IMG/VR virus record: IMGVR_UViG_3300027850_000169
Span: 27,697 to 91,696 of that record
Direction: 5' to 3' (one strand)
Origin: a virus
Length of the DNA: 64,000 nt
How positions within the stretch are numbered: the first letter of the stretch is position 1; each line of letters starts with the position of its first letter. Positions 1 through 64,000 of this stretch are shown piece after piece. The notes beneath the pieces were generated by a model. It was not told the DNA's origin, did not search any database, and was given only the letters and a program-made list of their open reading frames with translations. The translations under genes and the position numbers were made by a program.

Positions 1-780
1 TTGATTCTGAGAGCTGAAACCCGTTTTGATATGCAGGTTTCGCCACTCCTGATAGTTGGGCTGACGCGGAGATTGACCACCGTAACGCTTAATTTTCTCC
101 ACTGCGTTTGCGTAGTCAACACTCAAAGTCTCCAATTGGAGCAAGGCTTGTTCGGCTGCTTCCATGCAACGCCTTTCTTGAGTGGCGTACTCTTGTTTTA
201 GAGCCATCCATTCTTCAGTTATTTGAGCCTCCCTTGCTTTGATAAACTCTACAGCTTTTAAAGCAGTTGCCGTTAATAGCTTAGGGTCTTTTCGCGCAAT
301 TCCTGCCTGTTTTGACTGAGGGTAGAAATTGACCCCTAGGGTTTTCCCGGTTGGGTCATAGTAGTCGAAACTTCCAAGTATTGTCGGACTTTCAGCTTGG
401 TACACCGCTACCGGAACCTTAAAGGCATCCGCCCAATTTCCTTGAGCCGGAGTGACAAAATCCAGTCTAGGGGCTTTCACTTTGGCTTCCCGTGCTGTTA
501 CACAACGATTACAACATTCATCGAAATACCCCTCTTCCGGTTCAATTTCGTTGCTAATCCAAAGTGCTTTAACTTTATCCCAGTCAAACGAGTCGGTGTC
601 CAAAATGAGCATACTTCGACAGAATCTACCGCCCGTATTAGGTTCTTCTGTTACCGTGCCATCTGTTTTGAAAAGTCCTCCCCGCTCTCGGTATACATCA
701 CCGGAGTGGACAATTTTTATCATCTTCTCGATTTCGTCTCTTGAGATTTCTAATTTCCCAAGATTTTTTTTATTGAACAT
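1..780 (-). CDS. Hypothetical protein, runs off the window edge (MFNKKNLGKLEISRDE...)
   Basis: Manual translation from ATG at 780 is open for 260 codons to position 1. It starts 5 bp after the CAP gene stop in the same operon and is missing from the ORF track. Confidence 0.75.
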   Translation of the reverse strand, partial: MFNKKNLGKLEISRDEIEKMIKIVHSGDVYRERGGLFKTDGTVTEEPNTGGRFCRSMLILDTDSFDWDKVKALWISNEIEPEEGYFDECCNRCVTAREAKVKAPRLDFVTPAQGNWADAFKVPVAVYQAESPTILGSFDYYDPTGKTLGVNFYPQSKQAGIARKDPKLLTATALKAVEFIKAREAQITEEWMALKQEYATQERRCMEAAEQALLQLETLSVDYANAVEKIKRYGGQSPRQPNYQEWRNLHIKTGFSSQNQ

Positions 781-785
781 TGCTG

Positions 786-1307
786 TTACGCTCCAAATAT
801 TTGAGTTGCAAAATAATTGATTCTTCCATCATCACCCTGGAGTCGTGAGACGGAAATACCAATTCCGGTATGCGTGAAATAAGGTTGAATCATTACTGTG
901 TGATGTCCTGGACTTTTTATCCAGCCAGGGACAATCAATGTGCGTTGCTCGGAAAATTGATAATCGTAACACTCTCCACCCGCTAAGTTTTCTCCGGCTC
1001 TCGCAAAAGATTTCATAACTTGCGGGCCCCTTTCCTCATTCCAACCATCATGAGTTAGGCGACTGCTTTTATTCATCCACCTACTATGATTAGTAGCAAT
1101 CTCGTTAAGCCTTGAATCCATTGTCAAAGGATTGAGTTTTCTACTCTTTCTGTAGTCATTGACCTCAATCAAGATTTGATTTTCAAGGCTCGAACCTGAG
1201 TCTATCCTTTGTCTGCTAGCGGTTTCAGTAGGTACTGATTCAGTGGTATTACCTTTTTTAACGATTGGCGGTGTCCAGACATCGACAATCCTTTGAAATA
1301 AATCCAT
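786..1307 (-). CDS. CAP/SCP (Cys-rich secretory) domain protein
   Basis: Motifs VNDYRK..L..L, A..HS..M, GENLA, W..SPGH, FTHTGIG. Confidence 0.9.
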   Translation of the reverse strand: MDLFQRIVDVWTPPIVKKGNTTESVPTETASRQRIDSGSSLENQILIEVNDYRKSRKLNPLTMDSRLNEIATNHSRWMNKSSRLTHDGWNEERGPQVMKSFARAGENLAGGECYDYQFSEQRTLIVPGWIKSPGHHTVMIQPYFTHTGIGISVSRLQGDDGRINYFATQIFGA

Positions 1308-1318
1308 TTGCTCTCCTG

Positions 1319-1684
1319 CTATTTAGAATTTGGCTTGACATCTTGCTTCAAGCACTCTTCTAGGTGCTTTGTTGTTAGCTCTGCGTTTAACCCAGTGAGA
1401 ACACCTGTCTTTTGCAGGAAGTCGTTATTTTCCACTTGCGTCATTACGGCTTTTTTCCGTACTAACTTCTGTCTTTTGAGCGCTAACGAGCTTGCCAAAA
1501 CTCCTATGGCAATAGCAAGCAACAGACTTGCCGTTTTAAGATTTGATGGCTTACCACCAAGGAATAGACTTCCTAACCACGCACCACCAGATATCGATAT
1601 TGCTACGGTTGTTTTGGTGGTTAGAGCGTTGAAATCTTTTTCGTTAAAAAGATTTCCCAAAAAATGTTCAGTTGTGTTTGACAT
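1319..1684 (-). CDS. Membrane protein (2 TM)
   Basis: Two hydrophobic segments; start MSNTT overlaps the upstream stop. Confidence 0.6.
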   Translation of the reverse strand: MSNTTEHFLGNLFNEKDFNALTTKTTVAISISGGAWLGSLFLGGKPSNLKTASLLLAIAIGVLASSLALKRQKLVRKKAVMTQVENNDFLQKTGVLTGLNAELTTKHLEECLKQDVKPNSK

Positions 1685-1938
1685 TAGGTTGCAATCCCTA
1701 CGATAAGTCCACAAGTGATACAAAACCAGAATCCGATAGAGTAGGCGATAACTTTATTGGCCGGAAAGCTCCACAACTCTGAGAACAGTGTAGGCATCAA
1801 GGTTGCCAAAAGATTTGAACAGATAACTAACCCTAGAATGATAATCCCTATATTGGCGGCTAGTAACTGAGATTTGATTGCATAAATTAGAAAGTTGGTC
1901 GAAACTAAAACGGTCAATCCTAATGCGAGTGGAAACAT
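1684..1938 (-). CDS. Small membrane protein (3 TM)
   Basis: Hydrophobic ORF from MFPLALG, tightly coupled to its neighbours. Confidence 0.6.
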   Translation of the reverse strand: MFPLALGLTVLVSTNFLIYAIKSQLLAANIGIIILGLVICSNLLATLMPTLFSELWSFPANKVIAYSIGFWFCITCGLIVGIAT

Positions 1939-1939
1939 T

Positions 1940-2374
1940 TTATTTCCTGTAAGGTAGTTGTAGAAAATTGCGAGATTGCTCAACTTGTTCGGGACGGCTA
2001 GATGGGCTATCCCCAGAGAGTAAAGCCGCATAATCAGGGAGAACTTGTGCTGCAACAGATTTGACTCGCTGCTCGGCTTCGTAATATCTTTGCGACTCGG
2101 TAACGACAACTTCTATGGTGTCTGCCGCTGCTACGGCTACATCAGTTGTTGCCCTAGCTTTTTCTGATACACCTTGAAGTTGGGCAATGGTAATGTCTGC
2201 TTTGGCTCGGAGAACCTGACTTTGTAGTCTCAGGTTCTCCACTGTTGGGTTCACGGCTTCCTGTAGTCTCTTTGTTTCACCCGCGAGTTCGTTTGTCTCT
2301 TCTTGAGTGTAGAGACGTATTTCGCCCAAACCGCCCAAGAGTTTATTGATTGCTACTGAGATGATGTTGCTCAT
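1940..2374 (-). CDS. Coiled-coil hypothetical protein
   Basis: Ala/Glu/Gln-rich helical sequence with coupled start and stop. Confidence 0.65.
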   Translation of the reverse strand: MSNIISVAINKLLGGLGEIRLYTQEETNELAGETKRLQEAVNPTVENLRLQSQVLRAKADITIAQLQGVSEKARATTDVAVAAADTIEVVVTESQRYYEAEQRVKSVAAQVLPDYAALLSGDSPSSRPEQVEQSRNFLQLPYRK

Positions 2375-2700
2375 TAGTTTACTCCTGTCGGTTTGGCGAG
2401 TCTTGGTAAACAGTGAAAATCAATCCAGCTAATAGCAGAAGTTTCTGCTTCGCCGACTGAAGAATAGAACTCATCTTCGCCCTCGCAGATTAAGTCGCTT
2501 TGATAGATACTCCATGTTGTTGTGTAGCTTTGGTCAATCTCCGTTCTGAGTTTGATTGAATAACCCTTGTACAAGGTTTCAATACATGAATCGTCATCGG
2601 GAAACTGGATATCACCTCGATTGACCAATTCACCAAAAACAGCATCGTACAAAGCGTTAAGAGGCTTACTTGGAATTAATTTGACAAGCTTGTTTAGCAT
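2374..2700 (-). CDS. Hypothetical protein (YxG..I....WID family, similar to 15212 and 17981)
   Basis: Operon position; shares a YKGYSI...EA...A..WID pattern with the other two ORFs. Confidence 0.6.
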   Translation of the reverse strand: MLNKLVKLIPSKPLNALYDAVFGELVNRGDIQFPDDDSCIETLYKGYSIKLRTEIDQSYTTTWSIYQSDLICEGEDEFYSSVGEAETSAISWIDFHCLPRLAKPTGVN

Positions 2701-2778
2701 TTGTTAGTTGTGTTAATTGACCGTTGCCGATATCCGGCAGACCTGCACACTCCGACTCCGAGGTGGTGTGCAAGAAGT

Positions 2779-3213
2779 TTATTTCTTTTTCCTTGCAATC
2801 TTCCATATCTGTGTGAAAGCGTATTTAATCCAACCGCCAACAAGGTAGAAGTAGAACCACAAAGGCTTATTACTTTCACTCCAACAATGAAGTAGATATC
2901 GAGCTTTCCAATGTTCTGAGTAAGGTAGTCGAAAGAACTCTGTACCCCCTGACTTCCGACCCATGTAAACATTAAACCTGTCGAAATGATTGTGCATCTT
3001 AACTTCTAACGCTCTCATGCTTGAGGTATGTACCAACTCTACCAACTCTAGCTTGCCCCAATCTTCCTCTAATTCGCGTTTTCGTAGGTGAATTGCGCGA
3101 CCAGTAAATCCGATTTTGTAGAAGCCTTTTGTGTCTTTAAAGATGTAGACACTGCCTGGCACATAATCATTGCGAACGCCATTGATATAGCGATTGCTAA
3201 GCTTCCTCACCAT
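2779..3213 (-). CDS. GIY-YIG family (T5orf172-like) protein
   Basis: GSVYIF..YKIGFT, LE..MH..F, G.TEFF. Confidence 0.85.
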   Translation of the reverse strand: MVRKLSNRYINGVRNDYVPGSVYIFKDTKGFYKIGFTGRAIHLRKRELEEDWGKLELVELVHTSSMRALEVKMHNHFDRFNVYMGRKSGGTEFFRLPYSEHWKARYLLHCWSESNKPLWFYFYLVGGWIKYAFTQIWKIARKKK

Positions 3214-5015
3214 GTCAACTCCTTATATTCTGCAAGTGCTGATTCGTAAGCTTTAGTCTTGCCTGGTCGTGCGTTCCATAACATCCAAATAATTTCGGTT
3301 TGATTGTGTTTCATTTCCTGTTTCAGTTTTTGAATTAGCTCAATTGCTTGATTTCTGCCGAGTTTCAAGGGCGTGAAATAAACAATATCCGAATTGGTGA
3401 AACCATTGTCAGATGGTTGTTTCATGCCTTGAGCGGTATCTGAAATCATTTCAGATTCGCCTAACTCCGGCTTAAGACCGAAAATCCGTTCCAGCCTCTC
3501 AATCTCACTCTCTTTGTCTGTCTTGATTTCAGTTTGCGACTCAATCAATTTCATTTCTTTAGGTTGTTCTAATTCAATTACAGCAGTATTTTGATGCTGC
3601 TGTTGATAGTACCTGACATCAGCTTGAAGGCAAACACTCGCTGGTTCCAATGTCGAAAAAATAATAGGACGTTCGCTGTGTTGCGAGATTGGTCTAAGCT
3701 TCTCGAATTCAGCAATCAATCTAACTCGAATATCCTTGTCACTGATGATGTGCTGACTTTGAATCATGTAGGACAAGACACCATAAGAATCATTCACTCC
3801 TTCATCAGTTGTATAGTAATTTCCTAGCCCAATTAGGTTGAAGTTTTGACGCGAGTTGTTGTCGGCTTTCATGCCAATTGCTTTTAGATTGAAACTTTGT
3901 AAATCTGCCCACAAGCAAACATTGAAGTCACGCCCATTGAGAACAATATCTACCAATTCAACTAAGTAGTTAGAGTCTTTAACGTCGGGATGAGCGGTTA
4001 ACTTCTCTAACGCTAAGCTGATGCTGAACCAGTCAGCCAGTAGTAGACGAACAGGTGATAGATTCTTCCTCTTTTCCTCGTCTAAGTGTCTGCGCTTGTC
4101 ATAGATACTCCATACATGGTGAATAGTATCGAGTGTTTTTTTGACTTGGTTGATGTCAAAGATTGTGACTCTTCCCTTCTCTTTCAACCCACAGAAACTA
4201 TCATTTTTCTGACTAACTACCCAGAACTCTGCGGACGGCTGTTTCTCTTTGAGTATTGAAATCAAAGCCGCTTGAGTAACGCTTTTACCGCCGCCTGTAC
4301 CTGCAATCAATAGCAGGGATTTTCTCGATAACGCTAGCTGATTAAGAATAGCTTTCGCTTTAGTTTCGGACGGATGCAACAAACCCGGTTCAAGCACTGG
4401 TTGGCTAGCAATTTCAGTCACCCCAAACGTGTCAACGATACCGTCAGTCAAGATACTTTTTTTTTCAGCCTCGTTTTCACTTACTGACGGCAAGGAAGCT
4501 TGTTGATTGACTGATTGAGTGTCAACGGCGGGTAATTGCTGTTGCTGGCGTGTTTCCGGCTCACTAGCGTACCAATTGCTAGCTTCTGCAAGTTCAATAA
4601 ACGCGCTTTCGAGGTCTTTCTGGTGTGCTGTAACAGTTGTTGTTTTGTTTGCCTCGCACAACTCCCGCTCTGTCTGAAGTTCGGACTCAGTGCGAATCTT
4701 GCGAACGCGCGTTGCTTTCTGGTATTCTTCTGCCTCTAGCTCGACTTCTGGGAGTCGATTAGAGACTATCAGGAATGCCATCACCGACAGAGGAACCGAA
4801 CCCATTAACAACAGAATGGCTAGAATTGTGTAGTTTGATGCAACTTTGGTGGCGGGCTTCTTGAGCGCTTTGTATTCGCGCTCTGTGACGATTTGCTCGG
4901 TACTGGTTAATTGATAGCGGGTTTGTTTGGGAACCATTGCACCGAGTATCATCAGCGCGTAAGCAGCCGTCACACAGCCAGAAAACATTGCTACTGCTTT
5001 GAGGTTCTTTTTCAT
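3207..5015 (-). CDS. Membrane-anchored FtsK/HerA-like P-loop ATPase
   Basis: Two N-terminal TM helices, a coiled coil, Walker A AGTGGGKS, Walker B-like RLLLADW, and a GR..NV..W...Q motif. Confidence 0.75.
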   Translation of the reverse strand: MKKNLKAVAMFSGCVTAAYALMILGAMVPKQTRYQLTSTEQIVTEREYKALKKPATKVASNYTILAILLLMGSVPLSVMAFLIVSNRLPEVELEAEEYQKATRVRKIRTESELQTERELCEANKTTTVTAHQKDLESAFIELAEASNWYASEPETRQQQQLPAVDTQSVNQQASLPSVSENEAEKKSILTDGIVDTFGVTEIASQPVLEPGLLHPSETKAKAILNQLALSRKSLLLIAGTGGGKSVTQAALISILKEKQPSAEFWVVSQKNDSFCGLKEKGRVTIFDINQVKKTLDTIHHVWSIYDKRRHLDEEKRKNLSPVRLLLADWFSISLALEKLTAHPDVKDSNYLVELVDIVLNGRDFNVCLWADLQSFNLKAIGMKADNNSRQNFNLIGLGNYYTTDEGVNDSYGVLSYMIQSQHIISDKDIRVRLIAEFEKLRPISQHSERPIIFSTLEPASVCLQADVRYYQQQHQNTAVIELEQPKEMKLIESQTEIKTDKESEIERLERIFGLKPELGESEMISDTAQGMKQPSDNGFTNSDIVYFTPLKLGRNQAIELIQKLKQEMKHNQTEIIWMLWNARPGKTKAYESALAEYKELTW

Positions 5016-5533
5016 CAGTAGCCCCTCTTTCTTTTGGGCAGGAAGCTACTAGCGAACTTAACGGCTGTAAGTAAACAAACAGCCAGGAAGCCGATAAGCA
5101 CTGTAACAGCCAACTGCTGATTCTTGGCGAGCCAATCCAACATTAGGTCGGAATTACTGATAGCAGCAGCGAAACCAGTTCCGACGCCACCAGCAAACAA
5201 TCGAAATTTGTCAAGTGTCTTGAGTTGCCCCCAAGCAAAGGCGAATATCAGCCCGACTCCGACTAACACTAATCCAAACAACGCCATGACGACAACAAAC
5301 CAGTTGATTGAGCGAAAGATTAGGAAAAGTAGTGATGCGCCGCTGATAAAGATGGTCAAACCCGCTAATTCCTGAGCGAGTAGCCATTGCTTTGTCACCC
5401 TTTTATAAAGGTCGTTTTCAATTGGAATAACATCGTTTTCTGCGTAATCTTCAGATACTACATCAATCACCTCGGCTGATTTGTAGGGGGTAATCGGAGT
5501 GTTTCCTTCCTCCCCCATTGGGTACATAAACAT
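5015..5533 (-). CDS. Multi-pass membrane protein
   Basis: About 4 hydrophobic helices. Confidence 0.7.
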   Translation of the reverse strand: MFMYPMGEEGNTPITPYKSAEVIDVVSEDYAENDVIPIENDLYKRVTKQWLLAQELAGLTIFISGASLLFLIFRSINWFVVVMALFGLVLVGVGLIFAFAWGQLKTLDKFRLFAGGVGTGFAAAISNSDLMLDWLAKNQQLAVTVLIGFLAVCLLTAVKFASSFLPKRKRGY

Positions 5534-5538
5534 TCCGA

Positions 5539-6168
5539 TTACCTCTTACTAAAAAGCTTTTCAAGCTTGGTTCTGGCTGCCGCTATCTTTTGGTCGTCTT
5601 CCGTTTCTTCTTTTACCTTGTCGGAAACTTGACTTTTGGTTTTCTCGACCTGACCGTCTGACTTCTCTCTCTTCCTTTTTGTAGCGTCAGCAGCTATTAA
5701 AAGACGGTTTTTGAAGTCTTGTGTTAGGTAATCCCTTTCTATATCTCCTTTTCCTTGAATAAACCCTTGTTCTTCTGTTAGTTGATGTTGCCAGGTGCGG
5801 TAATGTTCTTCATACTCTGTGCCTGCCAATAAGGAAGACATAATAAAGGCGTCTTCCTTTTTTTTGGTGGCGTACATGAGTTTAACCGCCTCGGCTCTTA
5901 AGCTTTCGATTTCTTCGTGTGACTCGCAGATAGTCGCAAGGTACTCAAAGAATTTATTAGCCATTTCAACTTGCAGCAAAGCTCCTTCTGACAGGGCTTT
6001 TGTTTGTGCCAGATTTTCGAGATTTAAAGCACCAATTAAACCAGGATTGATGCCAAACAATCGAACTAATGCTGGCGGAATCTTAACACCTGAAAGCCAT
6101 TGCGGGACATTAGCTAACGCAAGGTCTACGTCGTGAGCTTTTGCCAACTTCTTTTCAGCCTTAGCCAT
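5539..6168 (-). CDS. Coiled-coil hypothetical protein
   Basis: 209-aa ORF within the operon. Confidence 0.7.
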   Translation of the reverse strand: MAKAEKKLAKAHDVDLALANVPQWLSGVKIPPALVRLFGINPGLIGALNLENLAQTKALSEGALLQVEMANKFFEYLATICESHEEIESLRAEAVKLMYATKKKEDAFIMSSLLAGTEYEEHYRTWQHQLTEEQGFIQGKGDIERDYLTQDFKNRLLIAADATKRKREKSDGQVEKTKSQVSDKVKEETEDDQKIAAARTKLEKLFSKR

Positions 6169-6488
6169 TACTTGTTTCCAAACGATGAATTAGTTTTGCA
6201 AAACTCGTCAATCTTGGCTTGATTTTGCCGTAGGTTGAAACTAGCAACTATTCTTTCTTTTTCGGCTTCAGAAAGCGCTTTTTGATTGATAGCGTTCGTC
6301 GCTAAGTAGCCAGCAATTGCACCCGCAGCCAGCAAGCTTAACGCGCCTCCAAACACCAAGAATTGTTTACTGTTCGACGGTTCTGGGTGTTGATTGAAAT
6401 CCGATTGAGAACTGCTAACGACTACCGCTCCACCTGCGTTTAGATGCAGATTGGCTAGTTGTTGACGTTCTTTCGTAACTGTGTTCAT
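6168..6488 (-). CDS. Single-TM protein
   Basis: FLVFGGALSLLAAGAIAGYLA segment. Confidence 0.65.
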   Translation of the reverse strand: MNTVTKERQQLANLHLNAGGAVVVSSSQSDFNQHPEPSNSKQFLVFGGALSLLAAGAIAGYLATNAINQKALSEAEKERIVASFNLRQNQAKIDEFCKTNSSFGNK

Positions 6489-6814
6489 GAATTAACCTCT
6501 TTAAGTGTTGGCTCTCGGTCGTTGATTAACAATACTTGGCTTATGGCAATGTCGGTAATCCACCAATGGCTTTCTCTCTTGTCTGAAGGGTTGGAACCTT
6601 TTTCAATAATCCCCATACTCTTCAATTCGCTCAAAGTTACTGAAATGCTGTTTTCCGTGCGAAAACACCTCCTCGCTATTTCTTTGTTCGTACTAATACC
6701 GATTTCGTGAATCGCTATTAAAACCTTTTTCTCTCCTTGACTTAGGCGGTTTATTCGTCTCTTTGTTGCTAAATACTCTGCATGAGTCAATGTGATAGCC
6801 ATGTTTTTTAACAA
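6485..6814 (-). CDS. Winged-HTH transcriptional regulator (MarR-like)
   Basis: LS..E..VL, TNKEIA, S.TLSELK..GII, DKR wing. Confidence 0.75.
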   Translation of the reverse strand: MLKNMAITLTHAEYLATKRRINRLSQGEKKVLIAIHEIGISTNKEIARRCFRTENSISVTLSELKSMGIIEKGSNPSDKRESHWWITDIAISQVLLINDREPTLKEVNS

Positions 6815-6986
6815 TGTAAAAGTTCAAGAGAAAGAATGCGGTCATTTGCTAGAATACTATTAGAAACAATCCGAGAAAACAGTCGAATAATCTTGGTAAA
6901 CATTGGTTGATTTTCCGTGGTTAAACATTGATTGATTAGTATTAGGAGAATCAACCGAAACAGCAACTGATTCTCCCACCGATTGA

Positions 6987-7352
6987 CTACGCTACGTCTA
7001 TGACATCCGCAGCCGCAAGCATTTTTTTTGGGTCTGTCGAAGGCAGTTGGAAACGCGATTCATCTTCTAGTTCTGCAAGAGAGGTAGAAAATCCTTCAAG
7101 ATGTCCAAAAATTTCGTCTCCAATGTCGCCAAAATCTCCTCTTGAAATGTCGCCGATAGCGTCAGTAATTCCGCCTAAAACGTATGCCTTAGTGCTCCGC
7201 CGAACGTCGTTTCTAGCCTTGTCTAGTTGTGCCTGAATGTTGCCGACTCCGGCATTAGTATCAAGCGGTTTAGCTGCTTTACCCTTCCGACCGCCGCTAC
7301 GATTTGCAGATTTGGCTTGATTGATTGCTTCTTGTTCAGATTGAGTAGTCAT
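6987..7352 (-). CDS. Hypothetical protein
   Basis: ORF overlapping the upstream gene in the operon. Confidence 0.6.
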   Translation of the reverse strand: MTTQSEQEAINQAKSANRSGGRKGKAAKPLDTNAGVGNIQAQLDKARNDVRRSTKAYVLGGITDAIGDISRGDFGDIGDEIFGHLEGFSTSLAELEDESRFQLPSTDPKKMLAAADVIDVA

Positions 7353-7701
7353 TGAAGTAGTCCTCTATGGTTTGGATGATTGACTTGATTGCAGGTATTC
7401 GTCCGCGTTGCCTAACAGCTTGTCGGAATAGCCAGATAACCTGCGCTTCTTCCCGTGTAAACCCTTTTCGGCGACATCGAAAGGGCTTCTTTCTGTCTGG
7501 GAACATCTCAGTAAGTTGAGTTTCCCTTGTTACTTCTTCCAACTGAATCAACTCCAGCTTTCGGAGTGTCACCACATCCCGACGCAATTGCCCTAAAGAG
7601 ATACCCATCGTTGCAGCCATCAGATCAGTATTTAACCAGTCAATCTCGTCTGGAACTATTGCCGATAACGGTTTGAACTGGCTATGAACCTGGGCGTACA
7701 T
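7336..7701 (-). CDS. HTH DNA-binding protein
   Basis: LMAATMGISLGQLRRDV HTH-like segment. Confidence 0.6.
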   Translation of the reverse strand: MYAQVHSQFKPLSAIVPDEIDWLNTDLMAATMGISLGQLRRDVVTLRKLELIQLEEVTRETQLTEMFPDRKKPFRCRRKGFTREEAQVIWLFRQAVRQRGRIPAIKSIIQTIEDYFNDYSI

Positions 7702-7930
7702 GGTAGATTTCTAAGGTTGCTAAATGTTCATTATGTGCACGTTATTAGTTCGACAAATTTCTAATGAACTTGCAACGAACTTTTAACGAACATGAACACA
7801 CTGTAAAGGATACTGCGCGAAGTTGTCAAGGGGCAACGCAAACTATTTTTGTACTTTTGCTGAAACCCGCTAGACGACTAGGTTTTTCTGTGAGACACTT
7901 AAAGAAGTCGCGAAGTAGTAGAGCATTTCC

Positions 7931-8161
7931 ATGTCAAAAAAAGAAGACCCCACTTATTCACCACTGCGGGGTCACGTCCCGAAAGAACTGTATAAACGTT
8001 TCAAGGCGTATTGTGTTGAAGAAGAGATGAACAACTCCGAAGCACTGGAAAACGTACTCAAGTTTTATTTTGACTACCGAGAGAAGGTAGCACCTAAAAG
8101 CGAGATAGCGACAGAGTTTGAGAAGATTCAGAAAAAACGAACTAAGGGGAAAAGTGCATGA
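7931..8161 (+). CDS. Ribbon-helix-helix (CopG-like) regulator
   Basis: LRGHVPKELYKRFKAYC...NSEALE; divergent from the left operon. Confidence 0.75.
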   Translation: MSKKEDPTYSPLRGHVPKELYKRFKAYCVEEEMNNSEALENVLKFYFDYREKVAPKSEIATEFEKIQKKRTKGKSA

Positions 8162-8508
8162 TTGCCAAAAAATCAATTTCTATTAATACGGTTTTATTGA
8201 CATTACTGGCTTTATCGCTGGTCGGTTGTGGCGGCGAGAAAGGTAAAGCGATTCGGCAGAACGAGTATGGAGTAGATTGGCCGTTTACAGTGGAGGAAGG
8301 GAGGCTGTCTTGTGTCTGGTTTTCCGAACGTCGGCAAGTTGTGACGTTCATCGCACCAAACGGAACTGAATATGCGCTGAATGGTATTGCCCGTAGCTCA
8401 GGCTTTTTCCGACCTGTCGAACCAATCCACAAACCTGATCCAAGTAGCCCACGATTGTACAAAAGCTTGAACCCGGTGATTGCGAACGGGTTGAAGCTTT
8501 GTCCTTAA
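8158..8508 (+). CDS. DUF2511/YebY-like lipoprotein
   Basis: Lipobox LVGC; YG.DWPFTVEEG.L.C; YALNG; terminal LC. Confidence 0.75.
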   Translation: MIAKKSISINTVLLTLLALSLVGCGGEKGKAIRQNEYGVDWPFTVEEGRLSCVWFSERRQVVTFIAPNGTEYALNGIARSSGFFRPVEPIHKPDPSSPRLYKSLNPVIANGLKLCP

Positions 8509-8517
8509 GGTGTAGAA

Positions 8518-9265
8518 ATGGAAAAAATAAAGACAGACCTAAAAAAGCTGATTCTATCCCATCAAAGCCTCAGTCAACTCCAAAGACAGCGACAAGAGTA
8601 CATTGCCAATCAATTAGTTACAAGGAAACTAGCGGAATGCGGAAAGCTCAGCGACTTTAGTCCTGAGATGAAAGCGAGCGGGGACTTCAGTCCCCTTCAA
8701 TCTTTCTTAAATTTATTCCTCAAACTACGGAAAATTTCATTAATTGTGTTATACTGCAATAGTCAAGGTTAAACTCCTTTGCCATCGTGGAAAACAGGGA
8801 CTAAGACACACTTTTAGGCACAAACCGGGGGACAAAGAGCGACGATAACTCTATAAACAGTCAGGGGCTAAACAAAACAGTCCTAAATCCAGTAAACAAA
8901 ATAATTCTTTTTGTTAAGTAGGGTAGGGCATACCCGAACTCTAGGTCAATATCCTAGTACGCTTTTGGAGATAGACCCTCTGGAGTGACTGCGAATCAGG
9001 CTCGTTAATTGGTAGGTTTCTACGGTTAAAAAGTTTGAGTATTGCCGAAAGGACGCAACATTTAAAGGTCAGTCGCTGAATTAAGAATCTCAGTGGTTTT
9101 AACCCTGAGAGTGTCAACGTATTCTGTAAAGGCAAAAACCTAAAAACTGCACTTAGAGAAATTCATCAAACTTGCGGAGAGCGAAGCAAGCTTATCGCAG
9201 TTAAGGTGACGGAAGACTTGGCATTGCATCTCGCCAAGGTTGCGGCAATGCCTGACGAACCTTAG
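8518..9265 (+). pseudogene. 83-aa gene interrupted by a non-autonomous IS605-type element
   Basis: Removing 8622-9117 rejoins ...IANQLVT to VFCKGKNLK...MPDEP* in frame with no stop. Confidence 0.75.
8622..9117 (+). mobile_element. Protein-less IS200/IS605 derivative (MITE/PATE-like) retaining omegaRNA-like sequence
   Basis: Follows TTAC and ends in TCAA. Matching subterminal hairpins ctcag-cgactttagtc-ctgag and ctcag-tggttttaacc-ctgag. Excision restores the host ORF. Confidence 0.8.
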
Positions 9266-9285
9266 CTTGAACAAACAGGAAATCA

Positions 9286-9330
9286 ACAAAAACCACTCAC
9301 AGTCCCAACCGCTGTGGGTGGTTTTTGTTT
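9286..9330. terminator. Intrinsic (bidirectional) terminator
   Basis: acaaaaaccactcacag...ctgtgggtggtttttgt. Confidence 0.7.
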
Positions 9331-9459
9331 TGCCAGCCTTGTTATAGCAGAATCGAGCGCACCCGCTCGCGCGCGTATTATATGCAGCCAGCGCAAGCGT
9401 TAGCTACCTTGTCGCCACAGCAGCCGAAACGCTTACACCATATACGTTTCAAACACGCC

Positions 9460-9530
9460 AAAAAATACTTTTCCAAAACACTTGACAAACCTTTGCGGGT
9501 AGCCTATATTAGTTTACATAGCCACTAAAT
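9460..9530 (+). promoter_or_regulatory. Repeated early sigma70 promoter, copy 1
   Basis: AAAATACTTTT..TTGACA(9482)-17 bp with GGGTAGCC-TATATT. Confidence 0.85.
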
Positions 9531-9542
9531 CAAAGCAAGCAA

Positions 9543-10214
9543 ATGACTACACTCGCAGCAGCACTCAAAAAAGACCTCAAGCAAAATTTCAAAGATATTA
9601 AATTTTCAGTAACAACAAAGCGCAATGATGTCGGTGTCGCATGGGAGATGACTCTCGGCACAGCCGCAACCAAGCAAGCCGTTAAAGAGATTTGCAAAAA
9701 GCATGAAACGGTTCAATATCACGGCTCTTTGATAGACGATACCGCTTGGTCGTCTGGGACGGGTGTTTACTACCACCCCAGCTACACCCAAGAAATGAAA
9801 GATTCGGCAGTTGCCGGAGTTATTGACTACAACAAGTTCGCTGACGCTACTTGGGACGACAGATATGAACGATTTGTGCAGGCTGACGGCAAGGAACATC
9901 TTCGCGCAACCAAACTATTCTACTACTATGTAGAGAATGGCGTAGCGTCACAATTAATTGACGAATACGGTAACGAACCGTCAGACAAACGCTGGTATTA
10001 TGAAAAACTCAATACACCCGCACCGATTGAATTAGAGCCCGTTTTGCAACCCGAACCCGACTCCGCGCCCGATTGTATAAGCCTGGAAGAATGGGTTGCA
10101 ACAAAAAGTAAACGGAATCAGCTAGAAGAAGAATCGGCACTAAAATCTGAGATTTGGGAGCTTCAGCAACGACTGATAGCACTACAGTTGAAGCGCTCGA
10201 AGACTAACAGATAG
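9543..10214 (+). CDS. LPD29-like domain protein
   Basis: N-terminal AAALKKDLKQNF..IKFSV....V.W. Confidence 0.55.
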   Translation: MTTLAAALKKDLKQNFKDIKFSVTTKRNDVGVAWEMTLGTAATKQAVKEICKKHETVQYHGSLIDDTAWSSGTGVYYHPSYTQEMKDSAVAGVIDYNKFADATWDDRYERFVQADGKEHLRATKLFYYYVENGVASQLIDEYGNEPSDKRWYYEKLNTPAPIELEPVLQPEPDSAPDCISLEEWVATKSKRNQLEEESALKSEIWELQQRLIALQLKRSKTNR

Positions 10215-10296
10215 CACACAACTGGGAGGAACAATCCTCCCGTTATTTCGCCACAACAGCCGAAACGCTTACACCGCATACGTCTTTGACCACGCC

Positions 10297-10368
10297 AAAA
10301 AATACTTTTAGAAAACACTTGACAAACCTTTGCGGGTAGCCTATAGTAGTTTACATAGCCACTAAATT
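10297..10368 (+). promoter_or_regulatory. Repeated early promoter, copy 2
   Basis: TTGACA(10319)-aacctttgcgggtagcc-TATAGT; near-identical to copy 1. Confidence 0.85.
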
Positions 10369-10780
10369 GAAGCAAATGAAAAAACGCAGCCCCGTTGACA
10401 TCGACTTATTCCAGCATGAAAGCTTGATTCATAAGCTCAGTGAAAGTAATAGCGCATTTATCAAGTCCTCGGCTCCTTTCATCACAATCCCCGGTTTCTC
10501 TAGAGGTAACGATAAAATCGAGTTTGCAGTTGGCGACCTAGTGAAAGACGAAAAGCGGTCTTTCTATAAAACACCGATGACGTGGAAAGTTTTGGAAGTT
10601 TTCAGACAAAATGGATTTGTACACTATCAGTGCGAACTGGTGCTGACTCCTGCCGATTTAGCGGGAGGTGTTTGGAAGAAGAATGACCCACGAACCAAAA
10701 CGCGGCATTCTCAAAAAGACCTTGAATTGACAGAAAGAGTGACTCAAGCCAATTTTAACAAGTCTAAACCTCGCGCATAA
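10367..10780 (+). CDS. Hypothetical early protein
   Basis: ORF directly after the promoter (ATG probably 10376). Confidence 0.6.
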   Translation: MKQMKKRSPVDIDLFQHESLIHKLSESNSAFIKSSAPFITIPGFSRGNDKIEFAVGDLVKDEKRSFYKTPMTWKVLEVFRQNGFVHYQCELVLTPADLAGGVWKKNDPRTKTRHSQKDLELTERVTQANFNKSKPRA

Positions 10781-10820
10781 CGCACCACAGGGAGGATTAC
10801 TCCTCCCGTTATTTCGCCAC

Positions 10821-11126
10821 ATGAAAAAACACGAAATCCCTCTCCTTTTTTTTGAAACCAAAAGCGAATCAATCAGCGAAACTTGCAAATGTGAATTTTG
10901 CGGCAAAAAGATTCAATTCTATTTGCACAAGCGCTGGATTAGCGGAGTAAATTCAGACTACCACGTACAAGACGAGAGCGGACCACACCGCAATTGTTAC
11001 AGACCTACGGGATGGTCAAAGCTTGGAGTTAAAGCTATTCCCGACGGTTGGGAATACCGAGACTCAGACAATGATGACGATAGGGCCTGCTTTACTCAAA
11101 AGAAATACACCCAATTTTACAAGTAA
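10821..11126 (+). CDS. Hypothetical protein with CxxC
   Basis: CEFCG; member of the early operon. Confidence 0.6.
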   Translation: MKKHEIPLLFFETKSESISETCKCEFCGKKIQFYLHKRWISGVNSDYHVQDESGPHRNCYRPTGWSKLGVKAIPDGWEYRDSDNDDDRACFTQKKYTQFYK

Positions 11127-11179
11127 TACAACCGGGTCGCGCATGGTACACGCGAAACAGCAACTAACTGAGAAAAACA

Positions 11180-11407
11180 ATGAATAACGCCGAGCTAAAA
11201 ACTCTTATCGAACATTTCAAAGCTTACTGCCTCGAAAAAAGGGAAATTTTGCAATCAGTTCCAAACGAAAAATACCACCACTCAGTCATCTTAGACAAGA
11301 TGATTATGAACGAAGAAAAGAAGTTGAAAGGAGACGAACAGCTTACATACACAAGAAATCAAGCTTACTTTGAGGCGAAAATCCCTCAATATTTCTTGAA
11401 TAAGTAA
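11180..11407 (+). CDS. Hypothetical protein
   Basis: ORF between two intercistronic structure motifs. Confidence 0.6.
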   Translation: MNNAELKTLIEHFKAYCLEKREILQSVPNEKYHHSVILDKMIMNEEKKLKGDEQLTYTRNQAYFEAKIPQYFLNK

Positions 11408-11469
11408 ATTCACAGGGGTCGCGCATCCTACACGCGAAACGGCAAACCACTCAACACCAATAGAAAACA

Positions 11470-11802
11470 ATGATTTTCAAAGCAAAAGCAGAAATAGTTA
11501 AAGTGACCGAAGTTGAAGTAGCAGAAGTTGAAGCATCTGAAACAGCGAAGATATATAAACTTGGTCAAACCATGTTCTCGGAAGAATATTTTACACTGCC
11601 GTGTGCAGGTCATTGGCCATTAGTTTTTAAAAATAAAAAGGAATTCTTGAAAGCTACGGAATGCTATAAAGGCATCGGCCACATTCTTCAAGGTCAAGGT
11701 GGAAACTATTGGGCGTGGCCAGCATACTCAATCATCGGAAACTTATTCTCGACTAAGGCTGAGGCAATGAGCTACCTTGATGCTGTAAATTCTAGGCGCT
11801 AA
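11470..11802 (+). CDS. Hypothetical protein
   Basis: ORF between two intercistronic structure motifs. Confidence 0.6.
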   Translation: MIFKAKAEIVKVTEVEVAEVEASETAKIYKLGQTMFSEEYFTLPCAGHWPLVFKNKKEFLKATECYKGIGHILQGQGGNYWAWPAYSIIGNLFSTKAEAMSYLDAVNSRR

Positions 11803-11869
11803 CCTTTTTCGCCAATCTGCGGTACGGCTGAATAAAACCGCAAGAAAACCATATCAAAACCAAAATCAA

Positions 11870-12184
11870 ATGTCTATCTTCACAGATTTTATTGGAATAT
11901 ATTGCCTCATCCGCTCTAAGGATGCAGGTGTCTTTGCTGGCACTTTAATAGAGGTGGAGGGGGGCAATGCGCGAATTCAAAATGCTCGTCGGCTCTGGAA
12001 ATGGAAGGGGGCGTCGTCCCTTTCTGAATTGTCACAGAAAGGAGTGTTACATCCCGAGTCGTGTATGTTTCCTTGTGAAGTCCCAGAGATTCTAGTTTTG
12101 GGAATTATCGAGGTAATTCCCTGCTCTACAAAAGCAATAGATTCGATTGCCTCTGTACCAGAATGGTCGTCACATTGTCCTTAA
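11870..12184 (+). CDS. DUF6948-like phage protein
   Basis: IRS..AGVFAGTL, NARRLW.W.GA.SLSEL...G, EVIPC. Confidence 0.7.
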   Translation: MSIFTDFIGIYCLIRSKDAGVFAGTLIEVEGGNARIQNARRLWKWKGASSLSELSQKGVLHPESCMFPCEVPEILVLGIIEVIPCSTKAIDSIASVPEWSSHCP

Positions 12185-12233
12185 ATGGTATCAAATCAGA
12201 TTAGGTCAGATTAAGAGGAAAAGGACAAGGACA

Positions 12234-12311
12234 ATGAAAAACGACGGCTACGGCTACGGCTACAGCGACGGCTCCGGCTCCGGCGACGGCGACGGCTCCG
12301 GCTACGGCTAA
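12234..12311 (+). CDS. 25-aa Gly-X repeat peptide MKNDGYGYGYSDGSGSGDGDGSGYG
   Basis: AGGA RBS, ATG...TAA, GGC-NNC hexamer repeats; followed by the same post-stop structure as neighbouring genes. Confidence 0.6.
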   Translation: MKNDGYGYGYSDGSGSGDGDGSGYG

Positions 12312-12512
12312 CACAAAACGCCAATCTGCGGTACGGCTGAAAAGAACCGCAAGAACCATGACAAATAAAACCCCATGAACAAACCAGTTGTAGTTTATCA
12401 CCAAGTCAAGCCTGGTACTGACTGTCCTGACGGCATCTGTGCTGCGTGGGTAGTTTTAAAAGCAATTCAAGAGCAAGGCTGCAACAAATTTGAATTAGTT
12501 GGCGACAGCTAT

Positions 12513-12690
12513 TTGAACGACAAAGACTTTGACATCCTCACCGACCTGAAGGCACGGTGATTCCTAAGACTCACAACTTAGGTTTCTGCTTCATAGCACC
12601 AGCCTTAACAGATTTACTCTGTTCAGGTCTTACAGTCGCTCCACAGACTGACACGGCAAGCCCTGCCGCCAAAATATTCTTTGCTGCATT
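12513..12690 (-). ncRNA. Putative omegaRNA (tnpB 3' end + right end + ~16-nt flanking guide)
   Basis: Expected location for an IS605 omegaRNA; boundaries are approximate. Confidence 0.55.
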
Positions 12691-13828
12691 GATATCTCGG
12701 TCATGGTTTGTCCCACACTTAGGACACTCCCACTCTCGAATATTCAAAGGCAGCTTTTCCACAACGTGACCACAATGCCCACACATCTTAGAACTAGGAA
12801 ACCATCGGTCAATCTTGACAAAAGTACGACCATACCAGCCGCACTTGTATTGGAGTTGCCTGACCAGTTCCCCCCAGCTAGCATCACTGATAGCAAGGGC
12901 AAGTTTGTGGTTCTTGACCATATTCTTCACAACCAAATCCTCAACGGCGATGGTTTGGTTTTCACGCACCAGTCGAGTTGTCAGTTTGTGAAGAAAATCC
13001 TTTCTAGAGTCGCTAATTTCTTGGTGAACTCTAGCAACTTTAAGTCTAGCTTTGTGTCGATTGTTGCTACCTTTGACCTTGCGGGACAAACGCTTCTGGG
13101 CTTTCTTGAGCTTGCGACGTTTAGTTTTGAAGCATTTAGGGTTTGCAACTTTCTCGCCATTGCTCAGGGTAATCAAGCTAGTGATACCCAAATCCAAACC
13201 AATCTGATTAGTAGATTCTTGCCATGTTTCAATTTCAGTGTCAACCAACAAAGAAACAGTCCATCTTCCAGAGGGTGCAAGTTTTACTGTAATAGTAGAT
13301 GGCTCAGTATCAGGTGGAATCTCCCGACTCCATCTGATATCCAACGGCTCAATACACTTTGCTAAGTAAACTTGTCCATCTTTCCACTTGAAAGCGGACT
13401 TGGTAAATTCTGCATTGCCACCATTATGCTTTTTCTTGAAGTTAGGGTATTTTGCCCGACCCGCAAAGAAGTTAGTAAAGGCGGATTGCAGATGCCTCAA
13501 GCCCTGCTGTACTGGCACACAGCTAACTTCGTTGAGAAATTGCAAGTCTTCTTGCTTTTTCCACTCGGTCAACATCGCAGAAGTTTCAGTGTATCCGACT
13601 CGCTCTTGCCTTTCATACCAAGCCTCCGTTCTAAGAGCAAGGGCTTTGTTGTAGACTAAACGAGCGCAACCCATCGTTCTTCTCAGCAAGTTTTCTTGCT
13701 CAGGAGTTGGATAGAATCGGTACTTGAATGCTTTCTGTGTCATACTTCACAGTATAGCATCTATTTCGTGAAAGTGTAAACTTTAATATAAAGCCGTCCT
13801 AGAAGGACGGGGTTTCAGACCTATTTTT
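12529..13828 (-). mobile_element. IS200/IS605-family element, tnpB only (IS1341-like)
   Basis: Left end follows TTAC and has the hairpin ccgtccttctaggacgg. Right-end hairpin caccgtgccttcaggtcggtg ends at TCAA. No tnpA. Confidence 0.9.
12571..13743 (-). CDS. tnpB: TnpB RNA-guided endonuclease
   Basis: HTH start KAFKYRFYPT; RuvC GLDLG / AVEDL / DRDINAA; Zn finger CGHC..CPKC. Confidence 0.95.
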   Translation of the reverse strand: MTQKAFKYRFYPTPEQENLLRRTMGCARLVYNKALALRTEAWYERQERVGYTETSAMLTEWKKQEDLQFLNEVSCVPVQQGLRHLQSAFTNFFAGRAKYPNFKKKHNGGNAEFTKSAFKWKDGQVYLAKCIEPLDIRWSREIPPDTEPSTITVKLAPSGRWTVSLLVDTEIETWQESTNQIGLDLGITSLITLSNGEKVANPKCFKTKRRKLKKAQKRLSRKVKGSNNRHKARLKVARVHQEISDSRKDFLHKLTTRLVRENQTIAVEDLVVKNMVKNHKLALAISDASWGELVRQLQYKCGWYGRTFVKIDRWFPSSKMCGHCGHVVEKLPLNIREWECPKCGTNHDRDINAAKNILAAGLAVSVCGATVRPEQSKSVKAGAMKQKPKL

Positions 13829-14202
13829 GTAATGAATGGGATTGTGACTCAAGATACATAGAGATTGCTGGGGTCAAGGTTCCTTATTTCCCCTTGCCGC
13901 CTCACCTGTTTCGCTACTATTCGATGCTCGGAGCGATGGGTGCTACTCGTTATCACGAATACCCATTTGTGGTTGTCGTGACCGATGACCCACAGAAAGT
14001 TTCATTACGTTCGCGTCCTGACGGTGCTGATGTTTCCGAAATCGCGAAAAAGTTAGGAGGCGGTGGACATAAACACGCTGCTGGATTCTCTCTTTAGGTT
14101 GAGTTCTTTCTGAAGCTTAAAATGCCCGACATCAACGCGCGAGAAGCATTTCAAACTTCAGGAATTCCCCATCATAGCCGATAATTTATCAACCAAAGTA
14201 CC

Positions 14203-14847
14203 ATGAATTTGTATCAAATAAAGAAACAGTCAGCATGGCAAAAAGATTGCGAAAAAATCGCAACCTGGGCGGATTCGATTGGATTAGCTATTTTAAAAAT
14301 TACAGACCGGGAAATTTCCAATATTATGAAGAAAGATATTTCCGAAATCTATAATCTTTCTTTTCTCCCGAACCTATGGATAATAAAAGGAATTGCCGTA
14401 ATAAACAATCAGACGCACCCTGGGAGCTTACTGCACGATTTAGGACATCTTGCAGTAACTCCTAGTTGGCTGCGTCCGCACCTCAGTGAAAATCTTGACT
14501 GGGAGCAATCTCCTAAACTGGTTGAACTTGTAGAAAGTAAATGTGATGCTACGGCAGGGAAGGGGCTGAAGTTGCAGAACTGGAATGCCTTAATACATGG
14601 AGACGAGCAAGCTGCAATTGCATGGAGTTTTGTGGCGGCACAAGCCGCTGGGGTCGATAACTTCCTACCATTTGAAATAGGGTTTGACAATCCAGATAGT
14701 TCGACAGGTGAAGAATTGCACGATAGTTTATTAATGAGTGCGGCAACTGGTAATTGTTACCATGCTGGAATAGCTTCGTTGTATCACGGTGGAATGCTCA
14801 AAAATAAAGCTGATTTCCCCAGCCTGAGTAAGTGGATACAAGATTAA
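14203..14847 (+). CDS. Zincin-like hypothetical protein
   Basis: PG.LLHDLGHLAV ... E.AAIAWS. Confidence 0.55.
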   Translation: MNLYQIKKQSAWQKDCEKIATWADSIGLAILKITDREISNIMKKDISEIYNLSFLPNLWIIKGIAVINNQTHPGSLLHDLGHLAVTPSWLRPHLSENLDWEQSPKLVELVESKCDATAGKGLKLQNWNALIHGDEQAAIAWSFVAAQAAGVDNFLPFEIGFDNPDSSTGEELHDSLLMSAATGNCYHAGIASLYHGGMLKNKADFPSLSKWIQD

Positions 14848-15209
14848 TTGTACTTCAAAAACTCGCTAGCTACAGGTAGTAATTCATCAGTCAAAGCAAA
14901 ACAACTCAACATCTTCGCACTTGAAACTCTACTTTTATCGGTTCTAACATCGTAAACAAATCCACTTGTCGCCTGCGTAAATGCGCTTCTAATGTCAATC
15001 GTTCCCTGTTTCAGCCACTTCAACTTGGTCGGTGAAATAGCTGTGTAAAGCCACCTGTTGCCATCGTCTATTTCATCTACCCAAAGTCCAAGATAGTTTT
15101 GTTCGTCCTGATTTCGACAAGAGAAAAAGACGGGCTGATTATCGTATTGATTGAAAATATCTACATACTCAAGTTTACCAAGTCGAGTATTTTCGGGAAG
15201 GTAACTCAT
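14844..15209 (-). CDS. DUF6575-like protein
   Basis: YD.PVFFSC.N....YLGLWVDE.....WLY..IS. Confidence 0.55.
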   Translation of the reverse strand: MSYLPENTRLGKLEYVDIFNQYDNQPVFFSCRNQDEQNYLGLWVDEIDDGNRWLYTAISPTKLKWLKQGTIDIRSAFTQATSGFVYDVRTDKSRVSSAKMLSCFALTDELLPVASEFLKYN

Positions 15210-15211
15210 AA

Positions 15212-15475
15212 TTAATTGTACTTCAAAATCTCGTCAATAGTCTCTTGTGCCTTAATCACTGCCTCGGATTCAGTAGGATAATCTACAACGGGCAAGTCTC
15301 GTATTCGGCAAAATCCCTTAAAACCCTGTTCAGGATTACAACGATGCCAAACATAGAAATAATGCCCAATAACTACTGGCTCAGTTGAACCCCTAGCAAT
15401 TCTGTCTCGCGCCTCTTCAAAGGTCTTATTCGTTGTTATCTTGAAGCCCCTGTAATCGTGCCAAGTGTTAGTCAT
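15212..15475 (-). CDS. Hypothetical protein
   Basis: W.DYRGF...YPTESEA...A...ID. Confidence 0.6.
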   Translation of the reverse strand: MTNTWHDYRGFKITTNKTFEEARDRIARGSTEPVVIGHYFYVWHRCNPEQGFKGFCRIRDLPVVDYPTESEAVIKAQETIDEILKYN

Positions 15476-15478
15476 AAT

Positions 15479-15645
15479 TCAGTCCAAATTATCCACAATT
15501 GCATCAATTATACCCTGCGCCGTATCAAAAGCAATGCCCACATTCGGATACTCCTCTGATTCGTTTTTCAATCGTCGTTTGCGTCCCTTTTCCACGGGTA
15601 ACCAAAGTTGATACAGCCTCGATACTCTTGCCAAAGATTGCTCAA
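15479..15645 (-). pseudogene. Frameshifted paralog of 15212..15475
   Basis: Two frames read LSNLWQEYRGC... and ...EEYPNVGIAFDTAQGIIDAI. Confidence 0.4.
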
Positions 15646-15670
15646 GCTTGTTTCCTCTTATTCGAGGTTA

Positions 15671-16243
15671 TCAATTGCCCGAAGGTAGATTATTCTGAGC
15701 ATTTCTTGTTGCCATCTCGCGAACTATGTCAGTAGCGCGTCGGTATCCGGTACGCTGCTTAATCTTTTCGCTAGGTACTTGAACACCCATCATTTCTGCC
15801 TTTTCCCAATCCCGTGACCGCATATAAGCCAATTCCTGCTCTGTGGGCATGGTGACGGGAAGTTCGGTTAGAGTTAAAACGGATTGCTGAGCGACAGACT
15901 GCTTTGCTATTTTCTCGCACTCAAGAAAATACTTTCGGATTAGCTTACCTTGTTCTGTTTTGGCTATCATCCCAAACTCTCTTAAGCAGGTAGCCGTTAA
16001 GCAGTAAAAATGGCTAGAACGTCCAACAGGAGCCTTTTTAACCTGTTGGTTAATTTCATTCTGGCTGTTAGGGTCGCTTATCTTAAAGATGTAATCCACG
16101 CCCTCTTGAAAGTAAGATTCCAGTGTACTTAACGCCTTTTGCTTGGTTGAGTAACCGAGCCAAACCCACGCCTGATCCAAACCTACCGGAAACTCTTCAG
16201 CAGATTCTAGGAATGACTTTGCCAATTCAATGTTAAAATCCAT
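15671..16243 (-). CDS. Antirepressor-like DNA-binding protein (AntA/MSV199-like)
   Basis: LD.AW.WLGYS.K, EGVDY, GK.IRKYFLECEK. Confidence 0.75.
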   Translation of the reverse strand: MDFNIELAKSFLESAEEFPVGLDQAWVWLGYSTKQKALSTLESYFQEGVDYIFKISDPNSQNEINQQVKKAPVGRSSHFYCLTATCLREFGMIAKTEQGKLIRKYFLECEKIAKQSVAQQSVLTLTELPVTMPTEQELAYMRSRDWEKAEMMGVQVPSEKIKQRTGYRRATDIVREMATRNAQNNLPSGN

Positions 16244-16386
16244 GAGTGACCTCTGTTTTAGGCTACAGTCTCTGGAGTTTCGGTGCTATAACACCAGCTC
16301 GCGAGGGACATTTTAATTATACCATATTAGACAGCGCTCAAACTACCTATCCTGTTGCTGGCAGTAACTTGAGCGCGAGTCTGTCG

Positions 16387-17157
16387 CTACCAGTCTACGA
16401 CTTGCTCTTTTTCTACCGTTGGAGAATTCGCGGAACATTTCCCCGAACTAGAATTTACTTCGTAGTCGAATTCATCTTTTAGGATTATTTTCCGGTCTAA
16501 GACTCTCAACTTGTATTCTGCCGCCAGAGTTTGAGCGTTCTTCTCAATCCACAGGGAAACCAAGATTGGTTGTGTTGGCATTCTAGAAGCTGCTTCCAAG
16601 CAAAAATTTTCAAAAGTCTCTCTCTCTCGTTCTGAAGAGAGAGATGAAAGAAAAGTTGAAAGGAAATTTGAAGAAAAAGATGAAGAAGAATATGAAGAGT
16701 TCTCCAAACCCTTGCCCTGATTAGCTTCTGTTTTTTCTCCTGTCACGATGAAAGACGTGCTGTCTACAATCGTGGACTGGTCGTCTTGAATCGTGGATTC
16801 GGTGTCTACAATCGTGGACTGGTCGTCTTGAATCGTGGATTCGGTGTCTACAATCGTGGACTGGTCGTCTTCATCTGTAGACAAACTGGAATTGAGACTA
16901 ATGGAGAACTTTGTATTGGCGGGTGTTGACCAATTTATACTTCCTTCTGCTTTTAACTTGCTTAACGCTGAGTAGAAGGCAGCTCTACTAATCCCTAGCT
17001 TATCGGTAATCTCTTTTTGTGTTTCTTTGAGTACCCAGCCTTGCTTGAGTCGAATTTTCAGATAGAAGAGTAGAAGTCCTTTTGCCGTTAAATCGCCCTT
17101 TTGGTAGTGAGCGATTGCGCTAGTCAAAGTCACTTCGTAATGTTGTTGTCCTTTCAT
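16387..17157 (-). CDS. Replication initiator-like HTH protein
   Basis: N-terminal HTH (EITDKLGISRAAFYSALSKL) plus an internal tandem repeat; lambda-O-like layout. Confidence 0.65.
   Translation of the reverse strand: MKGQQHYEVTLTSAIAHYQKGDLTAKGLLLFYLKIRLKQGWVLKETQKEITDKLGISRAAFYSALSKLKAEGSINWSTPANTKFSISLNSSLSTDEDDQSTIVDTESTIQDDQSTIVDTESTIQDDQSTIVDSTSFIVTGEKTEANQGKGLENSSYSSSSFSSNFLSTFLSSLSSERERETFENFCLEAASRMPTQPILVSLWIEKNAQTLAAEYKLRVLDRKIILKDEFDYEVNSSSGKCSANSPTVEKEQVVDW
16761..16871. repeat. Iteron-like tandem repeat (42-bp unit x2.6; AATCGTGGA core x5 at 21-bp period), probable origin
   Basis: tgtctacaatcgtggactggtcgtcttgaatcgtggattcgg repeated; adjacent strand-biased purine tract at 16620-16700. 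Confidence 0.75.
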
Positions 17158-17255
17158 GGTTTTAAACCTTTATAAAGTTTGTAATGTTCAGAAACGGTGA
17201 GTATTTCAACGACAAAGTATTTGACAACAACAAAGTTATCTGTTAAGATGAACTT

Positions 17256-17388
17256 TGTTGTGTTATATCACAGTTGACCCAACCCGCTTGACAGCAGTTA
17301 AGGTTCTTGATTGACTCACACACTAGAAATAGTCAAAACAGCAATTAAACTCAAAAAGCAATTCGTTTGGTCGCGGGTTGCTTTTTGT
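17256..17388 (+). ncRNA. Candidate counter-transcript RNA antisense to the rep leader
   Basis: TTGACA(17221)-17 bp-TAAGAT with extended TG; terminator at 17352-17387; no ORF. Confidence 0.5.
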
Positions 17389-17463
17389 ATGTGAGCAGTC
17401 TCAAAGCGCTAGCTACGGGCAAAGACACGGTTCAACTGCTCAACACAAATTAAGTATATCACG

Positions 17464-17515
17464 ACTGAATCCCTGACTCAAGACATCGTGCAATGTCTTG
17501 AGTCAGGGATTCAGT
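17464..17515. repeat. Perfect inverted repeat with 23-bp arms
   Basis: actgaatccctgactcaagacat-cgtgca-atgtcttgagtcagggattcagt. Confidence 0.95.
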
Positions 17516-17547
17516 ATATAGCTTGCTTAAGCTAGACAATACACCAA

Positions 17548-17769
17548 CTACTTTATGTTATTCTTGGCGGCATATTGTTTCAATGTTTTGGCGCTAGCGT
17601 TTAGCACCAACCACTGTAACTCAGCCGCTTGTTCGTAGCTCATTAGTTCAGGATTCTTGCTTGCTGTCTCTGAAGGCTCTGTCGCTTTGCTTGCGTCAGA
17701 GATGCCAGCTCTAAAAGGAAAGCTTTTTGCTTTGGCTGGGTCTGGTTGTGATTGATTGGAGTTATTCAT
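17548..17769 (-). CDS. Hypothetical protein
   Basis: 73-aa ORF with an AT-rich upstream region. Confidence 0.5.
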   Translation of the reverse strand: MNNSNQSQPDPAKAKSFPFRAGISDASKATEPSETASKNPELMSYEQAAELQWLVLNASAKTLKQYAAKNNIK

Positions 17770-17980
17770 TGTTTGATTGTTTACACTATCAATAATTTTA
17801 TCACGATTGGGTCAGTTTGGAAATAGTTTGCACAAGACTCTTGACTTAGGTTAATCGTATTGCTAAGATTATTTAATAGTGCCGATGTCAACAACAATGC
17901 GCCAGTAGCGTTAGATTACTGGATAGCACAAAACCGCAGATTCAAAGACATTAACTTCTAGTGAAGGTCAATTTAAATCT

Positions 17981-18325
17981 ATGTTATCTGAAATGTTTCG
18001 GTTATTACCAACAGTTATACTTGCGGCTGTGAATAACGCTGCAATTGAAAACCTCAAGAGAAGAGGTCGCCTGTCTCTTTGTAACGCAACAAACGAAGTT
18101 TCTGTGTCTCAATACAAACTGTGTACTATTAAGGTTAATGCAATGAGAAACGAATACTACACGTGTAGTTACTCAATATATTTCGGTGACATCTTGTTAT
18201 CTGAGGGTGATTACTGTTTTAATACGGAAGAGTCAAGAATCGAGGCGCGGGGATGGATTGACAACCAAGAAGCCTTGGTTGACGGTAAATTGGAGAGGTT
18301 GAAACACAAGTTAAATTTAAAGTAA
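17981..18325 (+). CDS. Hypothetical protein (similar to 2374..2700)
   Basis: YK...I....YT.SYSIY...EARGWID. Confidence 0.55.
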   Translation: MLSEMFRLLPTVILAAVNNAAIENLKRRGRLSLCNATNEVSVSQYKLCTIKVNAMRNEYYTCSYSIYFGDILLSEGDYCFNTEESRIEARGWIDNQEALVDGKLERLKHKLNLK

Positions 18326-18345
18326 AACGTAGAACTCTATTTTTA

Positions 18346-18381
18346 CTTTTAATAGCTTTCGGAGGCGAAAGCTATTAAAAG
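18346..18381. terminator. Hairpin with 16-bp arms, probable terminator
   Basis: cttttaatagctttcg-gagg-cgaaagctattaaaag. Confidence 0.65.
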
Positions 18382-18552
18382 ACTAAACAAAACTGTTGAG
18401 CAGTCGGGACGTTTCTACGATTTCTTGTCGATTAAAAGGTGTTGAATTGATTCGGACAAAAGAGGCTGAACTCATTACACCCGGCGGGTTACAACGTGTT
18501 GCACTAATTTCAGAAGACATTATCACAGACTCTATAAAGCGAAAGCTATTCA

Positions 18553-18990
18553 ATGGTTAAGCAAGCTACCAACAACTTTAAAACAAAAATAGGAAAAATT
18601 ATGACTGTTACAAATGAGAGAAAAGAAGTTTTGTTTAAATATCTAGTAGAAGGTATTGATGCGGCTAATATTGTCCATAACCCTGTGAAGATAGTTACTC
18701 CTCAACAATTACATAACAACGTACTACTAAAACGTTATTATGAGAGGGGGACAAGTGAACTACTTTATTCTGATGATATCCATTTTCGTTCGATAGCTTG
18801 TAAAAAAAAGAAGAAAACAGAAACAGACGAAAAATTGTTTGCTAAAATTGTATCTGCTTATATCAAATGTCTAAAAGATGCTATACCTACTGGAGTAGAA
18901 TTATACTTAGTAAAAGAAGTACAATATCTTATGATACTTTCCCCTGATAGCAAGTTCTATCTATCAACTATCTTAGTGGCTCTTGATTAA
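18553..18990 (+). CDS. Hypothetical protein (AT-rich)
   Basis: ORF; probable ATG at 18601 after AGGA. Confidence 0.55.
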   Translation: MVKQATNNFKTKIGKIMTVTNERKEVLFKYLVEGIDAANIVHNPVKIVTPQQLHNNVLLKRYYERGTSELLYSDDIHFRSIACKKKKKTETDEKLFAKIVSAYIKCLKDAIPTGVELYLVKEVQYLMILSPDSKFYLSTILVALD

Positions 18991-19022
18991 TTAAAAGTAA
19001 AAATTTGTAATTGAGATTGTTT

Positions 19023-19361
19023 ATGACTAATCTAACAGAGTTTGACTTTAACACTCAACAAGTTCGAGTAATTACTATTGAAGGACTGCCTTGGTTTGTG
19101 GCTAATGACGTTTGCGTCATTTTAGGTCTTGAAAATGTTGGTCAAGCATTGAGCCGCTTAGATGAAGACAAGAAAAGTATTGCTTCTGTATACACCCTTG
19201 AAGGTAATCAAGATATGTCGGTAATTTCAGAGTCTGGAATGCTTGCCCTAGTTTCCTCAAATGGCAAACCAGATGCTAAAGAGTTCCGTAGATGGGCGGT
19301 AGATGTAGTCTTTCCGGTTGTATTCAGAACTGACAGTTATTCCCTTGAGTGGCTTGAGTGA
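19023..19361 (+). CDS. BRO-N domain protein
   Basis: FDFN..QVR...PWFVA.DVC..LG, ISESG, AK.FRRW. Confidence 0.9.
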   Translation: MTNLTEFDFNTQQVRVITIEGLPWFVANDVCVILGLENVGQALSRLDEDKKSIASVYTLEGNQDMSVISESGMLALVSSNGKPDAKEFRRWAVDVVFPVVFRTDSYSLEWLE

Positions 19362-19394
19362 ATGCAATTAATACGCTCAAATCTTACCTACTAA

Positions 19395-19423
19395 GAACCC
19401 GGCAGTCACACCGGGTTTTTTTT
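19395..19423 (+). terminator. Intrinsic terminator
   Basis: aacccgg-cagtcaca-ccgggtttttttt. Confidence 0.8.
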
Positions 19424-19463
19424 AATACTTGACGCATTCTAATTAACCTGCTATAATTAAATC

Positions 19464-19562
19464 AATCGATACATTTACAGCAATTGCGGTGAGTAGCGGT
19501 TTTAGTGTGTTGTTTTCATGTGAAGTGGTTTTTATCCCAAGCCTGCGAAAGCGGGTTTTTTT
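19464..19562 (+). ncRNA. Candidate multi-target antisense sRNA
   Basis: TTGACG(19429)-17 bp-TATAAT promoter; gcctgc-GAAA-gcgggt-T-run terminator; segments complementary to several early-gene 5' regions. Confidence 0.65.
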
Positions 19563-19576
19563 ATCAGAAAATTGGG

Positions 19577-19732
19577 TTGACAGGATTCGTATCTTCGATT
19601 AGAATAGACTTAACCGAACCACGAAAACTAAATAATATTCAATCTTTCCATAACACTTTTGCAATTGCGGGAGTCGATTTGCCGCAACCCAGCCTTGAAA
19701 ACTAGACGCACCAACGATTTCACACGTCGGCG
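19577..19732 (+). promoter_or_regulatory. CRISPR leader with promoter
   Basis: TTGACA-17 bp-TAGAAT; CCTTGAAAAC motif about 40 bp before repeat 1, resembling cyanobacterial leaders. Confidence 0.7.
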
Positions 19733-20875
19733 GTCGCAATCAACGCCACTCCCTACTAGGGATTGAAACTTGTAGCGTTGCTGGGTAACAGCCATCTGGT
19801 AAGGTCGCAATCAACGCCACTCCCTACTAGGGATTGAAACTCGCTCAAGCCCTCAATTTTCCCAGCCGTTCCTCGTCACAATCAACGCCACTCCCTACTA
19901 GGGATTGAAACTACGATTTAGCTTTCACGGCTGGCAACAATTTGTGTCACAATCAACGCCACTCCCTACTAGGGATTGAAACCTCGGATTTAAAGCAATT
20001 AATTCCTGTATCAATGGTCACAATCAACGCCACTCCCTACTAGGGATTGAAACCTCAAACATCGTTTTCATGACCAACAGCAATTTGTGTCGCAATCAAG
20101 CTCCACTCCCTACTAGGGATTGAAACGCCGATTTTGTATTCAATTCTGTCGTTAAATTGAGTCGCAATCAAGCTCCACTCCCTACTAGGGATTGAAACTC
20201 TTGCCAAACAGCAGATTCTCAAACTGCATCCCGGTCGCAATCAAGCTCCACTCCCTACTAGGGATTGAAACGCCCGATTCAGCAACTGCTGGCGCTTCTC
20301 CCTCGTCACAATCAAGCTCCACTCCCTACTAGGGATTGAAACCGCTGGGATGAAAGCGCTAGCCCCCTACTAGGGATTGAAACACAATCGAGCTAAGCCC
20401 CTACTAGGGATTGAAACCATGAGTGCAGAATAATCACAACCGACCGCTACTGCCGCAATCAAGCTAAACCTCTACTAGAGATTGAAACTGAGAAATTAAA
20501 AATGGCACAAAATACAACAATATCGCAATCAAACCAAACCCCTACTAGGGATTGAAACGCAATAAACCTAAACCCCTACTAGGGATTGAAACTTGCTCCT
20601 GTAGTCGGTGGCGGTGGAAGAAAGGCAGTCGCAATTGAGCTAAGCCCCTACTAGGGATTGAAACCTGATGTCAACTGTTCTTCACTAGCAGATACCGAGT
20701 CGCAATTGAGCTAAGCCCCTACTAGGGATTGAAACGCAATCAAAGTAAACCCTACTAGGGATTGAAACAAACGAGAGTGCGACTTTAAGATTTACCACAA
20801 TCTTGTCATAATCAAAGCAAACCCCTACTAGGGATTGAAGCGCAATAAACTCCACTCCCTACTAGGAATTAAAAC
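19733..20875 (+). CRISPR. CRISPR array: 19 repeat units (GTCGCAATCAACGCCACTCCCTACTAGGGATTGAAAC and variants), 13 spacers of 33-36 nt, one ~15-nt spacer, four spacerless junctions
   Basis: Repeats at 19733, 19804, 19875, 19946, 20017, 20089, 20161, 20234, 20305, ~20358, 20384, 20452, 20522, 20559, 20628, 20699, 20736, 20805, 20842. Confidence 0.97.
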
Positions 20876-20883
20876 GAAAGATT

Positions 20884-22719
20884 TCACCGGGATAATAAAT
20901 CTATCCTTTTTGTTTTTGCCTGTAACGCCCACTTAGACAAACCAATTGAAACTTCCTTCTGTAGAAGTTCAAGGCTTAATTCGCCCCATTTTTTCGCTTT
21001 CTTTGTTGCTACCAATCCTGCGAACAGTGCTAGTTCATCGTTGACCGCCGCATTGATATCACGGTGACACTTCCAGCCGCAGGTACATTCATACAATTTA
21101 ATTTTAGGGTCACTCATTGATGCCATCTTGTTTAGGCAGACTGGGCAAGTTTGCGAAGTGTAGGCAGCCGGATTTCTCAAAAAAGTACGTCCGTCACGTG
21201 CAGATTTCTGTTCTAGTTGTGCAATGAAATCGCCGTGTCCCGCGTCAGATAACGACTTTGCCAACCCAGTTTTTTGAGCTTTCCGGTTTTTCTTGTAGCC
21301 ACCTTTCTCTGTATCTTCTTGTGGCTTAGCTTGTGCTCGAAGATTTTGTGATTGCAGCCCGTTTTCACAGGAAATAAATTGATAGTTGGTTACAATCTCA
21401 GAGCTAAGCTTTTGGTTGAATCCCTTGCGTTGACGTTTAATCTTCTCGTGTAGTTTACTAATCCGATTCTGAATCTTTTTCTGTTCACTGGAAAGTGCTT
21501 GACAGTTCCACTTTAACTTTTGCCAGTACATCCCTCCGATTAGGGCAATACCTTCAGCTTCACTTTTGATTTCACAAAGCTTTTTGGCTTTGTCAGGCGA
21601 GCAATTAATAAGAGCTTTGATGTCTTTGTGTCGCCGTTCAGGATGATTTAACCAGAGAATCAGTCGGTGAGTCATTTTGTTAGCTAGTTCTTTCTGAAGC
21701 TCCGCTAATTTAATTTGAGCGTTCCGGTAGTAACGCGGATTTCCGTACTGCTTGCCGTTGCTTAAACTGATAAAGCTGTCTAGTCCAGGGTCGATTCCTA
21801 TCGACTTAGTTGTTTGTTTAATGCGTCGCCCCCGAACCAATTCGCCCGTTAGTTGGACATAGAAGCCTGAAGCGTATTGACATATTTTGAAGGCGGCAAT
21901 TTCTGGAATTGTGCCGTCTGGATTTTTCCACCGACGTGCTAGTCCTTTTAGCCGCAATTCACGAAGACCTGGTATACCTATTAGAGATTGAGAGTTTGCC
22001 TTGGGAACGATGACACCTTTTGGGTTGTTGTGAACCAGGGTTGCAACCTTGTCACGTCTGCGTTTAAACCGAGGCCGCCCCTTTTTTGCACCATTCTGAA
22101 CCCCGGCTCTTGACTTTGTGTACTCTTGCCAGCTAGTATCCAATCCAGCAAGAACTCCAGAGCGAAACTTGTACGGCATTTCTGTCATGAATTCGCGGTG
22201 TGCTGTTAGGTTGTTTCCTTTGATGACTTGACCTAACCCGCCCGCCTGTTGCAAACCCGGCTTAGAAATCAACGTTTCGCTGAAATCAACCGACAAAGGG
22301 CAACTGTAACCAGTAACCGACCCATGTTCTGAGTTCTGCCAGCCCCAAGATTCTTTCTTCTCTGCTGGCTGCGGAACTTTTACCCGCTTCAACTCTCGGA
22401 TATACCAATGAGACTTATCATCGTAAATGACACTGTAGGGCGCTTGGATTATTGACTTACCTTTGTCTTTTGAAACGATTGCACCTTCCTCATCTACAAA
22501 GTGACTCCAATACTTCCAAGGTAATCGACAGCATGGAGCGTACCCGCCACTCTCTTTACCATCTAAACCGTTCGTAGCTTTGTAGTAGTAATAATTTGTT
22601 TCAAAATCTTCTAAGGCTGACAATCCACAATTCCACACAGACTTAGAAATTTGCAACCACTTTTCTATTTTTTCTTTCTGTTCAAGAGATGGAAAACATT
22701 TAAATTCTAGTGTGAGCAT
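20884..22719 (-). CDS. TnpB-derived compact type V (Cas12-like) effector, ~611 aa
   Basis: RuvC-I GIDPG, RuvC-II SCENG, RuvC-III HRDINAA; Zn finger CPVC..CTCG; large insertions relative to TnpB; stop 8 bp from the array; probable start MLTLEFK (alternative 22764). Confidence 0.85.
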   Translation of the reverse strand: MLTLEFKCFPSLEQKEKIEKWLQISKSVWNCGLSALEDFETNYYYYKATNGLDGKESGGYAPCCRLPWKYWSHFVDEEGAIVSKDKGKSIIQAPYSVIYDDKSHWYIRELKRVKVPQPAEKKESWGWQNSEHGSVTGYSCPLSVDFSETLISKPGLQQAGGLGQVIKGNNLTAHREFMTEMPYKFRSGVLAGLDTSWQEYTKSRAGVQNGAKKGRPRFKRRRDKVATLVHNNPKGVIVPKANSQSLIGIPGLRELRLKGLARRWKNPDGTIPEIAAFKICQYASGFYVQLTGELVRGRRIKQTTKSIGIDPGLDSFISLSNGKQYGNPRYYRNAQIKLAELQKELANKMTHRLILWLNHPERRHKDIKALINCSPDKAKKLCEIKSEAEGIALIGGMYWQKLKWNCQALSSEQKKIQNRISKLHEKIKRQRKGFNQKLSSEIVTNYQFISCENGLQSQNLRAQAKPQEDTEKGGYKKNRKAQKTGLAKSLSDAGHGDFIAQLEQKSARDGRTFLRNPAAYTSQTCPVCLNKMASMSDPKIKLYECTCGWKCHRDINAAVNDELALFAGLVATKKAKKWGELSLELLQKEVSIGLSKWALQAKTKRIDLLSR

Positions 22720-22778
22720 AATTGAAAATCTTTTGCAAAGGGCTTTACAAACCCAGTATATCATGTTATCTTAGTAAT

Positions 22779-22962
22779 ATAAAGGTAGGGAGCTTTCACC
22801 CCATTACCTGTGAGCTTTGACTCAAGAAAGCGAGTGTAGCGAAAGCAGCTTGAAGCTAGTCGTAAGACAGCAATCCTGAAAAATCGAAAGATGCGGGGAA
22901 ACCCAAACAGGATAATTATCTAGTAGGGCAAAAGAGTGGGAGTAATCTCGCTCTTTTGTTTT
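22779..22962 (+). ncRNA. Candidate tracrRNA
   Basis: TTTACA-17 bp-TATCTT promoter; four GNRA-capped hairpins; anti-repeat segments TTTCA, CAATCC and CTAGTAGGG; terminal hairpin followed by a T run. Confidence 0.7.
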
Positions 22963-22995
22963 GGATTGAAACTGAAATTGAAATTGAAATTGAAT

Positions 22996-23027
22996 ATCTT
23001 GACAAGATTAACAGTATCGTTTATAAT
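22996..23027 (+). promoter_or_regulatory. Consensus sigma70 promoter with an ATCTT-N3-AAGAT palindrome over -35
   Basis: TTGACA(22999)-17 bp-TATAAT. Confidence 0.85.
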
Positions 23028-23055
23028 AGTAATATTTACCACTTCCTTCAATATC

Positions 23056-23652
23056 ATGCAATTACTCCTTAATAGCGACTCACCGCAATCCGAAATTGAG
23101 ATTAGCCAGCAGTTGCAACTATCTAATAGCGACTCACCGCAATCCGAAGGCATTGAAGAAATTAACTGGCAGTTGCAGCTAGCCAGCAAGGTACAAATCA
23201 AACGGTGTAGCAAATGTGGAGTTTTCTCCAAGCTGTATCAAAGTATCCCGCCAAAACGACTTGACGCTTGGTGCGATGACTGTTTTGTCAATACTCCAGC
23301 AATAGAACGCACTCGAAAAACCTCAGTCGGTGAACATTGGAAGTTGATACAGAAACAAGAAAAAGAAGCTCAAGAAAGAGCGGAATTGGTAGCACAGTTA
23401 CAGGCACAAAAGGAATTGCTAGCCGAAAAACGTGCTAAGGAGAGGAAGAATGCACCTAAAAAGTCAAAAAAGAAGACCGTAGAAGGCGCTTATTTGTTAG
23501 CCCTGGACTTTGGGGAGTTGAGCGTTGATGTAGAGGAAGACGAAGCACGGGACGCGATACTGGCACATGATGCACGACGGGCGTACATTGCACGAGCGCA
23601 AGATAGGACAATTTTTGATGAAGACTATTATGGCGAACGGAATGATGATTAG
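23056..23652 (+). CDS. Zn-ribbon/coiled-coil hypothetical protein with N-terminal tandem duplication
   Basis: CSKC..CDDC; NSDSPQSE occurs twice. Confidence 0.6.
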   Translation: MQLLLNSDSPQSEIEISQQLQLSNSDSPQSEGIEEINWQLQLASKVQIKRCSKCGVFSKLYQSIPPKRLDAWCDDCFVNTPAIERTRKTSVGEHWKLIQKQEKEAQERAELVAQLQAQKELLAEKRAKERKNAPKKSKKKTVEGAYLLALDFGELSVDVEEDEARDAILAHDARRAYIARAQDRTIFDEDYYGERNDD

Positions 23653-23849
23653 CCGTTCATCCACTGCGCCAATTTAACTAAATTGACTGGGCTCGGTGGC
23701 GTTCCTTGCGCCATCCGAACTCTAGTCCCGTGACTGAAAAGCGATAAACAGATAAAGCTCACTCGCTCCCGACAAGCGACCTAGAGCGCTGTCACCAGTT
23801 AAGCCCATCCACCGAAACCGTTACCCTGCATACGTTCCGAGCTTGTCGG

Positions 23850-23905
23850 AAAAATACTTTTACAAAACGCTTGACAATCCTAGTCGGGTAGCCTATAGTG
23901 ATAAC
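23850..23905 (+). promoter_or_regulatory. Repeated early promoter, copy 3
   Basis: TTGACA(23871)-atcctagtcgggtagcc-TATAGT. Confidence 0.85.
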
Positions 23906-23957
23906 AGTTGGGAAGCAAATCACTACCCGACACACCAAACTGAACCATGAAAATTAA

Positions 23958-24578
23958 ATGAACACTCAAACTAAACTTGCTCAAGTTGACGCAGAGATTG
24001 CCGAGTTGCAACCCAAGCTAGCGGAAGCGCAAGAGCGTCGGGAACTGCTAGCGTCAGTTAAGCCCGTCTGTGACGCTGCACTAACGGTAATTGATAAGGC
24101 TCTTGACAGGTTGTGTCTAGTCAGTTTATTTAATGAATTTGGATCAAAAGACATTGCCGCCTTCAAGGCAGCAATTGACACTAAATTCAAGTTTATGGAA
24201 GACGAAATTACCTTTCCTGAAATCAAAGCTCTGCAAGTTGTGAAAGTCAAATACATAAGTCTTTCCGACTCCACTAACAAAGCTGTTATCGGTGCATATT
24301 TTTCAGATAGACCCGTCCAACATAAACAACTACAGGTGATAATTCAAGAGTTACAGGCGATTGGAATAAAAGTTGGCAAACCTATTGCTAACCGTTCCGA
24401 CGTTAAAGGGTGGCCTCTCCGCTGGGGTCAAGACGAAGCTAGACTCTTCTGGACAGTTGGAGACGGTTGGGCAGTCGAAGCCCTAAAGTCAGGTGACAAG
24501 CTAAAAGGACAATGGGAAGGCTTCGACCTTGACCAGCAACTTGAGTGCAACGGCATTGACATCGACAACATTGACTAA
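23958..24578 (+). CDS. Hypothetical early protein
   Basis: 206-aa ORF after the promoter. Confidence 0.7.
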   Translation: MNTQTKLAQVDAEIAELQPKLAEAQERRELLASVKPVCDAALTVIDKALDRLCLVSLFNEFGSKDIAAFKAAIDTKFKFMEDEITFPEIKALQVVKVKYISLSDSTNKAVIGAYFSDRPVQHKQLQVIIQELQAIGIKVGKPIANRSDVKGWPLRWGQDEARLFWTVGDGWAVEALKSGDKLKGQWEGFDLDQQLECNGIDIDNID

Positions 24579-24648
24579 CTAATAGCAATCGGGGCTTAAT
24601 TAGCCCCGTTCAATTCTAACCACTTTCAAATTACCACACACTAAAACC

Positions 24649-25398
24649 ATGCAAGCTACGAAAACCACAACAAAGACCGAGCAATTCACAGGTACGGTTA
24701 CAGAAGCTAAGTTAGTAGAAGCGACCGTTTACGGTATTGACTACAGCGCCAATGAAAAATATGCCAAAGCGCTCAAAGTTACGTTGCAAGCCAATGACGG
24801 TCGGATGGTGCAGTTTTACTCCCCTAGCGTTACAGCTACTGTTAGTTGCCCCGCACGCTGTCCGATAGCGGTTGTAATCTGTGAAGAAAATGATTGGATT
24901 GAAAAAGTGCAGAGGCAGGGTGAACATAAGGTTGTCGGCGACACCCTTCAACCGAGATTGAAACTAGGCGACCTGGTGACAGTTACGGGCCGGGTAAAAG
25001 CGGCTTATAACAATAGCAAATCAGTCACAATTAACTACACTAAGCTTGTCGAACTGGTATCGTTTGGTGGACGACTACCCCAAAAAGAGTATCTCGCAAA
25101 TTCGGGTGATTTTCTTATAACTTACAACGCAAAAGGTGAGCGCGTCCGAGATGAACATAAAACCAACAACGGCGAGATTTGGAGTTACAAGCGCGTAATA
25201 AATGAAGCGCTAGAGAACGGTCACTCTTTTTCTATCCCCTTAGCGGAAATAGACTCCCTCAAGGATAACGCCGCCGACCCAGACGGTTATTGGCTCTATC
25301 AGTTGTTAGCCAGCCAAGAGACGTATTGCCTAGCCTGTTGGCTTGACAGTCGGAGGGAGAAGCCATTCATCAAGAAGCAAGCAACTGACATTCATTAA
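24649..25398 (+). CDS. Hypothetical protein (possible OB-fold N-terminus)
   Basis: FTGTVT...LKLGDLVTVTGRVK. Confidence 0.6.
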   Translation: MQATKTTTKTEQFTGTVTEAKLVEATVYGIDYSANEKYAKALKVTLQANDGRMVQFYSPSVTATVSCPARCPIAVVICEENDWIEKVQRQGEHKVVGDTLQPRLKLGDLVTVTGRVKAAYNNSKSVTINYTKLVELVSFGGRLPQKEYLANSGDFLITYNAKGERVRDEHKTNNGEIWSYKRVINEALENGHSFSIPLAEIDSLKDNAADPDGYWLYQLLASQETYCLACWLDSRREKPFIKKQATDIH

Positions 25399-25442
25399 TC
25401 CAATGGGGAGCAATCCCCTTTGTTCACTTACGCAACACCAGA

Positions 25443-26126
25443 ATGACGAAAGAATCAGAATCAGTAAAAATGAAATTACACTTAATACTATCAGGCAAGG
25501 AGTGTAATAAATCAGACTTCAAAAACCTCAAAGATTTAGCTCATCGTCGGTTTAGTGACGAGTTCAACGAAGCTATTTGCGATACGACTCTGTGCAATCT
25601 TAACCCTCCTTATTGGGCGTACTTAGAGTCTTGCGCTAAAAAACTAGAAAATAAGAAATTCAACAAAACTGAGAACAGTCAAGTTTTAGAAGTTCTTCGT
25701 TTGTGGGCGAAAATTATTCCTTTGTTTGAAGAAGTCGCCACACACATAGAAAATGTTCGCAAGGTAAGCGCAGTAAAAGCCCCGTCTCGAACGCTAGAGA
25801 ATACGGGAACTTGCGCGATATGCGCGCAGAACACCAAGCTGTCAACGGGAGGGAAAATAGTCAATCACGGGTACGAGGTTAAATGCCATCAGCACGTAGG
25901 AGGAAGCTGCTTTGGTGTGAATTACGCACCATTAGAAGTGTCATCAGAAGCACGTATTGAATATGTGAAGCATCTCAAAAAGCTTAAGATTGACTTAGAA
26001 AGTCGGGGCAAACTTGTCACGCCATTGTCCGTGGGAGAAAAATTAGTAACAGGAAATCTGAAAGGTGTAAATCGAGAGCTAGCGTTTTTTGAAAAACTTA
26101 TCACTAAAACTATGCAAGCGACCTAG
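25443..26126 (+). CDS. Hypothetical phage protein with Cys/His motif
   Basis: GTCAIC...IVNHGY...CFG. Confidence 0.65.
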   Translation: MTKESESVKMKLHLILSGKECNKSDFKNLKDLAHRRFSDEFNEAICDTTLCNLNPPYWAYLESCAKKLENKKFNKTENSQVLEVLRLWAKIIPLFEEVATHIENVRKVSAVKAPSRTLENTGTCAICAQNTKLSTGGKIVNHGYEVKCHQHVGGSCFGVNYAPLEVSSEARIEYVKHLKKLKIDLESRGKLVTPLSVGEKLVTGNLKGVNRELAFFEKLITKTMQAT

Positions 26127-26210
26127 AGTACCGTCGTCAACCGATTCAATCCACACAAGCTGGGGGAATTCAGTCCTCCAGCTTGTTAACACCTACTCAA
26201 CGCAACCAAG

Positions 26211-27827
26211 ATGACATTAACACCTCGAACAGTTCCAGAATTAATTGCAGAAATTGATATCCTTACCTCTGAAATTCAAGAATTGTATTTGCAGGGAAAT
26301 CCATTCGTTGTTGGATGGAGTGGAGGCAAAGATAGCACAACCGTGCTTCAACTTATATGGAATGCTATTAAGCGACTACCAAAAGAACAGCGCAAATACC
26401 CTCTTTATGTGATTACTAATGACACTTTAGTTGAAAATCCAATTATTTCCGCCCATGTTAGGAATGCTTTGAAGTTGATAGATGCGGCAGCAAAAGAGCA
26501 AAATATACCTGTTATGACTAAAATGACAACCCCTGAAATAAAGAATTCTTTTTGGGTTTGTTTAATTGGGAAAGGTTATGCCGCACCACGACAAGGGTTT
26601 CGTTGGTGTACTGACAAGCTTAAAATTAGACCCGCTGAAAAATTTATCAACGAAGTGGTTACAATCGAAGGTCAAATGATACTTGCTCTTGGTGTTCGAG
26701 AGGCTGAAAGTGCGACGCGAGCTGCGAGTATGGAAAAACAACGTGAATTTAAAGTAAGTGAAAGATTAAATAAGAATCAACTACACGTTGGTTCACTTAC
26801 TTACAGTCCAATTCGGAGTTGGCGCACGGATGAAGTCTGGCTTTATTTAATGCAGTACGAAAATCCTTGGGGATGCGACAACAAGGATTTGTTTGCAATA
26901 TATCGAGGCGCAACAGCGGATAACGAATGCCCTCTAGTTGTTGATGCTTCCACTCCTAGTTGCGGAAGTTCTCGTTTTGGTTGCTGGACGTGTACTCTTG
27001 TATCTAAAGACAAGTCTACAGAAGCAATGATTCAAAACGATGAAGACAAAGAATGGATGCAGGTTCTACTTGATATTCGCAATGAGTTAGATGTTCGTGA
27101 TGACGAAGGAAAACACGCTGACCATGACAAAAGAGACTGGAAAGGCAACTCAGGAAAAGTAAGGTTTTACACTAAATTTTACAATGCGAGGGAAGAAGAT
27201 AATTCTACTATGCTTAAGCCTGTTCCAGGGCCCTACATCAAATTTTGGCGAGAACACTGGCTGAGGCGAGTCTTGGAAGCACAAACTCAAATACGCAAAA
27301 CCGCACCAGAAGAAATGCGCGACATCACCTTAATCACCCCAGAAGAACTTAGCGAAATCCGCCGCATTTGGAGAGAAGAGAAACACGAATTTGACGATAG
27401 TTTGCCCCGGATTTACGAACAGGCTACAGGAGAGTCGTTTGCAGACATTTCTTGTACAGATGAACGAAACGCTTTGGGTAAAGAAGAATGGGATATCTTG
27501 TCTGAAATATGCGAAGAAGATGAAACGCATTTTCACTTGATAGCAAGCCTCCTCAACGAAACAAATAAAACACATTTAAAGACGCGCCGCAAAGATGTAT
27601 TCAAAGCATTGGAAAAATGCTTTGACGCTAATTCCCGCTCTATGGAGGAAGCGGTTGCAAGCAGTCATGAAAAAAACAAGTTGACCAAGACTGTTGAATC
27701 CGTAAAAAAAGAAGGTCTTGGCGAACTCAATAAAGTTAAACAAATGTTAAACAAAGATACTCCCAATAGCAAACAGCTTTCTTGGGCTGACGTTAAATTC
27801 GCACCGTCTGTCGAACAATTACAATAA
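26211..27827 (+). CDS. dndC: DNA phosphorothioation sulfurtransferase DndC (PAPS-reductase family)
   Basis: SGGKDS, DTLVENP, IGKGY.AP...FRWCT..LKI.P, GVR..ES..R, ECPLVVD.STPSCG.SRFGCW.C, PGPY. Confidence 0.9.
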   Translation: MTLTPRTVPELIAEIDILTSEIQELYLQGNPFVVGWSGGKDSTTVLQLIWNAIKRLPKEQRKYPLYVITNDTLVENPIISAHVRNALKLIDAAAKEQNIPVMTKMTTPEIKNSFWVCLIGKGYAAPRQGFRWCTDKLKIRPAEKFINEVVTIEGQMILALGVREAESATRAASMEKQREFKVSERLNKNQLHVGSLTYSPIRSWRTDEVWLYLMQYENPWGCDNKDLFAIYRGATADNECPLVVDASTPSCGSSRFGCWTCTLVSKDKSTEAMIQNDEDKEWMQVLLDIRNELDVRDDEGKHADHDKRDWKGNSGKVRFYTKFYNAREEDNSTMLKPVPGPYIKFWREHWLRRVLEAQTQIRKTAPEEMRDITLITPEELSEIRRIWREEKHEFDDSLPRIYEQATGESFADISCTDERNALGKEEWDILSEICEEDETHFHLIASLLNETNKTHLKTRRKDVFKALEKCFDANSRSMEEAVASSHEKNKLTKTVESVKKEGLGELNKVKQMLNKDTPNSKQLSWADVKFAPSVEQLQ

Positions 27828-27846
27828 AACACCTTGAAGACAAAAC

Positions 27847-27880
27847 AAACCCCGCAACTAGCTAGCTAGTTGCGGGGTTT
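27847..27880. terminator. Bidirectional terminator between convergent dndC and lysin
   Basis: Perfect palindrome aaaccccgcaactagct|agctagttgcggggttt. Confidence 0.85.
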
Positions 27881-27892
27881 TTGCGTACAGAT

Positions 27893-28489
27893 TTAAAGTC
27901 CTGTAGGCTTGCCGTTGACGCGAGTAAACACCCGTCCCCAGCCATCGCTCGGATTAGCCCAAAGTTCACGCATCAAGTCAAAGCTGTAGCGGTCATTCTT
28001 GCCAGTATAACCCCCAATGCTCCGATAGAAGTTCTGAGCGCCTTCGCGGACACCGTATGGGTCATTTATAATGATTTGCTTGGTGTTTTTATCGTATCCA
28101 ACTATGCAAACAATATGTCCTGAACTCTTGTAAATAAGCCCTGCTGGCATAGGCATATCTGCGTCAATGGAGGCGATTACATGGTCAATATTTAGCGACG
28201 TGCTGAAGTATGATTCCAGTTCTAGTTCTGCGAGTGCACGAGTGTTTGCGGTATGGTCTGTCGTATCCCCGAAAGTGTTCAATATGCGGCCATAATAAGA
28301 CTCTCCCTCGCTGTAACCTAAACGTTTCGCCGCATCAGTCAACGACTCTAATCCGTGACGCTTCAAAATGTAATTTGCAGCCATCGCATTCGATGTCATG
28401 CAGCACTGTCTCGAACCCGACCCAAACAAGTTAGAATCGTTATCATTTTGGTCAAAGTGGTCAACATTTAACAGCTTTTTAGTAGTCAT
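27893..28489 (-). CDS. C39-like cysteine peptidase, probable endolysin
   Basis: RQC..TS.AM, GHIV.IVGYD, INDPYG; last gene of the late operon. Confidence 0.75.
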   Translation of the reverse strand: MTTKKLLNVDHFDQNDNDSNLFGSGSRQCCMTSNAMAANYILKRHGLESLTDAAKRLGYSEGESYYGRILNTFGDTTDHTANTRALAELELESYFSTSLNIDHVIASIDADMPMPAGLIYKSSGHIVCIVGYDKNTKQIIINDPYGVREGAQNFYRSIGGYTGKNDRYSFDLMRELWANPSDGWGRVFTRVNGKPTGL

Positions 28490-28495
28490 AAATTC

Positions 28496-28711
28496 TCACG
28501 GTAATTGAACTTTTTTATGAATTCGTAGTTTAATTATTTTAATGATACAGAGAGTTCTTACTAGGTCAGCTTCAGCATTTTCCCTTAATCCATGTGCCGC
28601 CATTCCCGATATGTAACCATATTGAATCGACATATCTTCTAAAGCATACAGCAATTCTTGCAAGGTAGAATCTGGATTTTCCAATACTTGAGAAACTTGA
28701 TATTCTGGCAC
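28496..28711 (-). CDS. Hypothetical protein
   Basis: Small ORF in the lysis region. Confidence 0.45.
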   Translation of the reverse strand: MPEYQVSQVLENPDSTLQELLYALEDMSIQYGYISGMAAHGLRENAEADLVRTLCIIKIIKLRIHKKVQLP

Positions 28712-28746
28712 GTTCTTCAGAATTAAATCTGTAAAATTTTACGATT

Positions 28747-29166
28747 CTAATTATTGTTGTCAATGTCTTCTAATGAGCCATCTTTTACGGTGTTAGAATT
28801 TCTGAAAGTTGTTCCAGATACTACTATTGTCACCATAGTATTGATTGCAACTATCATCTGAGAGGGGATTTCGCGGTCTGCCCATATTAGAAAGTTGTAG
28901 TTGATAACCGCAGTTACCATAGCAAGGGCTAAGCCCATCAAAGCATAATCAATGGTTGATAGTTTTACTTTTGATTCTTGTTTAAGACCTGTCGCTTTGA
29001 ATACACTAGACATAACGCTTCCTCCGCCAAAACTACCAAGCAATGCGATTAAGTCTGTTGGGATTGTTTTATTTGTCCAGGTCAAAAGCATATAACTAAT
29101 TATTATCAATATAGCGCTTGTCGCCATAGTGACAATTACATAATCCGCTAAAAATAACTGCTTCAT
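28747..29166 (-). CDS. Holin-like membrane protein (internally duplicated 2-TM unit)
   Basis: DY....(TM)..W....IP repeated twice; upstream of the lysin. Confidence 0.6.
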   Translation of the reverse strand: MKQLFLADYVIVTMATSAILIIISYMLLTWTNKTIPTDLIALLGSFGGGSVMSSVFKATGLKQESKVKLSTIDYALMGLALAMVTAVINYNFLIWADREIPSQMIVAINTMVTIVVSGTTFRNSNTVKDGSLEDIDNNN

Positions 29167-29171
29167 TTATC

Positions 29172-29621
29172 TCAACCCTCATAAAAATCGGACTCGTTAA
29201 CTTGATTTAGTCGTCGTCTTTCTCTCTCCCATTTAAGCTTTTCTCTTAGTCCCTCTACTCGGTCTGCGGGTGAATCATATCCACCCGCGATGAAGTCACT
29301 AGCACCCATGACCGTTCCTAATAGTTCATGGACTAGAGCCATTTGCTGTTGAAGCGTTTCAATATTGTTGGCATTTGGTTCGACTCTGCGAAGAAGTTTG
29401 TTTACATTGTTCTGGTTTTCTTGAGTCTTCGTTTTCGCCACATAAACCAATTTGAAAAGTATTGCATAAGCACCTTCAAGTTTCCTAATTTTTTTCGACA
29501 GGAAAAGAAAAGCAACAATATTGATTGCACTTAATATGATAGACACATATAGCAATAGCTGTAAATAATTGCTATATAAATCAAGGTCAACGTTAGTCGC
29601 GTTCCAGCCAATAATTTCCAC
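29172..29621 (-). CDS. TM + coiled-coil protein (lysis region)
   Basis: One TM followed by heptads. Confidence 0.55.
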   Translation of the reverse strand: MEIIGWNATNVDLDLYSNYLQLLLYVSIILSAINIVAFLFLSKKIRKLEGAYAILFKLVYVAKTKTQENQNNVNKLLRRVEPNANNIETLQQQMALVHELLGTVMGASDFIAGGYDSPADRVEGLREKLKWERERRRLNQVNESDFYEG

Positions 29622-29683
29622 TGTAGTAATAGAGGTTTCAATGTAGTGAATCTAGATCAATTGTTTATGTATTTCACAAACCT

Positions 29684-30025
29684 TTATAACAACCTCCGTA
29701 AGTTTTCTGCAAACTTCCTTTCCCAATCAAACCGTCTCAACGCTTCCCAAGTCCAAGGTCTGCCCGGTCTACTGCTTCCATTCCGGTAAGTTACTCCTTC
29801 GTGGAGGTAGATTGCATAGTTAACACCCCATATATAATTAGCGAGAAACCTAGTAGGGAAAAGTGGTAGTTGACTAGCTCTGAATGCTCCTGTGTCCACG
29901 ATATCACCACTGTAATCTGGAAAAGCGCCAGGTTCAGAAATAACTTGCGTCATCTCCGCCCCAAACTGAAAAGAGGTTTGTTTAAAAGCTTGCTCGATTT
30001 TGTTTTCCAATTCTTGCAGTGACAT
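29684..30025 (-). CDS. HK97 gp10-like tail-completion/neck protein
   Basis: IVDTG.FRAS, YAIYLHEG, PGRPW. Confidence 0.75.
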   Translation of the reverse strand: MSLQELENKIEQAFKQTSFQFGAEMTQVISEPGAFPDYSGDIVDTGAFRASQLPLFPTRFLANYIWGVNYAIYLHEGVTYRNGSSRPGRPWTWEALRRFDWERKFAENLRRLL

Positions 30026-30390
30026 TAATCAATCTCCAAATAGCTGGTTGCCCAGCTTGGGACTTTTCCTTCTTTCGATAACTGAGAGAAGGTGTCAGAT
30101 ACATAGCCTGGAATTCCGGCATTCATTTCATCAAAACTTTCAAGCATTTTAGCGTAAGGGTTAAACCATTCAATCTTTGGGTTTTTAACTCCCTGAGAGG
30201 ACAAGGTTGCGACTCCTAGACCTGCGATTGGGATAGCACTTTGATTGGCATTCTCTAGTAAATGTTTATCAATCGCCCTCAAGGCTTGAAAGACTAAAGT
30301 TAATGGTTGATATGCAAAATTATCAGCATTAAATCGAGCATCATTGGGGAAATAGAATTGCAACTTCCACCAATATCCAGCCCAATCTAT
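30025..30390 (-). CDS. Tail assembly chaperone, -1 frameshift extension (gpT-like)
   Basis: The -1 frame is open from the A AAA AAA slippery site: IDWAGYWWKLQFYFP... Confidence 0.65.
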   Translation of the reverse strand: MDWAGYWWKLQFYFPNDARFNADNFAYQPLTLVFQALRAIDKHLLENANQSAIPIAGLGVATLSSQGVKNPKIEWFNPYAKMLESFDEMNAGIPGYVSDTFSQLSKEGKVPSWATSYLEID

Positions 30391-30845
30391 TTTTTTTCAG
30401 GCTTGGCCACAGCATCTATTTCAGCTTGCTGCTCTGGCGATGGAGGAACTTCTAGCTTGCGTTCTTTCCATCCACTTTTTTCATCAATCGTGAAATATTC
30501 ATAGATGGCATGAACTAACAACGATGACATCGGACGCTTGGCTTTACTACTTTTGGACGGCATAACCAAAACTTCTTCTTTCGACAAAAACTCGTTTGGC
30601 TTCTTGCCAGCCCGAAACTGCAAAAGTTGAGAAACAATTTCTGATTCAGCCGCGCTCATAGGTAGCTTTTGACCGTCCTTATCTTTTTCTGCGTTGAGGA
30701 TGTAAGTGTTAAGTAAATCTTCCTCAATCCAGGTTAAACTACCGTATTTTGGTAATATAATTTCATTGCCAATACCATCGGATACCGCGTGAGTGCCGGG
30801 GTCTTCTTGATAAGATTTGAACGGGAATAAGTTATCTTCTGGCAT
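30387..30845 (-). CDS. Tail assembly chaperone (gpG-like)
   Basis: Downstream of the tail tube gene; ends GAA AAA AAA TAG. Confidence 0.7.
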   Translation of the reverse strand: MPEDNLFPFKSYQEDPGTHAVSDGIGNEIILPKYGSLTWIEEDLLNTYILNAEKDKDGQKLPMSAAESEIVSQLLQFRAGKKPNEFLSKEEVLVMPSKSSKAKRPMSSLLVHAIYEYFTIDEKSGWKERKLEVPPSPEQQAEIDAVAKPEKK

Positions 30846-30848
30846 AAT

Positions 30849-31073
30849 TTAGTGATTGATTGGTAGCTCAATATTCAGATTCACAAGATTTAAACTGTCA
30901 GGTAATCGAACCGTTATTCGCTTGACAGAATCACCATCCTTCAAAATGCAAACGGTTCCTTGGATTTTGGTTTTTCTTACTAACAGAATTCCGACCTGTA
31001 CATTGCCCTCGGTAGCCCAACAATGACAAGCAAATACATCCAAGGAACGCAAGCACCTAAAAAATTGCCGCAT
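30849..31073 (-). CDS. Hypothetical protein
   Basis: Tightly packed in the tail operon. Confidence 0.5.
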   Translation of the reverse strand: MRQFFRCLRSLDVFACHCWATEGNVQVGILLVRKTKIQGTVCILKDGDSVKRITVRLPDSLNLVNLNIELPINH

Positions 31074-31077
31074 AAGC

Positions 31078-31776
31078 TTAAACAGCTACGGGAACTGGGT
31101 CTGTTTCAACTATCTTCCCAAGTAGGGTTATATCCATGTCTGCGTTGATGAACCCATCGTCCGGCGCGCCTTCCTTGATACCAGTACAAACGGCAGGGCC
31201 TTCAATACGGTCGCCTGCCGTATAGGCATCAGTAGGCGCGGGCATTTCGCGAATCAAATGAAATTCGCGGTCATTCTCAGCACACCATTTGATTGTTTTA
31301 TAGCCTGCATTCTTGAAATAATACAGACCAGGTAACGAGATTTTTTTCTCAACGCCTGTGATGATACCGTCTTGAGCGCCACCAGTATTAAACGTGGTCA
31401 CGCCAGAGAAGTTGTAACTCCGGTCAAGGTCGGCACTTTTTCTATCCCAAATATAGGTAGGGAATTCGGCAATTGCGCCAGTAGGAATTGCTTCAGGTAA
31501 AACTACAACAGTTAGGGAGGTTGCATTGGCCGCAGTAGTTGTATCAACTTGACAGAGAAATTCTTCGCCATCAGTTCCCACAAACATTAAGTATTGGCCT
31601 TTCTGGATAATCCCAGTCAATCCGGCGACTGTGATTGAAGTTGCACCCTTCGCGGCTGCCGTTGCCGTTAGCGTAGACTTTATGGGTTTTGTTCGTTTAC
31701 CTTTGGGAAGGACGGCAACATATATCTCGGTTGCCTTTCCTTCTACCGGAGCGTGAGAAGCCAGTCTTACAGCCAT
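31078..31776 (-). CDS. Major tail tube protein
   Basis: Size, position before the chaperones, beta-rich composition, inserted Ala/Thr-rich domain. Confidence 0.65.
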   Translation of the reverse strand: MAVRLASHAPVEGKATEIYVAVLPKGKRTKPIKSTLTATAAAKGATSITVAGLTGIIQKGQYLMFVGTDGEEFLCQVDTTTAANATSLTVVVLPEAIPTGAIAEFPTYIWDRKSADLDRSYNFSGVTTFNTGGAQDGIITGVEKKISLPGLYYFKNAGYKTIKWCAENDREFHLIREMPAPTDAYTAGDRIEGPAVCTGIKEGAPDDGFINADMDITLLGKIVETDPVPVAV

Positions 31777-31820
31777 TTACTTTAAGAATATTAACCGTAC
31801 TATTATTAGTATCAACAAAA

Positions 31821-32231
31821 TTACCTTTGCCAATTGATGACAGCAGATTCTTTCAAGTAAAACGATTGACTCTCAACTGTTTGCATAGACCCGTCAGCCA
31901 AGATTCGAGGCCCTATTCTTTGTACCAAGTCCCAAAGATTCGCAACTAATAAATCGTGAGCAAAGGTTGTATCTTTTGTCAAATTCCACTGATTCACAAC
32001 CAACCTACTTTCATGCTCAAGCAATGTTCCGCCCAACAAAAATCTAATATTGGTTGAAATGCGAGGGTAAATAACCACTTCCAATCCCGTGATATTTGTT
32101 CCGGGCTGTGGATAAGGCCTGTTTGAAGCGATAGCAATCGCGGGAACAGAAGTATTGTTAGCAAAAGTATAGACCCCTAATTCGCTTGCCAACACTTTGA
32201 TAATTCGTTCTCGCAATTTGCTATAATCCAT
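31821..32231 (-). CDS. Tail terminator-like protein
   Basis: Position before the tail tube gene; LG.YTF...PAI...GLEVVI. Confidence 0.5.
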   Translation of the reverse strand: MDYSKLRERIIKVLASELGVYTFANNTSVPAIAIASNRPYPQPGTNITGLEVVIYPRISTNIRFLLGGTLLEHESRLVVNQWNLTKDTTFAHDLLVANLWDLVQRIGPRILADGSMQTVESQSFYLKESAVINWQR

Positions 32232-32602
32232 TATTCAATGACCGAGGCTTCTATTTTAAGTTTACCTTCTTCTACTACAACGTCTTGAGTTCCAATTGAG
32301 CGCTGAATTCCGTAAATTAAGCTCAAGCCGCTTTCAAGGCTTTCGGTATCAGAACCAGCTATAACAAAAGTTGCACTTAACGAGTTTGTTCCGATTGTAG
32401 TTGTCATTGCAGCACCCGCAACCGTAAGAACTGCCGCAGAGTCAGGGTCTGTTATCAATTGTTTGGCCAAGAATTTTAACGTTGCACCTGTTTGGTTTGC
32501 GCCTTGGATGACAATTTGACAAAAATAATCTTTCCCCATTTTTAGCGATTGACCGTCAGCGTCTTCATCGTCAATTGTGAATCGAGAATAATTTTTAAGC
32601 AT
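32231..32602 (-). CDS. Virion structural protein (BppU-N-like beta domain)
   Basis: G.D......TGATLKF...DT..L....Y......EGK..I. Confidence 0.5.
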   Translation of the reverse strand: MLKNYSRFTIDDEDADGQSLKMGKDYFCQIVIQGANQTGATLKFLAKQLITDPDSAAVLTVAGAAMTTTIGTNSLSATFVIAGSDTESLESGLSLIYGIQRSIGTQDVVVEEGKLKIEASVIE

Positions 32603-32604
32603 CG

Positions 32605-33294
32605 TTAATCCTTGGCTAAAATAAGGGTTCCACTTGCAACATTAGCCCTTTGACTGATTGTGCTATTTTCAACTATTACCACAAAATCAAACTCTGACTC
32701 TGTACCAGAAAAAATAACTTGATTAGGGCGTAACTGCAAGGCTGCCAAAAGTAATATTTTCCCATCTCCCAAATCTTGAACAAAGTCAGTTATTATTCCA
32801 CCTGGCGCCCCGAACCTGGTTTTAGTCAAAATAACGACATCTGTTCCAGGTTGGTTGATTTTAAAAATTACTTGCAGTAATTCAACGGCTAAAACGGTTG
32901 TTTCTGTAAAGTTAATTGCTAAGCTGATTTGATGGGAATTACCCTGTCTTAGACTCTGCCGGTGCAAGTTTTTCCCAACACAAGAAATTGCCGCTGTGGG
33001 CGCTGGCGATTCGGGCCAAATAGCTAGACTACTGCAAACAGTTTCGGTTTCAGTATCAATCAAGCTTGCCGGAAAGTGTTTGATAAGCGCGGTAGCTTTA
33101 CCATTTGACTCCGTTCCTACCTCTCCTAACCATTGACTTGATAGAAACCATTTAAGACCTAGCTCGGTCGCCATAGATTCGGTCTCTGAAACTGTTGCAG
33201 CGTCAGGATAAATACGTTTCCTTAGTCCCGATGCTAATATTTCAACAGTTTCAGTTTCGGTTAGCGCTGGTGCAGCGGGGAAAAACTGGGGCAT
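32605..33294 (-). CDS. Probable virion structural protein
   Basis: Late operon; beta-rich C-terminal domain. Confidence 0.5.
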   Translation of the reverse strand: MPQFFPAAPALTETETVEILASGLRKRIYPDAATVSETESMATELGLKWFLSSQWLGEVGTESNGKATALIKHFPASLIDTETETVCSSLAIWPESPAPTAAISCVGKNLHRQSLRQGNSHQISLAINFTETTVLAVELLQVIFKINQPGTDVVILTKTRFGAPGGIITDFVQDLGDGKILLLAALQLRPNQVIFSGTESEFDFVVIVENSTISQRANVASGTLILAKD

Positions 33295-33342
33295 GATAAT
33301 AAACCAAGAATTTAAAAAGGCATTTCAACAATACCCTTTCGA

Positions 33343-34143
33343 TTATTTAAGTTGGAAAGTGAACGAACCCGCCTGTAGAATCATTTGCGCGTTAGTAGCC
33401 ATGTTTACGTTTGGAACAAGAGGGGCGCTAGCAAGATATGGCCCACCATCCTCTGAACCAAATAAAGCGACATGAGAAATATTACCTTGAGCGCTTGCAC
33501 TTATTGGAAATTGTAAGTTTAGAGCGGTTCCCAAACTACCATTTACGGCTGAGGTAAATGAAGTCTTATTATTGTTAAGTGCTTGCCTAACGTATTCAGC
33601 AGCGGCGGGTTCGATTCCGCTGGCGGTCGCCGTTGGCGCTGAACTCGTGTATCCCGCCCACAGAATTGGCTCAAGCGGCAAAGGTGTACCCAAGTAAAGG
33701 TAGTTCATAATCGCAGTTCGCCAGTATTGACTGTAGTGCGAAGTAGCTTTAAATCTATGGGTGATAACACCAGCAGGGATTATTAAACTATTTCGATTCT
33801 GAATAGTTAAAGACCCGTCTATCGGGATGAAAAGCAACGGGTTTCCGCCCACACTGGAATCGTAAATAGTCAAAGCGACTGGAGTTCCTTGGGCCCCGGA
33901 TGCTCTTGGCATTTCCAGGTCTGCAATATTAGTGACCGTGCCATCTACAGCTACGCTCCAAACGGTTGGAATAGCGCTAATTCGAGCGTAGTTAGCGCCA
34001 ACAGGTTCGGTTCCAAAACCGTTTGGAGCCGATGCTGTCATCGTGTACCCGATATGCTTGCTCGGTGGTGGAAAATTAATCCCACCGAGCAATGCGTCTT
34101 GGATTTTGTTAGCAAGCCAGCCTGATATCGTTCCGTTAGCCAT
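33343..34143 (-). CDS. Virion protein with two tandem Gp80-like domains
   Basis: GYT..AP....G.EP....Y.R...W/F..AV.G...D...GG repeated twice. Confidence 0.6.
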   Translation of the reverse strand: MANGTISGWLANKIQDALLGGINFPPPSKHIGYTMTASAPNGFGTEPVGANYARISAIPTVWSVAVDGTVTNIADLEMPRASGAQGTPVALTIYDSSVGGNPLLFIPIDGSLTIQNRNSLIIPAGVITHRFKATSHYSQYWRTAIMNYLYLGTPLPLEPILWAGYTSSAPTATASGIEPAAAEYVRQALNNNKTSFTSAVNGSLGTALNLQFPISASAQGNISHVALFGSEDGGPYLASAPLVPNVNMATNAQMILQAGSFTFQLK

Positions 34144-34348
34144 TGCCTTCTACCTCTTTTGGTGGCTTATTCTTTGCCTTGGATTCAAGCAAAAGTTGTT
34201 GCTGAGGTTCGGTGGGTAGATTGGGAGATATCGGGATTGCTTTTTCTTCAATCTTTGTGTGGAAAGCTTCGTCAAAATCCGTAGTTTCAATTAGTACAAA
34301 ATCTAACTCAGGACGGCGATTGTCTTTAACTTTGATTAGTTCAACCAT
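34136..34348 (-). CDS. Small head-associated protein
   Basis: Directly after the capsid gene; I...DFD...H motif. Confidence 0.55.
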   Translation of the reverse strand: MVELIKVKDNRRPELDFVLIETTDFDEAFHTKIEEKAIPISPNLPTEPQQQLLLESKAKNKPPKEVEGNG

Positions 34349-34359
34349 GATTTTGACCT

Positions 34360-35502
34360 TTACCCTAAGATTCTACAGGCACATTCGGGCCTGATAACAG
34401 CACATCCGTAGAGAACGTCGAAACAGAATTTTGTCTGTTTGTATTCGCGAGAAATCTCCAACCGCATTGTCATTCCCGACAGGTCATCGGTAAAAGATTC
34501 AATCCGATTTCCGATTGGGTCAATGTCTAACAATGGGCGAACAGCAAGCGCAAAGGAGTCTCGGTGGAAAGCCATGTTGACGACGTGACTAGCTACAACC
34601 GTGATAGCTGTACTCGCAGCGGGAGCAGTTTTTAGTGCTGGAGAAATTGGCCAACTTGTTAAGGTAGCGTCCTTTCCTACAACGTAGCCGTTCGGGTCGC
34701 CTGCAATCTTGAACAAATCACCTTCGGCAGGTGCGACTGTTGCACCAGAAACAGTTAAAGTTTTCACCCCAATCGTGTTGGCTGCGCCCGTCGTAACAAT
34801 CGTACCCGCAGCTTGGGTTACGTGAGTAAGGGAGTTTTGGGTCATGTACCAGTCAAAGCCAAGTTTTCGACCAATCATCCCCTCTTGAATTGTTGCAACA
34901 GAACCAGAGTCGGATGCAGAAATAAATTGAGGGAGTGAGGTTGCGTTTGCCTCAGCATCAACATCTAAGATAATTCGGCGGTCAGCCATTGGAGCAAGTT
35001 GTCGGTTCAGAACTTTTCTTGCTTCTTGTGCTGCACCCAACCCACGATGTGAGGCATAAGTTCCAGCTACTTCCGGTTGAAAAGGTGTTTGTCCAGCGGT
35101 TCCGGCGATACCTGGAATCTGTTTGTACAAACCCATAATTGACTTGTCAATCGAGTTCGCCAAACTACGAGCGGCTTCGAGAACTTGCAAATTTTGAAAT
35201 CCATCCATTACTTGAAGAAGGTCTTTGTCTGTCATCGCAAATTCAACCTTCTTCCACTGGTCAAGCTTTACTTGCACCATGCTCGGCGAAATTGCTGGAG
35301 CGGGGTAGGGGATGTGATTGGGAATTACATCTACGGCATCGCCCATGCTGGAAGGAATTGGAACATCGACAGTTGAACCGCGTTGCCTTGCGTCGGTGTC
35401 AAAGTTTCGATTAACGAGCGCACCCATGATTGAGTTTTCGCGCAACGCCACAATACCTTGGGCGAGAATTTTAGGGATTACTGCTTCTAAATTATTAGCC
35501 AC
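34360..35502 (-). CDS. Major capsid protein (P22 coat-like, HK97 fold)
   Basis: RG.TV..PIP, A...LA..ID, G.IG...GF....QN, AFHRD.FALA.RPL, DVLYG....RPE. Confidence 0.9.
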   Translation of the reverse strand: MANNLEAVIPKILAQGIVALRENSIMGALVNRNFDTDARQRGSTVDVPIPSSMGDAVDVIPNHIPYPAPAISPSMVQVKLDQWKKVEFAMTDKDLLQVMDGFQNLQVLEAARSLANSIDKSIMGLYKQIPGIAGTAGQTPFQPEVAGTYASHRGLGAAQEARKVLNRQLAPMADRRIILDVDAEANATSLPQFISASDSGSVATIQEGMIGRKLGFDWYMTQNSLTHVTQAAGTIVTTGAANTIGVKTLTVSGATVAPAEGDLFKIAGDPNGYVVGKDATLTSWPISPALKTAPAASTAITVVASHVVNMAFHRDSFALAVRPLLDIDPIGNRIESFTDDLSGMTMRLEISREYKQTKFCFDVLYGCAVIRPECACRILG

Positions 35503-35648
35503 TTTTTTGTAAATGAAGAGGGGAGTATTCAGCCGCGCTCCGAATCACTCGTAGAAGAAAGGCATCACGCCAACCTTGGGCTAACTTTATAGTCAACAAA
35601 AAAGCCGGAGACCGTCCGGCTTGTAAGATATTCAGCAAAAAGTTTTGA

Positions 35649-36422
35649 TTATCGGGTAATAATTGCCTTGCCAGAGGCAATATCATCCATACTGGCACGA
35701 CCATTTCGAGCTTGCTCTACTGAATAAACTTTAACCTGTTTTCCGTTTGAGCTAACCGTTGGAGTTGCACCCGTGCCAGAGTTGGTATTTTCAGGTTCAA
35801 ACAGCACGCCCGTCGAACCCTTTTTCAGTTCAATCATTTTTTCACCGATTGACTTCGGCCGTCCATCGCTATTCATCTCAGTATTTCCGACCGAATTGAG
35901 GAAGACAATTTTGCCGTCTTCTTCTAGCTTGATGCGTTTTTGAAGTACAGATAAAATCGTTTCAACAGGTGTAATGTCTTCCATGCCTTGTGCTGTCAAG
36001 TCAAAACTTGACTTTCTGCCACCAGCCTCAAAAAAAGCTTTTTCAATTGCTGTCGTTGTACGCAGATTGTTGATTTCATTTTTTAGCTCGGAAGCTTGTT
36101 TCCGAGCCATCTCTGTCTCTGTTAAGTATTGCTTTTTCGCTTTTTCGTACTCCCTTCGCATTAGCAAGTCTTGCTCTTCTCTTTCTTCATTAGCTAGTTT
36201 TAGCTTTTGGTATTTGTCTGGGTCAATAGCTTTGACTCTCTCCAACTGAGCCAAAAGCTCTTGTTCTTTGGCGGATTTTTCGTTAAGTAACTTTTGTATC
36301 GCTGCTTTTTCTTCTCTCTCTTTTCGCAGTGCTGACAGCAGACCGTCATTGTCTGGCGACTCGGCTCGTGTAGTAGCTTGCTCTGTGGCGGTTGTCGGTT
36401 CCGTTTCGATTTCTGGAGGCAT
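35649..36422 (-). CDS. Capsid scaffolding protein
   Basis: GL.SAL.KER, IDP.KY, long coiled coil, LF...SGTGA; upstream of the capsid gene. Confidence 0.8.
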   Translation of the reverse strand: MPPEIETEPTTATEQATTRAESPDNDGLLSALRKEREEKAAIQKLLNEKSAKEQELLAQLERVKAIDPDKYQKLKLANEEREEQDLLMRREYEKAKKQYLTETEMARKQASELKNEINNLRTTTAIEKAFFEAGGRKSSFDLTAQGMEDITPVETILSVLQKRIKLEEDGKIVFLNSVGNTEMNSDGRPKSIGEKMIELKKGSTGVLFEPENTNSGTGATPTVSSNGKQVKVYSVEQARNGRASMDDIASGKAIITR

Positions 36423-36463
36423 AAATGATTATAATAGAGACTTCAATCTTTATTATAATCACC

Positions 36464-37990
36464 ATGTCGCTTAAATTCAAGCATCAAGCCATCGAACAAG
36501 ACCCAGACTTGCCATCTTATTTGAGTGAAGAATACTTGAATCAGTTGCCGTTCTGGGAATTCGTAGCTGATATGTACGAAGGCAGAACGGCATGGCGCAT
36601 GGTTGACCCAGTTCGGAATGGCTCAAGTATGGTTCTTGACATCAATATGGGCGCAAGATATTTGCCCAGAGAAGAGGCTGAACCTGAAGAAGAGTATGCG
36701 AAGCGCCTGTCTCGAAGTTACTTTGACAGAAAGTTTGCAGATGCTATCGACAGTAGTGCCGGATTTTTGTCTCGCTTTTTATTGAATGATGATGTACACG
36801 AAAGTATTGAAACCAGTATCGAGAACGTTGACCTCTGTGGTAACAGTCTGGAGGTATTCTTGAAGGCAGCAGATATAAAAAGTCTGCGAGATGACCACTG
36901 CTTTGTCATGGTTGATTTTCCAAAGCGAAACACCGAAATAACTGACGCTTATACTGAATCAAAATACAAAACTCGCCCCTATTTTTTATTAATTGATGCT
37001 AGAGATGTTATTAACTGGAATACTGAAATTAAGAACAATAAAATGATGGTGACTCAAGCCACAGTTCGGGAAACTTTTGTTAGAAAAACTGGACGATACG
37101 GTAGTGAAAAAGCGACTCGATATCGAGTGTTAACCCCAGGCGCTTATGAGGTATATGAAATAGAAGAAACGGCGACGCGGACTGATTTAATTTTAGTTGA
37201 AGAAGGTACAACCACGCTAGATTTTGTACCGTTGATTCCCTATTGCTTGCTACCGAGAGATTCAGACTTTTTTACTGGCAGACCACCATTGTATGACATT
37301 GCAGAACTAAATTTAAAATTATACCAAAAGCAGTCTGAAAAAGATGAAGCGATGCACAAAGCGAATATGGCTATTTTGCAAATTCAAGAAATAAGTCCTC
37401 CTAAAGTGAGGTCTGACAAAGACGAAACTCGTGTTGCAACAATAGGGCCGAACACTTGTCTGTGGAACGTGAACGCTTCATTTGTTGAACCATCGGGTTC
37501 AGCACTAGGACATACACAAGCTGACATTGAAAAGCTAGAGCTAACTATTGAGAAAAAGACACTTGCTTTTCAAAGTGGATACGCTGCACCCCCTACGGCA
37601 ACAGAGATTGCGCGTGATTCAGCTACGGCACAAGCTAGTCTAGGCTCAATGGCTAGAGCTAAAGAAAGCATTGTGCAGCAACTTTTTGATACTTGGTGCT
37701 TGTACATGAATGCACCGGGCAAAGGTGGAACTATTAAAGTCAATAAAAAGATTGTTGAAGTTGGAATGAGTGAAGCAAAAGCCGGATTGTTATTACAAAT
37801 CCGTGCCGCTGGTGAGATTACTCGTCAAACATTCTTAGAAGAGTTACGCAAAGGTGAAGTGTTGAGCAAAGACCTTGATGTTGATGCCGAAGTTGAAGAA
37901 CTAGAGAGTAAAATGAAGCAAGAGATGACAACACAATTAAGTAAGGCGACGGCATTAGCAAATGACAACCCCGCAGCAATTTATCAGTAG
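36464..37990 (+). CDS. Portal protein (DUF4055-like)
   Basis: YLPR...E....Y..RL, NVDL.G.SL, VDFP, RPY, INW, PPL.D.A.LN. Confidence 0.85.
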   Translation: MSLKFKHQAIEQDPDLPSYLSEEYLNQLPFWEFVADMYEGRTAWRMVDPVRNGSSMVLDINMGARYLPREEAEPEEEYAKRLSRSYFDRKFADAIDSSAGFLSRFLLNDDVHESIETSIENVDLCGNSLEVFLKAADIKSLRDDHCFVMVDFPKRNTEITDAYTESKYKTRPYFLLIDARDVINWNTEIKNNKMMVTQATVRETFVRKTGRYGSEKATRYRVLTPGAYEVYEIEETATRTDLILVEEGTTTLDFVPLIPYCLLPRDSDFFTGRPPLYDIAELNLKLYQKQSEKDEAMHKANMAILQIQEISPPKVRSDKDETRVATIGPNTCLWNVNASFVEPSGSALGHTQADIEKLELTIEKKTLAFQSGYAAPPTATEIARDSATAQASLGSMARAKESIVQQLFDTWCLYMNAPGKGGTIKVNKKIVEVGMSEAKAGLLLQIRAAGEITRQTFLEELRKGEVLSKDLDVDAEVEELESKMKQEMTTQLSKATALANDNPAAIYQ

Positions 37991-38870
37991 ATTTGAAACG
38001 GTCACTAGCCAGCTAGAAAATAGAGCCGCAAATATATTAAACGAAGCGCTTGACTCTGCGTACAAAGAGATAGAAGCAGAACTCAGAAAGAAGTATCCAT
38101 CGTTGGCTAATTCTGGGTCTTTGATGGTTACCAAAGACTCAATACTGCGACTAGAAAAATTGAAAAGTGTTTTGCAACTTTTGAACCCCCAGTCTTCTCA
38201 AGAGTTGCAGGCTGAATTCCAAAAAATCTTACAATTAACAAATGAGGCTGGGGACACTTTAGCCACTCAGATAACACGAGCTAGAGCGGGTGAAGACTGG
38301 CAAGTTAAGCCAGGTGAAATCCCTATCGAAGCGGCTGGATTTGCGGCTGCTAATATGGTCGCACATCTCAATCGCTACTCTTCTGAGTTTGCTAGTCGGG
38401 CAACTGTTTTAGTTACTCAGGGCGTAATCCAAGGCTGGGGAACCGCCAAAGTTGCAAGCTTGCTTAGAAACGAACTTGGCATGAAAAAAGGTAGGGCCGA
38501 AGTAATCGCTCGAACAGAAGTGCTTAGCAGTTTTAATCAAGCCGTGGTAGCATCCTACGACAATTCAGGCATTGAGTATGTCCAAGTGATTGCCACAGGC
38601 GACTTGCGAACTTGCGGAACCTGTGTTGCTCGAAATTTAAAGGCATACCGAATTCGAGATGTCTCTGTACCGTTTCATCCGCGCTGTCGGTGTACCTTGA
38701 TGCCGTGGAGTCCCGATTGGAGTCAAAATGACTCGTGGATTAAGCGATTCAATGAAACTGTTCGGAATGAATTTACCGGAACGCTAAATAACGGGTTGAG
38801 CGCATTTGAGAAGATGAACGGCATTACCAGTCCGCCTGTTGCTGCATGGACTCCATCGGAATTAGACTAA
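37962..38870 (+). CDS. Minor head protein (Mu gpF / SPP1 gp7 family)
   Basis: RAE.IARTE, D.RTC..C, P.HPRCRC. Confidence 0.9.
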   Translation: MTTPQQFISRFETVTSQLENRAANILNEALDSAYKEIEAELRKKYPSLANSGSLMVTKDSILRLEKLKSVLQLLNPQSSQELQAEFQKILQLTNEAGDTLATQITRARAGEDWQVKPGEIPIEAAGFAAANMVAHLNRYSSEFASRATVLVTQGVIQGWGTAKVASLLRNELGMKKGRAEVIARTEVLSSFNQAVVASYDNSGIEYVQVIATGDLRTCGTCVARNLKAYRIRDVSVPFHPRCRCTLMPWSPDWSQNDSWIKRFNETVRNEFTGTLNNGLSAFEKMNGITSPPVAAWTPSELD

Positions 38871-38968
38871 TTTTATAATTACAACCTACTCGCAACTCGA
38901 TTTGTTTGAAAATTTCTGTTTTAATGAAAGTAGGTGTTTATATCACCTATTTTTTATTTTGTAAATGT

Positions 38969-39412
38969 ATGGCTTCGCCGTTTGAGTCGGTCGCTAACGC
39001 AAAATTATCGTTTCGTGTTCCATCTGCCGAGATGGCGCTTGATAATTATGGGAATCCAACACCCAAAATAACGTCTGTTGTAGTAATAGCCGTGCTTAAG
39101 TTGTCTCAAGACACGCGATTCCAGCGAACCCAAGAAGGAAGTCCGAACGCTATTTCCGGGGCGGCTCAGCTCATGGAAACGTGGAAAGGTTATCTTGTTG
39201 AGCCGTTGTTAATGCCTTCTGCAATCAAGCCAGGGATGCTAGCGGACGCAGAAATTGCCACAGGATTGCAAAACTCAAGTCTAGGAATCCCTGAATTATT
39301 AATTGAAAAAGGCGAGTTTCAACTGCTTCCAACGCCTCAAAGCCCGTATCTAATAGCAGCAGGTATTCAAGAAGTTACCCCCATTTCTGGAACATTTACG
39401 AGAATAAACTAA
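38969..39412 (+). CDS. Head-closure-like protein
   Basis: D.YGNP motif; position after the head genes. Confidence 0.5.
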   Translation: MASPFESVANAKLSFRVPSAEMALDNYGNPTPKITSVVVIAVLKLSQDTRFQRTQEGSPNAISGAAQLMETWKGYLVEPLLMPSAIKPGMLADAEIATGLQNSSLGIPELLIEKGEFQLLPTPQSPYLIAAGIQEVTPISGTFTRIN

Positions 39413-39816
39413 TGCAAGATTTACGACAAACGGCTAATAGAGTGCGAATGGCTCTCTATTTAGGAATTGAAATGTTTGATGAGGTTGTAATCGCTCTAGA
39501 AGTAGCCGAAAGTAAAAGCATATTTTTAATAGAAGAGGTTGAAAAAGATTTAACTCAATTAGAGAAACTTTCGACACAGCTAACTACTGAATTAAGCAGC
39601 CCTAACTCGGCACTTACCCAAGCAGATGTTTTGCGGTTTGCTGAAGGACAAAGAGCAAAAGGGATGATTATTCTGCAATACAACCTAATCCAAAAGTTGG
39701 CGAACACATTAGGGCTAAGACCAAACCTAGAAATTGTAGAAAATATTGCAGCAGCTATGGGCTTTGTTTTGGGGAATACTAATAATCTAATCTTTGGGCA
39801 AATTCAAAGAAGCTAA
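39412..39816 (+). CDS. Head-tail adaptor-like protein
   Basis: Helical; ADVL.F; C-terminal RS. Confidence 0.5.
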   Translation: MQDLRQTANRVRMALYLGIEMFDEVVIALEVAESKSIFLIEEVEKDLTQLEKLSTQLTTELSSPNSALTQADVLRFAEGQRAKGMIILQYNLIQKLANTLGLRPNLEIVENIAAAMGFVLGNTNNLIFGQIQRS

Positions 39817-40581
39817 ATGGCGATTACCTTTTACGACTACAAGACAAATCCGACAATTAAAATTCGCAATAAATTGGTAGAAGAAAATATCAATTTAGCT
39901 CGTTTTGTCGCACATAAAATTGCGTCAAGAGTGCCTATTCCTTACGAAGAATTAGAGCAAATTGCATCAATGGGATTGATTTTAGCGGTTGAGCGGTACG
40001 ACCCTACAATAGGTGCTAAATTTAGCACCTTTGCAATCCCCTTGATTACGGGACGGCTATTGAACTTCGTTAGAGACAGTTCTAATGTCATTCAATTGCC
40101 TCGAAAGTATCATGAAATACTTCAAAAAGGGAAGAGAATTCTCAGAGAATTAAGCGTATCTTTGGGGCGGACTCCCACTAAAAACGAGTTCTTTCAATCA
40201 CTTTTAAACCTTGGAGTTACTCAATCTGAGTTTTGCAAGGCTAAAAAAGCATATCAAGATTGTAGATACATATCCTGCTATGATACCGCAATCAGTGGTG
40301 TCTCAGATACGCTTAACTCGGAGGTTGAGCCAACTTATTCTTATAAATCGCGGGAATTGCAAGCTAACGAAACTCACATAGTAAATAGTAGGGAAAAGAA
40401 TGAGTTAATAGGTAAAATAAACAATATATTAAAAGTGGATATTGCCGATTTGAGCTATCAAGAAGCCGTAATCCGCTTGTACTTCTTTGAATATCTACCC
40501 GTCAATAAAATAATTGAATTGTTAGACCTGTCTAAAGTACAAGTATTTGAAGCTATAAAAGAGTGGTGTCGGTCTGTCTAG
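39817..40581 (+). CDS. Phage sigma70-family factor (SigF/FliA-like group 3)
   Basis: RNKLVE.N..LA, EL.Q....GLI.AVERYDP..G.KFSTFA, LGR.PT, region 4 HTH. Confidence 0.9.
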   Translation: MAITFYDYKTNPTIKIRNKLVEENINLARFVAHKIASRVPIPYEELEQIASMGLILAVERYDPTIGAKFSTFAIPLITGRLLNFVRDSSNVIQLPRKYHEILQKGKRILRELSVSLGRTPTKNEFFQSLLNLGVTQSEFCKAKKAYQDCRYISCYDTAISGVSDTLNSEVEPTYSYKSRELQANETHIVNSREKNELIGKINNILKVDIADLSYQEAVIRLYFFEYLPVNKIIELLDLSKVQVFEAIKEWCRSV

Positions 40582-40940
40582 GCTTTTAGTATCTGCTTGA
40601 ACGAATTGATATCTTTGGCTTTAAGAATACTTTTTGATTTTTCTTTTTTGTTCTGAATATTCGCCCAAGTTCTATGTTCTAACTCGCCCAAATCAAGAGA
40701 ATCATTGCTCAAGGTAGATTCTAATACACGTTTAAACTGGTCAACCTCAGATTCATTAAGCAATATATTAGCCAGTCGCCACGCCTTGCGAATAGTCTGC
40801 GGGTCTTCATTTCCAAAGTCCGCTAAGCTTGTGAAATCATTAGTGAAACTAGCTTTTAAAAATCGAATAGCCAATATTCCCGATTCCATTGTTTTAACTC
40901 TTGTAATATCCAATGCCTGTTTGATATCGAATAGGTTCAT
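40578..40940 (-). CDS. Hypothetical protein
   Basis: Overlaps the terminase 3' end. Confidence 0.5.
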   Translation of the reverse strand: MNLFDIKQALDITRVKTMESGILAIRFLKASFTNDFTSLADFGNEDPQTIRKAWRLANILLNESEVDQFKRVLESTLSNDSLDLGELEHRTWANIQNKKEKSKSILKAKDINSFKQILKA

Positions 40941-42303
40941 TTAGACAGAAATGTGCACCAGAAGCAGCATCGGTAATATCTTTGACTTTCCCATCAGGAA
41001 AATCGTGCATCCAGTTTAAAAATCTGTCATTCCACGAGGCTCGTAGAAGCTTGACTTTCCCCCTAAAAGTGTCAGTAGCCAAAGGCTTTGCACGTTTCAC
41101 CTTGTCTCCGAGTGGTCGGACACCTTCTGCATCAATGTCTGAGTGTAATCCCATTAGTAATTGTTTGATATGCTCCTCGTCGCGTTTTCCACTACTTCCC
41201 CCTTCCAACTCCCAACGGACTTTGCACCACAATCCGTCCTGTTGTGCGGTTGCTACCATTAGCTCGTCGCCGCCAACCGGCCCAACTTGTTCGGCGATAA
41301 CATCTACCACGTAATAAATATCGTCAACTAATCGCATTTTGACTCCGGCGGTATAGCAGGCGTTAGAACGAACGGCCGCCTCTGTTGCCGCCAAATCCCA
41401 AAACCTAACTTCTTCACCGCTGTAATCTAAACGCGGAACATCATCAACAATTTCAAACCAAGCGCGGTTAAATAGCTTACCCGACTCTTCCTTAACTTTC
41501 CAATTTCCGTAAAGTAGTCGAGCTTGGTCTACCGGATGCAAAGCCTGAAGATTTGCCAGATACTCCGGGTTCTGCTGCATCAAAATTTGATTGTCTTCGA
41601 TTTTAGCAGGGATGAAGGTAAAGCTTTTTGCCATTAAGCCAGGATATCTATTCTCAAGTTCATCTCTTGAGCTACCCCAAACAATCTCACCACTCTGCCG
41701 AACAAAGTAGCGAACGACTCCACTATGCTCTGTAATTGGGAACCCTTCGTCATCTAGCCACCAATCAATAAACCCTGCAATCCAAGAGTCGGCATCAGGG
41801 TTAGTTGTACAGCGAACATAGGGGCGGATTCCACAAGTTGAGCGGTTGCGACTGAACAGGTAAAAAATAGCCGACTCACTAAAATGGGTTAATTCATCTA
41901 TTAGCAAAAGCGGAATTTGACTACCTTGATACTTGTACTTAGCTTGCTCGTTTCCCAAATGTCCAAAGCCTATCTTTGCGCCACTAGAAAACAACCAATC
42001 AAGTGTACTTTTTTTGGGAGTCGCACCTAGCAGCGGATAGATATCTTCTGATGTATCCCAAAGCGCTCCTTCTTCGGTTATCTGAGCAAAACTTTGCCTG
42101 AACAAAACGGCTCCAAACTTTGGATTTCCTATATGACGCAAAGGTTCTAGCATTAAAGCGTAGCTTTTTCCTCCACCTGCCGCGCCACCGTAAATACAAA
42201 AATCTGCCGAGGTAGTTAAGAACGCTTCCTGTTGCCCTGACTGTGGCTTGAGTATTAAATCTGATGACTTGACGGGTAATTTCTTGTATTGTTTTACGGG
42301 CAT
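40894..42303 (-). CDS. terL: Terminase large subunit
   Basis: YGGAAGGGKS, LIDELTHF, TTNP, RFWDLAA, DK..RA, FP...D..DA. Confidence 0.95.
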   Translation of the reverse strand: MPVKQYKKLPVKSSDLILKPQSGQQEAFLTTSADFCIYGGAAGGGKSYALMLEPLRHIGNPKFGAVLFRQSFAQITEEGALWDTSEDIYPLLGATPKKSTLDWLFSSGAKIGFGHLGNEQAKYKYQGSQIPLLLIDELTHFSESAIFYLFSRNRSTCGIRPYVRCTTNPDADSWIAGFIDWWLDDEGFPITEHSGVVRYFVRQSGEIVWGSSRDELENRYPGLMAKSFTFIPAKIEDNQILMQQNPEYLANLQALHPVDQARLLYGNWKVKEESGKLFNRAWFEIVDDVPRLDYSGEEVRFWDLAATEAAVRSNACYTAGVKMRLVDDIYYVVDVIAEQVGPVGGDELMVATAQQDGLWCKVRWELEGGSSGKRDEEHIKQLLMGLHSDIDAEGVRPLGDKVKRAKPLATDTFRGKVKLLRASWNDRFLNWMHDFPDGKVKDITDAASGAHFCLNEPIRYQTGIGYYKS

Positions 42304-42311
42304 AGTCAGAC

Positions 42312-42749
42312 TTAATCTCGATTGTTTTCAGGAAGGTAAATAGACACAGTTTGTGGCCTATCTAAATTAATCTGTTGAGGAGCTTCTTCAGTCCTTTCTC
42401 TCATCCCGCAGCGAGTCTTCTCATACCAAATTATTGCCGTCATGTCACGGTCAACGGTTGCTTTTTCAAAAAGCACTTTAGCAACAGTTATCCTTGCTCT
42501 GGCTAAACCTTTGTCATAAGCTTCTTTAATAGTTGGGTTCCATTTTTTATTGCGGTATAAGGTTGATTCGGACACACCCAAAATCGCTGCCATATGCCCG
42601 ACAGGTAATCCGTAACCAGCCATTACGCCAATTGAGCGTAACTCTGCTTCTGTAAAGACTTTCTTGGGGCGGCCGCGAGAAGTTTCGGTTGGCTGCTCCT
42701 CCCCTGATTCTAAAGTTGATTCATCGTCAAAATCTACAGTCTCGGTCAT
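42312..42749 (-). CDS. terS: Terminase small subunit (HTH)
   Basis: GRP, MA.ILGVSESTLYR, TAIIW..KTR; upstream of terL. Confidence 0.8.
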   Translation of the reverse strand: MTETVDFDDESTLESGEEQPTETSRGRPKKVFTEAELRSIGVMAGYGLPVGHMAAILGVSESTLYRNKKWNPTIKEAYDKGLARARITVAKVLFEKATVDRDMTAIIWYEKTRCGMRERTEEAPQQINLDRPQTVSIYLPENNRD

Positions 42750-42924
42750 GGGGTTGCAATTGTTGATACTAAAATTAATGTCAACAATTAAAATATTATT
42801 TAGTTGTAGCTGTTTTCTATTGGTTTTCAAGTCTAATGCCGTTAAGAGTTAAAGGTTTTACTGGGTAAGCTGTCAACTCTCAACAATGACTATATTGTTA
42901 CAGGTCTATAGGGCACGGTTAACA

Positions 42925-43653
42925 ATGTTATTTAACGAGAAAACAGAAGAGAATTTACAGTGTGGGTTTAGTGGTACTCCTAAAGGTGGCTTTGGTGGCG
43001 GTGGAGGTAGTGCCGCAAGTAGCAAAAAAGCTAGTCCAGCGGCAGAATCCACTGGAACTCACGATGACATCCCCAATGTTCAAGAAGATGCACAGGGAGC
43101 GCGTCAAAAACTACAAGAGTTGACTGGACTTTCTGAGTCTGATGTCAGAGAAACAATGAAAGCCGTCATGGGTTATACGCAAGAAAGAAGTGCAGATATT
43201 AGAGACTTTCAATATGGCAGCACTAAAGATATGAGTCCCAAAGATATTGAAAGAGCCAAGCGTGAAGTTGAGGTACTCAACAAGTATATTGATAAAATGC
43301 CAAAATTCAAAGGCGACATATACAGAGGTAAAGATTTTGAAAGCCCAGAGAAGGCAGAAGCATTTTTAAACAAGCTGAAAACGTCCGACTATCAATTACC
43401 TGCCTTGTCTAGCTTTTCTAGCACGCCAAAAATCGCCGACAACTTTGCACGGTCACGAAGTAAAATGGGGATGAAAGGGAGAGTACCTATAGTTTTTGTT
43501 GTCGAAGGCAACAAAAGTGGTGCAAGTATTAGAAGCCTCTCAGAAAAGACGAAAGAAGACGAGGTTTTAGTGCCTAAAAATGTTAGATACAGGTTAAAAA
43601 AGGCGGCGTACCAAAAAGATGGAATTTGGTACGTTCCTTTAGCAGAATCCTAG
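42925..43653 (+). CDS. ADP-ribosyltransferase (R-S-E, VIP2/Alt-like) with N-terminal TEENLQCGFSGTPKGG leader
   Basis: IYRG, LSSFS, EDEVL. Confidence 0.85.
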   Translation: MLFNEKTEENLQCGFSGTPKGGFGGGGGSAASSKKASPAAESTGTHDDIPNVQEDAQGARQKLQELTGLSESDVRETMKAVMGYTQERSADIRDFQYGSTKDMSPKDIERAKREVEVLNKYIDKMPKFKGDIYRGKDFESPEKAEAFLNKLKTSDYQLPALSSFSSTPKIADNFARSRSKMGMKGRVPIVFVVEGNKSGASIRSLSEKTKEDEVLVPKNVRYRLKKAAYQKDGIWYVPLAES

Positions 43654-43656
43654 CAA

Positions 43657-43785
43657 CTATTTTTTCTTAGGTACTAGGTTGTCACGTCCTGGTTCGTCAA
43701 CAAATCGAGCAGCTCTTTTCTGGGCTTCTGTTTCACTTGTCTTTGGTTTCTTTCTCGCTGGCTTTGCTATTTTTTTAGTCGTCAT
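43657..43785 (-). CDS. 42-aa basic peptide convergent on the ART gene
   Basis: Manual translation MTTKKIAKPARKKPKTSETEAQKRAARFVDEPGRDNLVPKKK. Confidence 0.5.
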   Translation of the reverse strand: MTTKKIAKPARKKPKTSETEAQKRAARFVDEPGRDNLVPKKK

Positions 43786-43863
43786 ATTCTAAATTCCAAT
43801 GCGGTACAATTATTATCACCTAAATTAGTGATAGTATAGTTAATACAAACAAATTTAACAGCT

Positions 43864-45123
43864 ATGACTTTAGACGTTTATTGGGGAGGATTGTTTTATA
43901 ATTCGTGCGCGCCACTAGAGCTAAGTTTAAACTGGTGTACTCATAACTGCGCGTACTGTTTTGCAAATCTGAATCTACCAAACCGCAAAGTAGAAGCCAA
44001 ACAAATACTTAACTTTTTAACGAGTTACGAAAAACGCACAAGCTACGCGGCGTGGTTGTTACAGCGGGGTTATCCCGTAGTATTCTCCAGTCACGTCGAC
44101 CCATTTGCTGTTGCAAATGAAGATTTGAGCCTGAGCATTATTGAACTATTTGGACTCAAGGGAATTCCATTTATATTGCAAACCAAAGGCGGTCGGCGTG
44201 TTTATGACGCAATTGACATGATAGATACCCCGATAGTTTGGTATGTCAGTATTTCCACCTTGAACGAAGATATAGCTAAAAAAGTTGAACCGGGCGCGCC
44301 ACTAATTCACGAGCGACTGCGGATGATTGAAAAAGTTGTTGCCAAAGGTCATCAGGTGTGCGTAGGAATCAACCCTTGCGTCCCTGATTGGTTGCCCAAT
44401 CCTAGAGAAATGACAGATAGACTAAAAGATATAGGGGTATGGGGGGTAAACGTTAATCCAATGCACTTGAGTAGCACTCAGCTTAAAAATATGCCCGCCC
44501 GTGGGAAAACTGCGCTAGGAAAAGAAGTATTGCACCAAGCTCTTTACAGGAGTAAACACCCTGAAGTAACACAGCACTGTTTGACTACAAAAGACGCTGT
44601 AGTTCAATCGGGAATGGAAATAATAAGTAGTGGCCAAGGGACTCCCTCTCATTTTTTCAAACCTTATAAAGACTTGTACCCCATCAGGTTTCCACTGTAC
44701 CAAGATTTTGTTAATTTCTGCCACGAGACAAAAAAGGATGGAGACGCTATATATTATGAAGAATACTTGAGTTATTTTCTCCCTCAGCTTCCTGATATTG
44801 AACTCAAAACGTTAAATCAGCACGTTTACGCGACAACTTTAGGGGTAAGCTTGCACGGTAAAGGCCCCGACATCTATCAAAGTATTACAAACTACGAAAC
44901 GTTGCTTGAGAAAATTTGGCAGCACTATGAGATAAGTTTCTGTCCGGTACGTTTTGACTGTTTTTCTTGGGCAGCAGACTGGGAAATACAAGCAAATGGG
45001 GAAGAGGGATGGACTCAATATCTAGATGATAACGATAGACCTATATTGATTTTCAAGCCTAATTTCACCGAGGCTGAATGGTTTACTCAGTGGAGTCCAA
45101 CAGGTGACTCTAGTATTGTCTAG
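43864..45123 (+). CDS. Radical SAM enzyme (spore-photoproduct-lyase-like)
   Basis: CTHNCAYC (CxxxCxxC), DPF, LQTK, EPGAP....RL. Confidence 0.9.
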   Translation: MTLDVYWGGLFYNSCAPLELSLNWCTHNCAYCFANLNLPNRKVEAKQILNFLTSYEKRTSYAAWLLQRGYPVVFSSHVDPFAVANEDLSLSIIELFGLKGIPFILQTKGGRRVYDAIDMIDTPIVWYVSISTLNEDIAKKVEPGAPLIHERLRMIEKVVAKGHQVCVGINPCVPDWLPNPREMTDRLKDIGVWGVNVNPMHLSSTQLKNMPARGKTALGKEVLHQALYRSKHPEVTQHCLTTKDAVVQSGMEIISSGQGTPSHFFKPYKDLYPIRFPLYQDFVNFCHETKKDGDAIYYEEYLSYFLPQLPDIELKTLNQHVYATTLGVSLHGKGPDIYQSITNYETLLEKIWQHYEISFCPVRFDCFSWAADWEIQANGEEGWTQYLDDNDRPILIFKPNFTEAEWFTQWSPTGDSSIV

Positions 45124-45139
45124 AGGCAGGAGTAAGTCA

Positions 45140-45694
45140 ATGTTAAAATTCGACGAGCAAACAGAAGAAAATTTACAATGCGGGTTTAGTGGCACTCCTA
45201 AAGGCGGTTGGAGCGGCGGTGGTGGAGGCGGTGCGGCAAGTAGCAAAAAAGCTAGTGCCACCGCCGCAAAAGCTATTCAAAACAATCTAGTGCCCGCTAC
45301 ATCTCGTGGGGAACAGTTGCGAGCGAAGCTTGGTAATAATGCTGCGCTTGATAAACTTAATTCAAGGACTAGAGTTGCGGCAGGTTCTACGTCTTTAGAG
45401 CGAAATCTGGCCGCAAACGCTAACAAAAGAAACGTTGCAAAGACTTTATCTAGAGTGCGTGCAGTAGGTGCTGTACTTCGTGGAGAAATTGAAAGTAAAG
45501 CTACACAAAAGTCTATAGATAGACAAGCTAGGAAAAGAGGAACAGATTTAAACGTTAGTAGAAAGACGTTGTACGACCCTACTGGAAAAGATACGAATAG
45601 TTCATTTAAGAATGTTGTCACTGGCAGGTCTACAAAAGGGGGGGATTCCGAACAAAGACGAGCGGCTCAATCATCCAAAAGAAACAAAAGGTGA
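45140..45694 (+). CDS. Basic (Lys/Arg-rich) protein with the same N-terminal leader as the ART
   Basis: AGGAG RBS; MLKFDEQTEENLQCGFSGTPKGG... Confidence 0.8.
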   Translation: MLKFDEQTEENLQCGFSGTPKGGWSGGGGGGAASSKKASATAAKAIQNNLVPATSRGEQLRAKLGNNAALDKLNSRTRVAAGSTSLERNLAANANKRNVAKTLSRVRAVGAVLRGEIESKATQKSIDRQARKRGTDLNVSRKTLYDPTGKDTNSSFKNVVTGRSTKGGDSEQRRAAQSSKRNKR

Positions 45695-45758
45695 AAAGCG
45701 GTAAAAGCAAAAATATCCACGAAAAAGTAGAATTCTAGTAGTAAAAAACCTTTCACCA

Positions 45759-46418
45759 ATGAATCAAGAAACACTAGAAAATCCCATGCAATCCGTCGTA
45801 TTAGTTCCGCTAAGTGCGTTACACGAAGACCCCGCAAATGCCCGCCAAGGTAACGTTGAATCAATTGTTGATTCACTTAAAGAATTTGGCCAACATCGTC
45901 CTTGTGTAGTTCAAAAAAGTACCGGGCGAATCATTGCTGGCAATCATTTGTACAAAGCTGCGAAAGAGCTTGGATGGGAAAACATTGGAGTTTTTTACGT
46001 TGATGATGATGACAAAACAGCACTCCGACGCGGTATAGCTGATAATGCCACAGGCGACCAAGCGAGTTGGGATATTGAAACTTTAGCGGCGTTGATTCAA
46101 GAAGCTGGGGACAATATTCCTGGTGTTGACGATTTTTTACTTGATGAAATTGACGCGCTACTTGCAGACCCGGCAGAACCGGAGTTACCAGAGTCGAAAC
46201 CAGTCTATCCAATCGTTCCAAGGATGGCGGAGAGGTACGATTGCATAGTCATTGCTTCAACGAATGAGATGGATTACGCTTTCTTAAAAACCGTACTAAA
46301 ACTTGAAACCAACAAAAGTTTTAAAGGTAATCACGTTGGGCAAACACACATTATCAAAGCTGAAAAGTTTTGCCAATTGTGGAGAGCTAATAGTAAGCAG
46401 TTAAAAGGTGACGTTTAA
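45759..46418 (+). CDS. ParB/Srx-like N-terminal domain protein
   Basis: P.NAR, SL.EFGQ..P.VV, IIAGNH...AA..LG, IADN. Confidence 0.85.
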   Translation: MNQETLENPMQSVVLVPLSALHEDPANARQGNVESIVDSLKEFGQHRPCVVQKSTGRIIAGNHLYKAAKELGWENIGVFYVDDDDKTALRRGIADNATGDQASWDIETLAALIQEAGDNIPGVDDFLLDEIDALLADPAEPELPESKPVYPIVPRMAERYDCIVIASTNEMDYAFLKTVLKLETNKSFKGNHVGQTHIIKAEKFCQLWRANSKQLKGDV

Positions 46419-47104
46419 TGAGCCTTAAAATCATTATTCCCAGTAAAAACAAAGCATCGAGCGTTATCGCTCACAAGCTAGTTGAAGGTGGAACTTTGTG
46501 CGTTCCAGAATCTCAAGTTAGTGACTACCAAAGGTATAATTCAAACGTAGAAATCATTGGGTATCCTGACAGTATTGAGACTTTCGCTACTCGGAATAAA
46601 TGGATATTGGATAAATTTAATCACGTTTTTTTTATAAGTGACAATATTATCAATTGTTTAAAGCTGTGTGGAGTTAAGAGTGAATCAACAAAAGTAGAGC
46701 CAGAAAAGGTAACAGAGTTAATTTACAATGCTGATGATATCGCAACTCAACTAGGTACATATTTATTCGGATTTAGTGCTAATTGTGTTGCCGCCAGCTA
46801 CCACGGATTAAAGCCTTTTCGCAGCAGTGGAAGTATTGATGGCTATGCCTTTGGAGTGCGCTCAGGCTCGAAACTATTTTGGAACGACAACATCACTGAA
46901 GACTTGAATCAAATATGGCTGTCAGGGTTAAATGCACACTTTCATCGTTCTACATTTGTTGACGAGCGCTTTGGATTTAAGAAAGCTCAAACTTACGCGC
47001 ATATAGAAGGTAAAAAAACTAACGACTCTGAATTGCTCAAACATTATTTCGGTAACGCCGTCACTCAAAAGAAAGATAGGTTAGAGTTTGATTCACGATT
47101 TTAA
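46418..47104 (+). CDS. GT-A glycosyltransferase-like (TET/JBP-associated, GREB1-like)
   Basis: IIIPS, VPESQ...Y, RN.WILD, acidic motif degenerate (ISDN), ED. Confidence 0.65.
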   Translation: MSLKIIIPSKNKASSVIAHKLVEGGTLCVPESQVSDYQRYNSNVEIIGYPDSIETFATRNKWILDKFNHVFFISDNIINCLKLCGVKSESTKVEPEKVTELIYNADDIATQLGTYLFGFSANCVAASYHGLKPFRSSGSIDGYAFGVRSGSKLFWNDNITEDLNQIWLSGLNAHFHRSTFVDERFGFKKAQTYAHIEGKKTNDSELLKHYFGNAVTQKKDRLEFDSRF

Positions 47105-47524
47105 TTAAGTCTCCAAATCGGTTAATTGTTTTGCAACTTCCTCCAGTCTGCAAATTGTTATTACTTCCGGCGTGTTAACTCCAATATACTTCTTTTTAGG
47201 GCTTTTCCCACCCATTTTTCGATAGCCGTACCAATACCACAGAGCATTCTGTGGTTGCCTTCTAGCGGTAAAAGGTTTGCACCCTAGAGAAGACACGAAC
47301 CGAAAAGATGGAACCGATTGCAGCCAGTCCCTACCCTGTTCTGAGTCTAATTGAAAAATTGTTCCGTCTGGTAGCGTGACCGCACCCGCTGAGACTATGG
47401 CGATGGTTTGTTGCATAGTCCGTCCCCTTGAGTCGCGAGTAAAGGTTACGCCTGACTCTTGCGACTGCGAGGATTCTTTTTGCTGAAGTGACATTTTACT
47501 GATTTCCGTGTTTTCGTGTACCAT
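47105..47524 (-). CDS. Putative DNA-binding protein
   Basis: WL....SFRF, FTAR, YWYGYRK.GGK..KKYIG; start uncertain. Confidence 0.55.
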   Translation of the reverse strand: MVHENTEISKMSLQQKESSQSQESGVTFTRDSRGRTMQQTIAIVSAGAVTLPDGTIFQLDSEQGRDWLQSVPSFRFVSSLGCKPFTARRQPQNALWYWYGYRKMGGKSPKKKYIGVNTPEVITICRLEEVAKQLTDLET

Positions 47525-47834
47525 CTCTAGGCTACCACGCTGACCGGATTTTGGGAAGCCCCGATTTTGATGTGTCAGCATATTTAGTGAATCACACCCA
47601 CGCCCGCGAATATACGCTACCGTCACGCTATCTGTCAACCCCCTTGTGCCAGTTTCCTTGTAATCGTTACACCGCATACTTTTCAAGTCCTTGTGACAGT
47701 TTCTTTGCAAAAACGCTTGACACATCCCAAAATCTGTGGGATAGTAGTTTTAGTTGAAAAAACGAACCGCCAACAACCGCCTCACTACCGTTACTGTCCA
47801 CAACCGTTGCCCAGCATACGTCTCAAGCCTTCTC

Positions 47835-47895
47835 AAAAATACTTTTGAAAAACGCTTGACAAATCTCGGACAGTAGCCTATAGTAGTTACATAGC
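47835..47895 (+). promoter_or_regulatory. Repeated early promoter, copy 4 (a diverged copy lies at 47717)
   Basis: TTGACA(47856)-aatctcggacagtagcc-TATAGT. Confidence 0.8.
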
Positions 47896-47925
47896 CGAAA
47901 ACGAAACGAACCTTGAAAATCGAAT

Positions 47926-48306
47926 ATGAAGCCACGCACCCCTCGCGCCACATACCTGACCGCTACGGAAGCACATCAAATTATCGATAGCGCCATCAGC
48001 GAACTAAATGATTGGCAACTGACAGCCTACCTCGCAAGCGACACCACGTACTCTCTGATTTCGGGAATTCTCAAATTAGAAGCATTTGAAAGAAACGGCC
48101 TCCGCGCCCGATTGACGATTGAAGAAGTTCAAGAATTACTAAACTCAGTAATTACCGAGTTCAACGACCGCCAACTGAACGAATACCTCTACGCCAAAGA
48201 ACAAGAGAATTCTTGGGAATACCTCACATATTTCGGCTTCATAATCGACCCCCTCGTAAGAGGAACAGTGAAAATCGAACAACGCCTCAGAACTTTAACC
48301 GACTAA
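47926..48306 (+). CDS. Hypothetical protein with internal duplication
   Basis: LT..E...I..S.I.E.ND.QL..YL occurs twice. Confidence 0.65.
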   Translation: MKPRTPRATYLTATEAHQIIDSAISELNDWQLTAYLASDTTYSLISGILKLEAFERNGLRARLTIEEVQELLNSVITEFNDRQLNEYLYAKEQENSWEYLTYFGFIIDPLVRGTVKIEQRLRTLTD

Positions 48307-48374
48307 TTCATCGGGGGAGAAATCCCCCACTACCACTTCAGTCGCACACAATCACTTCACTCAAGGCAAAAATC

Positions 48375-48965
48375 ATGAACTTTACCAAAGCCATCAAAAC
48401 CGCTGCTATTGCAACCGCTGCTACTGTCGTTGCTATCGCAATCCTATCTCTGTACCCCAAGGATAAGCGCAATCAAGAAATAGAACGGGCCCGAAAGAGC
48501 GTGACAGAGCGTCGCACTCAAATCGAAAAACAGAAGGCGGAAATCGAAGCTGAATTGAAGGAACTCAAGGTAGTCAAACAAGCGGAAGAAACTCTGAGCA
48601 ATCTACACGAACCGGAACCGCTGCCGGAGTTGACAATCATTCCGAACCCTTGGGAGTTGAAGTCTAAGCTTGTCTCTGTCACCATAGAGACGCAACTACC
48701 GCTAGTACCGCAACCGCAACTTTGCCTCCCCCCGCTAAAGTCTACTCCACCCGTACCAGTTACCACTAAGAAAGAAAAAAGGAAGGCAATACCCAAACCT
48801 CCAAAAGTTACTCCAATTGTCCTCCCTGCACCGCTAAGCATTCCGCCTACAAACTACGACAAACTAGGTATTCGAGAGTTGAAGAAGCTAGCGTCAGGCA
48901 AGATTAAGAACTACGGAAAAATGAAAAAATCCGAACTAATAACGGCGCTTAATGCCAGTAGCTAG
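48375..48965 (+). CDS. TM/coiled-coil/Pro-rich protein with a C-terminal Rho-N-like domain
   Basis: LGIRELKKLA...IKNY.KMKKSELI.AL. Confidence 0.7.
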   Translation: MNFTKAIKTAAIATAATVVAIAILSLYPKDKRNQEIERARKSVTERRTQIEKQKAEIEAELKELKVVKQAEETLSNLHEPEPLPELTIIPNPWELKSKLVSVTIETQLPLVPQPQLCLPPLKSTPPVPVTTKKEKRKAIPKPPKVTPIVLPAPLSIPPTNYDKLGIRELKKLASGKIKNYGKMKKSELITALNASS

Positions 48966-49046
48966 CAAGTTAATCGAAGGGAGCGCAAAGTAATCCGCTC
49001 CCACACTACTCTAGTTGTTGCCTAGCATACGTTTCAAACCTCCTCA

Positions 49047-49105
49047 CAAAATACTTTCCCAAAACGCTTGACAAATTACTGGGTAGCCTATATGATAGTT
49101 TAGAG
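49047..49105 (+). promoter_or_regulatory. Repeated early promoter, copy 5
   Basis: TTGACA(49068)-aattactgggtagccta-TATGAT. Confidence 0.85.
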
Positions 49106-49136
49106 TCAAAAAAACGAACCACTTCAAAAACAAACC

Positions 49137-49862
49137 ATGAAAAACCTAAACTTCTCTCAGCTTAAAGCATTCGCAGCAGAAAGCAAAATTGTAGTTACCG
49201 GAGGCAAAAGAAAGAAAGAAACCTGGTTAAGCGCTTTAGTTGAAAACTCTATACCCACAGCAACTGCTTGTGAGTCACCTGCGCTCAATTCAGCAATCGC
49301 CCAATTAGATACCTTGCGCCAGCAGGAGGATGAGTTGTTTCAACGAGCCCTAGTCAATCCTCAAGCAGAAATGCTTGGACAATTTGAGACTATCTGGAAC
49401 GCTCGTAATATTATCCATATAAAGATGGAAAACGTCATGACACCCATGCCAACTGAACCTGTATCCGTGCAACCCCAAAAAGCACAAGAGGAGCTAACAA
49501 TCCCCACAACAGAATTAGCCAAACCTGGAAAAGAAACATCCTATACTTTGGAAGAGTTTCAAGCTATACCAAGTATCGCAAACTGGCGATATACGGGTGA
49601 AGTTTTCAAGCGCTACTGGGTTTGTAAAGGCGCGACGGGAAGGTATTCAACACTTCCCCAATCAGTTATCAATTGCTACGGGTTGACCCCACGCCAAGTG
49701 GAAATCTTGGAAGAAAAAATCCAAATCACTAGACCTAATGTCGTTGTTGAGCCAATGCCAGACGGAGGGTATGAAGATGAGCCTTGTTGGCACGATGTAG
49801 CGATGTCTCGCACGTCTGACGATTACGTCAGTAACAGAGAAATCATAATGGGACGGTACTAA
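49137..49862 (+). CDS. Hypothetical protein (N-terminal HeH-like)
   Basis: QLKAFA....I...G.KRKK.TW..AL. Confidence 0.6.
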   Translation: MKNLNFSQLKAFAAESKIVVTGGKRKKETWLSALVENSIPTATACESPALNSAIAQLDTLRQQEDELFQRALVNPQAEMLGQFETIWNARNIIHIKMENVMTPMPTEPVSVQPQKAQEELTIPTTELAKPGKETSYTLEEFQAIPSIANWRYTGEVFKRYWVCKGATGRYSTLPQSVINCYGLTPRQVEILEEKIQITRPNVVVEPMPDGGYEDEPCWHDVAMSRTSDDYVSNREIIMGRY

Positions 49863-49923
49863 GTCTGCGGGGGTCGCGCATCCGTCAAACGCGAAGCACG
49901 TATCAACCAGGAGAAAACGAACG

Positions 49924-50169
49924 ATGCCAGACGTAAAATCTTTCGCAACCACAGAAACACTGAACCTAGTCAACGCAGCCGCCATCAATCAAAAGCAATT
50001 ACTCCGGCTACAGTTGGCGGCTCAAATACTGTCGGGAATAATTACAGGCAATGATATCCTGTGGTGCACAGACCCCAACGCCTGCTATACTAACCACCAA
50101 GAAATGGCTGACAAAGCGCTGGGTTTTGCCGACTTACTACTTCAGAAAGTCACAGAGTCAGCCGACTAA
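49924..50169 (+). CDS. Hypothetical phage protein
   Basis: LR..LAAQIL.G...A..A...AD.LL; AGGAG RBS. Confidence 0.65.
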   Translation: MPDVKSFATTETLNLVNAAAINQKQLLRLQLAAQILSGIITGNDILWCTDPNACYTNHQEMADKALGFADLLLQKVTESAD

Positions 50170-50238
50170 ACCAGTCGGCTCAGAGGGGCGCGACTCACAC
50201 AACGCGCAAGCAACCACTAATCAACCACCAACACTGAC

Positions 50239-50586
50239 ATGACACACTCTAGAGACATCACAATTAACGGCATCAATTATCTAATTCGCGTCCAGAGTTA
50301 CAATTTTTTCAATCTAATAGAGCCGGGGTTAGGCTTAAATCTCATAACAAATATAGAAATCCTCGAAAGCGGATGGCTTTCTGTTGGATGTTTGCAAGGT
50401 TACTCTAGTTTAGACGATGATATTCCACTTATCTCAAAAAATACCGATGAAAATTACCACAAGAAAAAAGGAAACTTTCACAAAGAAGAAGGACGAGAAT
50501 TGGCGGTAGAATACTTACAGCGTTTGACGGATGCTCAATTGCTTCAATCAATCCAACGAACGTTTAACAACATGGCGAATATTTAG
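50239..50586 (+). CDS. Hypothetical protein
   Basis: Early operon ORF. Confidence 0.6.
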   Translation: MTHSRDITINGINYLIRVQSYNFFNLIEPGLGLNLITNIEILESGWLSVGCLQGYSSLDDDIPLISKNTDENYHKKKGNFHKEEGRELAVEYLQRLTDAQLLQSIQRTFNNMANI

Positions 50587-50736
50587 TCTAACAACATTTC
50601 TAATCTTTAAGCGCATCAGCGGGAGTTGCGCCCCGCACTAGGCAATAAAAATTACCCGGCGCTAGGATATCGCTATGTTAAAGAGGTGGTAGCGGCGCAA
50701 GGTAGTATTTGGGTCTACTTGGAGAAACTTTAACCG

Positions 50737-50940
50737 ATGACAATTAACAACTATAGAACTCGTGACAATCGTGGAGAGAATCACCCTCGTTCAGTCCTAA
50801 CCGAGGATGACGTTTGGGAGGTTATCAAGCTTCAATCTGAAGGATTTAGTATTCAATCAATTTGTCAAAAGTTTGGAGTGTCTAAAACTACGATTCATAA
50901 TGTGTTAACCGGAAAAACTTGGAAACATTTAAAAAGGTAG
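50737..50940 (+). CDS. Small HTH protein (HNH-associated type)
   Basis: RGE.HP.S.LTE.DV, KFGVS..TI..V..GKTWKH. Confidence 0.75.
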   Translation: MTINNYRTRDNRGENHPRSVLTEDDVWEVIKLQSEGFSIQSICQKFGVSKTTIHNVLTGKTWKHLKR

Positions 50941-50952
50941 ACATTGTTATTT

Positions 50953-51579
50953 TTAATACTTGAAACCGCATTCTGGACAAGTGCGTTTTTTTTGTGTAGA
51001 TTTGTCTTCATCTGTCAGGTCGTTATCTTTTGAGATGTTATCTTCACTCTTCATATTAGCAATATCTATCAAGAAATCAATATCATCCCCGTCAAATCCA
51101 ATCATCAACTCCTGAGCGTCTGCCAACTCTTGTAACTCATCCAGTAGGTCGTCATTGTACATCCGAGAGATATCAAGCGCGGTGAAGTCACCGCCAACCA
51201 TAGTCAGGGCGTTATCGTCAAGAGCATAGGCGCGAGCCTTGACTTCCGACTCAGAATCATTCCCGAACAACACCGGAACACACCAGTTACCGCTATCATC
51301 AATCGCAATCCCTTTCGGTGGATTCTCTCCATTGTGCTGCATCCATAATAATGCCTCAACCCGTCCGTTTCCGGCAACTACGCCACCAGCGCCACCGTTT
51401 AGCTTAGATTCCCACTTAATCGCCGATTTAAATCCATACTTTCGTAATGAGTCGGCAATTTTGCCAAGGTCGTGTTTTTTGAGATTTTTCTCAAATAATG
51501 TAGCTTCCGAGATTGGAACGTATTGAAAGGAAAGAAGTGAATCCATAAAGTGCTGATTGACTGTTGCAGATATTGTCAC
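50953..51579 (-). CDS. Second ParB/Srx-like protein with C-terminal CPECG
   Basis: N.KKHD, SL..YGF, VAGNGR.EAL, Y.L.DN. Confidence 0.75.
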   Translation of the reverse strand: MTISATVNQHFMDSLLSFQYVPISEATLFEKNLKKHDLGKIADSLRKYGFKSAIKWESKLNGGAGGVVAGNGRVEALLWMQHNGENPPKGIAIDDSGNWCVPVLFGNDSESEVKARAYALDDNALTMVGGDFTALDISRMYNDDLLDELQELADAQELMIGFDGDDIDFLIDIANMKSEDNISKDNDLTDEDKSTQKKRTCPECGFKY

Positions 51580-51667
51580 CAGTTTAGTAATAACTTGACA
51601 AATGTTGTTTATCTTGTTAAGATATTAACAACTAAGTCAAAAGAAGTTTTCAATAAGGAAAGAATCA

Positions 51668-51916
51668 ATGCTAGTTAGAGAGCTAATAGAATATCTCAAG
51701 CAATGCAACCCCAATGCCAGGCTTGCGCTGTCCGTAAACGAAGAAGAATGTACATCGGTAGACTTTCTCGACTACAGCACACAGTTCAATCGAGTCTGTT
51801 TGTACGAGTATGAGCCCACATCAAAGAGCCTGGCAGATTTAGCCAAGTCACAAGGTTCTCAGGTTGATTACAAAACCAGTCAGTTTGCAATTCTTTCTGA
51901 GTCGGTAGCAGTATAA
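51668..51916 (+). CDS. Hypothetical protein
   Basis: M.VRELIE.L...NP.A; promoter at 51595. Confidence 0.65.
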   Translation: MLVRELIEYLKQCNPNARLALSVNEEECTSVDFLDYSTQFNRVCLYEYEPTSKSLADLAKSQGSQVDYKTSQFAILSESVAV

Positions 51917-51998
51917 TTTATCTACTAAGCGCATTAACTTATTTCAGGTTAATGCGTTTAGCGTTTTAACCACTTCAAAAAGCAAAAAGGAAAAATCA

Positions 51999-52478
51999 AT
52001 GGGTGAACAAAAACGTCGGCAACTATTAGATGCTGATTACGGGAAGCCAACACAATTCTGCTACAAGTCTTACGCTGGCGGAGTTGTAGTCAAGCCCCTT
52101 AATCGTAAACCACCCGAAACAAATAATTTTCTAATCAAGGTAATGCCGCTTACAAAGATAGAAGAAGTGCCAGACTCGCTACTAAACCGAGCCACAAGAG
52201 AAGGCATTAAGTATGCAGACTTTTGTGCACCTGTAGTTGTAGGAAGTGTCACTTTGGAGGAGCTTTTTATTCCTCCTGTTATTGCAACAATATTTCCGTG
52301 CCTAGACAAAAAAGGAATGATTTCTGTAGATGCAATGTACGGTTGTGGCGTTAAAACTAACTCAGGCATCATGAGTATGCTGACGCTTGCCCTTGTCATC
52401 CCATTAGTCGAAGCAGAAATTAACTACCTTGTTGCCACAGCGTTTAAAAAGTTTCTTGAGGAGAGACCGCAAACTTGA
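51999..52478 (+). CDS. Hypothetical protein
   Basis: MGE.KRR..LD..YG start; AGGA RBS. Confidence 0.65.
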   Translation: MGEQKRRQLLDADYGKPTQFCYKSYAGGVVVKPLNRKPPETNNFLIKVMPLTKIEEVPDSLLNRATREGIKYADFCAPVVVGSVTLEELFIPPVIATIFPCLDKKGMISVDAMYGCGVKTNSGIMSMLTLALVIPLVEAEINYLVATAFKKFLEERPQT

Positions 52479-52583
52479 GCAAAGTCCAGGCTGTCGTACT
52501 TAGGCTGTTCGCGTACCAAAAATCACAATCAACCTAAGTATGATACTACCAGCAAAAACCCTCAAACGACTATATATCAACGA

Positions 52584-52702
52584 TTCAAGACTAAAACGCC
52601 TTAAGGTTTACTAACTCTTTATTTTCTTAAAGAAATTTCTATAGAAAAGAGTTAACAAAGAAAAAGAAATCCTGCACGTCTTTAAGGCGTTTTAGTCTTG
52701 AA
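52584..52702. repeat. 21-bp inverted repeat around an AT-rich core
   Basis: ttcaagactaaaacgccttaa ... ttaaggcgttttagtcttgaa. Confidence 0.85.
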
Positions 52703-52833
52703 AACCTTGAAACCCTTGCTGTGTATAGACTTCTGTAATATTACGGACACGCGGATTGTCAACAATTAGCTAGGAAAAAAAAATAGCAACATTTCTGAAC
52801 GACTATACCTTCGGGGCCCTTAGACCGACGACA

Positions 52834-53160
52834 TTGAAAGAAAGGCGGTTTAACTTTAACAATCAACAAATTCTAGTAATTACTGTTGATGGGGAGCCTT
52901 GGTTTGTAGCCAAGGATGTTTGTGCCATTTTGGATATTGCGAACTTTATGCAAGCCTTGCGTCATCTTGACGAAGGCAACGTAAAACTTATAAGTTTAAC
53001 CGATACGGTCGGGCGAGAACAGGTAACGTCAATAATTTCAAAATTTGGGATGTTTACCCTCGCACTGGCAAGTCGCGACCCTGGTATTGAAGTTTTTCGC
53101 AAGTGGCTGATAAACACGATAGGGAATTGGGAGACTCTAAACGGACAAGAGATAGAGTAA
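52834..53160 (+). CDS. BRO-N domain protein
   Basis: FNFN, DGEPWFVAKDVC.IL, FRKW. Confidence 0.85.
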   Translation: MKERRFNFNNQQILVITVDGEPWFVAKDVCAILDIANFMQALRHLDEGNVKLISLTDTVGREQVTSIISKFGMFTLALASRDPGIEVFRKWLINTIGNWETLNGQEIE

Positions 53161-53415
53161 GACACTTCGGTAGCATCAGTCAATGATTATTGCAGATAAA
53201 GCTGCTGAGGTTTTCGATAAATGGATTGTCAAAGAGTTTCCGTTAAACCAAAAATAGGAGGCATTAATAGGCTACAATTATTGCAGGCGAGAGTGCTTTG
53301 GGTTATCAACGCTTTTACCAGTCTTCGTTTTCTTAGTTTAGTCCGGTTCAATGTTCGCAAAAAAACCGCCCGCCCCTTCTTCAGAAGGACGGGCATTCAA
53401 GCAAAAAGTATTAAT

Positions 53416-54504
53416 ATGTCTACAAGTCTAACAAGGTTTCGCTCAAAAGTCAAGGCTATTTCCTGGAATTTCGCAAGACAACTCGACGGTTATACCCTCA
53501 AGCAAACCTTCACAATGCTAGGGATTTTGAATGAACTTCTTTACTGCGTGGCTGTCAACGCGAAGGTCGTCACTCGCGACGCAAAAGGCAAGATAATCTG
53601 GAATCACAAGAATCTGTCAGTGCTCTTAAACGCGCCTACAGTACAGACTCCAGCGACTTATGTTGCAGAATATTTAAAACTGTTTTGGGCGCGGCTAGCC
53701 TACTATTCTGTCAACGCTGTTATGCAGTTTCGGCAGATTTTGTCTCAGGAATTTCAACTCTTCACTCTGGAAAAACGAGACTGGTCTGATCCAAAAAACC
53801 GCCACCGCCAACCTAACCCGTGCGGAGGGATTGACGTAGTTCTGGCGCTACTGCTAGCGGAACAATGCGAGATTCGATTGAAGGAACACTACAAGCTGGA
53901 AGAGGTCGGCTTAGATTGGAGTCAAGAAATCGGCAACGGCAACTATCCGATGGTACGGGATGAGTCCAAATCTTTTCCTAAACACAAGGCGTTTGTTTTG
54001 GTTAAGTTGCACCGGATGATATTGGGTTCGGTAGTTGGCTATTGTCGGAATGATGACGACTTTGAACCTCAAGGTGAATTACTACCCTTAGCGGCACAAG
54101 CCATTGAAAATAAATACCTTGCACTACAGGCAGCGGGTACGCTAGACCAGGCAGAATCGAAACTGAATGAGTTGATGGGCGACAATCCTGACGCGGACGT
54201 ACAAGAATTGCTGGAAGAACCGATAGAGATTATCGAGACTGAGACGGTTCAGTCTGGCGGCTTTGCAGTTGTTGTCGGTCACGTTGCTAAGGTAATTCCG
54301 TTGGCGGCTGGCTTGATTCGTTGCTGTATGTGGGTACAGCCAGCGCCACGACCAAGGCGAGAGAAAGTATTGACCGTGCCGTGTTCGGTGTTAGAGCAAT
54401 CAGAGGCAGCGCTGACATGGTGGAGAGAACGGATTGAGAATTCTGGACTTTGGCTGTCTGAGATGGCTCCGACGTGGGTATGGGATGCCGTGCTGCCGTT
54501 TTAG
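53416..54504 (+). CDS. Hypothetical protein (possible replication/DNA-binding)
   Basis: Long ORF; probable start MSTSL (ORF open from 53221). Confidence 0.6.
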   Translation: MSTSLTRFRSKVKAISWNFARQLDGYTLKQTFTMLGILNELLYCVAVNAKVVTRDAKGKIIWNHKNLSVLLNAPTVQTPATYVAEYLKLFWARLAYYSVNAVMQFRQILSQEFQLFTLEKRDWSDPKNRHRQPNPCGGIDVVLALLLAEQCEIRLKEHYKLEEVGLDWSQEIGNGNYPMVRDESKSFPKHKAFVLVKLHRMILGSVVGYCRNDDDFEPQGELLPLAAQAIENKYLALQAAGTLDQAESKLNELMGDNPDADVQELLEEPIEIIETETVQSGGFAVVVGHVAKVIPLAAGLIRCCMWVQPAPRPRREKVLTVPCSVLEQSEAALTWWRERIENSGLWLSEMAPTWVWDAVLPF

Positions 54505-54590
54505 AATAACCACGCCCGCGATATATGCAATTTGTTTGAAGCCTAGTCGTTGTCTGCTGTTAACCAAGCAAAAGCTTTGCTGTGTATACT

Positions 54591-54674
54591 TTTGACAGAT
54601 TGTAGTAAAATACTTTTGCAAAACACTTGACAAACTATCGGGTAGCCTATATGATAGTTTACATAGTCAAGAAA
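54591..54674 (+). promoter_or_regulatory. Repeated early promoter, copy 6 (84 bp identical to 55300-55383)
   Basis: TTGACA(54627)-17 bp-TATGAT. Confidence 0.85.
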
Positions 54675-54690
54675 TCACTGAACTACAAAA

Positions 54691-55167
54691 ATGACACAAA
54701 TAAATATTAATGGCTACAACTTCCAAGTAGAACCATTTGTTCGCTACAAAGAGGATAGGTTGAGAGGAAGGTTGCTATTAACTTCTGGAGAGGCATTAGA
54801 ATCGGTTGAGATGGCGATTGTTAAAATAAGGAAGCGATTTCTAAATGTTGGCGAATTGGTAAGTATTCCAGTATCGGAAATCTGGGGATTTGTGTTAGAA
54901 CCCAATACTTTTAGCAATGTGTTGTCAACACTGATAACCTTGAGATTTGATCTAACTCAGGAAAACCTAGATATCCATAAAATTTATCATCTGTCCTTCA
55001 AGAAATATGAACAGGAGTTGATTAAGCCTGTCTTCAAGCTGAATGCAACAACTCGAAATCCTGTAAGCAAAAAACAAAAGTCTGCTTTGGAAGCTGCTCA
55101 AGACATTGCTTTATCAGAAATAGATTTTTGTCATGATCCAAATTTGAAAGATGTAAGAATTGTATAG
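54691..55167 (+). CDS. Hypothetical protein
   Basis: Single gene between direct promoter repeats. Confidence 0.65.
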   Translation: MTQININGYNFQVEPFVRYKEDRLRGRLLLTSGEALESVEMAIVKIRKRFLNVGELVSIPVSEIWGFVLEPNTFSNVLSTLITLRFDLTQENLDIHKIYHLSFKKYEQELIKPVFKLNATTRNPVSKKQKSALEAAQDIALSEIDFCHDPNLKDVRIV

Positions 55168-55299
55168 ATTCCTTCATCAATTAACGGGTAAAGTAAAACC
55201 AAACTAAGATTGACTTTACCCGTTTTCGCCAAACTATCGCACAATTTTTTTTGATATCTTGTGCGCTGTTGACCGAGTAAAAGCTTTACCGCGCATACG

Positions 55300-55383
55300 T
55301 TTGACAGATTGTAGTAAAATACTTTTGCAAAACACTTGACAAACTATCGGGTAGCCTATATGATAGTTTACATAGTCAAGAAA
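55300..55383 (+). promoter_or_regulatory. Repeated early promoter, copy 7
   Basis: TTGACA(55336)-17 bp-TATGAT. Confidence 0.85.
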
Positions 55384-55418
55384 CAAACCACTTCAAGCAA
55401 ACTAAAAAGGAAAAACAC

Positions 55419-55664
55419 ATGGTCACTTTAACCTCTTCCAAGACAGACACTACATGGACACTGGATATTGAGAGCGCAAAGCAGCTTGCAAAAGCATTGA
55501 AAGGTATCTCTACGGGTTCTTGGGAATATGCAACAGTGCTTCGCCCAATTCGACGCGCAATCAGGGCGAAGCACTCTGAAGCAATTCTCTCTACAGCAGG
55601 ATTCGGCACTTCAGCCGTAGCTCGAATGCTGGACGACTGTAGTATTAAATACAAGTGTAAATAA
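55419..55664 (+). CDS. Hypothetical protein
   Basis: AGGA RBS after the promoter. Confidence 0.65.
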   Translation: MVTLTSSKTDTTWTLDIESAKQLAKALKGISTGSWEYATVLRPIRRAIRAKHSEAILSTAGFGTSAVARMLDDCSIKYKCK

Positions 55665-55822
55665 TCAGTACCGCGTTCAGTGCTAAAGCAATCAGAAGCA
55701 GCGCTGGCATCGCAAAACCGCCCTACTCAAAAGCTAAACGGTCGATGACTAAAACTTGGTCAATGACCGCTAGACCCGCCCATTAGAGGCGATTTCACAT
55801 CAACGAACAGTTAGGAAAAAAC

Positions 55823-56236
55823 ATGGAATTCAAAGGAGTAGGAATAGTGTTCGTTAGAGAAAAAGATGTAGAAGTGGAAGTAGAGGGAAATTTCTACAAA
55901 TTATCAAAGAGTGATTGTCGGGAAATACTGAAAACGCGACAAGGATACAAGACAGTTAAAGAAGCTCTTAACGGGGCTGTGGTCAATGTTGTAATAACCA
56001 GAGGTTCAAAAATGGCGGCTTTATTCAATAGAGTAATGAATGATGATTCTTTGTATGAATACATAGTGGCACCTACGCGCTACGTCAAATTCATACATTC
56101 ATCAATGATGGATGCACCAGTTGAAGAAGAATTCATTCTTCTAGGGGGAGAATGGAGGACTATTGATTCTAACAGTCCATTTGCTAAGAATAAGTTCAAT
56201 GAGAATGAAATTTATTCTCCCATCTACTGGACATAA
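55823..56236 (+). CDS. Hypothetical protein
   Basis: AGGA RBS. Confidence 0.65.
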   Translation: MEFKGVGIVFVREKDVEVEVEGNFYKLSKSDCREILKTRQGYKTVKEALNGAVVNVVITRGSKMAALFNRVMNDDSLYEYIVAPTRYVKFIHSSMMDAPVEEEFILLGGEWRTIDSNSPFAKNKFNENEIYSPIYWT

Positions 56237-56295
56237 TTCTACAGGGGCTGCGCATCTTACACGCGAATTACCAACCCACTTACCGAGTATTTTTT

Positions 56296-56697
56296 ATGAA
56301 AACACCAAGGCTTCCCAGAACAACTCTTACTTACAACTTGATTCAAAGGTTTGAGGTACGGGACGGCGTACCTCGCCTAATGTCTAGCGACATCGCAGTC
56401 CTGGAAGGAGGCCATCATCTCCTATCCGTCGCAAAAGACTGGATGAAAGAGTTTACGAGCTTTCACATGAAGACAACCAAATATTACACTGGTTATCGCA
56501 AGGTAGCTTCAGCTAGTTCTAGGTATGAATTGATTTTGGCACAGCGAGGCGAAAGCCTACAAGTGTCATTTCCGCACAACGAGCGTATGATAGCTGAGGT
56601 TCAGCAAGACACTCTGTTCCCTTACGCATCAAGGACGAACGTGCATTCGTCCGAGGAATTAATTCAGTTGCTAGGAGCTCTTTTTTCCGGTAAGTAA
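56296..56697 (+). CDS. Hypothetical protein
   Basis: Operon ORF. Confidence 0.6.
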   Translation: MKTPRLPRTTLTYNLIQRFEVRDGVPRLMSSDIAVLEGGHHLLSVAKDWMKEFTSFHMKTTKYYTGYRKVASASSRYELILAQRGESLQVSFPHNERMIAEVQQDTLFPYASRTNVHSSEELIQLLGALFSGK

Positions 56698-56748
56698 ACA
56701 TGGCATTTGCGTCTGAAATGATTCGAGAACAAGTTGAAGCAACAAGAT

Positions 56749-56982
56749 TTACGGATTAATTGACAACAGCAGTTCCCGGATACTTTCAGCGGTAAGAGCG
56801 CGTCCTAGTCGCTCAATCACCTCTGAAAAACTCAGGTTATTCTCCACCGCCACCGCCTTAAATTTAGCGTGCGTCGCAGCGGTTAAGCCTACAGATAGAC
56901 TCTGCTTTTTTCCGCTGTATAGGCGTTCTTTCCCTCGGCCTTTACGAGTTCTTGTAGGTACGATTGCTTTCTCGGATGTCAT
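56749..56982 (-). CDS. Ribbon-helix-helix repressor
   Basis: KQSLSVGLT......F..VA...NLSFSEVIERL. Confidence 0.75.
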   Translation of the reverse strand: MTSEKAIVPTRTRKGRGKERLYSGKKQSLSVGLTAATHAKFKAVAVENNLSFSEVIERLGRALTAESIRELLLSINP

Positions 56983-57191
56983 AGCTTTTAATTTAGAGGA
57001 ATCTATCCAATTATCTTAGCAAGATTTAGGTCGCAGCACAAGGATATATGCTCGAACCGTTATAACGCAAGGCTTTCAGTCATCTACAAATTAATTTGTT
57101 CTAAACCTTGACAACCAATGTTTATCTTGCTAAGATAAACACATCGAACCAAAAACAAACACTAAAACCGAAAACCATTCAACTGAAACAA

Positions 57192-58319
57192 ATGGAAACT
57201 ACGAACCAAAACGAACTTGTACACTTGTCGCAGGCACTTACAGAGTCGGGAAGCTTAGCTCTTGGAGCTTTACCATTAGATTTAGGAATGAGCCAGCTTT
57301 CCGCTATGGAGAAAGACACGATTGTCTTAGCCGACGGGCGGCTAATTAAGTTGGCAGGAGGAGATGACGACATTGCAATCCTAGCAGCCGACAGAAATAT
57401 GCGGGTCAAGCAGACCCTCATCCACTTATACTTGTCGGGGACGAATTTAGCGACTACTAGAGACTACTTTGCGGAGGCTTACGGCTCCTCCAAAGAATTC
57501 TGGGACAAACTGACTAAGCTGACAGGATTCAGCAAGGCTAAGCTTGAAAATGAGATAAGAATTAGCCAAGGTTTCTCAAAAAAGGAGATTGAGTCTTTGG
57601 CGGAAGCCGGAGCCACACAGTCAACCGTTATTCGGCTGTTGAAAGCTTCACCAACAGTCAAAGAAGAAGTTATCGCCCAAGCAGAGCAAGGCCGCGTCAT
57701 TACTAGCGCTGTTGCTAGTGAGATTATGGAGTGGAATGAAGAAGAAGAAGACGAAGACGATGAAGACAATGTAGACAGAGAGCCGCTTCAAAACGCATCC
57801 AATCAAACAGGCGATTCAACAGGTAACAAATCGAAAGTCGAGAACACTTGTGTTGACATTTCGGCTACGGTTAGTTGTGAAGAAGTCCTTACCGAGGAAG
57901 ACTATACTTCAACCGTCAAGTTGTTAGAGGAAAGACTTCAAGGATTGTTGAATGCTATTGAAGCGGGTCGAAACCGGAGTTTCGCCATTCGGGGGCAGTC
58001 AATCAGGGAAGAACAGGCTATCGTTTTGGCTACCTTCTATAACATAAAGCTTCCTAGCACGAGAGCGGAAAAAGACGAACCCCACTGGATTACAGAGGCT
58101 AGAGAACTCTTACCCAAAGGGGTCGCAAAAGAGTTTAGACCCCTGTACATTATGGCGCTAGTAGATGGCTACTTAGGCTATATCCGTAGCGAACCAAGCA
58201 AACCTGCTATCTATCAGAGTTTTATTAAGTATCTCAAGGAGGACTCAAGAAAAGCTTGCCATAATCTTTTTGATGTAGGATTCGCTCAAGCGAAATTAGA
58301 AGCCGAGAGTGCCAAGTAG
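57192..58319 (+). CDS. Hypothetical protein with acidic linker
   Basis: Probable start METTNQ; EEEEDEDDED tract. Confidence 0.65.
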   Translation: METTNQNELVHLSQALTESGSLALGALPLDLGMSQLSAMEKDTIVLADGRLIKLAGGDDDIAILAADRNMRVKQTLIHLYLSGTNLATTRDYFAEAYGSSKEFWDKLTKLTGFSKAKLENEIRISQGFSKKEIESLAEAGATQSTVIRLLKASPTVKEEVIAQAEQGRVITSAVASEIMEWNEEEEDEDDEDNVDREPLQNASNQTGDSTGNKSKVENTCVDISATVSCEEVLTEEDYTSTVKLLEERLQGLLNAIEAGRNRSFAIRGQSIREEQAIVLATFYNIKLPSTRAEKDEPHWITEARELLPKGVAKEFRPLYIMALVDGYLGYIRSEPSKPAIYQSFIKYLKEDSRKACHNLFDVGFAQAKLEAESAK

Positions 58320-58368
58320 AGTTAACCGGGGCATCTTTGCCCTAATCACCATACATCAACAAGAAACC

Positions 58369-58638
58369 ATGAACATTAAAACCATTGCAGTTACCTACAG
58401 TCGCAAATTTAACTTAGGTAACTACAATTCAGCCGAATTAAGCGTCTCTTTGTGGAGTCAAATAGACCCAGAAGAAGATGAAGAGTGTTGCATTCTTATC
58501 TTGCAAGACAAAGCAAGAGAAGCGGTGCGCTCTGAATACAACAAAGTCAAAAATAATAGTGAACCCGTTGCTACCGTAAAAATAAACGGGGCACTTGTTG
58601 AAGATTACATCCCAGAGGGTGAAGAGTATGAAATTTAA
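58369..58638 (+). CDS. Conserved small phage protein
   Basis: I.V.Y.RK.NLGNY.S. Confidence 0.7.
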   Translation: MNIKTIAVTYSRKFNLGNYNSAELSVSLWSQIDPEEDEECCILILQDKAREAVRSEYNKVKNNSEPVATVKINGALVEDYIPEGEEYEI

Positions 58639-59032
58639 GACATTTTCCCCTGAATGGTTTTCGTCAGTCCCGATTTTTCAACCGGTAGACCCTCGATTCT
58701 GTCTAGCAACGTACTTTTCTGACGAAGTTGAACAAAATGGCGGATTCACAACAAAAAAGTACGTTGCCGACTTCCTTGAAAACGATGATTTAGAGTTCTT
58801 GTGCTGGTACGAAGATTATCAGATTCTTTATGATTGGAGTGAGCAAAGAGTAATGGTTAGCGGTTACGAGCAAGCTTGGGAGACTGAATCAATTAACCTA
58901 CACTTGATTGATGTAGGTAGCGCAAGATGGGAAACGGAAGATGTCGTAGTCAAACTAGCCAAGCTGTTTGTTGACGCTCTAGAAGCATCTAAACCTAGCA
59001 AAGGTCAACTAGAACTACAACTAATTTATTGA
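58628..59032 (+). CDS. Hypothetical protein
   Basis: Coupled ORF. Confidence 0.6.
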   Translation: MKFKTFSPEWFSSVPIFQPVDPRFCLATYFSDEVEQNGGFTTKKYVADFLENDDLEFLCWYEDYQILYDWSEQRVMVSGYEQAWETESINLHLIDVGSARWETEDVVVKLAKLFVDALEASKPSKGQLELQLIY

Positions 59033-59120
59033 TTCGATTGGCGACACCTGCCATTAAGTGCGTGTGGTTGACTAGCTATAGTTACAAACAAGCCCAAAAA
59101 CTAAACTCAAAAACAACCTC

Positions 59121-59873
59121 ATGCAAAACCCAATTATCATTGACGGATACGCATTCAGGATTCCCTTAGTCCCTAGTCGGTATCGCGCAAATTGTTCCCG
59201 TGAGTTCGGTATCTTTGTCACCGGAGAAACCAAGGGACTGAATAGTATGAAGGTCGAGCAAGCCGGTCTGGGACGCGGGAACTTTGTAGAAATGGCAATC
59301 TGTGCTATCGGTTCAAAAATCTTGACTTTTGAACCGAACTACAAGAACGAGCAATTTACTGAAATTTGGGGACTTCCAGTCTCAGGTGGAATGAAAACGC
59401 ACTTTTATGAAAAGTGTAGCGAACTAAGCACATTTCTGATTCACCGCCAATCCCAAGACAAGCTCAAAGGCTTGATTGAAAGTTTCAGTCAACAAGTCTT
59501 CAATTCTTGGGCTGAGGAAGGTATGCCCGGAAGTTACGATGAATACGCAGCCTCAATGGCTGCGGAACACTACTTCAACAACATTTTCCGTTTTGAGTTA
59601 ATGGCTGCTGAAAGTAAACTTTGGGGGGCTTACCATTATGTTGCAATTAGTGTCCGCCCCCCCACCAGTTCCCTAGACGAAGCCGCATTAAAGGCTTCAA
59701 GAAAGATTATGGAAGCGCAAAGTCAGGGCATTGTCTATTGCGTTGACCCTCGACTTGTCGAGAACGAGCAAACTTGTCTAGGTTCTTCCCCTGCGGAACA
59801 AGCCTTGCCGGAGTCTCGACAAGAAACGCTCCCAGAAGCCGTCAACGTCAAGCAACTTAAGGCTACTAAGTAA
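59121..59873 (+). CDS. Hypothetical protein (DNA metabolism region)
   Basis: 250-aa ORF. Confidence 0.65.
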   Translation: MQNPIIIDGYAFRIPLVPSRYRANCSREFGIFVTGETKGLNSMKVEQAGLGRGNFVEMAICAIGSKILTFEPNYKNEQFTEIWGLPVSGGMKTHFYEKCSELSTFLIHRQSQDKLKGLIESFSQQVFNSWAEEGMPGSYDEYAASMAAEHYFNNIFRFELMAAESKLWGAYHYVAISVRPPTSSLDEAALKASRKIMEAQSQGIVYCVDPRLVENEQTCLGSSPAEQALPESRQETLPEAVNVKQLKATK

Positions 59874-59921
59874 GAATTCATGGCTAGGTGCGAAATCACC
59901 TAGCCAACTACCTCAAAACGC

Positions 59922-60122
59922 ATGAAAAACCAACCGCTACCCGCCGCCGTACAAGAGCAAATTGACAGATTCTATCGCGACTATCCACTAAAGAAAGCCC
60001 AAGATTTAGCGGAACGGTATCAAAAATTAGTCCTCAGCGAAGGTTATCGCTCGGCAAGTTTAGAACGTACTGAAAGTCGCATGGTAGAACGCAGCAGACC
60101 ACGGCGCAGGGGCAAGCGATAA
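59922..60122 (+). CDS. Hypothetical protein
   Basis: Small basic ORF after a hairpin. Confidence 0.55.
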   Translation: MKNQPLPAAVQEQIDRFYRDYPLKKAQDLAERYQKLVLSEGYRSASLERTESRMVERSRPRRRGKR

Positions 60123-60229
60123 AAACACATAATAAGCCGTTAACAGACTGGCAAAAGTATTCGCTCCCAACCAGCTTTCTCTGTTTTAACTATGCTAAGC
60201 TATTGTCAGATTAACAAGGAATAGTAATC

Positions 60230-60439
60230 ATGTTTCTATCATGCAACGTCGAACTTCCGGCTTCTCCTACTTTGATTTTTTACGAATCAAGCGACACAGA
60301 AAAACCTCCAATTCCCGGTTCCGATAGAAGAAAATTCAGTGAGAGCGAAGCAATATTAAGACAGCATCGCTTATACCGTCCCAAGTTAGTTGATGTCGTT
60401 GTGCCAGGCACAACCCGCGTAGGCAAAACTTGGGTGTGA
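60230..60439 (+). CDS. Hypothetical protein
   Basis: AGGA RBS; coupled to the next gene. Confidence 0.5.
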   Translation: MFLSCNVELPASPTLIFYESSDTEKPPIPGSDRRKFSESEAILRQHRLYRPKLVDVVVPGTTRVGKTWV

Positions 60440-60440
60440 A

Positions 60441-60917
60441 ATGTATGATTTCCAACAACAGAAAGACTTAGGCTTGAAGGGAGAAGAAAGATTAGACTTT
60501 TTCTTCTCCCGCTGGTACGATATTAAGGAAGTTCCTTTTGAGCTTCAAAAAGAAGGCATTGATAGGTTTTATATTCCGAAACGTGGCGAAGTAACGTTTC
60601 CATGTTTGATAGAATATAAGACCGATTTTCACGATACGGGAAACGTATTCATTGAGACTCATTCTGTAATTAGACAAGGGCGACCAGATGTCCGAGGTTG
60701 GCTACATACTAGCAAAGCTGACTGGTTGATTTATTATTTAGTTTTGCATGAAACAGCTTTTGTTGTTGATTTTGGCAGGCTTAGAATATTTACACAAGAA
60801 TGGAAGAAAACCTGTCAGCGCAGAGATTGCAGAAATAAAGATTACAAAAGTTCTGGTTTGCTTGTGCCTATTCCAGTGTTCCAGTTAGCCTCTCACGCTA
60901 TTTTCAATATAAAATGA
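60441..60917 (+). CDS. PD-(D/E)xK nuclease-like protein
   Basis: G..GE, Q..GID, IEYKTD...TGN.FIE, GW...S.AD. Confidence 0.75.
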   Translation: MYDFQQQKDLGLKGEERLDFFFSRWYDIKEVPFELQKEGIDRFYIPKRGEVTFPCLIEYKTDFHDTGNVFIETHSVIRQGRPDVRGWLHTSKADWLIYYLVLHETAFVVDFGRLRIFTQEWKKTCQRRDCRNKDYKSSGLLVPIPVFQLASHAIFNIK

Positions 60918-61366
60918 AGCAACTGAGTCCCCGCATTATTGAAATCATACTACCACTACCACCGATGTCGCTGAACCCGTTTATGCGAACACACTGGGCA
61001 GCGCGAGAAAAACTTTTAAAGCCTTACAGGAAAATTGTCTCTGACAATCTCATTGGGATTGAGCCGTTTTTAAAAGTACATACCGAATGGGAGTGGACGA
61101 TATTTGGTAGTAGTAAAAAGTTTCTGAATAGAGATGCTTCAAATCTTTCGTCTGTAGGTGAAAAAGTTATTTCAGACGTTCTTGTGAAGTCTAAGATTTT
61201 TCAAGATGACTCAAATAGGTATATTCAAAATCCCATTCTTCATTGGGCTTTTAATGACAGCACGAAAGACCCTGAAGCTTACGGAACAGGAGAAGTGCTA
61301 TTACGCTTATCAGACGTTCCGCTTTACGGTGGTCAATTTATTAGAATGGAGGACGACAATGATTGA
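60914..61366 (+). CDS. RusA-like Holliday junction resolvase
   Basis: P.SLN, RD.SN, K.I.D.L....I..DD. Confidence 0.75.
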   Translation: MKQLSPRIIEIILPLPPMSLNPFMRTHWAAREKLLKPYRKIVSDNLIGIEPFLKVHTEWEWTIFGSSKKFLNRDASNLSSVGEKVISDVLVKSKIFQDDSNRYIQNPILHWAFNDSTKDPEAYGTGEVLLRLSDVPLYGGQFIRMEDDND

Positions 61367-61691
61367 CGACGACAATAACGAAATACAATCACTGATAACT
61401 CTCAATAGAGTGCTGTTTGGTGGTCGGCGAAAAATACGTTTATCTCAAAAAGAGTTAGCTGTTGAGCTTTCAGACCGTACACATCAAATAGACTACATCA
61501 CCTATTCAAAAATAGAAAACGCCCGAATAGATATTAGGTCTAGTGAATGGGATTGGCTTATACTAAAACTTAGTTATCAACTTCAAATTGACAAACTTTG
61601 GTTGCAAGCTATCCGCGAACAAACCGCTGTCAAACGTATATCGCCAAATAGCCCAACGTTGATTACTTACGCTCGACAACTTGGAGGTTGA
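61359..61691 (+). CDS. XRE-like HTH protein
   Basis: R....LSQKELA..L......YSKIEN. Confidence 0.7.
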   Translation: MIDDDNNEIQSLITLNRVLFGGRRKIRLSQKELAVELSDRTHQIDYITYSKIENARIDIRSSEWDWLILKLSYQLQIDKLWLQAIREQTAVKRISPNSPTLITYARQLGG

Positions 61692-61692
61692 T

Positions 61693-61980
61693 ATGCCAAA
61701 AATGAAAGTTATTCAAGCTGATGGTTCGTTCTCAATTGTTGAAGATGAAGCCTTCAAGAGAAAGCAAACCCTATCAGTTGGCAAGCCTCCTATGCCAAGG
61801 CAAAAAATGTTAGACACGGTTGTAAACGCGTTGCAGACCCAAAGCGGTCAGACAATAGAGCAATTAGTTGAATCAACCAAGATTCCCGTACACTATACGA
61901 GGAAATACTTGCTAGACCTTGAAAAGGACAAGAAAATAGTCCGAAGTAATTCAAGATATTACCTTGTTCACAATAGTTAA
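61693..61980 (+). CDS. Winged-helix protein
   Basis: TIEQLVE.T.I....RKYL.DLE....I. Confidence 0.6.
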   Translation: MPKMKVIQADGSFSIVEDEAFKRKQTLSVGKPPMPRQKMLDTVVNALQTQSGQTIEQLVESTKIPVHYTRKYLLDLEKDKKIVRSNSRYYLVHNS

Positions 61981-62531
61981 GGCTGCACTAATCCTGCTAT
62001 CAAAATAGGTATGCGATATTTTTCTATCAAGTCGTTCATCGCACTCAAATCCTCTTGTTGTAGAACATCGGCTAAAGCAGTCAGTATTTCATCTAGGCAA
62101 ACTTGCAGCGCTATCAAGTTCACGCTCCCAGAAACTGCACTAGATAGTGCTAGCGCAAAGTCTGTGTACGCCGCGTTAGCCTGCGTATTCTCGCCCGCTT
62201 GCTGTCGGGCGATGGCAAATATTTGAGTTGTGATTAATTCGTTGTAGAATCCCCTATAGTCGGGAGGGATAACTATTGTTCCGTCTGCGGGTGTTGATAA
62301 TTGCGTTGTCCTAGCATTAAACGCTACTGTGAAAATTGCATCTAATGCGTCTTGGATTTCTACTAAATCTAAAGTGACAGGATTGCTAATGTCGAATACT
62401 GCATCCAATTCTTCACCTCCTATTTGTAGAGATGTAGAAAAATAAACTGTGACTTTTCCACTGTCATACTCAAGTCTTGATATTCTGTCAATTTGAGTTT
62501 TGGTTGGGGTCAATTCGGTTTCTAGTTGCAT
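61977..62531 (-). CDS. Tail-fibre-associated hypothetical protein
   Basis: Downstream of the fibre gene; PDY.GFY..L motif. Confidence 0.55.
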   Translation of the reverse strand: MQLETELTPTKTQIDRISRLEYDSGKVTVYFSTSLQIGGEELDAVFDISNPVTLDLVEIQDALDAIFTVAFNARTTQLSTPADGTIVIPPDYRGFYNELITTQIFAIARQQAGENTQANAAYTDFALALSSAVSGSVNLIALQVCLDEILTALADVLQQEDLSAMNDLIEKYRIPILIAGLVQP

Positions 62532-62563
62532 TGATTTAAATTATAATTAAACTATTCTAATGT

Positions 62564-63526
62564 TTACAAGAAAGAAAACTCTTTCCAAGCAGCCCAGACA
62601 CCATTATTTTCTTGTCTCATCCATTTTCTATTGTTTACATAAAATTCTTGAACTCTATATAAATTTTGAGAACCTGTCCCAAACAATGTGTCAAATTGAT
62701 GAATCATTCCAGAATTAATAGGAACATTTAGATTGGTTGCACTTCCATCAAGCCACTTAGTCCCTGCAAATTGAGGATACACGAGATTATTCGCGTTTAC
62801 CGCAATAGCGCCACTTCTAGGTTCTAGTTCCCAAATGTTAGGAGCTTGCAATTTTGAAGCATTTAAAGTGCCACCTACCCCAGCACCTCCGGTAATCACA
62901 GAAGCTCCGGTTGTTGTCGATGTTGATGCTGTGGTATTAGTAATGATTAAAGGAGATGTTAAAGTTTTCGGCCCGCCAATTGTTTGAGCAGCAGTTAAGT
63001 CCACAAAATTCTGAGTAGCGCTACCCGTTCCCCCATTGGCAATAGGTAAAACTCCACTTATATGAGTAGTTAGCCCAACTTTCCCATAACTAGGCGCAAC
63101 TCCAACTCCTCCAGAGATTAAAGTATTTCCAGTAACGACATTTACTAACTTAGAAAGAGCAGTAGAAGTAGAAGCGAATAAAATATCTCCTATAGTGTAG
63201 TTAGATTGCCCACTACCTCCTAAAGAAGCAGGAAGAGTATTAATAACATCAGTAGTTAAACTTACTTGAGAAAGAGTAGTAATAGTACCATTACTTCTAA
63301 GAACTCTATTATTAGTTTGAGTTCCTACTAGACTATTTAAAGTTAGTCCATGAGGGTTTCCACTTGTTATCTGCGAGTGAGTATAAGCTAAGTCCCCGTA
63401 ATCTCCTCTAAATGCAGTAGTAGATGTAACTCCTAAAGTAAGAGAGGAGCCTCCTATTCCTAAATCATCAGAGGAAGAAGCAGGTTTAATAACTCCATCT
63501 TTAAGTATCAGTATTCGTGTTGACAT
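62564..63526 (-). CDS. Tail fibre-like protein with C-terminal knob-like domain
   Basis: Thr/Ser/Gly-rich; GNPH, LP...GGTG, QTI.G.KT, C-terminal W..WKE. Confidence 0.75.
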   Translation of the reverse strand: MSTRILILKDGVIKPASSSDDLGIGGSSLTLGVTSTTAFRGDYGDLAYTHSQITSGNPHGLTLNSLVGTQTNNRVLRSNGTITTLSQVSLTTDVINTLPASLGGSGQSNYTIGDILFASTSTALSKLVNVVTGNTLISGGVGVAPSYGKVGLTTHISGVLPIANGGTGSATQNFVDLTAAQTIGGPKTLTSPLIITNTTASTSTTTGASVITGGAGVGGTLNASKLQAPNIWELEPRSGAIAVNANNLVYPQFAGTKWLDGSATNLNVPINSGMIHQFDTLFGTGSQNLYRVQEFYVNNRKWMRQENNGVWAAWKEFSFL

Positions 63527-63704
63527 CTATCACTTTCTCTTCTTTATTTTCTAGTTCAGCTAACTTAGTCTCAGTTTTTTCTAACTCTTTCAATACTAAA
63601 TCTAGTTGAGCTTGTAAACTAATTCTCTCATTAAGATACTGGTTACATTGAGCTTGATAAATTTCTATTAGCTTTTGTAAATAATCATTAGGTTCTATCT
63701 GCAT
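63501..63704 (-). CDS. Small coiled-coil protein
   Basis: Heptad pattern. Confidence 0.55.
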   Translation of the reverse strand: MQIEPNDYLQKLIEIYQAQCNQYLNERISLQAQLDLVLKELEKTETKLAELENKEEKVIDVNTNTDT

Positions 63705-63960
63705 TATTTTCTCCTTGTTCTTGGTACATTTTCCATTGCATTCGATAACCTTCTAGCTTCCATAATTGTCCAAGAGCATCCTCATAACAAAGAAGTCTTC
63801 CAATATTCATGTCAAACTTCTCAGGATTAACTACTGCACTTCTTCCTGCTACAGTGAACCCACAAGGAAGTCTAAAAGAAATAATCATCTCTTTACTATG
63901 AAAAATTATTTCTTCTGTAGTAGAGTCTTCTAGTAGTTTAGTTAAATCTTCTTTTTTCAC
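63688..63960 (-). CDS. Phage Gp49/Gp66-family protein
   Basis: GFTV.G.SA.V.PE.FD..IG......A...LW.LEGY. Confidence 0.8.
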   Translation of the reverse strand: MKKEDLTKLLEDSTTEEIIFHSKEMIISFRLPCGFTVAGRSAVVNPEKFDMNIGRLLCYEDALGQLWKLEGYRMQWKMYQEQGENNADRT

Positions 63961-64000
63961 ACTATACTTATTATCTAAATGATGCTTTGATATCTCATCT

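Follow-up and report, generated by a model that had tools for sequence, protein, structure and literature searches.

A candidate trans-acting antisense RNA complementary to early-gene leaders in an uncultured cyanophage

A short segment of a cyanophage genome, positions 19429-19562 of the stretch analysed here, is probably the gene for a trans-acting antisense RNA that acts on a small regulon of early genes. The stretch, referred to as the window, comprises 64,000 nucleotides and corresponds to bases 27697-91696 of a 91.7-kb virus record that CheckV rates as 100% complete. The record codes for a P22-type coat protein, a portal protein, a Mu-F-like protein and a large terminase. A search of a phage isolate database gave no DNA match and no match for the protein encoded by gene 24649, the principal predicted target of the RNA; for the Cas12 protein it returned distant matches only, including one to vB_AphaS-CL131. 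About 20 near-consensus sigma70 promoters were found, almost exclusively on the + strand, where they head clusters of small uncharacterised genes. Because + strand promoters of this kind precede such clusters, it appears reasonable to label the genes concerned as early genes.

Results and discussion

Architecture and conservation of the RNA gene

The segment is a discrete cassette that consists of a near-consensus promoter, a weakly structured body of ~75 nt and an intrinsic terminator (Table 1). An earlier note on this DNA had described it as a stand-alone promoter-terminator unit just before a CRISPR leader. This description holds, both for the transcription signals and because exactly the same cassette recurs in a relative, G405. 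The RNA gene is bounded on both sides, by an upstream terminator and by the next promoter. The former closes the operon of the Bro-N gene, is kept at the loci L001, L002, L005 and L043, and would shield the RNA gene against read-through from that operon. Just past the Bro-N stop codon, at 19362-19400, lies a degenerate repeat-like stretch (GCAAT...CCTACTAAGAA) that may be an orphan CRISPR-repeat remnant.

There is no plausible open reading frame within the RNA unit, and an Rfam 15 scan of the whole window returned no family at the gathering score, C4 included. The body folds only weakly (MFE z = -0.78); neither an internal covarying helix nor a conserved helix over the antisense blocks was detected among five variants of the cassette. 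An 8-bp palindrome, GCAATTGC, is present in the 5' part of the RNA (19480-87) and again in the CRISPR leader (19660-67), with a few other copies in the genome and ~1.4 expected. It could be a protein site or a site for RNA-RNA kissing.

Table 1 Features of the RNA gene, its surroundings and its predicted target sites (window coordinates)
Feature	Position	Strand	Description
Bro-N gene	19011-19361	+	Upstream neighbour of the RNA gene
Upstream intrinsic terminator	19398-19423	+	5-bp GC stem, 8-nt loop, T8; read from the sequence
RNA-gene promoter	19429-19457	+	TTGACG (19429-34), 17-nt spacer, TGnTATAAT (-10 at 19452-57); 11/12, extended -10
Predicted ~99-nt RNA	19464-19562	+	Putative start 7 nt past the -10; end in the T-run
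Conserved block A/B (GTGAGTAGCGGTTTTAGTGTG)	19489-19509	+	1/21 columns variable in five variants
Variable spacer separating the antisense blocks	19510-19520	+	5/11 columns vary; three length/sequence forms
Conserved block C (TGAAGTGGTTTT), anti-box to leader box AACCACTTCA	19521-19532	+	0/12 columns vary
RNA-gene intrinsic terminator	19539-19562	+	8-bp stem (19539-58), GAAA loop, T7; invariant in five variants
Second promoter, the CRISPR leader's own	19577-605	+	15 bases past the RNA-gene terminator
Box variant (ACCACTTC)	23038-23045	+	18 nt before ATG 23056; 10 nt past a 12/12 consensus promoter
Two 'seed A' sites in gene 23056	23075-89, 23129-43	+	Tandem coding repeat (NSDSPQSE); doubtful
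Principal predicted target, 5' leader of the 249-aa gene 24649	24618-24648	+	Box with one extra T plus 13-nt block abutting the ATG
Box variant (ACCACTTCA)	48332-48340	+	43 nt before ATG 48375 (196 aa), past a terminator hairpin; 9/10 from 48331
Leader box	49117-49126	+	20 nt before ATG 49137 (241 aa); TTGACA-17-TATGAT promoter; 10/10 complement of 19521-30
Leader box	51968-51977	+	31 nt before ATG 51999 (159 aa), right after a terminator hairpin; 10/10 complement
Leader box	55385-55395	+	33 nt before ATG 55419 (81 aa); TTGACA-17-TATGAT promoter; 10/10 from 55386
Site in the leader of the gene starting at 57192	57159-57170	+	12/12 complement of 19497-508

The variants compared were those of the window, G404/L002, L003/L005, G405/L039 and G406/L043. 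They are close kin, ~87-99% identical around the locus, and conservation has limited power for this reason. Variable columns are nevertheless distributed very unevenly, amounting to 1/33 in the antisense blocks, 0/20 in the terminator and 13/21 in the linkers (Fisher p = 2e-6, with the blocks delimited after viewing the alignment). These linkers are the inter-block spacer, the pre-terminator linker and a TGCA indel. In the promoter the -35 element is invariant, and the -10 element reads TATAAT, TATTAT or TATGAT. Compensatory changes on both partners were not found in the five variants; blocks and boxes are invariant, and the changes that were seen are one-sided.

Two relatives are particularly informative with regard to the genomic context. 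In G405 (L039 4753-4962) homology to the window is confined to 19426-19561, that is, it extends from 3 nt before the -35 element into the T-run. Bro-N, the CRISPR leader, the array, cas and the tracr region are all absent around the cassette, and the promoter of the homologue of gene 23056 follows after a further 34 nt. In G404 (L002 6001-6552) the cassette is kept together with a cas gene that is truncated to 184 codons and abuts a short array. The CRISPR-Cas module is dispensable in this phage group. A search with nhmmer, using the RNA as query, recovered close relatives only, and the distant C2c8 loci contained no homologue.

Strand-specific complementarity to early-gene start regions

The RNA body had been proposed to be antisense to the translation start regions of many early genes. 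The present analysis bears this out for + strand genes with sigma70-consensus ('early'-type) promoters, and the blocks involved are conserved in the five variants. When compared with 1000 dinucleotide shuffles of the RNA, the number of complementary 10-mers on the + strand was 29 versus 9.9 (p = 0.002); the p values for 11-mers and 12-mers were 0.004 and 0.014, respectively. Overall, complementary 10- to 12-mers were three- to eight-fold over-represented on this strand, and no excess was seen on the - strand. The complete genome of the relative G404 exhibited the same excess, again on the + strand only (k = 11, p = 0.003).

As an accessibility-aware proxy for IntaRNA, we calculated the co-fold energy minus both single-strand energies for 123 start regions. 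RNAduplex on whole 90-nt start regions proved too permissive to discriminate, and the co-fold energy differences were used instead. The ranking was headed by the start region of gene 24649 (-30.4 kcal/mol), followed by those of 59922, 57192 (-26.1 kcal/mol) and 48375 (-24.1 kcal/mol). In the phage of the window (G000), none of 28 shuffled RNAs reached either the best or the third-best value. In G406, none of 40 shuffles reached the real RNA at ranks 1, 3 and 5, and all of the top ten targets (10/10) lay on the RNA's own strand. The matches thus exceed composition-matched controls both as k-mer excess (G000 and G404) and as co-fold energies (G000 and G406).

The leader of gene 24649 as principal predicted target

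For the leader of gene 24649, co-folding predicted 37 intermolecular pairs over -31 to +21. The contact immediately before the start codon, which had been noted previously, was verified: 19498-510 is complementary to 24636-48 at 13 of 13 positions, and it is the 3' 13 nt of block A/B that match the bases abutting the ATG. In the relatives G404, G406 and L003/L005 the correspondence between the reverse complement of the RNA and the leader of the 24649 homologue amounts to 27/30 and ends at the ATG (13 exact positions, a 4-nt gap with one identity, 13 exact positions). The RNA therefore holds an inverted copy of the 24649 leader, and what had been taken as separate seeds B and C are the two halves of this one copy. 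The window lineage has acquired three changes that weaken the pairing, namely a T-to-G exchange beside block C, 3 nt inserted into the spacer and one additional T in the leader box, and it is through these changes that the block is split into the two 'seeds'. Note that G405 keeps the RNA though genes 24649-26126 are missing at the syntenic place; the G405 contig is only 17 kb long.

The target gene itself (24649-25398, +) encodes a member of a 249-aa family that was found only in phage-like contigs and is characterized by an invariant CPxGCP motif and a beta-rich N-terminal half. With regard to the functions of the target proteins, Pfam, NCBIfam and PHROGs returned nothing useful, ESM Atlas only unnamed viral clusters, and the homologues, among them relatives of the 24649 protein with 56-74% identity (P0027-P0033), are unannotated. 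An AlphaFold model of the 249-aa protein (pLDDT 42.5) was too poor for fold assignment, and a scan of viral contigs with the alignment of this protein found only the two known relatives.

A shared leader box

An unbiased count of 9-mers in the 45-nt leaders of open reading frames of at least 60 aa returned ACCACTTCA as the top 9-mer, with four leaders in G000 and five in G406. Each of these two genomes has one further copy, and in both cases this is the antisense copy inside the RNA gene. The boxes lie 14-43 nt before start codons, some of them behind early promoters and others after intra-operon terminators; the targets sit either behind near-consensus sigma70 promoters or past terminators within such operons. 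In leaders without a Shine-Dalgarno sequence the box is located at about -20 to -6.

The earlier note had listed complements of seed 19521-30 in three leaders and partial ones in two more. We recovered this pattern, with 10/10 matches at 49117, 51968 and 55386, a 9/10 match at 48331 and the variant ACCACTTC at 23038. In G406 the leader of the 49137 homologue contains a 13-nt exact complement to G406's own RNA, and the box before 55419 is represented by an 11-nt complement. The box before 51999 is kept in G404 and G406 as a 12-nt complement, and the variant at 23038 is retained in G404, G405 and G406. A homologue of gene 48375, the leader of which ranks fourth in co-folding, was not found in G404.

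The leader box itself could be a ribosome-recruiting or protein-binding element. When it was considered as an enhancer complementary to 16S rRNA, the longest identity of the anti-box with two cyanobacterial 16S rRNAs was 7-8 nt and missed the core. Neither an enrichment of the box nor a comparable leader motif was present in the distant phage G408. This V-U2-bearing phage (L050-L054) is full of the cyanobacterial HIP1 palindrome GCGATCGC, with ~200 copies of 9-mers, and HIP1 words are absent from the frequent leader 9-mers of the window's phage. Among the early promoters of the latter there is a repeated family, TTGACAAnnTAnnGGGTAGCCTATA.GATAGTTTA, with copies at 49068-49096 and 55336-55364 as well as at genome positions 15913, 16831 and 18535, which precede the window; three copies have a conserved upstream element of ~90 nt.

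Two other proposed contacts stood only in part. For 'seed A', 19483-97 indeed matches both 23075-89 and 23129-43 at 14 of 15 positions, but the seed is not conserved: the RNA of the relatives carries a 4-nt TGCA insertion, and the match exists in the window only because of a 4-nt deletion in its lineage. In G405 the coding-repeat site shows two changes that are uncompensated. The 12/12 match at 57159 was likewise verified, but as a target it is not conserved, with two uncompensated substitutions in G404 that cut the match to 9 nt; the site is possibly specific to the window lineage. Conservation extends to the 5' third of the RNA (19464-19488), which has no phage target.

Proposed mode of action

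We propose that host RNA polymerase would transcribe the RNA gene from its sigma70-consensus promoter, which belongs to the same class as those of the + strand 'early'-type operons, and that transcription would end at the gene's own terminator, as the consensus signals suggest. The largely unstructured body would then present two conserved single-stranded blocks. Block C (UGAAGUGGUUUU) is predicted to pair with the box (A)AACCACUUCA(AA) upstream of the start codons of five to six early genes (23056, 24649, 48375, 49137, 51999 and 55419), and block B with the 13 nt directly preceding the 24649 start codon. On the 24649 mRNA, blocks C and B would occupy adjacent sites and together span about -31 to -1. 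The position of the boxes right before start codons points to control of translation or stability. Pairing would most likely mask the ribosome-loading region and/or make a duplex for RNase cleavage, and translation of the box genes would be expected to fall as the RNA accumulates. All of this would occur independently of the adjacent type V-U2 CRISPR-Cas module.

A role in maintaining lysogeny or immunity, as originally suggested for the RNA, found no support, given that no tyrosine or serine recombinase, integrase or resolvase is encoded in the record, which is rated 100% complete. Temporal or dosage control of early genes during the lytic cycle appears more likely. In a bolder version, which we offer tentatively and consider rather doubtful, the one RNA would time, or switch off, the expression of an entire class of early genes in a lytic cyanophage and be an RNA counterpart of T4 RegA/RegB; it would read a 10-13-nt leader 'address' that, in leaders lacking a Shine-Dalgarno sequence, stands where such a sequence would be.

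Alternative explanations

In principle, the cassette could be without function. Part of the 24649 leader would have been duplicated in inverted orientation, would have come to lie between promoter and terminator and would not yet have decayed, with all other matches reflecting only the shared box. Most of the RNA body is an inverted copy of a single leader, compensatory covariation was not found among variants that are all closely related, and in the window lineage the pairing has been degraded by three changes, all of which fits such an origin. We nevertheless judge it improbable. Variation is concentrated in the linkers, and the antisense blocks, the -35 element and the terminator are essentially invariant; the RNA gene is equipped with a strong promoter and a terminator of its own and is shielded from either flank; and it survives as an exact unit in the different genomic context of G405. 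Somewhat less probable still is a real small RNA with host mRNAs or small RNAs as main targets, acting in takeover or as a sponge, whose complementarity to phage leaders would be of minor importance. Host transcripts are frequent targets of the phage small RNAs described in the literature (PMC12197685), and both the retention of the RNA in G405 without gene 24649 at the syntenic place and the conserved 5' third without a phage target could be accommodated in this way. Against it stand the anti-box, which matches the phage's own top leader motif, and the 27/30 mirror of a phage leader, which far exceeds the need of a host-directed seed. It is very hard to believe, finally, that the blocks act as DNA, either as protein operators, for example through the GCAATTGC palindrome that the RNA gene shares with the CRISPR leader, or as an insulator between operons. 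The unit is indeed placed between two transcription units, but the most conserved parts are blocks complementary to RNA leaders and not the palindrome alone, G405 keeps the unit without a CRISPR leader, and DNA binding would explain neither the layout of promoter and terminator nor the excess of complementarity on one strand. A trans-acting antisense RNA directed at leaders of the phage's own early genes is the reading we prefer.

The immediate vicinity of a CRISPR array suggests yet another function, that of a CRISPR-associated RNA, which would act either as a tracrRNA or, in the manner of a guide, by directing the type V-U2 (C2c8) Cas12 to the phage's own leaders. The RNA gene directly precedes the CRISPR leader on the same strand, and the effector is a TnpB-derived Cas12. 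The tracrRNA reading was tested because Cas12p, the closest solved relative of this effector, needs a tracrRNA (bioRxiv 10.1101/2025.01.20.633832). By eye, GUUUUAGU in the RNA might pair with the repeat end AUUGAAAC. The anti-repeat test failed, however: exact complementarity to the repeat extends over no more than 6 nt, and the energy of the RNA-repeat duplex was -21.5 compared with -17.0 +/- 3.2 for shuffles, 29 of 300 of which did as well. The missing anti-repeat argues that the RNA is not a CRISPR RNA, nor does it possess a repeat-like handle 5' of the 'guide' part. In distant loci, MAFFT had placed the RNA against the sequence that precedes the leader promoter, but this candidate for tracrRNA homology was rejected, the aligned stretch being the coding 3' end of cas in distant C2c8 loci. 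The persistence of the cassette in G405 without leader, array, cas and tracr region, and in G404 with a 184-aa cas, also speaks against a link with CRISPR, and G405 in particular appears to refute it largely. We consider a CRISPR-associated role extremely unlikely. Moreover, a better candidate for a tracrRNA exists at 22780-22973 and is described below.

Relation to known regulatory RNAs

The analogy with P1 c4 or P4 CI RNA drawn in the earlier note is valid in logic. It does not extend to the particulars, since the RNA has no Rfam match, has its own promoter, addresses several unlinked leaders and is not accompanied by a lysogeny module. The c4 RNA of P1 and P7 pairs through two short segments with two sites in or close to the ribosome-binding region (PMC12197685). 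Both c4 (P1/P7 immI; the Rfam family C4 also covers P4 CI) and the window RNA are phage RNAs of ~70-100 nt that base pair in trans with the phage's own mRNA, and the arrangement of two segments at two sites has its parallel in blocks C and B on the 24649 leader, which comprise 13 + 13 nt in G404 and G406. However, c4 is processed from its target operon, whereas the window RNA has a promoter and a terminator of its own. Its main target lies ~5 kb downstream, the box is common to several unlinked leaders, an antirepressor was not identified among its targets, and the host is a cyanobacterium. P4 CI is likewise a small phage RNA directed against repeated sequences in early transcripts, one RNA serving several copies of a box. 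It is cut from the early transcript itself and causes premature termination; in contrast, the boxes described here are found immediately upstream of start codons and often downstream of terminators.

In terms of gene organization, the closest parallel is with trans-encoded small RNAs that act by seed pairing, of which VpdS, PreS and DicF are phage examples and which target several mRNAs at the 5' UTR or start (PMC12197685). Like these, the window RNA has a stand-alone gene, a Rho-independent terminator, a conserved unstructured seed and several targets at start regions. It differs from them in that the predicted regulon is made up of early genes of the same phage that carry a dedicated leader box, and in that the complementarity to one target (27/30) is much longer than a typical seed. 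In T4, the endoribonuclease RegB and the repressor RegA bring about post-transcriptional shut-off of early messages via a short motif in the initiation region. The analogy is functional only, as those regulators are proteins and the recogniser here would be an RNA.

Phage antisense RNAs acting on the phage's own messages are established for a few temperate coliphages (c4, CI, sar and OOP), and the timing of gene expression in cyanophages is usually attributed to promoters alone. We know of no cyanophage for which a trans-acting regulatory RNA with its own regulon has been described. The present analysis yields the prediction that a 12-nt anti-box together with a 13-nt second block would control five to six named leaders. 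Reporter constructs would allow this prediction to be examined without a phage in culture.

The neighbouring type V-U2 CRISPR-Cas module

The promoter at 19577-605 drives a leader of ~125 nt, which is followed by a CRISPR array with 37-nt repeats (19733-20878). The convergent gene of 611/626 aa scores as a type V C2c8 (V-U2) effector (NCBIfam C2c8, 394.6 bits, cut-off 350), and C2c8 homologues with 40-87% identity were identified. Upstream of this gene and divergent from it, 22780-22973 (+) contains a 9-nt anti-repeat (CTAGTAGGG) and a hairpin with a T-run, followed by the last ten bases of the repeat (GGATTGAAAC) and then (TGAAAT)x3. With these features it resembles a tracrRNA belonging to the system, or else a natural single guide. 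The RNA at 19429-19562 resembles type V tracrRNAs (Cas12k; the Cas12p 'hacker') in that it adjoins a type V array and contains a short U-run that could pair with the AAAC end of the repeat. Unlike them, it fails the anti-repeat test and persists where the CRISPR-Cas module is missing. The distinction helps to define V-U2 guide RNAs, for which the 19429-19562 RNA should not be mistaken as tracrRNA.

In the leader-distal half of the array (20343-20878) the repeats are degenerate, and there are four repeat-repeat junctions without a spacer. No matches of the CRISPR spacers were found in five related phage genomes. Alongside the enlarged C2c8 effector, the window encodes an ordinary 390-aa TnpB of the IS605 type with HTH, OrfB and TNB domains (12571-13743, -). 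The CRISPR leader (19577-19732; promoter plus ~100-125 nt, ACCTGGAAAACT...TCAA...TTTCA) recurs in V-U2 loci of Lyngbya and Planktothrix, in which the cas stop codon overlaps the leader's -35 element. Copies were examined in L007, L013, L014, L015 and L021. The leader is conserved from this phage to these loci even though their Cas proteins are only ~32% identical, which suggests that the leader RNA has a function of its own.

Follow-up and report, generated by a model that had tools for sequence, protein, structure and literature searches.

A gene for a TnpB-like nuclease lies beside a CRISPR array in a 92-kb cyanophage genome, and the question raised by this locus is what kind of system it forms and where its parts come from. 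The DNA analysed here (the window) is the whole stretch of 64,000 nucleotides. An earlier note, made from the sequence alone, had described an enlarged nuclease, an array and a structured RNA without adaptation genes, and this observation is confirmed as a whole. The complete phage record (91,696 bp, rated 100% complete by CheckV) encodes a terminase, a portal and a P22-like coat protein, which identifies the window as part of a phage genome. Pfam searches of the entire record returned zero matches for Cas1, Cas2, Cas4 and Cas6, as well as for TniQ and the Y1 transposase (TnpA). The absence of adaptation genes (cas1, cas2, cas4, cas6) noted for the window therefore extends to the whole 91.7-kb record. 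Judged from its sequence, the locus probably combines a type V-U2 (C2c8) nuclease with a guide-scaffold RNA and an array of type I-D descent.

The effector gene, c2c8 (20884-22719, minus strand), encodes a protein of 611 aa. The open reading frame extends further upstream (20884-22764, minus strand; 626 aa). The start was placed at M16 (22719) because the family consensus opens with MLTLEFK, and because L003, a relative with 98% identity, has an in-frame TGA after the upstream ATG. The three RuvC acidic residues and the zinc finger reported for a protein of about 611 aa are all found: GIDPG in RuvC-I (D310), CENG in RuvC-II (E452), RDINAA in RuvC-III (D554; 611-aa numbering) and a finger of the form CxxC...CxC. 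Among 21 homologs the triad and the finger are invariant or nearly so, and all four cysteines of the finger are conserved. The ordinary TnpB of the window (12571-13743; 390 aa) is shorter by 221 aa, as against the estimate of about 220 aa. The additional residues of C2c8 lie at three sites: approximately 126 aa ahead of RuvC-I, residues 350-409 between RuvC-I and RuvC-II, and residues 460-480 after RuvC-II.

The family of this protein had been left as V-U2/C2c8-like, Cas12f-like or a new lineage. The NCBI model for C2c8 (NF038192) matches with 394.6 bits (E 7e-118) against a cut-off of 350, and a six-frame search of the genome gave the same result, with one copy in the record. The IS200_TnpB model reaches 122.3 bits (cut-off 425) and the IS607_TnpB model 52.7 bits (cut-off 350). 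Matches to the Pfam families OrfB_IS605 and Cas12f1-like_TNB are also present. Because the score exceeds the curated cut-off, the effector belongs to type V-U2 and is no new lineage; the Cas12f-like assignment is not supported either. V-U2 was reportedly defined by Shmakov et al. in 2017. The locus shows no defining difference from that subtype, which has a TnpB-like protein with RuvC and zinc finger and an array without other cas genes, and which is known from cyanobacteria and their phages, as here. The solved structures nearest to an AlphaFold2 model of the effector (mean pLDDT 80) are those of Cas12p, with a Foldseek E of 4e-18 and Z 17 across 427 residues, and of TnpB, with Z 21 across 335 residues. 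The N-terminal 200 aa have zero sequence matches in the PDB, and the N-terminal insertion carries near-invariant cysteines.

Approximately 6 of 401 cyanobacterial genomes carry C2c8. Four cyanobacterial genomes with dozens of TnpBs have exactly one C2c8 copy each above the cut-off. In a quick tree, midpoint-rooted only, the window protein falls within a clade of long forms (600-720 aa; SH-aLRT 98). Short forms (466-585 aa) covered by the same model are placed elsewhere. Two closely related phage contigs, which are not independent lineages, carry c2c8 at the same place. The linkage of homologs to arrays is consistent: a CRISPR array adjoins C2c8 in every locus with a readable array side, a count that leaves out L010 and L012, where the sequence ends before an array could appear. 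The orientation of the array relative to c2c8 differs among loci, and the array is therefore a separate transcription unit.

The array of the window (19733-20875, plus strand) has 19 repeats of approximately 37 nt ending in GGGATTGAAAC, and 13 spacers of 33-36 nt. Its last repeat ends at 20875 and the stop codon of c2c8 occupies 20884-20886, which leaves the gap of 8 bp described before. The repeats form three blocks of variants and are degenerate at the gene-proximal end. Four repeats, all in the gene-proximal half, abut the preceding repeat without a spacer or, in one case (20367), with a mere short fragment. A predicted promoter (TTGACA, 17 nt, TAGAAT; 19577-19605, plus strand; 11 of 12 consensus matches) lies approximately 130 nt upstream of repeat 1 and is followed by a leader (19606-19732, plus strand). 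A similar promoter and leader were recognised by eye at the C2c8-linked arrays of the Lyngbya group (L005-L007). Plus-strand transcription of the array, convergent with c2c8 as the earlier note had proposed, is supported because four lines of evidence agree: this promoter, the homology of the leader to a type I-D leader, the weak Rfam CRISPR-DR matches, which are confined to the plus strand, and the side of the PAM-like flank. No array terminator is predicted ahead of an antisense run into c2c8.

The repeat and the leader point to the source of the array. One cyanobacterial genome (G327) encodes Cas10d, Csc2, Csc1, Cas6, Cas4, Cas1d and Cas2 beside an array of 130 repeats. A few bases (1-3, judged by eye) separate the window repeat from that type I-D repeat. 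The leader is homologous to the I-D leader over its final 53 nt, with 38 of 53 identities (72%) in register up to repeat 1. The leader contains the element CCTTGAAAAC at 19693-19702 (-40 to -31 from repeat 1); a leader motif at approximately -44 has been reported as important for I-D adaptation (bioRxiv 10.1101/2021.02.06.429022). The near-identical repeat and the in-register leader support the derivation of the window array from a host type I-D array, as had been suggested. The array resembles cyanobacterial I-D arrays in its repeat, repeat-proximal leader, spacer lengths and GTN flanks, but its partners are a class 2 effector and an RNA, and the phage record lacks the Cas1, Cas2, Cas4 and Cas6 of type I-D systems.

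Spacer content has turned over between closely related phages. The flanks of two close relatives (L003/L009) are 92-98% identical to the window, yet their 11 spacers and the 13 of the window have none in common, and the main repeat variant differs. In L003 the leader-proximal repeat is unlike the next ten, and recombination therefore fits better than stepwise acquisition. The proposed reliance on host Cas1-Cas2(-Cas4) for new spacers gains indirect support, which comes from the I-D leader motif, the GTY flanks of protospacers and the spacer turnover.

The proposed search with the spacers yielded protospacers whose 5' flanks could be read. Contigs of freshwater metagenomes match single window spacers within non-array flanks, and two spacers have their protospacers on one contig of 2,994 nt (0 and 1 mismatch). 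The 5' flank is GTT at the protospacers of spacers 19912, 20127 and 20769, and GTC at those of spacer 20665 and, less certainly, 20054. The protospacers of spacer 19841 lack a GTN flank. GTT or GTC thus occurs for 4-5 of 6 spacers, with a binomial chance of approximately 7e-5 to 5e-6 when 1/16 is expected per spacer. These flanks fit the GTN PAM shared by type I-D and Cas12k (bioRxiv 10.1101/2021.02.06.429022) and by Cas12p (bioRxiv 10.1101/2025.01.20.633832). The GTY flanks reflect what was acquired, not what C2c8 requires. Action against competing elements, as the earlier note had envisaged, receives indirect support from protospacers in co-occurring contigs; in addition, cyanobacterial genomes contain a multi-copy locus that one spacer matches.

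The same features could mean that the phage array mainly feeds the host I-D system, with processing by Cas6 and use by Cascade/Cas10d against phage competitors, and with C2c8 minor or otherwise linked. We regard this as unlikely, although much of the array is compatible with it: the repeat and leader scarcely differ from those of a true I-D locus, GTN is the I-D PAM as well, and spacers of 33-36 nt are those of I-D arrays, whereas the guides of Cas12k and Cas12p are only approximately 17 nt (bioRxiv 10.1101/2021.02.06.429022, 10.1101/2025.01.20.633832). Cyanophage N-1 also has an array without a cas gene (PMC6293099). Against it, C2c8 is array-linked in all readable loci, including genomes in whose flanks, read by eye, I-D genes were not seen. 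Moreover, the gene is accompanied by an RNA with a co-varying anti-repeat (see below), which a route through Cas6 only would not need.

The conserved catalytic residues make C2c8 apparently an active nuclease. Two sister subtypes, Cas12m and Cas12k, function without cleavage, and an RNA-guided binder or regulator of DNA that does not cut can be envisaged on their model, the more so as the convergent array could regulate c2c8 by antisense transcription. Such a role has been suggested both for the small V-U effectors and for the system of cyanophage CL131 (PMC6293099). For the window protein it is nonetheless improbable: the RuvC triad and zinc finger are (nearly) invariant in the family, whereas the catalytic sites of Cas12k are altered (PMC10691335), and the nearest solved relative, Cas12p, cleaves DNA (bioRxiv 10.1101/2025.01.20.633832). 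The spacers also match foreign contigs and not the phage itself (zero matches of the 13 window spacers to its own genome).

Upstream of c2c8, and divergent from it, lies a predicted tracrRNA-like RNA of approximately 185 nt (22780-22965, plus strand; ends predicted), recognised by its fold, a covariance model and an anti-repeat. The structured RNA described before is borne out by the fold of 22770-22972, where z is -3.4 for the plus strand and -1.35 for the minus strand. The loop of its 5' hairpin contains CUUUC (22793-22797). Three hairpins with GAAA loops come next, then an anti-repeat at 22912-22928, with CTAGTAGGG (22920-22928) as its core, and finally a terminal hairpin of 18 bp with a U-tract behind it. 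A weak candidate promoter for the RNA (22744-22772, plus strand; 9 of 12) stands back to back with an equally weak one for c2c8 (TTTATA, 17 nt, TATACT, with TG; 22755-22783, minus strand; 9 of 12). Rfam families gave zero matches to the RNA.

An upstream divergent RNA recurs in about ten C2c8 loci. A covariance model built from the window RNA finds it at the same place and in the same orientation in L010 (E 7e-6) and L014 (E 6e-4); the matches in L006, L005 and L007 (E 0.14-2) are not significant alone, and they too are upstream and divergent. Most loci have the anti-repeat, 5' loop and terminal hairpin; in L008 and L019 no clear terminal hairpin is present. In each locus the RNA pairs with the repeat of that locus immediately before the terminal hairpin, over 12 bp in L019, approximately 16 bp with a bulge in L006/L007 and 10+5 bp in the window. 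The anti-repeat of L005 (16 bp, -26.5 kcal/mol) falls on a non-palindromic segment of the repeat and is the top-ranked complementary site in its locus (z = -7.3). The window and L003 differ by an A-to-G change in the RNA, matched by a T-to-C change in the repeat. The 5' loop tracks the repeat end: GUUUC goes with repeats ending GAAAC in L006, L007, L014, L008 and L019, and CUUUC with repeats ending GAAAG in L004, L005 and L010. The window is the exception, its CUUUC facing a GAAAC end with a mismatch at the last position. The rule holds in approximately 6 of 7 independent lineages (P about 0.06 by itself), and it matches the conserved AAAC:GUUU pseudoknot of the Cas12p tracrRNA (bioRxiv 10.1101/2025.01.20.633832).

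The tracrRNA-like character that the earlier note had assigned to the RNA is thus upheld by the covariance matches, the anti-repeat pairing and the repeat-end-tracking loop across loci. The anti-repeat of the window is short and not the best-ranked complementary site of the region; because it coincides in part with the palindromic core of the repeat, it resembles a repeat copy too. In a cross-locus matrix of duplexes the cognate pair is not always favoured.

Behind the RNA lies a copy of the repeat 3' end, GGATTGAAAC (22963-22972), and then the remains of a (TGAAAT)n repeat (the two together 22963-22995, plus strand). Homology to L003/L009 stops exactly at 22973 and resumes at 22992, and these relatives hold an insert of 4.2 kb there. 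The RNA of L010 likewise ends in GGGATTGAAAG, and in L008 and L019 the array follows directly after the RNA. The repeat-end copy, the homology breakpoint, the tail in L010 and the order of RNA and array in L008/L019 suggest that 22963-22995 is the relic of an array formerly placed there.

These tails could also be read as those of a natural single guide, similar to an omega-RNA, which ends in GGATTGAAAC and is followed by a fixed guide; use of the array would be compatible with this. The RNAs of the window, L003/L009 and L010 do end in GG(G)ATTGAAA(C/G), and homology between the phages breaks exactly after the motif. Yet the motif is absent in L004 and L005 and vague in L006, L007 and L014, the features that recur in most loci being instead the anti-repeat, 5' loop and terminal hairpin, and the guide of the window would be a (TGAAAT)n repeat. 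The hairpin and U-tract would probably end the transcript ahead of the motif. We consider such a single guide, in which the terminal hairpin would take the place of the repeat:anti-repeat duplex, very unlikely. That an ordinary IS200/IS605-type TnpB came to lie by chance beside a captured array is extremely improbable, for although TnpB-type Pfam domains and a fold core that resembles ISDra2 TnpB (Z 21) speak for it, the protein is below the IS200_TnpB and IS607_TnpB cut-offs and above that of C2c8, TnpA is absent from the record, C2c8 is single-copy where TnpBs number dozens, and an array adjoins it in all loci with a readable array side.

For a V-U2 system with a tracrRNA and an I-D-derived array, we infer transcription, RNA processing, complex formation and cleavage, together with the source and targets of the spacers, as follows. 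The array would be transcribed on the plus strand from its own promoter. The middle of the repeat would pair with the anti-repeat just before the terminal hairpin of the tracrRNA, and its last bases (GAAA-C/G) with the YUUUC loop of the 5' hairpin, in a pseudoknot as in Cas12p. The complex of C2c8, tracrRNA and crRNA would recognise DNA with a 5'-GTN PAM, which RuvC would cut. New spacers would most likely be inserted by the host I-D Cas1-Cas2-Cas4, which would recognise the leader and repeat and select for the GTN PAM; blocks of the array may also be exchanged whole by recombination between repeats. The targets would be other mobile elements of the same freshwater cyanobacterial community. 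Against this mechanism stand the short anti-repeat and the loop mismatch of the window, the duplex matrix, the weaker covariance matches, the modest support for the loop rule, the flanks of spacer 19841, the missing array terminator and the leader-proximal repeat of L003. The repeats count against it as well, for they hardly differ from genuine I-D ones, and host Cas6 would probably cut them 8 nt before the spacer, which would remove the segment that pairs with the tracrRNA.

More tentatively, and with some doubt on our part, the long-form V-U2 could amount to a class 2 module that exploits type I-D, with a common leader, repeat and PAM, arrays filled by the host, diversion of transcripts by the tracrRNA and carriage as a phage cassette. 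If so, a dedicated tracrRNA diverts I-D-type transcripts to a nuclease of 600 aa, and one array could serve host Cascade and phage nuclease alike. Phages would swap array blocks and neighbouring cargo at copies of the repeat so as to fight rival mobile elements.

The kind of system is already known, and the novelty implied by the earlier note does not hold in two respects: a phage-encoded V-U2 has been published for cyanophage vB_AphaS-CL131 (PMC6293099), and I-D-dependent adaptation was proposed earlier for V-K arrays (bioRxiv 10.1101/2021.02.06.429022). The latter report, on V-K arrays, also notes that a V-U2 array shares a near-identical spacer. Subtype reviews record neither a PAM nor a tracrRNA for V-U2, and we found no cleavage or binding results for V-U2 effectors in the literature. 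Relative to those reviews, the candidate tracrRNA, the GTN-like candidate PAM and the type I-D repeat and leader are new, and the locus supplies a complete and testable parts list for V-U2.

Among solved structures the best match by sequence profile (E 2e-37) and by Foldseek is Cas12p, or 'Cas12 hacker' (V-P; PDB 9JFS, 9JG3). Cas12p is phage-encoded, 500-700 aa long and tracrRNA-dependent (bioRxiv 10.1101/2025.01.20.633832), and an insertion that follows RuvC-II (GY..N...AK.GL) is common to it and the window protein. The window protein was nonetheless not assigned to the Cas12p family, since the match is partial (132 bits, approximately 22% identity) and C2c8 is the best curated family. Cas12p is bound and activated by host thioredoxin through a TB domain in REC. 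If the kinship reaches the N-terminal insertion, host thioredoxin might be needed by C2c8 too; no thioredoxin gene is encoded by the phage. Cas12k (V-K, formerly V-U5), from CRISPR-associated transposons (CAST), is cyanobacterial, approximately 640 aa long, has 37-nt repeats ending TTGAAAG and a long tracrRNA, and lacks adaptation genes; adaptation by I-D in trans with the same leader motif was proposed for it (bioRxiv 10.1101/2021.02.06.429022). Large branches of Cas12k have altered catalytic sites (PMC10691335), and it works with Tn7 genes. A Cas12k or V-K CAST identity, which would entail an inactivated RuvC and association with tnsB, tnsC and tniQ, is ruled out by the intact, conserved RuvC triad of the window protein and the absence of TniQ from the record, and the structural match is weaker (Z approximately 11).

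The published phage system of CL131 also has a phage-encoded C2c8 (450.8 bits) adjacent to an array and without other cas genes. Its effector is a short form of 466 aa from a different tree group, with approximately 32-36% identity to the window protein over about half the protein. The CL131 repeat is unrelated to that of the window and not I-D-like, and its array is co-directional and 255 nt downstream of the gene, whereas the window array is convergent at 8 bp. Its authors found neither a tracrRNA nor a link to host repeats in 2018 (PMC6293099). A Bro-N gene lies near c2c8 in CL131 and likewise at the window locus.

The nuclease gene beside the array of this phage encodes a C2c8 effector. 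The protein scores 394.6 bits against the NCBIfam C2c8 (type V-U2) model, above the curated cut-off of 350, and the V-U2 placement proposed in the earlier note was right. The IS200 and IS607 TnpB models score far under their own cut-offs, and the Pfam matches are to TnpB domains only. The open frame spans 20884-22764 (-). Judged from the sequence, the true start is M16 at 22719, which gives a protein of 611 aa, because the family consensus begins MLTLEFK and because the upstream ATG of L003, a 98%-identical relative from another phage, meets a TGA. D310, E452, D554 and the four cysteines of the zinc finger vary little or not at all across 21 homologs of 30-89% identity. Relative to the ordinary TnpB of the window (390 aa), C2c8 has 221 extra residues, located ahead of RuvC-I (about 126 aa), between RuvC-I and RuvC-II (350-409) and past RuvC-II (460-480), in agreement with the length and insertion sites first described. 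The ordinary TnpB (12571-13743, -) carries all three Pfam domains and is the sole other match to the C2c8 model in the record, at 86 bits. TnpA and Y1 transposases are absent from the whole phage record.

The AlphaFold2 model of C2c8 has a mean pLDDT of 80. The predicted fold contains a TnpB core (Z 21 over 335 residues), and the best larger structural match is Cas12p (Z 17 over 427 residues, Foldseek E 4e-18). Cas12p is also the top match in a sequence-profile search (E 2e-37) and is the closest characterised enzyme. It is phage-encoded and depends on host thioredoxin (bioRxiv 10.1101/2025.01.20.633832). The N-terminal 200 aa of C2c8 match no PDB sequence. In a quick, midpoint-rooted tree, the window protein falls in a well-supported 'long' clade (600-720 aa), which also takes in proteins of Planktothrix, Lyngbya and further viral contigs. 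The C2c8 forms called 'short', that of cyanophage CL131 among them, lie outside this clade.

C2c8 genes are consistently linked to arrays. The protein has matches in about 79 clusters built at 50% identity (E below 1e-30), and several homologs are on contigs of 87-94 kb, near the size of the window phage. The array (19733-20875, +) contains 19 repeat cores, the final one ending at 20875, 8 bp from the stop codon (20884-20886), and 13 spacers of 33-36 nt. An array adjoins c2c8 in every locus that can be read on the array side. These loci include two close phage relatives (L003 and L009), another viral contig (L004), Planktothrix, Lyngbya and Microcoleaceae genomes (L005-L008), five further cyanobacterial genomes, and CL131; two loci that end short of the array side (L010 and L012) were left out of the count. 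Four cyanobacterial genomes have exactly one above-cut-off c2c8 copy each, versus 11-120 TnpB-like matches, and the gene occurs in about 6 of the 401 cyanobacterial genomes sampled.

The array is most commonly downstream of c2c8 and co-directional. It is upstream and divergent in the loci L008 and L019, and downstream and convergent in the window phage. This variation in orientation indicates that the array is its own transcription unit. No terminator is predicted between the last repeat and the c2c8 stop (20876-21200, +), so array transcripts would read antisense into c2c8. Other than Bro-N in CL131, no flanking genes are common to the window phage and the other loci; the C2c8 cassette moves between genomic contexts. 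In Lyngbya-type loci a half repeat is found within the 3' part of the c2c8 ORF (L007:7869-7895 and L011:6869-6895). It consists of the last ~18-19 nt of the locus's own repeat, ending GGGATTGAAAC, and is in array sense about 300 nt ahead of the first repeat, an arrangement that recalls the overlap of the TnpB omega RNA with the 3' end of its gene.

The earlier note traced the array to a host type I-D system, and the comparison with cyanobacterial genomes bears this out. Repeats similar to those of the window occur in 94 of the 401 genomes scanned, and one genome (G327) is the best match by far. Its 130 repeat copies, a few bases different from the window repeat, adjoin a complete I-D operon (Cas10d/Csc3, Csc2, Csc1, Cas6, Cas4, Cas1d, Cas2). 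The final 53 nt of the window and G327 leaders align in register to the first repeat (38/53 identities), and the aligned stretch contains CCTTGAAAAC at -40. A leader motif near -44 is reported to matter for I-D adaptation and has been used to argue that the I-D Cas1-Cas2-Cas4 fills V-K arrays; the same study reported a genome in which a V-U2 array and a V-K array have a near-identical spacer in common (bioRxiv 10.1101/2021.02.06.429022). No Cas1, Cas2, Cas4 or Cas6 is encoded in the phage record, and the absence of adaptation genes noted for the window thus extends to the full record. The I-D array spacers of G327 match the phage only weakly (22/24 and 29/34 identities).

The I-D character of the repeats also raises an alternative, that array transcripts may feed the I-D complex of the host, instead of or besides C2c8, since true I-D repeats are likely substrates for Cas6, whose cutting would strip off the segment predicted to pair with the tracrRNA. 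Use of the array by C2c8 against competing phages or plasmids, with the host supplying adaptation, is the reading put forward at the outset, and as a functional proposal drawn from sequence it is plausible.

The array contents differ between phages whose surroundings are nearly identical. The flanks, gene and upstream RNA of L003 and L009 are 92-98% identical to those of the window, yet all 11 of their spacers differ from the window's, as does the main repeat variant. The leader-proximal repeat of L003 is unlike the next ten, which points to exchange of array blocks by recombination besides or instead of stepwise acquisition. None of the 13 spacers matches the phage itself. In four freshwater metagenomes, short contigs match single spacers and otherwise consist of unrelated sequence; the matched stretches are protospacers belonging to other elements. 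A single contig of 2,994 nt holds the protospacers of both spacers 20665 and 20769 (spacers are named by their start coordinate).

The three bases 5' of the protospacers, read in the plus-strand crRNA sense, are GTT for spacers 19912 and 20769, GTT for spacer 20127 (ATT in another sample) and GTC for spacer 20665. Spacer 20054 also has GTC, less certainly, as its first three bases mismatch, and spacer 19841 has no flank of this type. A GTT/GTC flank at four to five of six spacers has a chance of about 7e-5 to 5e-6 by our own arithmetic. The side of the flanks agrees with the plus-strand orientation of the array indicated by the promoter (19577-19605) and leader. Type I-D and Cas12k use a GTN PAM (bioRxiv 10.1101/2021.02.06.429022), as does Cas12p (bioRxiv 10.1101/2025.01.20.633832). 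The GTN-like flanks speak to the choice of the adaptation machine, not to what C2c8 may require.

Searches of reference collections returned few targets. The array has no match among INPHARED phages (E up to 1) and repeat-like matches only among PLSDB plasmids; a search of IMG/VR for the exact cores of three spacers was negative, and spacer 19912 is absent from 391 cyanobacterial genomes with up to 3 mismatches allowed. For spacer 19841, 10 of the 401 cyanobacterial genomes contain a multi-copy locus that matches with 2-3 mismatches. There are 1-4 copies per genome (position 1501-1534 in each of the extracted target loci, L035-L040), often on short contigs, and the target is the point where two small genes of unclear function meet, one Arc/HicB-like and the other coiled-coil, both assigned from sub-threshold matches. 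It probably belongs to a plasmid-like or other mobile element.

Upstream of c2c8 and divergent from it is a putative tracrRNA. The 203 nt at 22770-22972 fold better on the plus strand than all 200 shuffles (z = -3.4); the minus strand (z = -1.35) does not. The plus-strand fold has three GAAA-loop hairpins, and its terminal hairpin, of 18 bp, precedes a U-tract. The RNA matches no Rfam family, and nhmmer and blastn reach two near-identical relatives only. More distant matches required a covariance model built from the window and these two relatives, which found the RNA upstream of c2c8 on the divergent strand in five further loci. The matches are L010 (protein 43% identical; E 7e-6), L014 (E 6e-4), and L006, L005 and L007 (E 0.14, 0.21 and 2), the last three not significant alone but in the same place.

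Most of the matched RNAs, and also those of L004, L008 and L019, have three features in a constant order. The first is a 5' hairpin whose loop contains a single YUUUC. The loop is GUUUC where repeats end GAAAC (L006, L007, L014, L008 and L019) and CUUUC where they end GAAAG (L004, L005 and L010), a rule based on about seven lineages, to which the window group (loop CUUUC, repeat end GAAAC) is the exception. The second, just 5' of the terminal hairpin, is complementarity to the middle of the repeat of the same locus. This anti-repeat is 16 bp in L005, where it pairs with a non-palindromic repeat segment and is the top-ranked site in the locus (z = -7.3), 12 bp in L019, about 16 bp with one bulge in L006 and L007, and 9 bp in L004. 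At 10+5 bp the window anti-repeat is short, and it overlaps the palindromic core of the repeat. The sole change between the window and L003 anti-repeats, A to G, goes together with a T-to-C change in the repeat. A cross-locus matrix of anti-repeat/repeat energies did not give clean cognate specificity. The third feature is a terminator-like hairpin, whose stem varies among loci yet stays paired; it is not evident in L008 and L019, where the array is directly 3' of the RNA. The same scan found no clear anti-repeat RNA in the short-form loci L015 and L016 or in CL131. The predicted layout is like that of Cas12p, whose tracrRNA engages the repeat twice, through a pseudoknot with its AAAC end and through a second duplex of repeat and anti-repeat (bioRxiv 10.1101/2025.01.20.633832).

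The last ten bases of the repeat are copied at the 3' end of the RNA in the window, L003 and L010. Such a copy could mark a natural single guide with a fixed guide after it, which we consider very improbable; the homology between the window and L003 phages breaks exactly at the copy, and the sequences suggest a relic of an array once placed after the RNA. A tracrRNA acting with the array is the reading we retain. The strongest repeat complementarity in the 15 kb scanned (-34.5 kcal/mol, z = -6.6) is at 23497-23532 (+), in coding sequence inside the ORF at 23057-23652; its pairing partner is the newest repeat variant, in the 5' half. It may be due to chance or be a relic of an inverted repeat copy.

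The arrangement itself, a compact type V gene with an array, a divergent RNA and no adaptation genes, is confirmed, but its novelty was overstated. The effector belongs to V-U2, a V-U2 locus carried by Aphanizomenon phage CL131 was published in 2018 (PMC6293099), and the borrowing of I-D adaptation by cyanobacterial class 2 arrays has been published (bioRxiv 10.1101/2021.02.06.429022). The CL131 effector is likewise above the C2c8 cut-off. However, it is a 466-aa short form, about 32-36% identical to that of the window over half its length, and its repeat is unrelated to the window repeat. The CL131 authors found neither a tracrRNA nor a likeness to host repeats (PMC6293099). A 2024 review table lists no PAM for V-U2 and marks it as without tracrRNA, and we found no biochemical data for any V-U2 effector in the literature.

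V-U2 is among the last of the original 'V-U' subtypes lacking experimental characterisation. The locus and its relatives supply the parts for such work: an effector of 611 aa whose nuclease site is intact, a candidate tracrRNA and its predicted pairing rules, the predicted direction of array transcription, and a likely GTN PAM from natural protospacers. Their value is in turning an uncharacterised subtype into concrete experiments. The phage is also a clear case of a virus with a class 2 effector and an array made for class 1 adaptation machinery, a combination relevant to the sharing of CRISPR parts from one type to another and between phage and host. Should the nuclease prove active, it would have practical interest as a compact GTN-PAM enzyme, in a field that already has several small Cas12 enzymes.

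The window takes up the 64 kb at the 3' end of a virus record of 91,696 bp, which is complete according to CheckV. Among the products of the window are a large terminase of T4 type (40894-42303), a portal-like protein with DUF4055 (36425-37990) and a coat protein of P22 type (34360-35502). A megablast search with 20 kb of the record found no nucleotide match to known phages, and the contigs that hold the locus come from freshwater metagenomes. A stand-alone unit with its own promoter (TTGACG-17 nt-TATAAT) and terminator is located just upstream of the array promoter (19429-19562, +). Downstream of the RNA, an ORF contains a perfect 25-nt direct repeat (23070-23094 and 23124-23148, spacing 54 nt), which is kept, slightly diverged, in L003 and L009.

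Both of these relatives carry a 4.2-kb cassette (L003:1543-5746; L009:543-4746) directly after the GGATTGAAAC motif, at a point corresponding to 22973-22991 of the window. It encodes GTP cyclohydrolase I, QueD (PTPS), a QueE-like radical SAM protein and QueC, as well as a ParB-N protein and a 338-aa protein without known family, and looks like a 7-deazaguanine DNA-modification set. The far end of the cassette abuts a degenerate solo repeat (L003:1565-1596), so that the cargo lies between two repeat copies, like an oversized spacer. In the window itself, a 538-aa protein with a PAPS-reductase domain (26211-27827, +) and a 419-aa radical SAM enzyme (43864-45123, +) are possible products of DNA-modification or anti-defence genes.

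Follow-up and report, generated by a model that had tools for sequence, protein, structure and literature searches.

A CRISPR array, a type V effector gene and a small RNA unit follow one another in the window (the whole 64,000-nt stretch of DNA that was analyzed), with the effector gene on the opposite strand to the other two (Table 1). The virus record from which the window comes has 91,696 nt and a completeness rating of 100%, and the nuclease gene and the RNA unit are therefore phage-borne; the siblings G407 and G005 also are virus records. The RNA unit occupies the gap between the nuclease gene and the perfect promoter at 22999-23027, which lies outside the unit and sets its outer limit. 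The promoter-like sites of the effector gene and of the RNA gene are interleaved. All motifs and coordinates listed in an initial annotation of this DNA were present, as established by direct reading and with a script.

Table 1. Features of the locus. Positions are those of the window; promoter scores are from a promoter scan.
Feature	Position	Strand	Remarks
CRISPR array	19733-20875	+	19 repeat cores; repeats 37 nt, ending ATTGAAAC
Type V effector gene	20884-22719	-	611 aa; TnpB core, RuvC D-E-D, zinc finger
RNA-gene promoter-like site	22744-22772	+	TTTACA-17-TATCTT, TG-extended; 9/12 consensus positions
Effector-gene promoter-like site	22783-22755	-	TTTATA-17-TATACT; 9/12 consensus positions
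Candidate tracrRNA	about 22780-22962	+	~183 nt; ends predicted from sequence features
5′ hairpin	22784-22809	+	loop has TTTCA (22794-22798)
CAATCC, proposed upstream anti-repeat half	22871-22876	+	complement of repeat GGATTG
Junction hairpin	22873-22913	+	stem ATCCTG (22873-78)/CAGGAT (22908-13), two small GAAA-capped hairpins inside
Main anti-repeat CTAGTAGGG	22920-22928	+	pairs with repeat CCCTACTAG
Terminator-like hairpin	22930-22962	+	A-tract before, U-tract after
Lone repeat 3′ end GGATTGAAAC	22963-22972	+	immediately 3′ of the U-tract
Tandem hexamers TGAAAC/TGAAAT, x4-5	22965-22994	+	start within the lone repeat end
Promoter TTGACA-17-TATAAT, perfect	22999-23027	+	serves the next gene (ATG 23056)

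The array is convergent with the effector gene and has a conserved leader on its left side; a full repeat can be seen, for example, at 19733-19769. Rfam matches to the array were weak (CRISPR-DR5, under the gathering score). The window and its 98%-identical siblings had the leader in common and shared no spacer, and the array is thus in use now or was so recently. Spacer targets were without match in GenBank phages, the spacers had no match in the comparison loci and sibling phage genomes, and two spacers searched against viral contigs gave no match there.

The nuclease and its homologues

The effector matched the Pfam families OrfB_IS605 and Cas12f1-like TNB, and its RuvC residues (D325, E467 and D569, in 626-aa numbering) were invariant among 23 homologues. 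The most likely start codon is the ATG at 22719, giving 611 aa, and not 22764; it is preferred because a stop codon interrupts the 15-codon extension in L001 and because the database cluster representative is 611 aa long. Cas12p was the top Foldseek match to the nuclease model (E 5e-19, TM about 0.5), and it was also the nearest solved protein by sequence, through a match limited to the RuvC part (phmmer, E 3e-16). In structural comparisons, Z was 19.5-21.5 for TnpB (336-373 residues aligned; 336 at Z 21.5), 16.2-16.5 for Cas12p (393-426 residues aligned, 22-23% identity), 15.4 for LaTranC and about 10 for Cas12k. TnpB and Cas12p are, as judged from the model, the solved proteins nearest to the nuclease; membership of Cas12k was rejected on its Z of about 10. 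The model also has a β-strand insertion following the first long helix (residues about 58-143).

The nuclease lineage is rare: a search of 5.8 billion protein clusters gave 27 homologues. Its carriers are phages of filamentous cyanobacteria and a few of their hosts. The comparison was restricted to loci L001-L011, which represent six independent lineages with nuclease protein identities of 22-98%: three near-identical sibling phages (L001, L002 and L008), a 43%-identity contig (L009), a viral contig (L003), and genomes of Planktothrix, Lyngbya and a Microcoleaceae member (L004-L007, L010). Nuclease identity was 31-43% in L003, L004, L005/L006, L007 and L009 (tblastn). No additional family member was found in 400 sampled cyanobacterial genomes, and no relative of homologues P0008 and P0009 was found in the viral collection. 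Array position and orientation varied between lineages, which indicates that arrays move in this family. Repeat-like motifs were observed beside the nuclease start codon in L005, L006 and L007.

The RNA unit and its predicted pairing with the repeat

The promoter and the terminator of the RNA unit are putative, being matches to consensus sequences; the promoter would place the start of the RNA near 22779-22781. The promoter hexamers were the same in the sibling phages save for one A>G change in the -35 element. The hairpin at 22930-22962 was not listed by a simple terminator scan because its stem is bulged. The minimum-energy fold of the unit contained the 5′ hairpin, four small stems capped by GAAA or GTAA, and a long terminal hairpin, and was more stable than shuffled sequences (z = -2.7); an Rfam search of the unit matched no family.

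Two segments of the unit, CAATCC and CTAGTAGGG, are separated by 43 nt (22877-22919) and together form the exact complement of repeat CCCTACTAG followed by GGATTG. When the 243-nt intergenic stretch was shuffled 200,000 times, 0.77% of the shuffles contained a 9-mer able to pair within the final 21 nt of the repeat, and 0.0045% (4.5e-5) contained this 9-mer together with the adjacent 6-mer no more than 100 nt upstream. The sequence features of the RNA unit are unlikely to be due to chance. When the RNA was co-folded with a repeat-spacer piece, the contacts were exactly two, the main anti-repeat and the 5′ loop site; the energy gain of -9.9 kcal/mol was ~1.5 sd better than that of shuffled repeats, and not clearly so. 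A second anti-repeat candidate, GGTAGGGAG (22784-92, in the 5′ arm of the first hairpin), was rejected because its pairing was not kept in the L001-type phages, whose repeat differs.

Conservation upstream of nuclease homologues had been named in the initial annotation as a point on which the tracrRNA proposal could fail. In all six lineages, we observed the RNA unit ahead of the nuclease gene and in divergent orientation to it, with a common build of promoter, 5′ hairpin with pseudoknot loop, further stems, anti-repeat and terminator. The units of L001, L002 and L008 had only 3-4 changes with respect to the window. In L002, the nuclease gene is cut to ~184 aa and the RNA gene is intact; the conservation of the RNA in that phage is thus not due to present function with this nuclease. 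Among the more distant loci, -10-like elements were seen by eye 7-12 nt before the 5′ hairpin in L003, L004, L005, L007 and L009, and a hairpin with a U-run was found 3′ of the anti-repeat in L003, L004, L005/L006 and L009. Every lineage had a hairpin directly 5′ of the anti-repeat, and the units of the distant lineages were complementary to 7-16 nt of the repeat of their own locus. Multiple alignment across lineages was poor and stems were compared across lineages by eye; no covariance model was built because the middle of the RNA cannot be aligned.

The anti-repeat and the repeat changed together. Most repeats of L001, L002 and L008 have CCCTATCAG at the place of CCCTACTAG in the window, and their RNA has CTGGTAGGG at the place of CTAGTAGGG. 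The resulting helix differs from that of the window by a compensatory change (T-A to C-G) and by a wobble (C-G to U.G), and a sibling contig from an independent metagenome run (X2) had the same A>G at 22922. Similarly, repeat TTAGGGATT pairs with RNA AATTTCTAA in L005 and repeat TTAGAGATT with RNA AATTTTTAA in L006: the repeats have GGG vs GAG and the RNAs TTTCT vs TTTTT, a replacement of G-C by A-U. There were thus two compensatory double changes in total, one between the window and the L001 type and one between L005 and L006. The anti-repeats of L003, L004 and L007 were specific to their lineages. The anti-repeat is complementary to the 3′ part of the repeat, which would be kept on the mature guide, and covers 9-10 nt in addition to a 5-nt pseudoknot site.

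The loop of the 5′ hairpin showed the same trend. Loop TTTCA of the window forms 5 pairs with TGAAA of the repeat end, and a C is opposed to a C at the position that co-varies elsewhere. The loop was CTTTC where repeats end in GAAAG (L003 and L004) and GTTTC where they end in GAAAC (L005/L006 and L007). The L009 loop was also CTTTC; the repeat of this locus is known from repeat-like copies alone, which end in GAAAG or GAAGG. The pairing between the loop and TGAAA that had been proposed for the window is therefore supported, as the loop motif tracks the last repeat base across lineages.

The initial annotation had also described a split anti-repeat. Its 3′ segment, CTAGTAGGG, is borne out by the compensatory change in the siblings; its 5′ segment, CAATCC, is plausible and overlaps an internal stem that itself co-varies. 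CAATCC was invariant among close relatives and shares bases with the 5′ arm of the junction stem (22873-78), which both the minimum-energy fold and the co-fold retained. The homologous stem of L009 is ACCCTG/CAGGGT, in which a U-A pair of the window is replaced by C-G, and intramolecular compensatory changes between the window and L009 were also seen by eye around a shared GTGTAGC motif. L009 is without CAATCC, and its 10-nt pseudoknot stretch covers GGATTGAAAG. In L003, CAAT is located just 5′ of the hairpin and is followed by the anti-repeat, an arrangement that resembles the split one of the window. Pairing of CAATCC would extend coverage to the last 19 nt of the repeat; the contiguous anti-repeats of L004 and L005/6, with 16-17 pairs and a bulge of 1-2 nt, reach equal coverage. 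From these sequences, we judge pairing of CAATCC with the repeat in the functional complex to be about as likely as not.

The RNA unit is very probably the tracrRNA of a phage-borne miniature type V CRISPR system (probability approximately 0.85), because both its anti-repeat and its pseudoknot loop co-vary with the repeat of the respective locus. Equivalent divergent RNA units at homologous loci point the same way, as the initial annotation had proposed, and the unit adjoins the type V effector gene, whose RuvC triad is invariant, and has a 19-repeat array nearby. A small regulatory RNA or antisense element, controlling for example the overlapping nuclease promoter, with a repeat match left over from a decayed inverted repeat, might be suggested by the interleaved promoters, by the nearly palindromic repeat (debris of which can mimic an anti-repeat) and by the repeat-like motifs noted above at the nuclease start of L005, L006 and L007, but it is very unlikely, since debris would not co-vary with the repeat, and compensatory changes preserved the pairing in two separate locus pairs and the pseudoknot loop followed the repeat end.

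As a tracrRNA, the unit would yield a ~183-nt RNA from its own promoter, divergent from the nuclease gene, ending at the intrinsic terminator. Anti-repeat CTAGTAGGG would open the small hairpin of the repeat and pair with CCCTACTAG of the array transcript, loop TTTCA would form a short pseudoknot with TGAAA at the repeat end, and the intervening GGAT(TG) would either pair with CAATCC or be bound by the protein. The 611-aa TnpB-derived nuclease would bind this two-RNA scaffold; the spacer would find the DNA and the intact RuvC site would cut it. We infer transcription, the exact ends of the RNA, nuclease binding and DNA cutting from the sequence.

The repeat end beyond the terminator

In the 91.7-kb phage genome, GGATTGAAAC was present in 17 copies, none of them on the - strand: the array has 16, and the lone copy beyond the terminator is oriented as these are. 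The lone repeat end is real and not a chance match. It was kept in L001 and L008, and L002 has GGATTGAAAT. In L009, GGGATTGAAAG is located 5 nt past the terminator; its last base matches the loop of its own locus, and the loop stretch and the fragment form 10 pairs. Among the compared loci, L003-L006 had no lone repeat end. The fragment (10-11 nt) is restricted to the portion of the repeat able to pair with CAATCC and with the pseudoknot loop.

Homology between the window and L001/L008 ended one base past the fragment. In L001, L008 and the X2 contig, a 4,204-nt cassette of the queuosine type starts right after it, encoding QueC, GTP cyclohydrolase I, QueD, a radical-SAM protein and a 338-aa protein. 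The L001-type phages have a degenerate full-length repeat in the same orientation at the distal end of the cassette (score 42; best scores in 100 shuffles of the same stretch, mean 30.4, maximum 41). The gene order in L007 was nuclease gene (leftward), RNA gene (rightward) and full array (rightward). The bases that would serve as a guide after the lone end were wholly different between siblings; those of the window are the hexamer repeat, whose copy number differed among sibling phages.

The simplest reading of the lone end is a dead remnant of a second array that was once located 3′ of the RNA gene, which would leave the tracrRNA reading unaffected; we put the odds of this at about even. L007 carries a full array at this very place, the degenerate repeat of the L001-type phages lies 4.2 kb further on in the same orientation, and arrays are mobile in the family, with differing position and orientation. 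A dead remnant would not, however, be expected to persist intact, with the same 10-11 nt at the same spot, in both the window and the distant L009, nor to match the pseudoknot loop of its own locus, as the L009 fragment does.

Alternatively, partial read-through of the terminator might produce a natural single-guide RNA carrying GGATTGAAAC in cis, a role that would add to that of the tracrRNA and not replace it. The terminator hairpin would then replace the repeat:anti-repeat helix, and the next 17-20 nt would be a fixed guide, in a form likened to omegaRNA or to the truncated repeat-spacer units of Cas12k transposons; Cas12k elements have ~13-nt repeat remnants with 17-nt spacers as dedicated guides (bioRxiv 10.1101/2021.02.06.429022). 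The fragment corresponds exactly to the repeat portion that can pair with CAATCC and the pseudoknot loop, it is the sole extra copy in the genome and is correctly oriented, it was kept after the L009 terminator at 43% protein identity with 10 pairs to the loop stretch, and the homology with L001/L008 stops one base beyond it. Several observations nevertheless make a single-guide RNA unlikely. The fragment sits behind a strong hairpin and U-run that are conserved as a terminator in every lineage, and it is missing from L003-L006. Moreover, the would-be guides are completely different between siblings, that of the window consists of simple hexamers whose copy number varies, and that of L001, the one searched, had no second match in four phage genomes. 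It is likewise unlikely that the unit gives two products, a terminated tracrRNA for the array and a read-through built-in guide, the latter possibly marking the genomic junction of the module. Such a guide could serve in homing into or exclusion of sibling phages, or in self-regulation, and it would be, if true, a living, unsplit omegaRNA-like guide within a CRISPR system.

The initial annotation had taken the lone end for a relic of an ancestral omegaRNA, and the locus for an intermediate between omegaRNA and tracrRNA/crRNA. This is the least supported reading, because the RNA gene, which precedes the nuclease gene in divergent orientation in six lineages, is not at the omegaRNA position, and because a terminator precedes the fragment. 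A vestigial array on the tracrRNA side explains the lone end at least as well, given the L007 array at that place and the degenerate repeat of the siblings.

Related systems and significance

Cas12p ("Cas12 hacker", type V-P) is a phage-borne, TnpB-derived miniature nuclease of 500-700 aa, with a 37-nt repeat ending in AAAC and a multi-stem 185-nt tracrRNA whose stem 1 forms a pseudoknot, GUUU with repeat AAAC (bioRxiv 10.1101/2025.01.20.633832; further sources are Wang et al. 2026 Nat Microbiol, via PMC13728456, and PDB 9jfs and 9jg3). The system of the window is similar in being phage-borne and in having a TnpB-derived miniature nuclease, 37-nt repeats that likewise end in AAAC, and a candidate tracrRNA of similar length with several stems. 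It also has a predicted pseudoknot of the stem-1 type, here with its motif in the 5′ hairpin loop and co-varying with the repeat end, and Cas12p was the best structural match among the Cas12 types, with the most residues aligned (393-426). It differs in that sequence similarity is confined to the RuvC part, that TnpB outscores Cas12p by Z (21.5 vs 16.5), and that the pseudoknot is TGAAA:TTTCA in the window and AAAC:GUUU in Cas12p. The RNA described here may thus work like the Cas12p tracrRNA, and the nuclease is a candidate Cas12p, a type with a thioredoxin-binding domain and dependence on host thioredoxin.

TnpB was the best structural match by Z, and LaTranC, with a Z of 15.4, was also similar. 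That a tracrRNA plus a repeat end amounts to a split omegaRNA has been published for the TranC grade ("transposon-CRISPR intermediates"; Jin et al. 2025 Cell), as described in two later sources (PMC13565253; bioRxiv 10.64898/2026.03.27.714800). The scaffold followed by a repeat end in the window resembles the unsplit form. In contrast to TnpB omegaRNA, whose place is the 3′ end of the nuclease gene, the RNA is here encoded ahead of that gene and on the other strand in the six lineages, and a terminator-like hairpin with a U-run separates scaffold and repeat end.

The tracrRNA of Cas12k (type V-K) pairs with the repeat in more than one segment and through a pseudoknot. Likeness to Cas12k extends to the cyanobacterial setting and to 37-nt repeats ending in TTGAAA(C/G), but the structural match was distant (Z about 10), and the present nuclease has an intact RuvC site; we noticed no Tn7-like genes in a Pfam scan of the neighbors. 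Isolated repeat remnants that keep only the tracrRNA-pairing part have been described for Cas12k elements (bioRxiv 10.1101/2021.02.06.429022), and the lone end of the window is likewise the tracrRNA-pairing part alone (10-11 nt). The putative fixed guide of L001 had no second match within the four phage genomes searched.

The nearest published cyanophage case is that of vB_AphaS-CL131, which has a type V-U2 locus with a TnpB-like nuclease and an array, and for which the 2018 paper reported no tracrRNA (PMC6293099). Both phages belong to filamentous cyanobacteria, and in both an array and a Bro-N gene accompany the gene of a TnpB-like nuclease. The CL131 nuclease is of another family (466 aa, 32% identity over half the length), and its repeat is another one, of 36 nt.

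A probable helper RNA is thus supplied for a rare lineage of miniature nucleases, and the ends of the RNA, the anti-repeat and the pseudoknot site, as predicted here, are what the design of a single guide for the 611-aa nuclease needs. The unit is very probably a tracrRNA of a recently described kind, with the lone repeat end as one small unexplained feature, and the concept of tracrRNAs as split TnpB guide RNAs is already published. Within the family, one helper-RNA design covers the same repeat bases contiguously, in split form or with an extended pseudoknot, and these variants in coverage, together with the repeat fragments around the RNA gene, bear on the origin of tracrRNA and array from TnpB guide RNAs.

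Repeats and spacers of the arrays

The spacers lying two units apart in one part of the window array were alike (TRF period 142, 78% matches) and look like independent captures of one site from diverged targets. The trailer half of the same array contained shortened repeats and four spacerless repeat-repeat junctions. Repeats in this half varied in blocks over their 5′ halves, and their 3′ 19 nt were nearly invariant. In the array of L001, the locus of a near-identical sibling phage, the leader-proximal repeat carried the stem found in the window (CTACTAG) and the remaining repeats carried CTATCAG; the L001 anti-repeat is able to pair with both stems via G·U.

Nuclease-related genes and the sibling cassette

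In L002, the locus of another near-identical sibling, the nuclease gene was shortened to approximately 184 aa and fused directly to the array, yet the upstream RNA gene (the candidate tracrRNA) was intact. The window phage encoded a second TnpB-like protein of ordinary size (390 aa); the match of the nuclease profile to this protein was confined to its RuvC and WED parts.

The sibling phages also contained a 4204-nt cassette for 7-deazaguanine/queuosine-type synthesis (QueC, FolE, QueD, a radical-SAM QueE-like protein, and a 338-aa protein), which occupied precisely the interval that separates the lone repeat end from the next promoter. A degenerate repeat was present at the far end of this cassette.

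Features of the window and of related loci, with their positions
Feature	Sequence	Position	Remark
Alike spacers	window	19912-20161	
Trailer half of array	window	20343-20875	
Leader-proximal repeat	L001	~6720-6756	
Shortened nuclease gene	L002	4001-4552	from G407, a complete virus record of 83.9 kb with terminal repeats
Second TnpB-like gene	window	12571-13743 (-)	
Protein with PAPS-reductase domain	window	26211-27827	538 aa; last in operon downstream of RNA gene
Queuosine-type cassette and its site	L001	1-3793	
	L017	~2235-2165	reverse strand
	window	22973/22992	
Structured-looking stretch	L016	4030-4290	
Start-codon motif	L005 and L006	~3988-3999	
	L007	3798-3806	
	L009	~2250-2263	

The V-U2 locus of phage CL131

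The published description of the type V-U2 locus of Aphanizomenon phage CL131 (L016) includes no tracrRNA (PMC6293099). Between its TnpB-like gene and the array, we observed a structured-looking stretch that contains a copy of the last 9 nt of the repeat together with the complement of those 9 nt.

A repeat-end-like motif at the nuclease start codon

A motif resembling the 3′ end of the repeat was located close to the start codon of the nuclease gene, no more than approximately 10 nt away, in three homologous cyanobacterial loci (L005, L006, and L007; shuffle P ≤ 0.003). It was on the gene strand, which is also the strand of the array, in L005 and L006, and opposite to the gene strand, again on the strand of the array, in L007. 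A similar motif in L009, a contig with a nuclease of 43% identity, was recognized by eye only, and such a motif at the nuclease start codon of the window was not significant in the shuffle test. The start-codon motif might be an autoregulatory site or a further remnant of an array.
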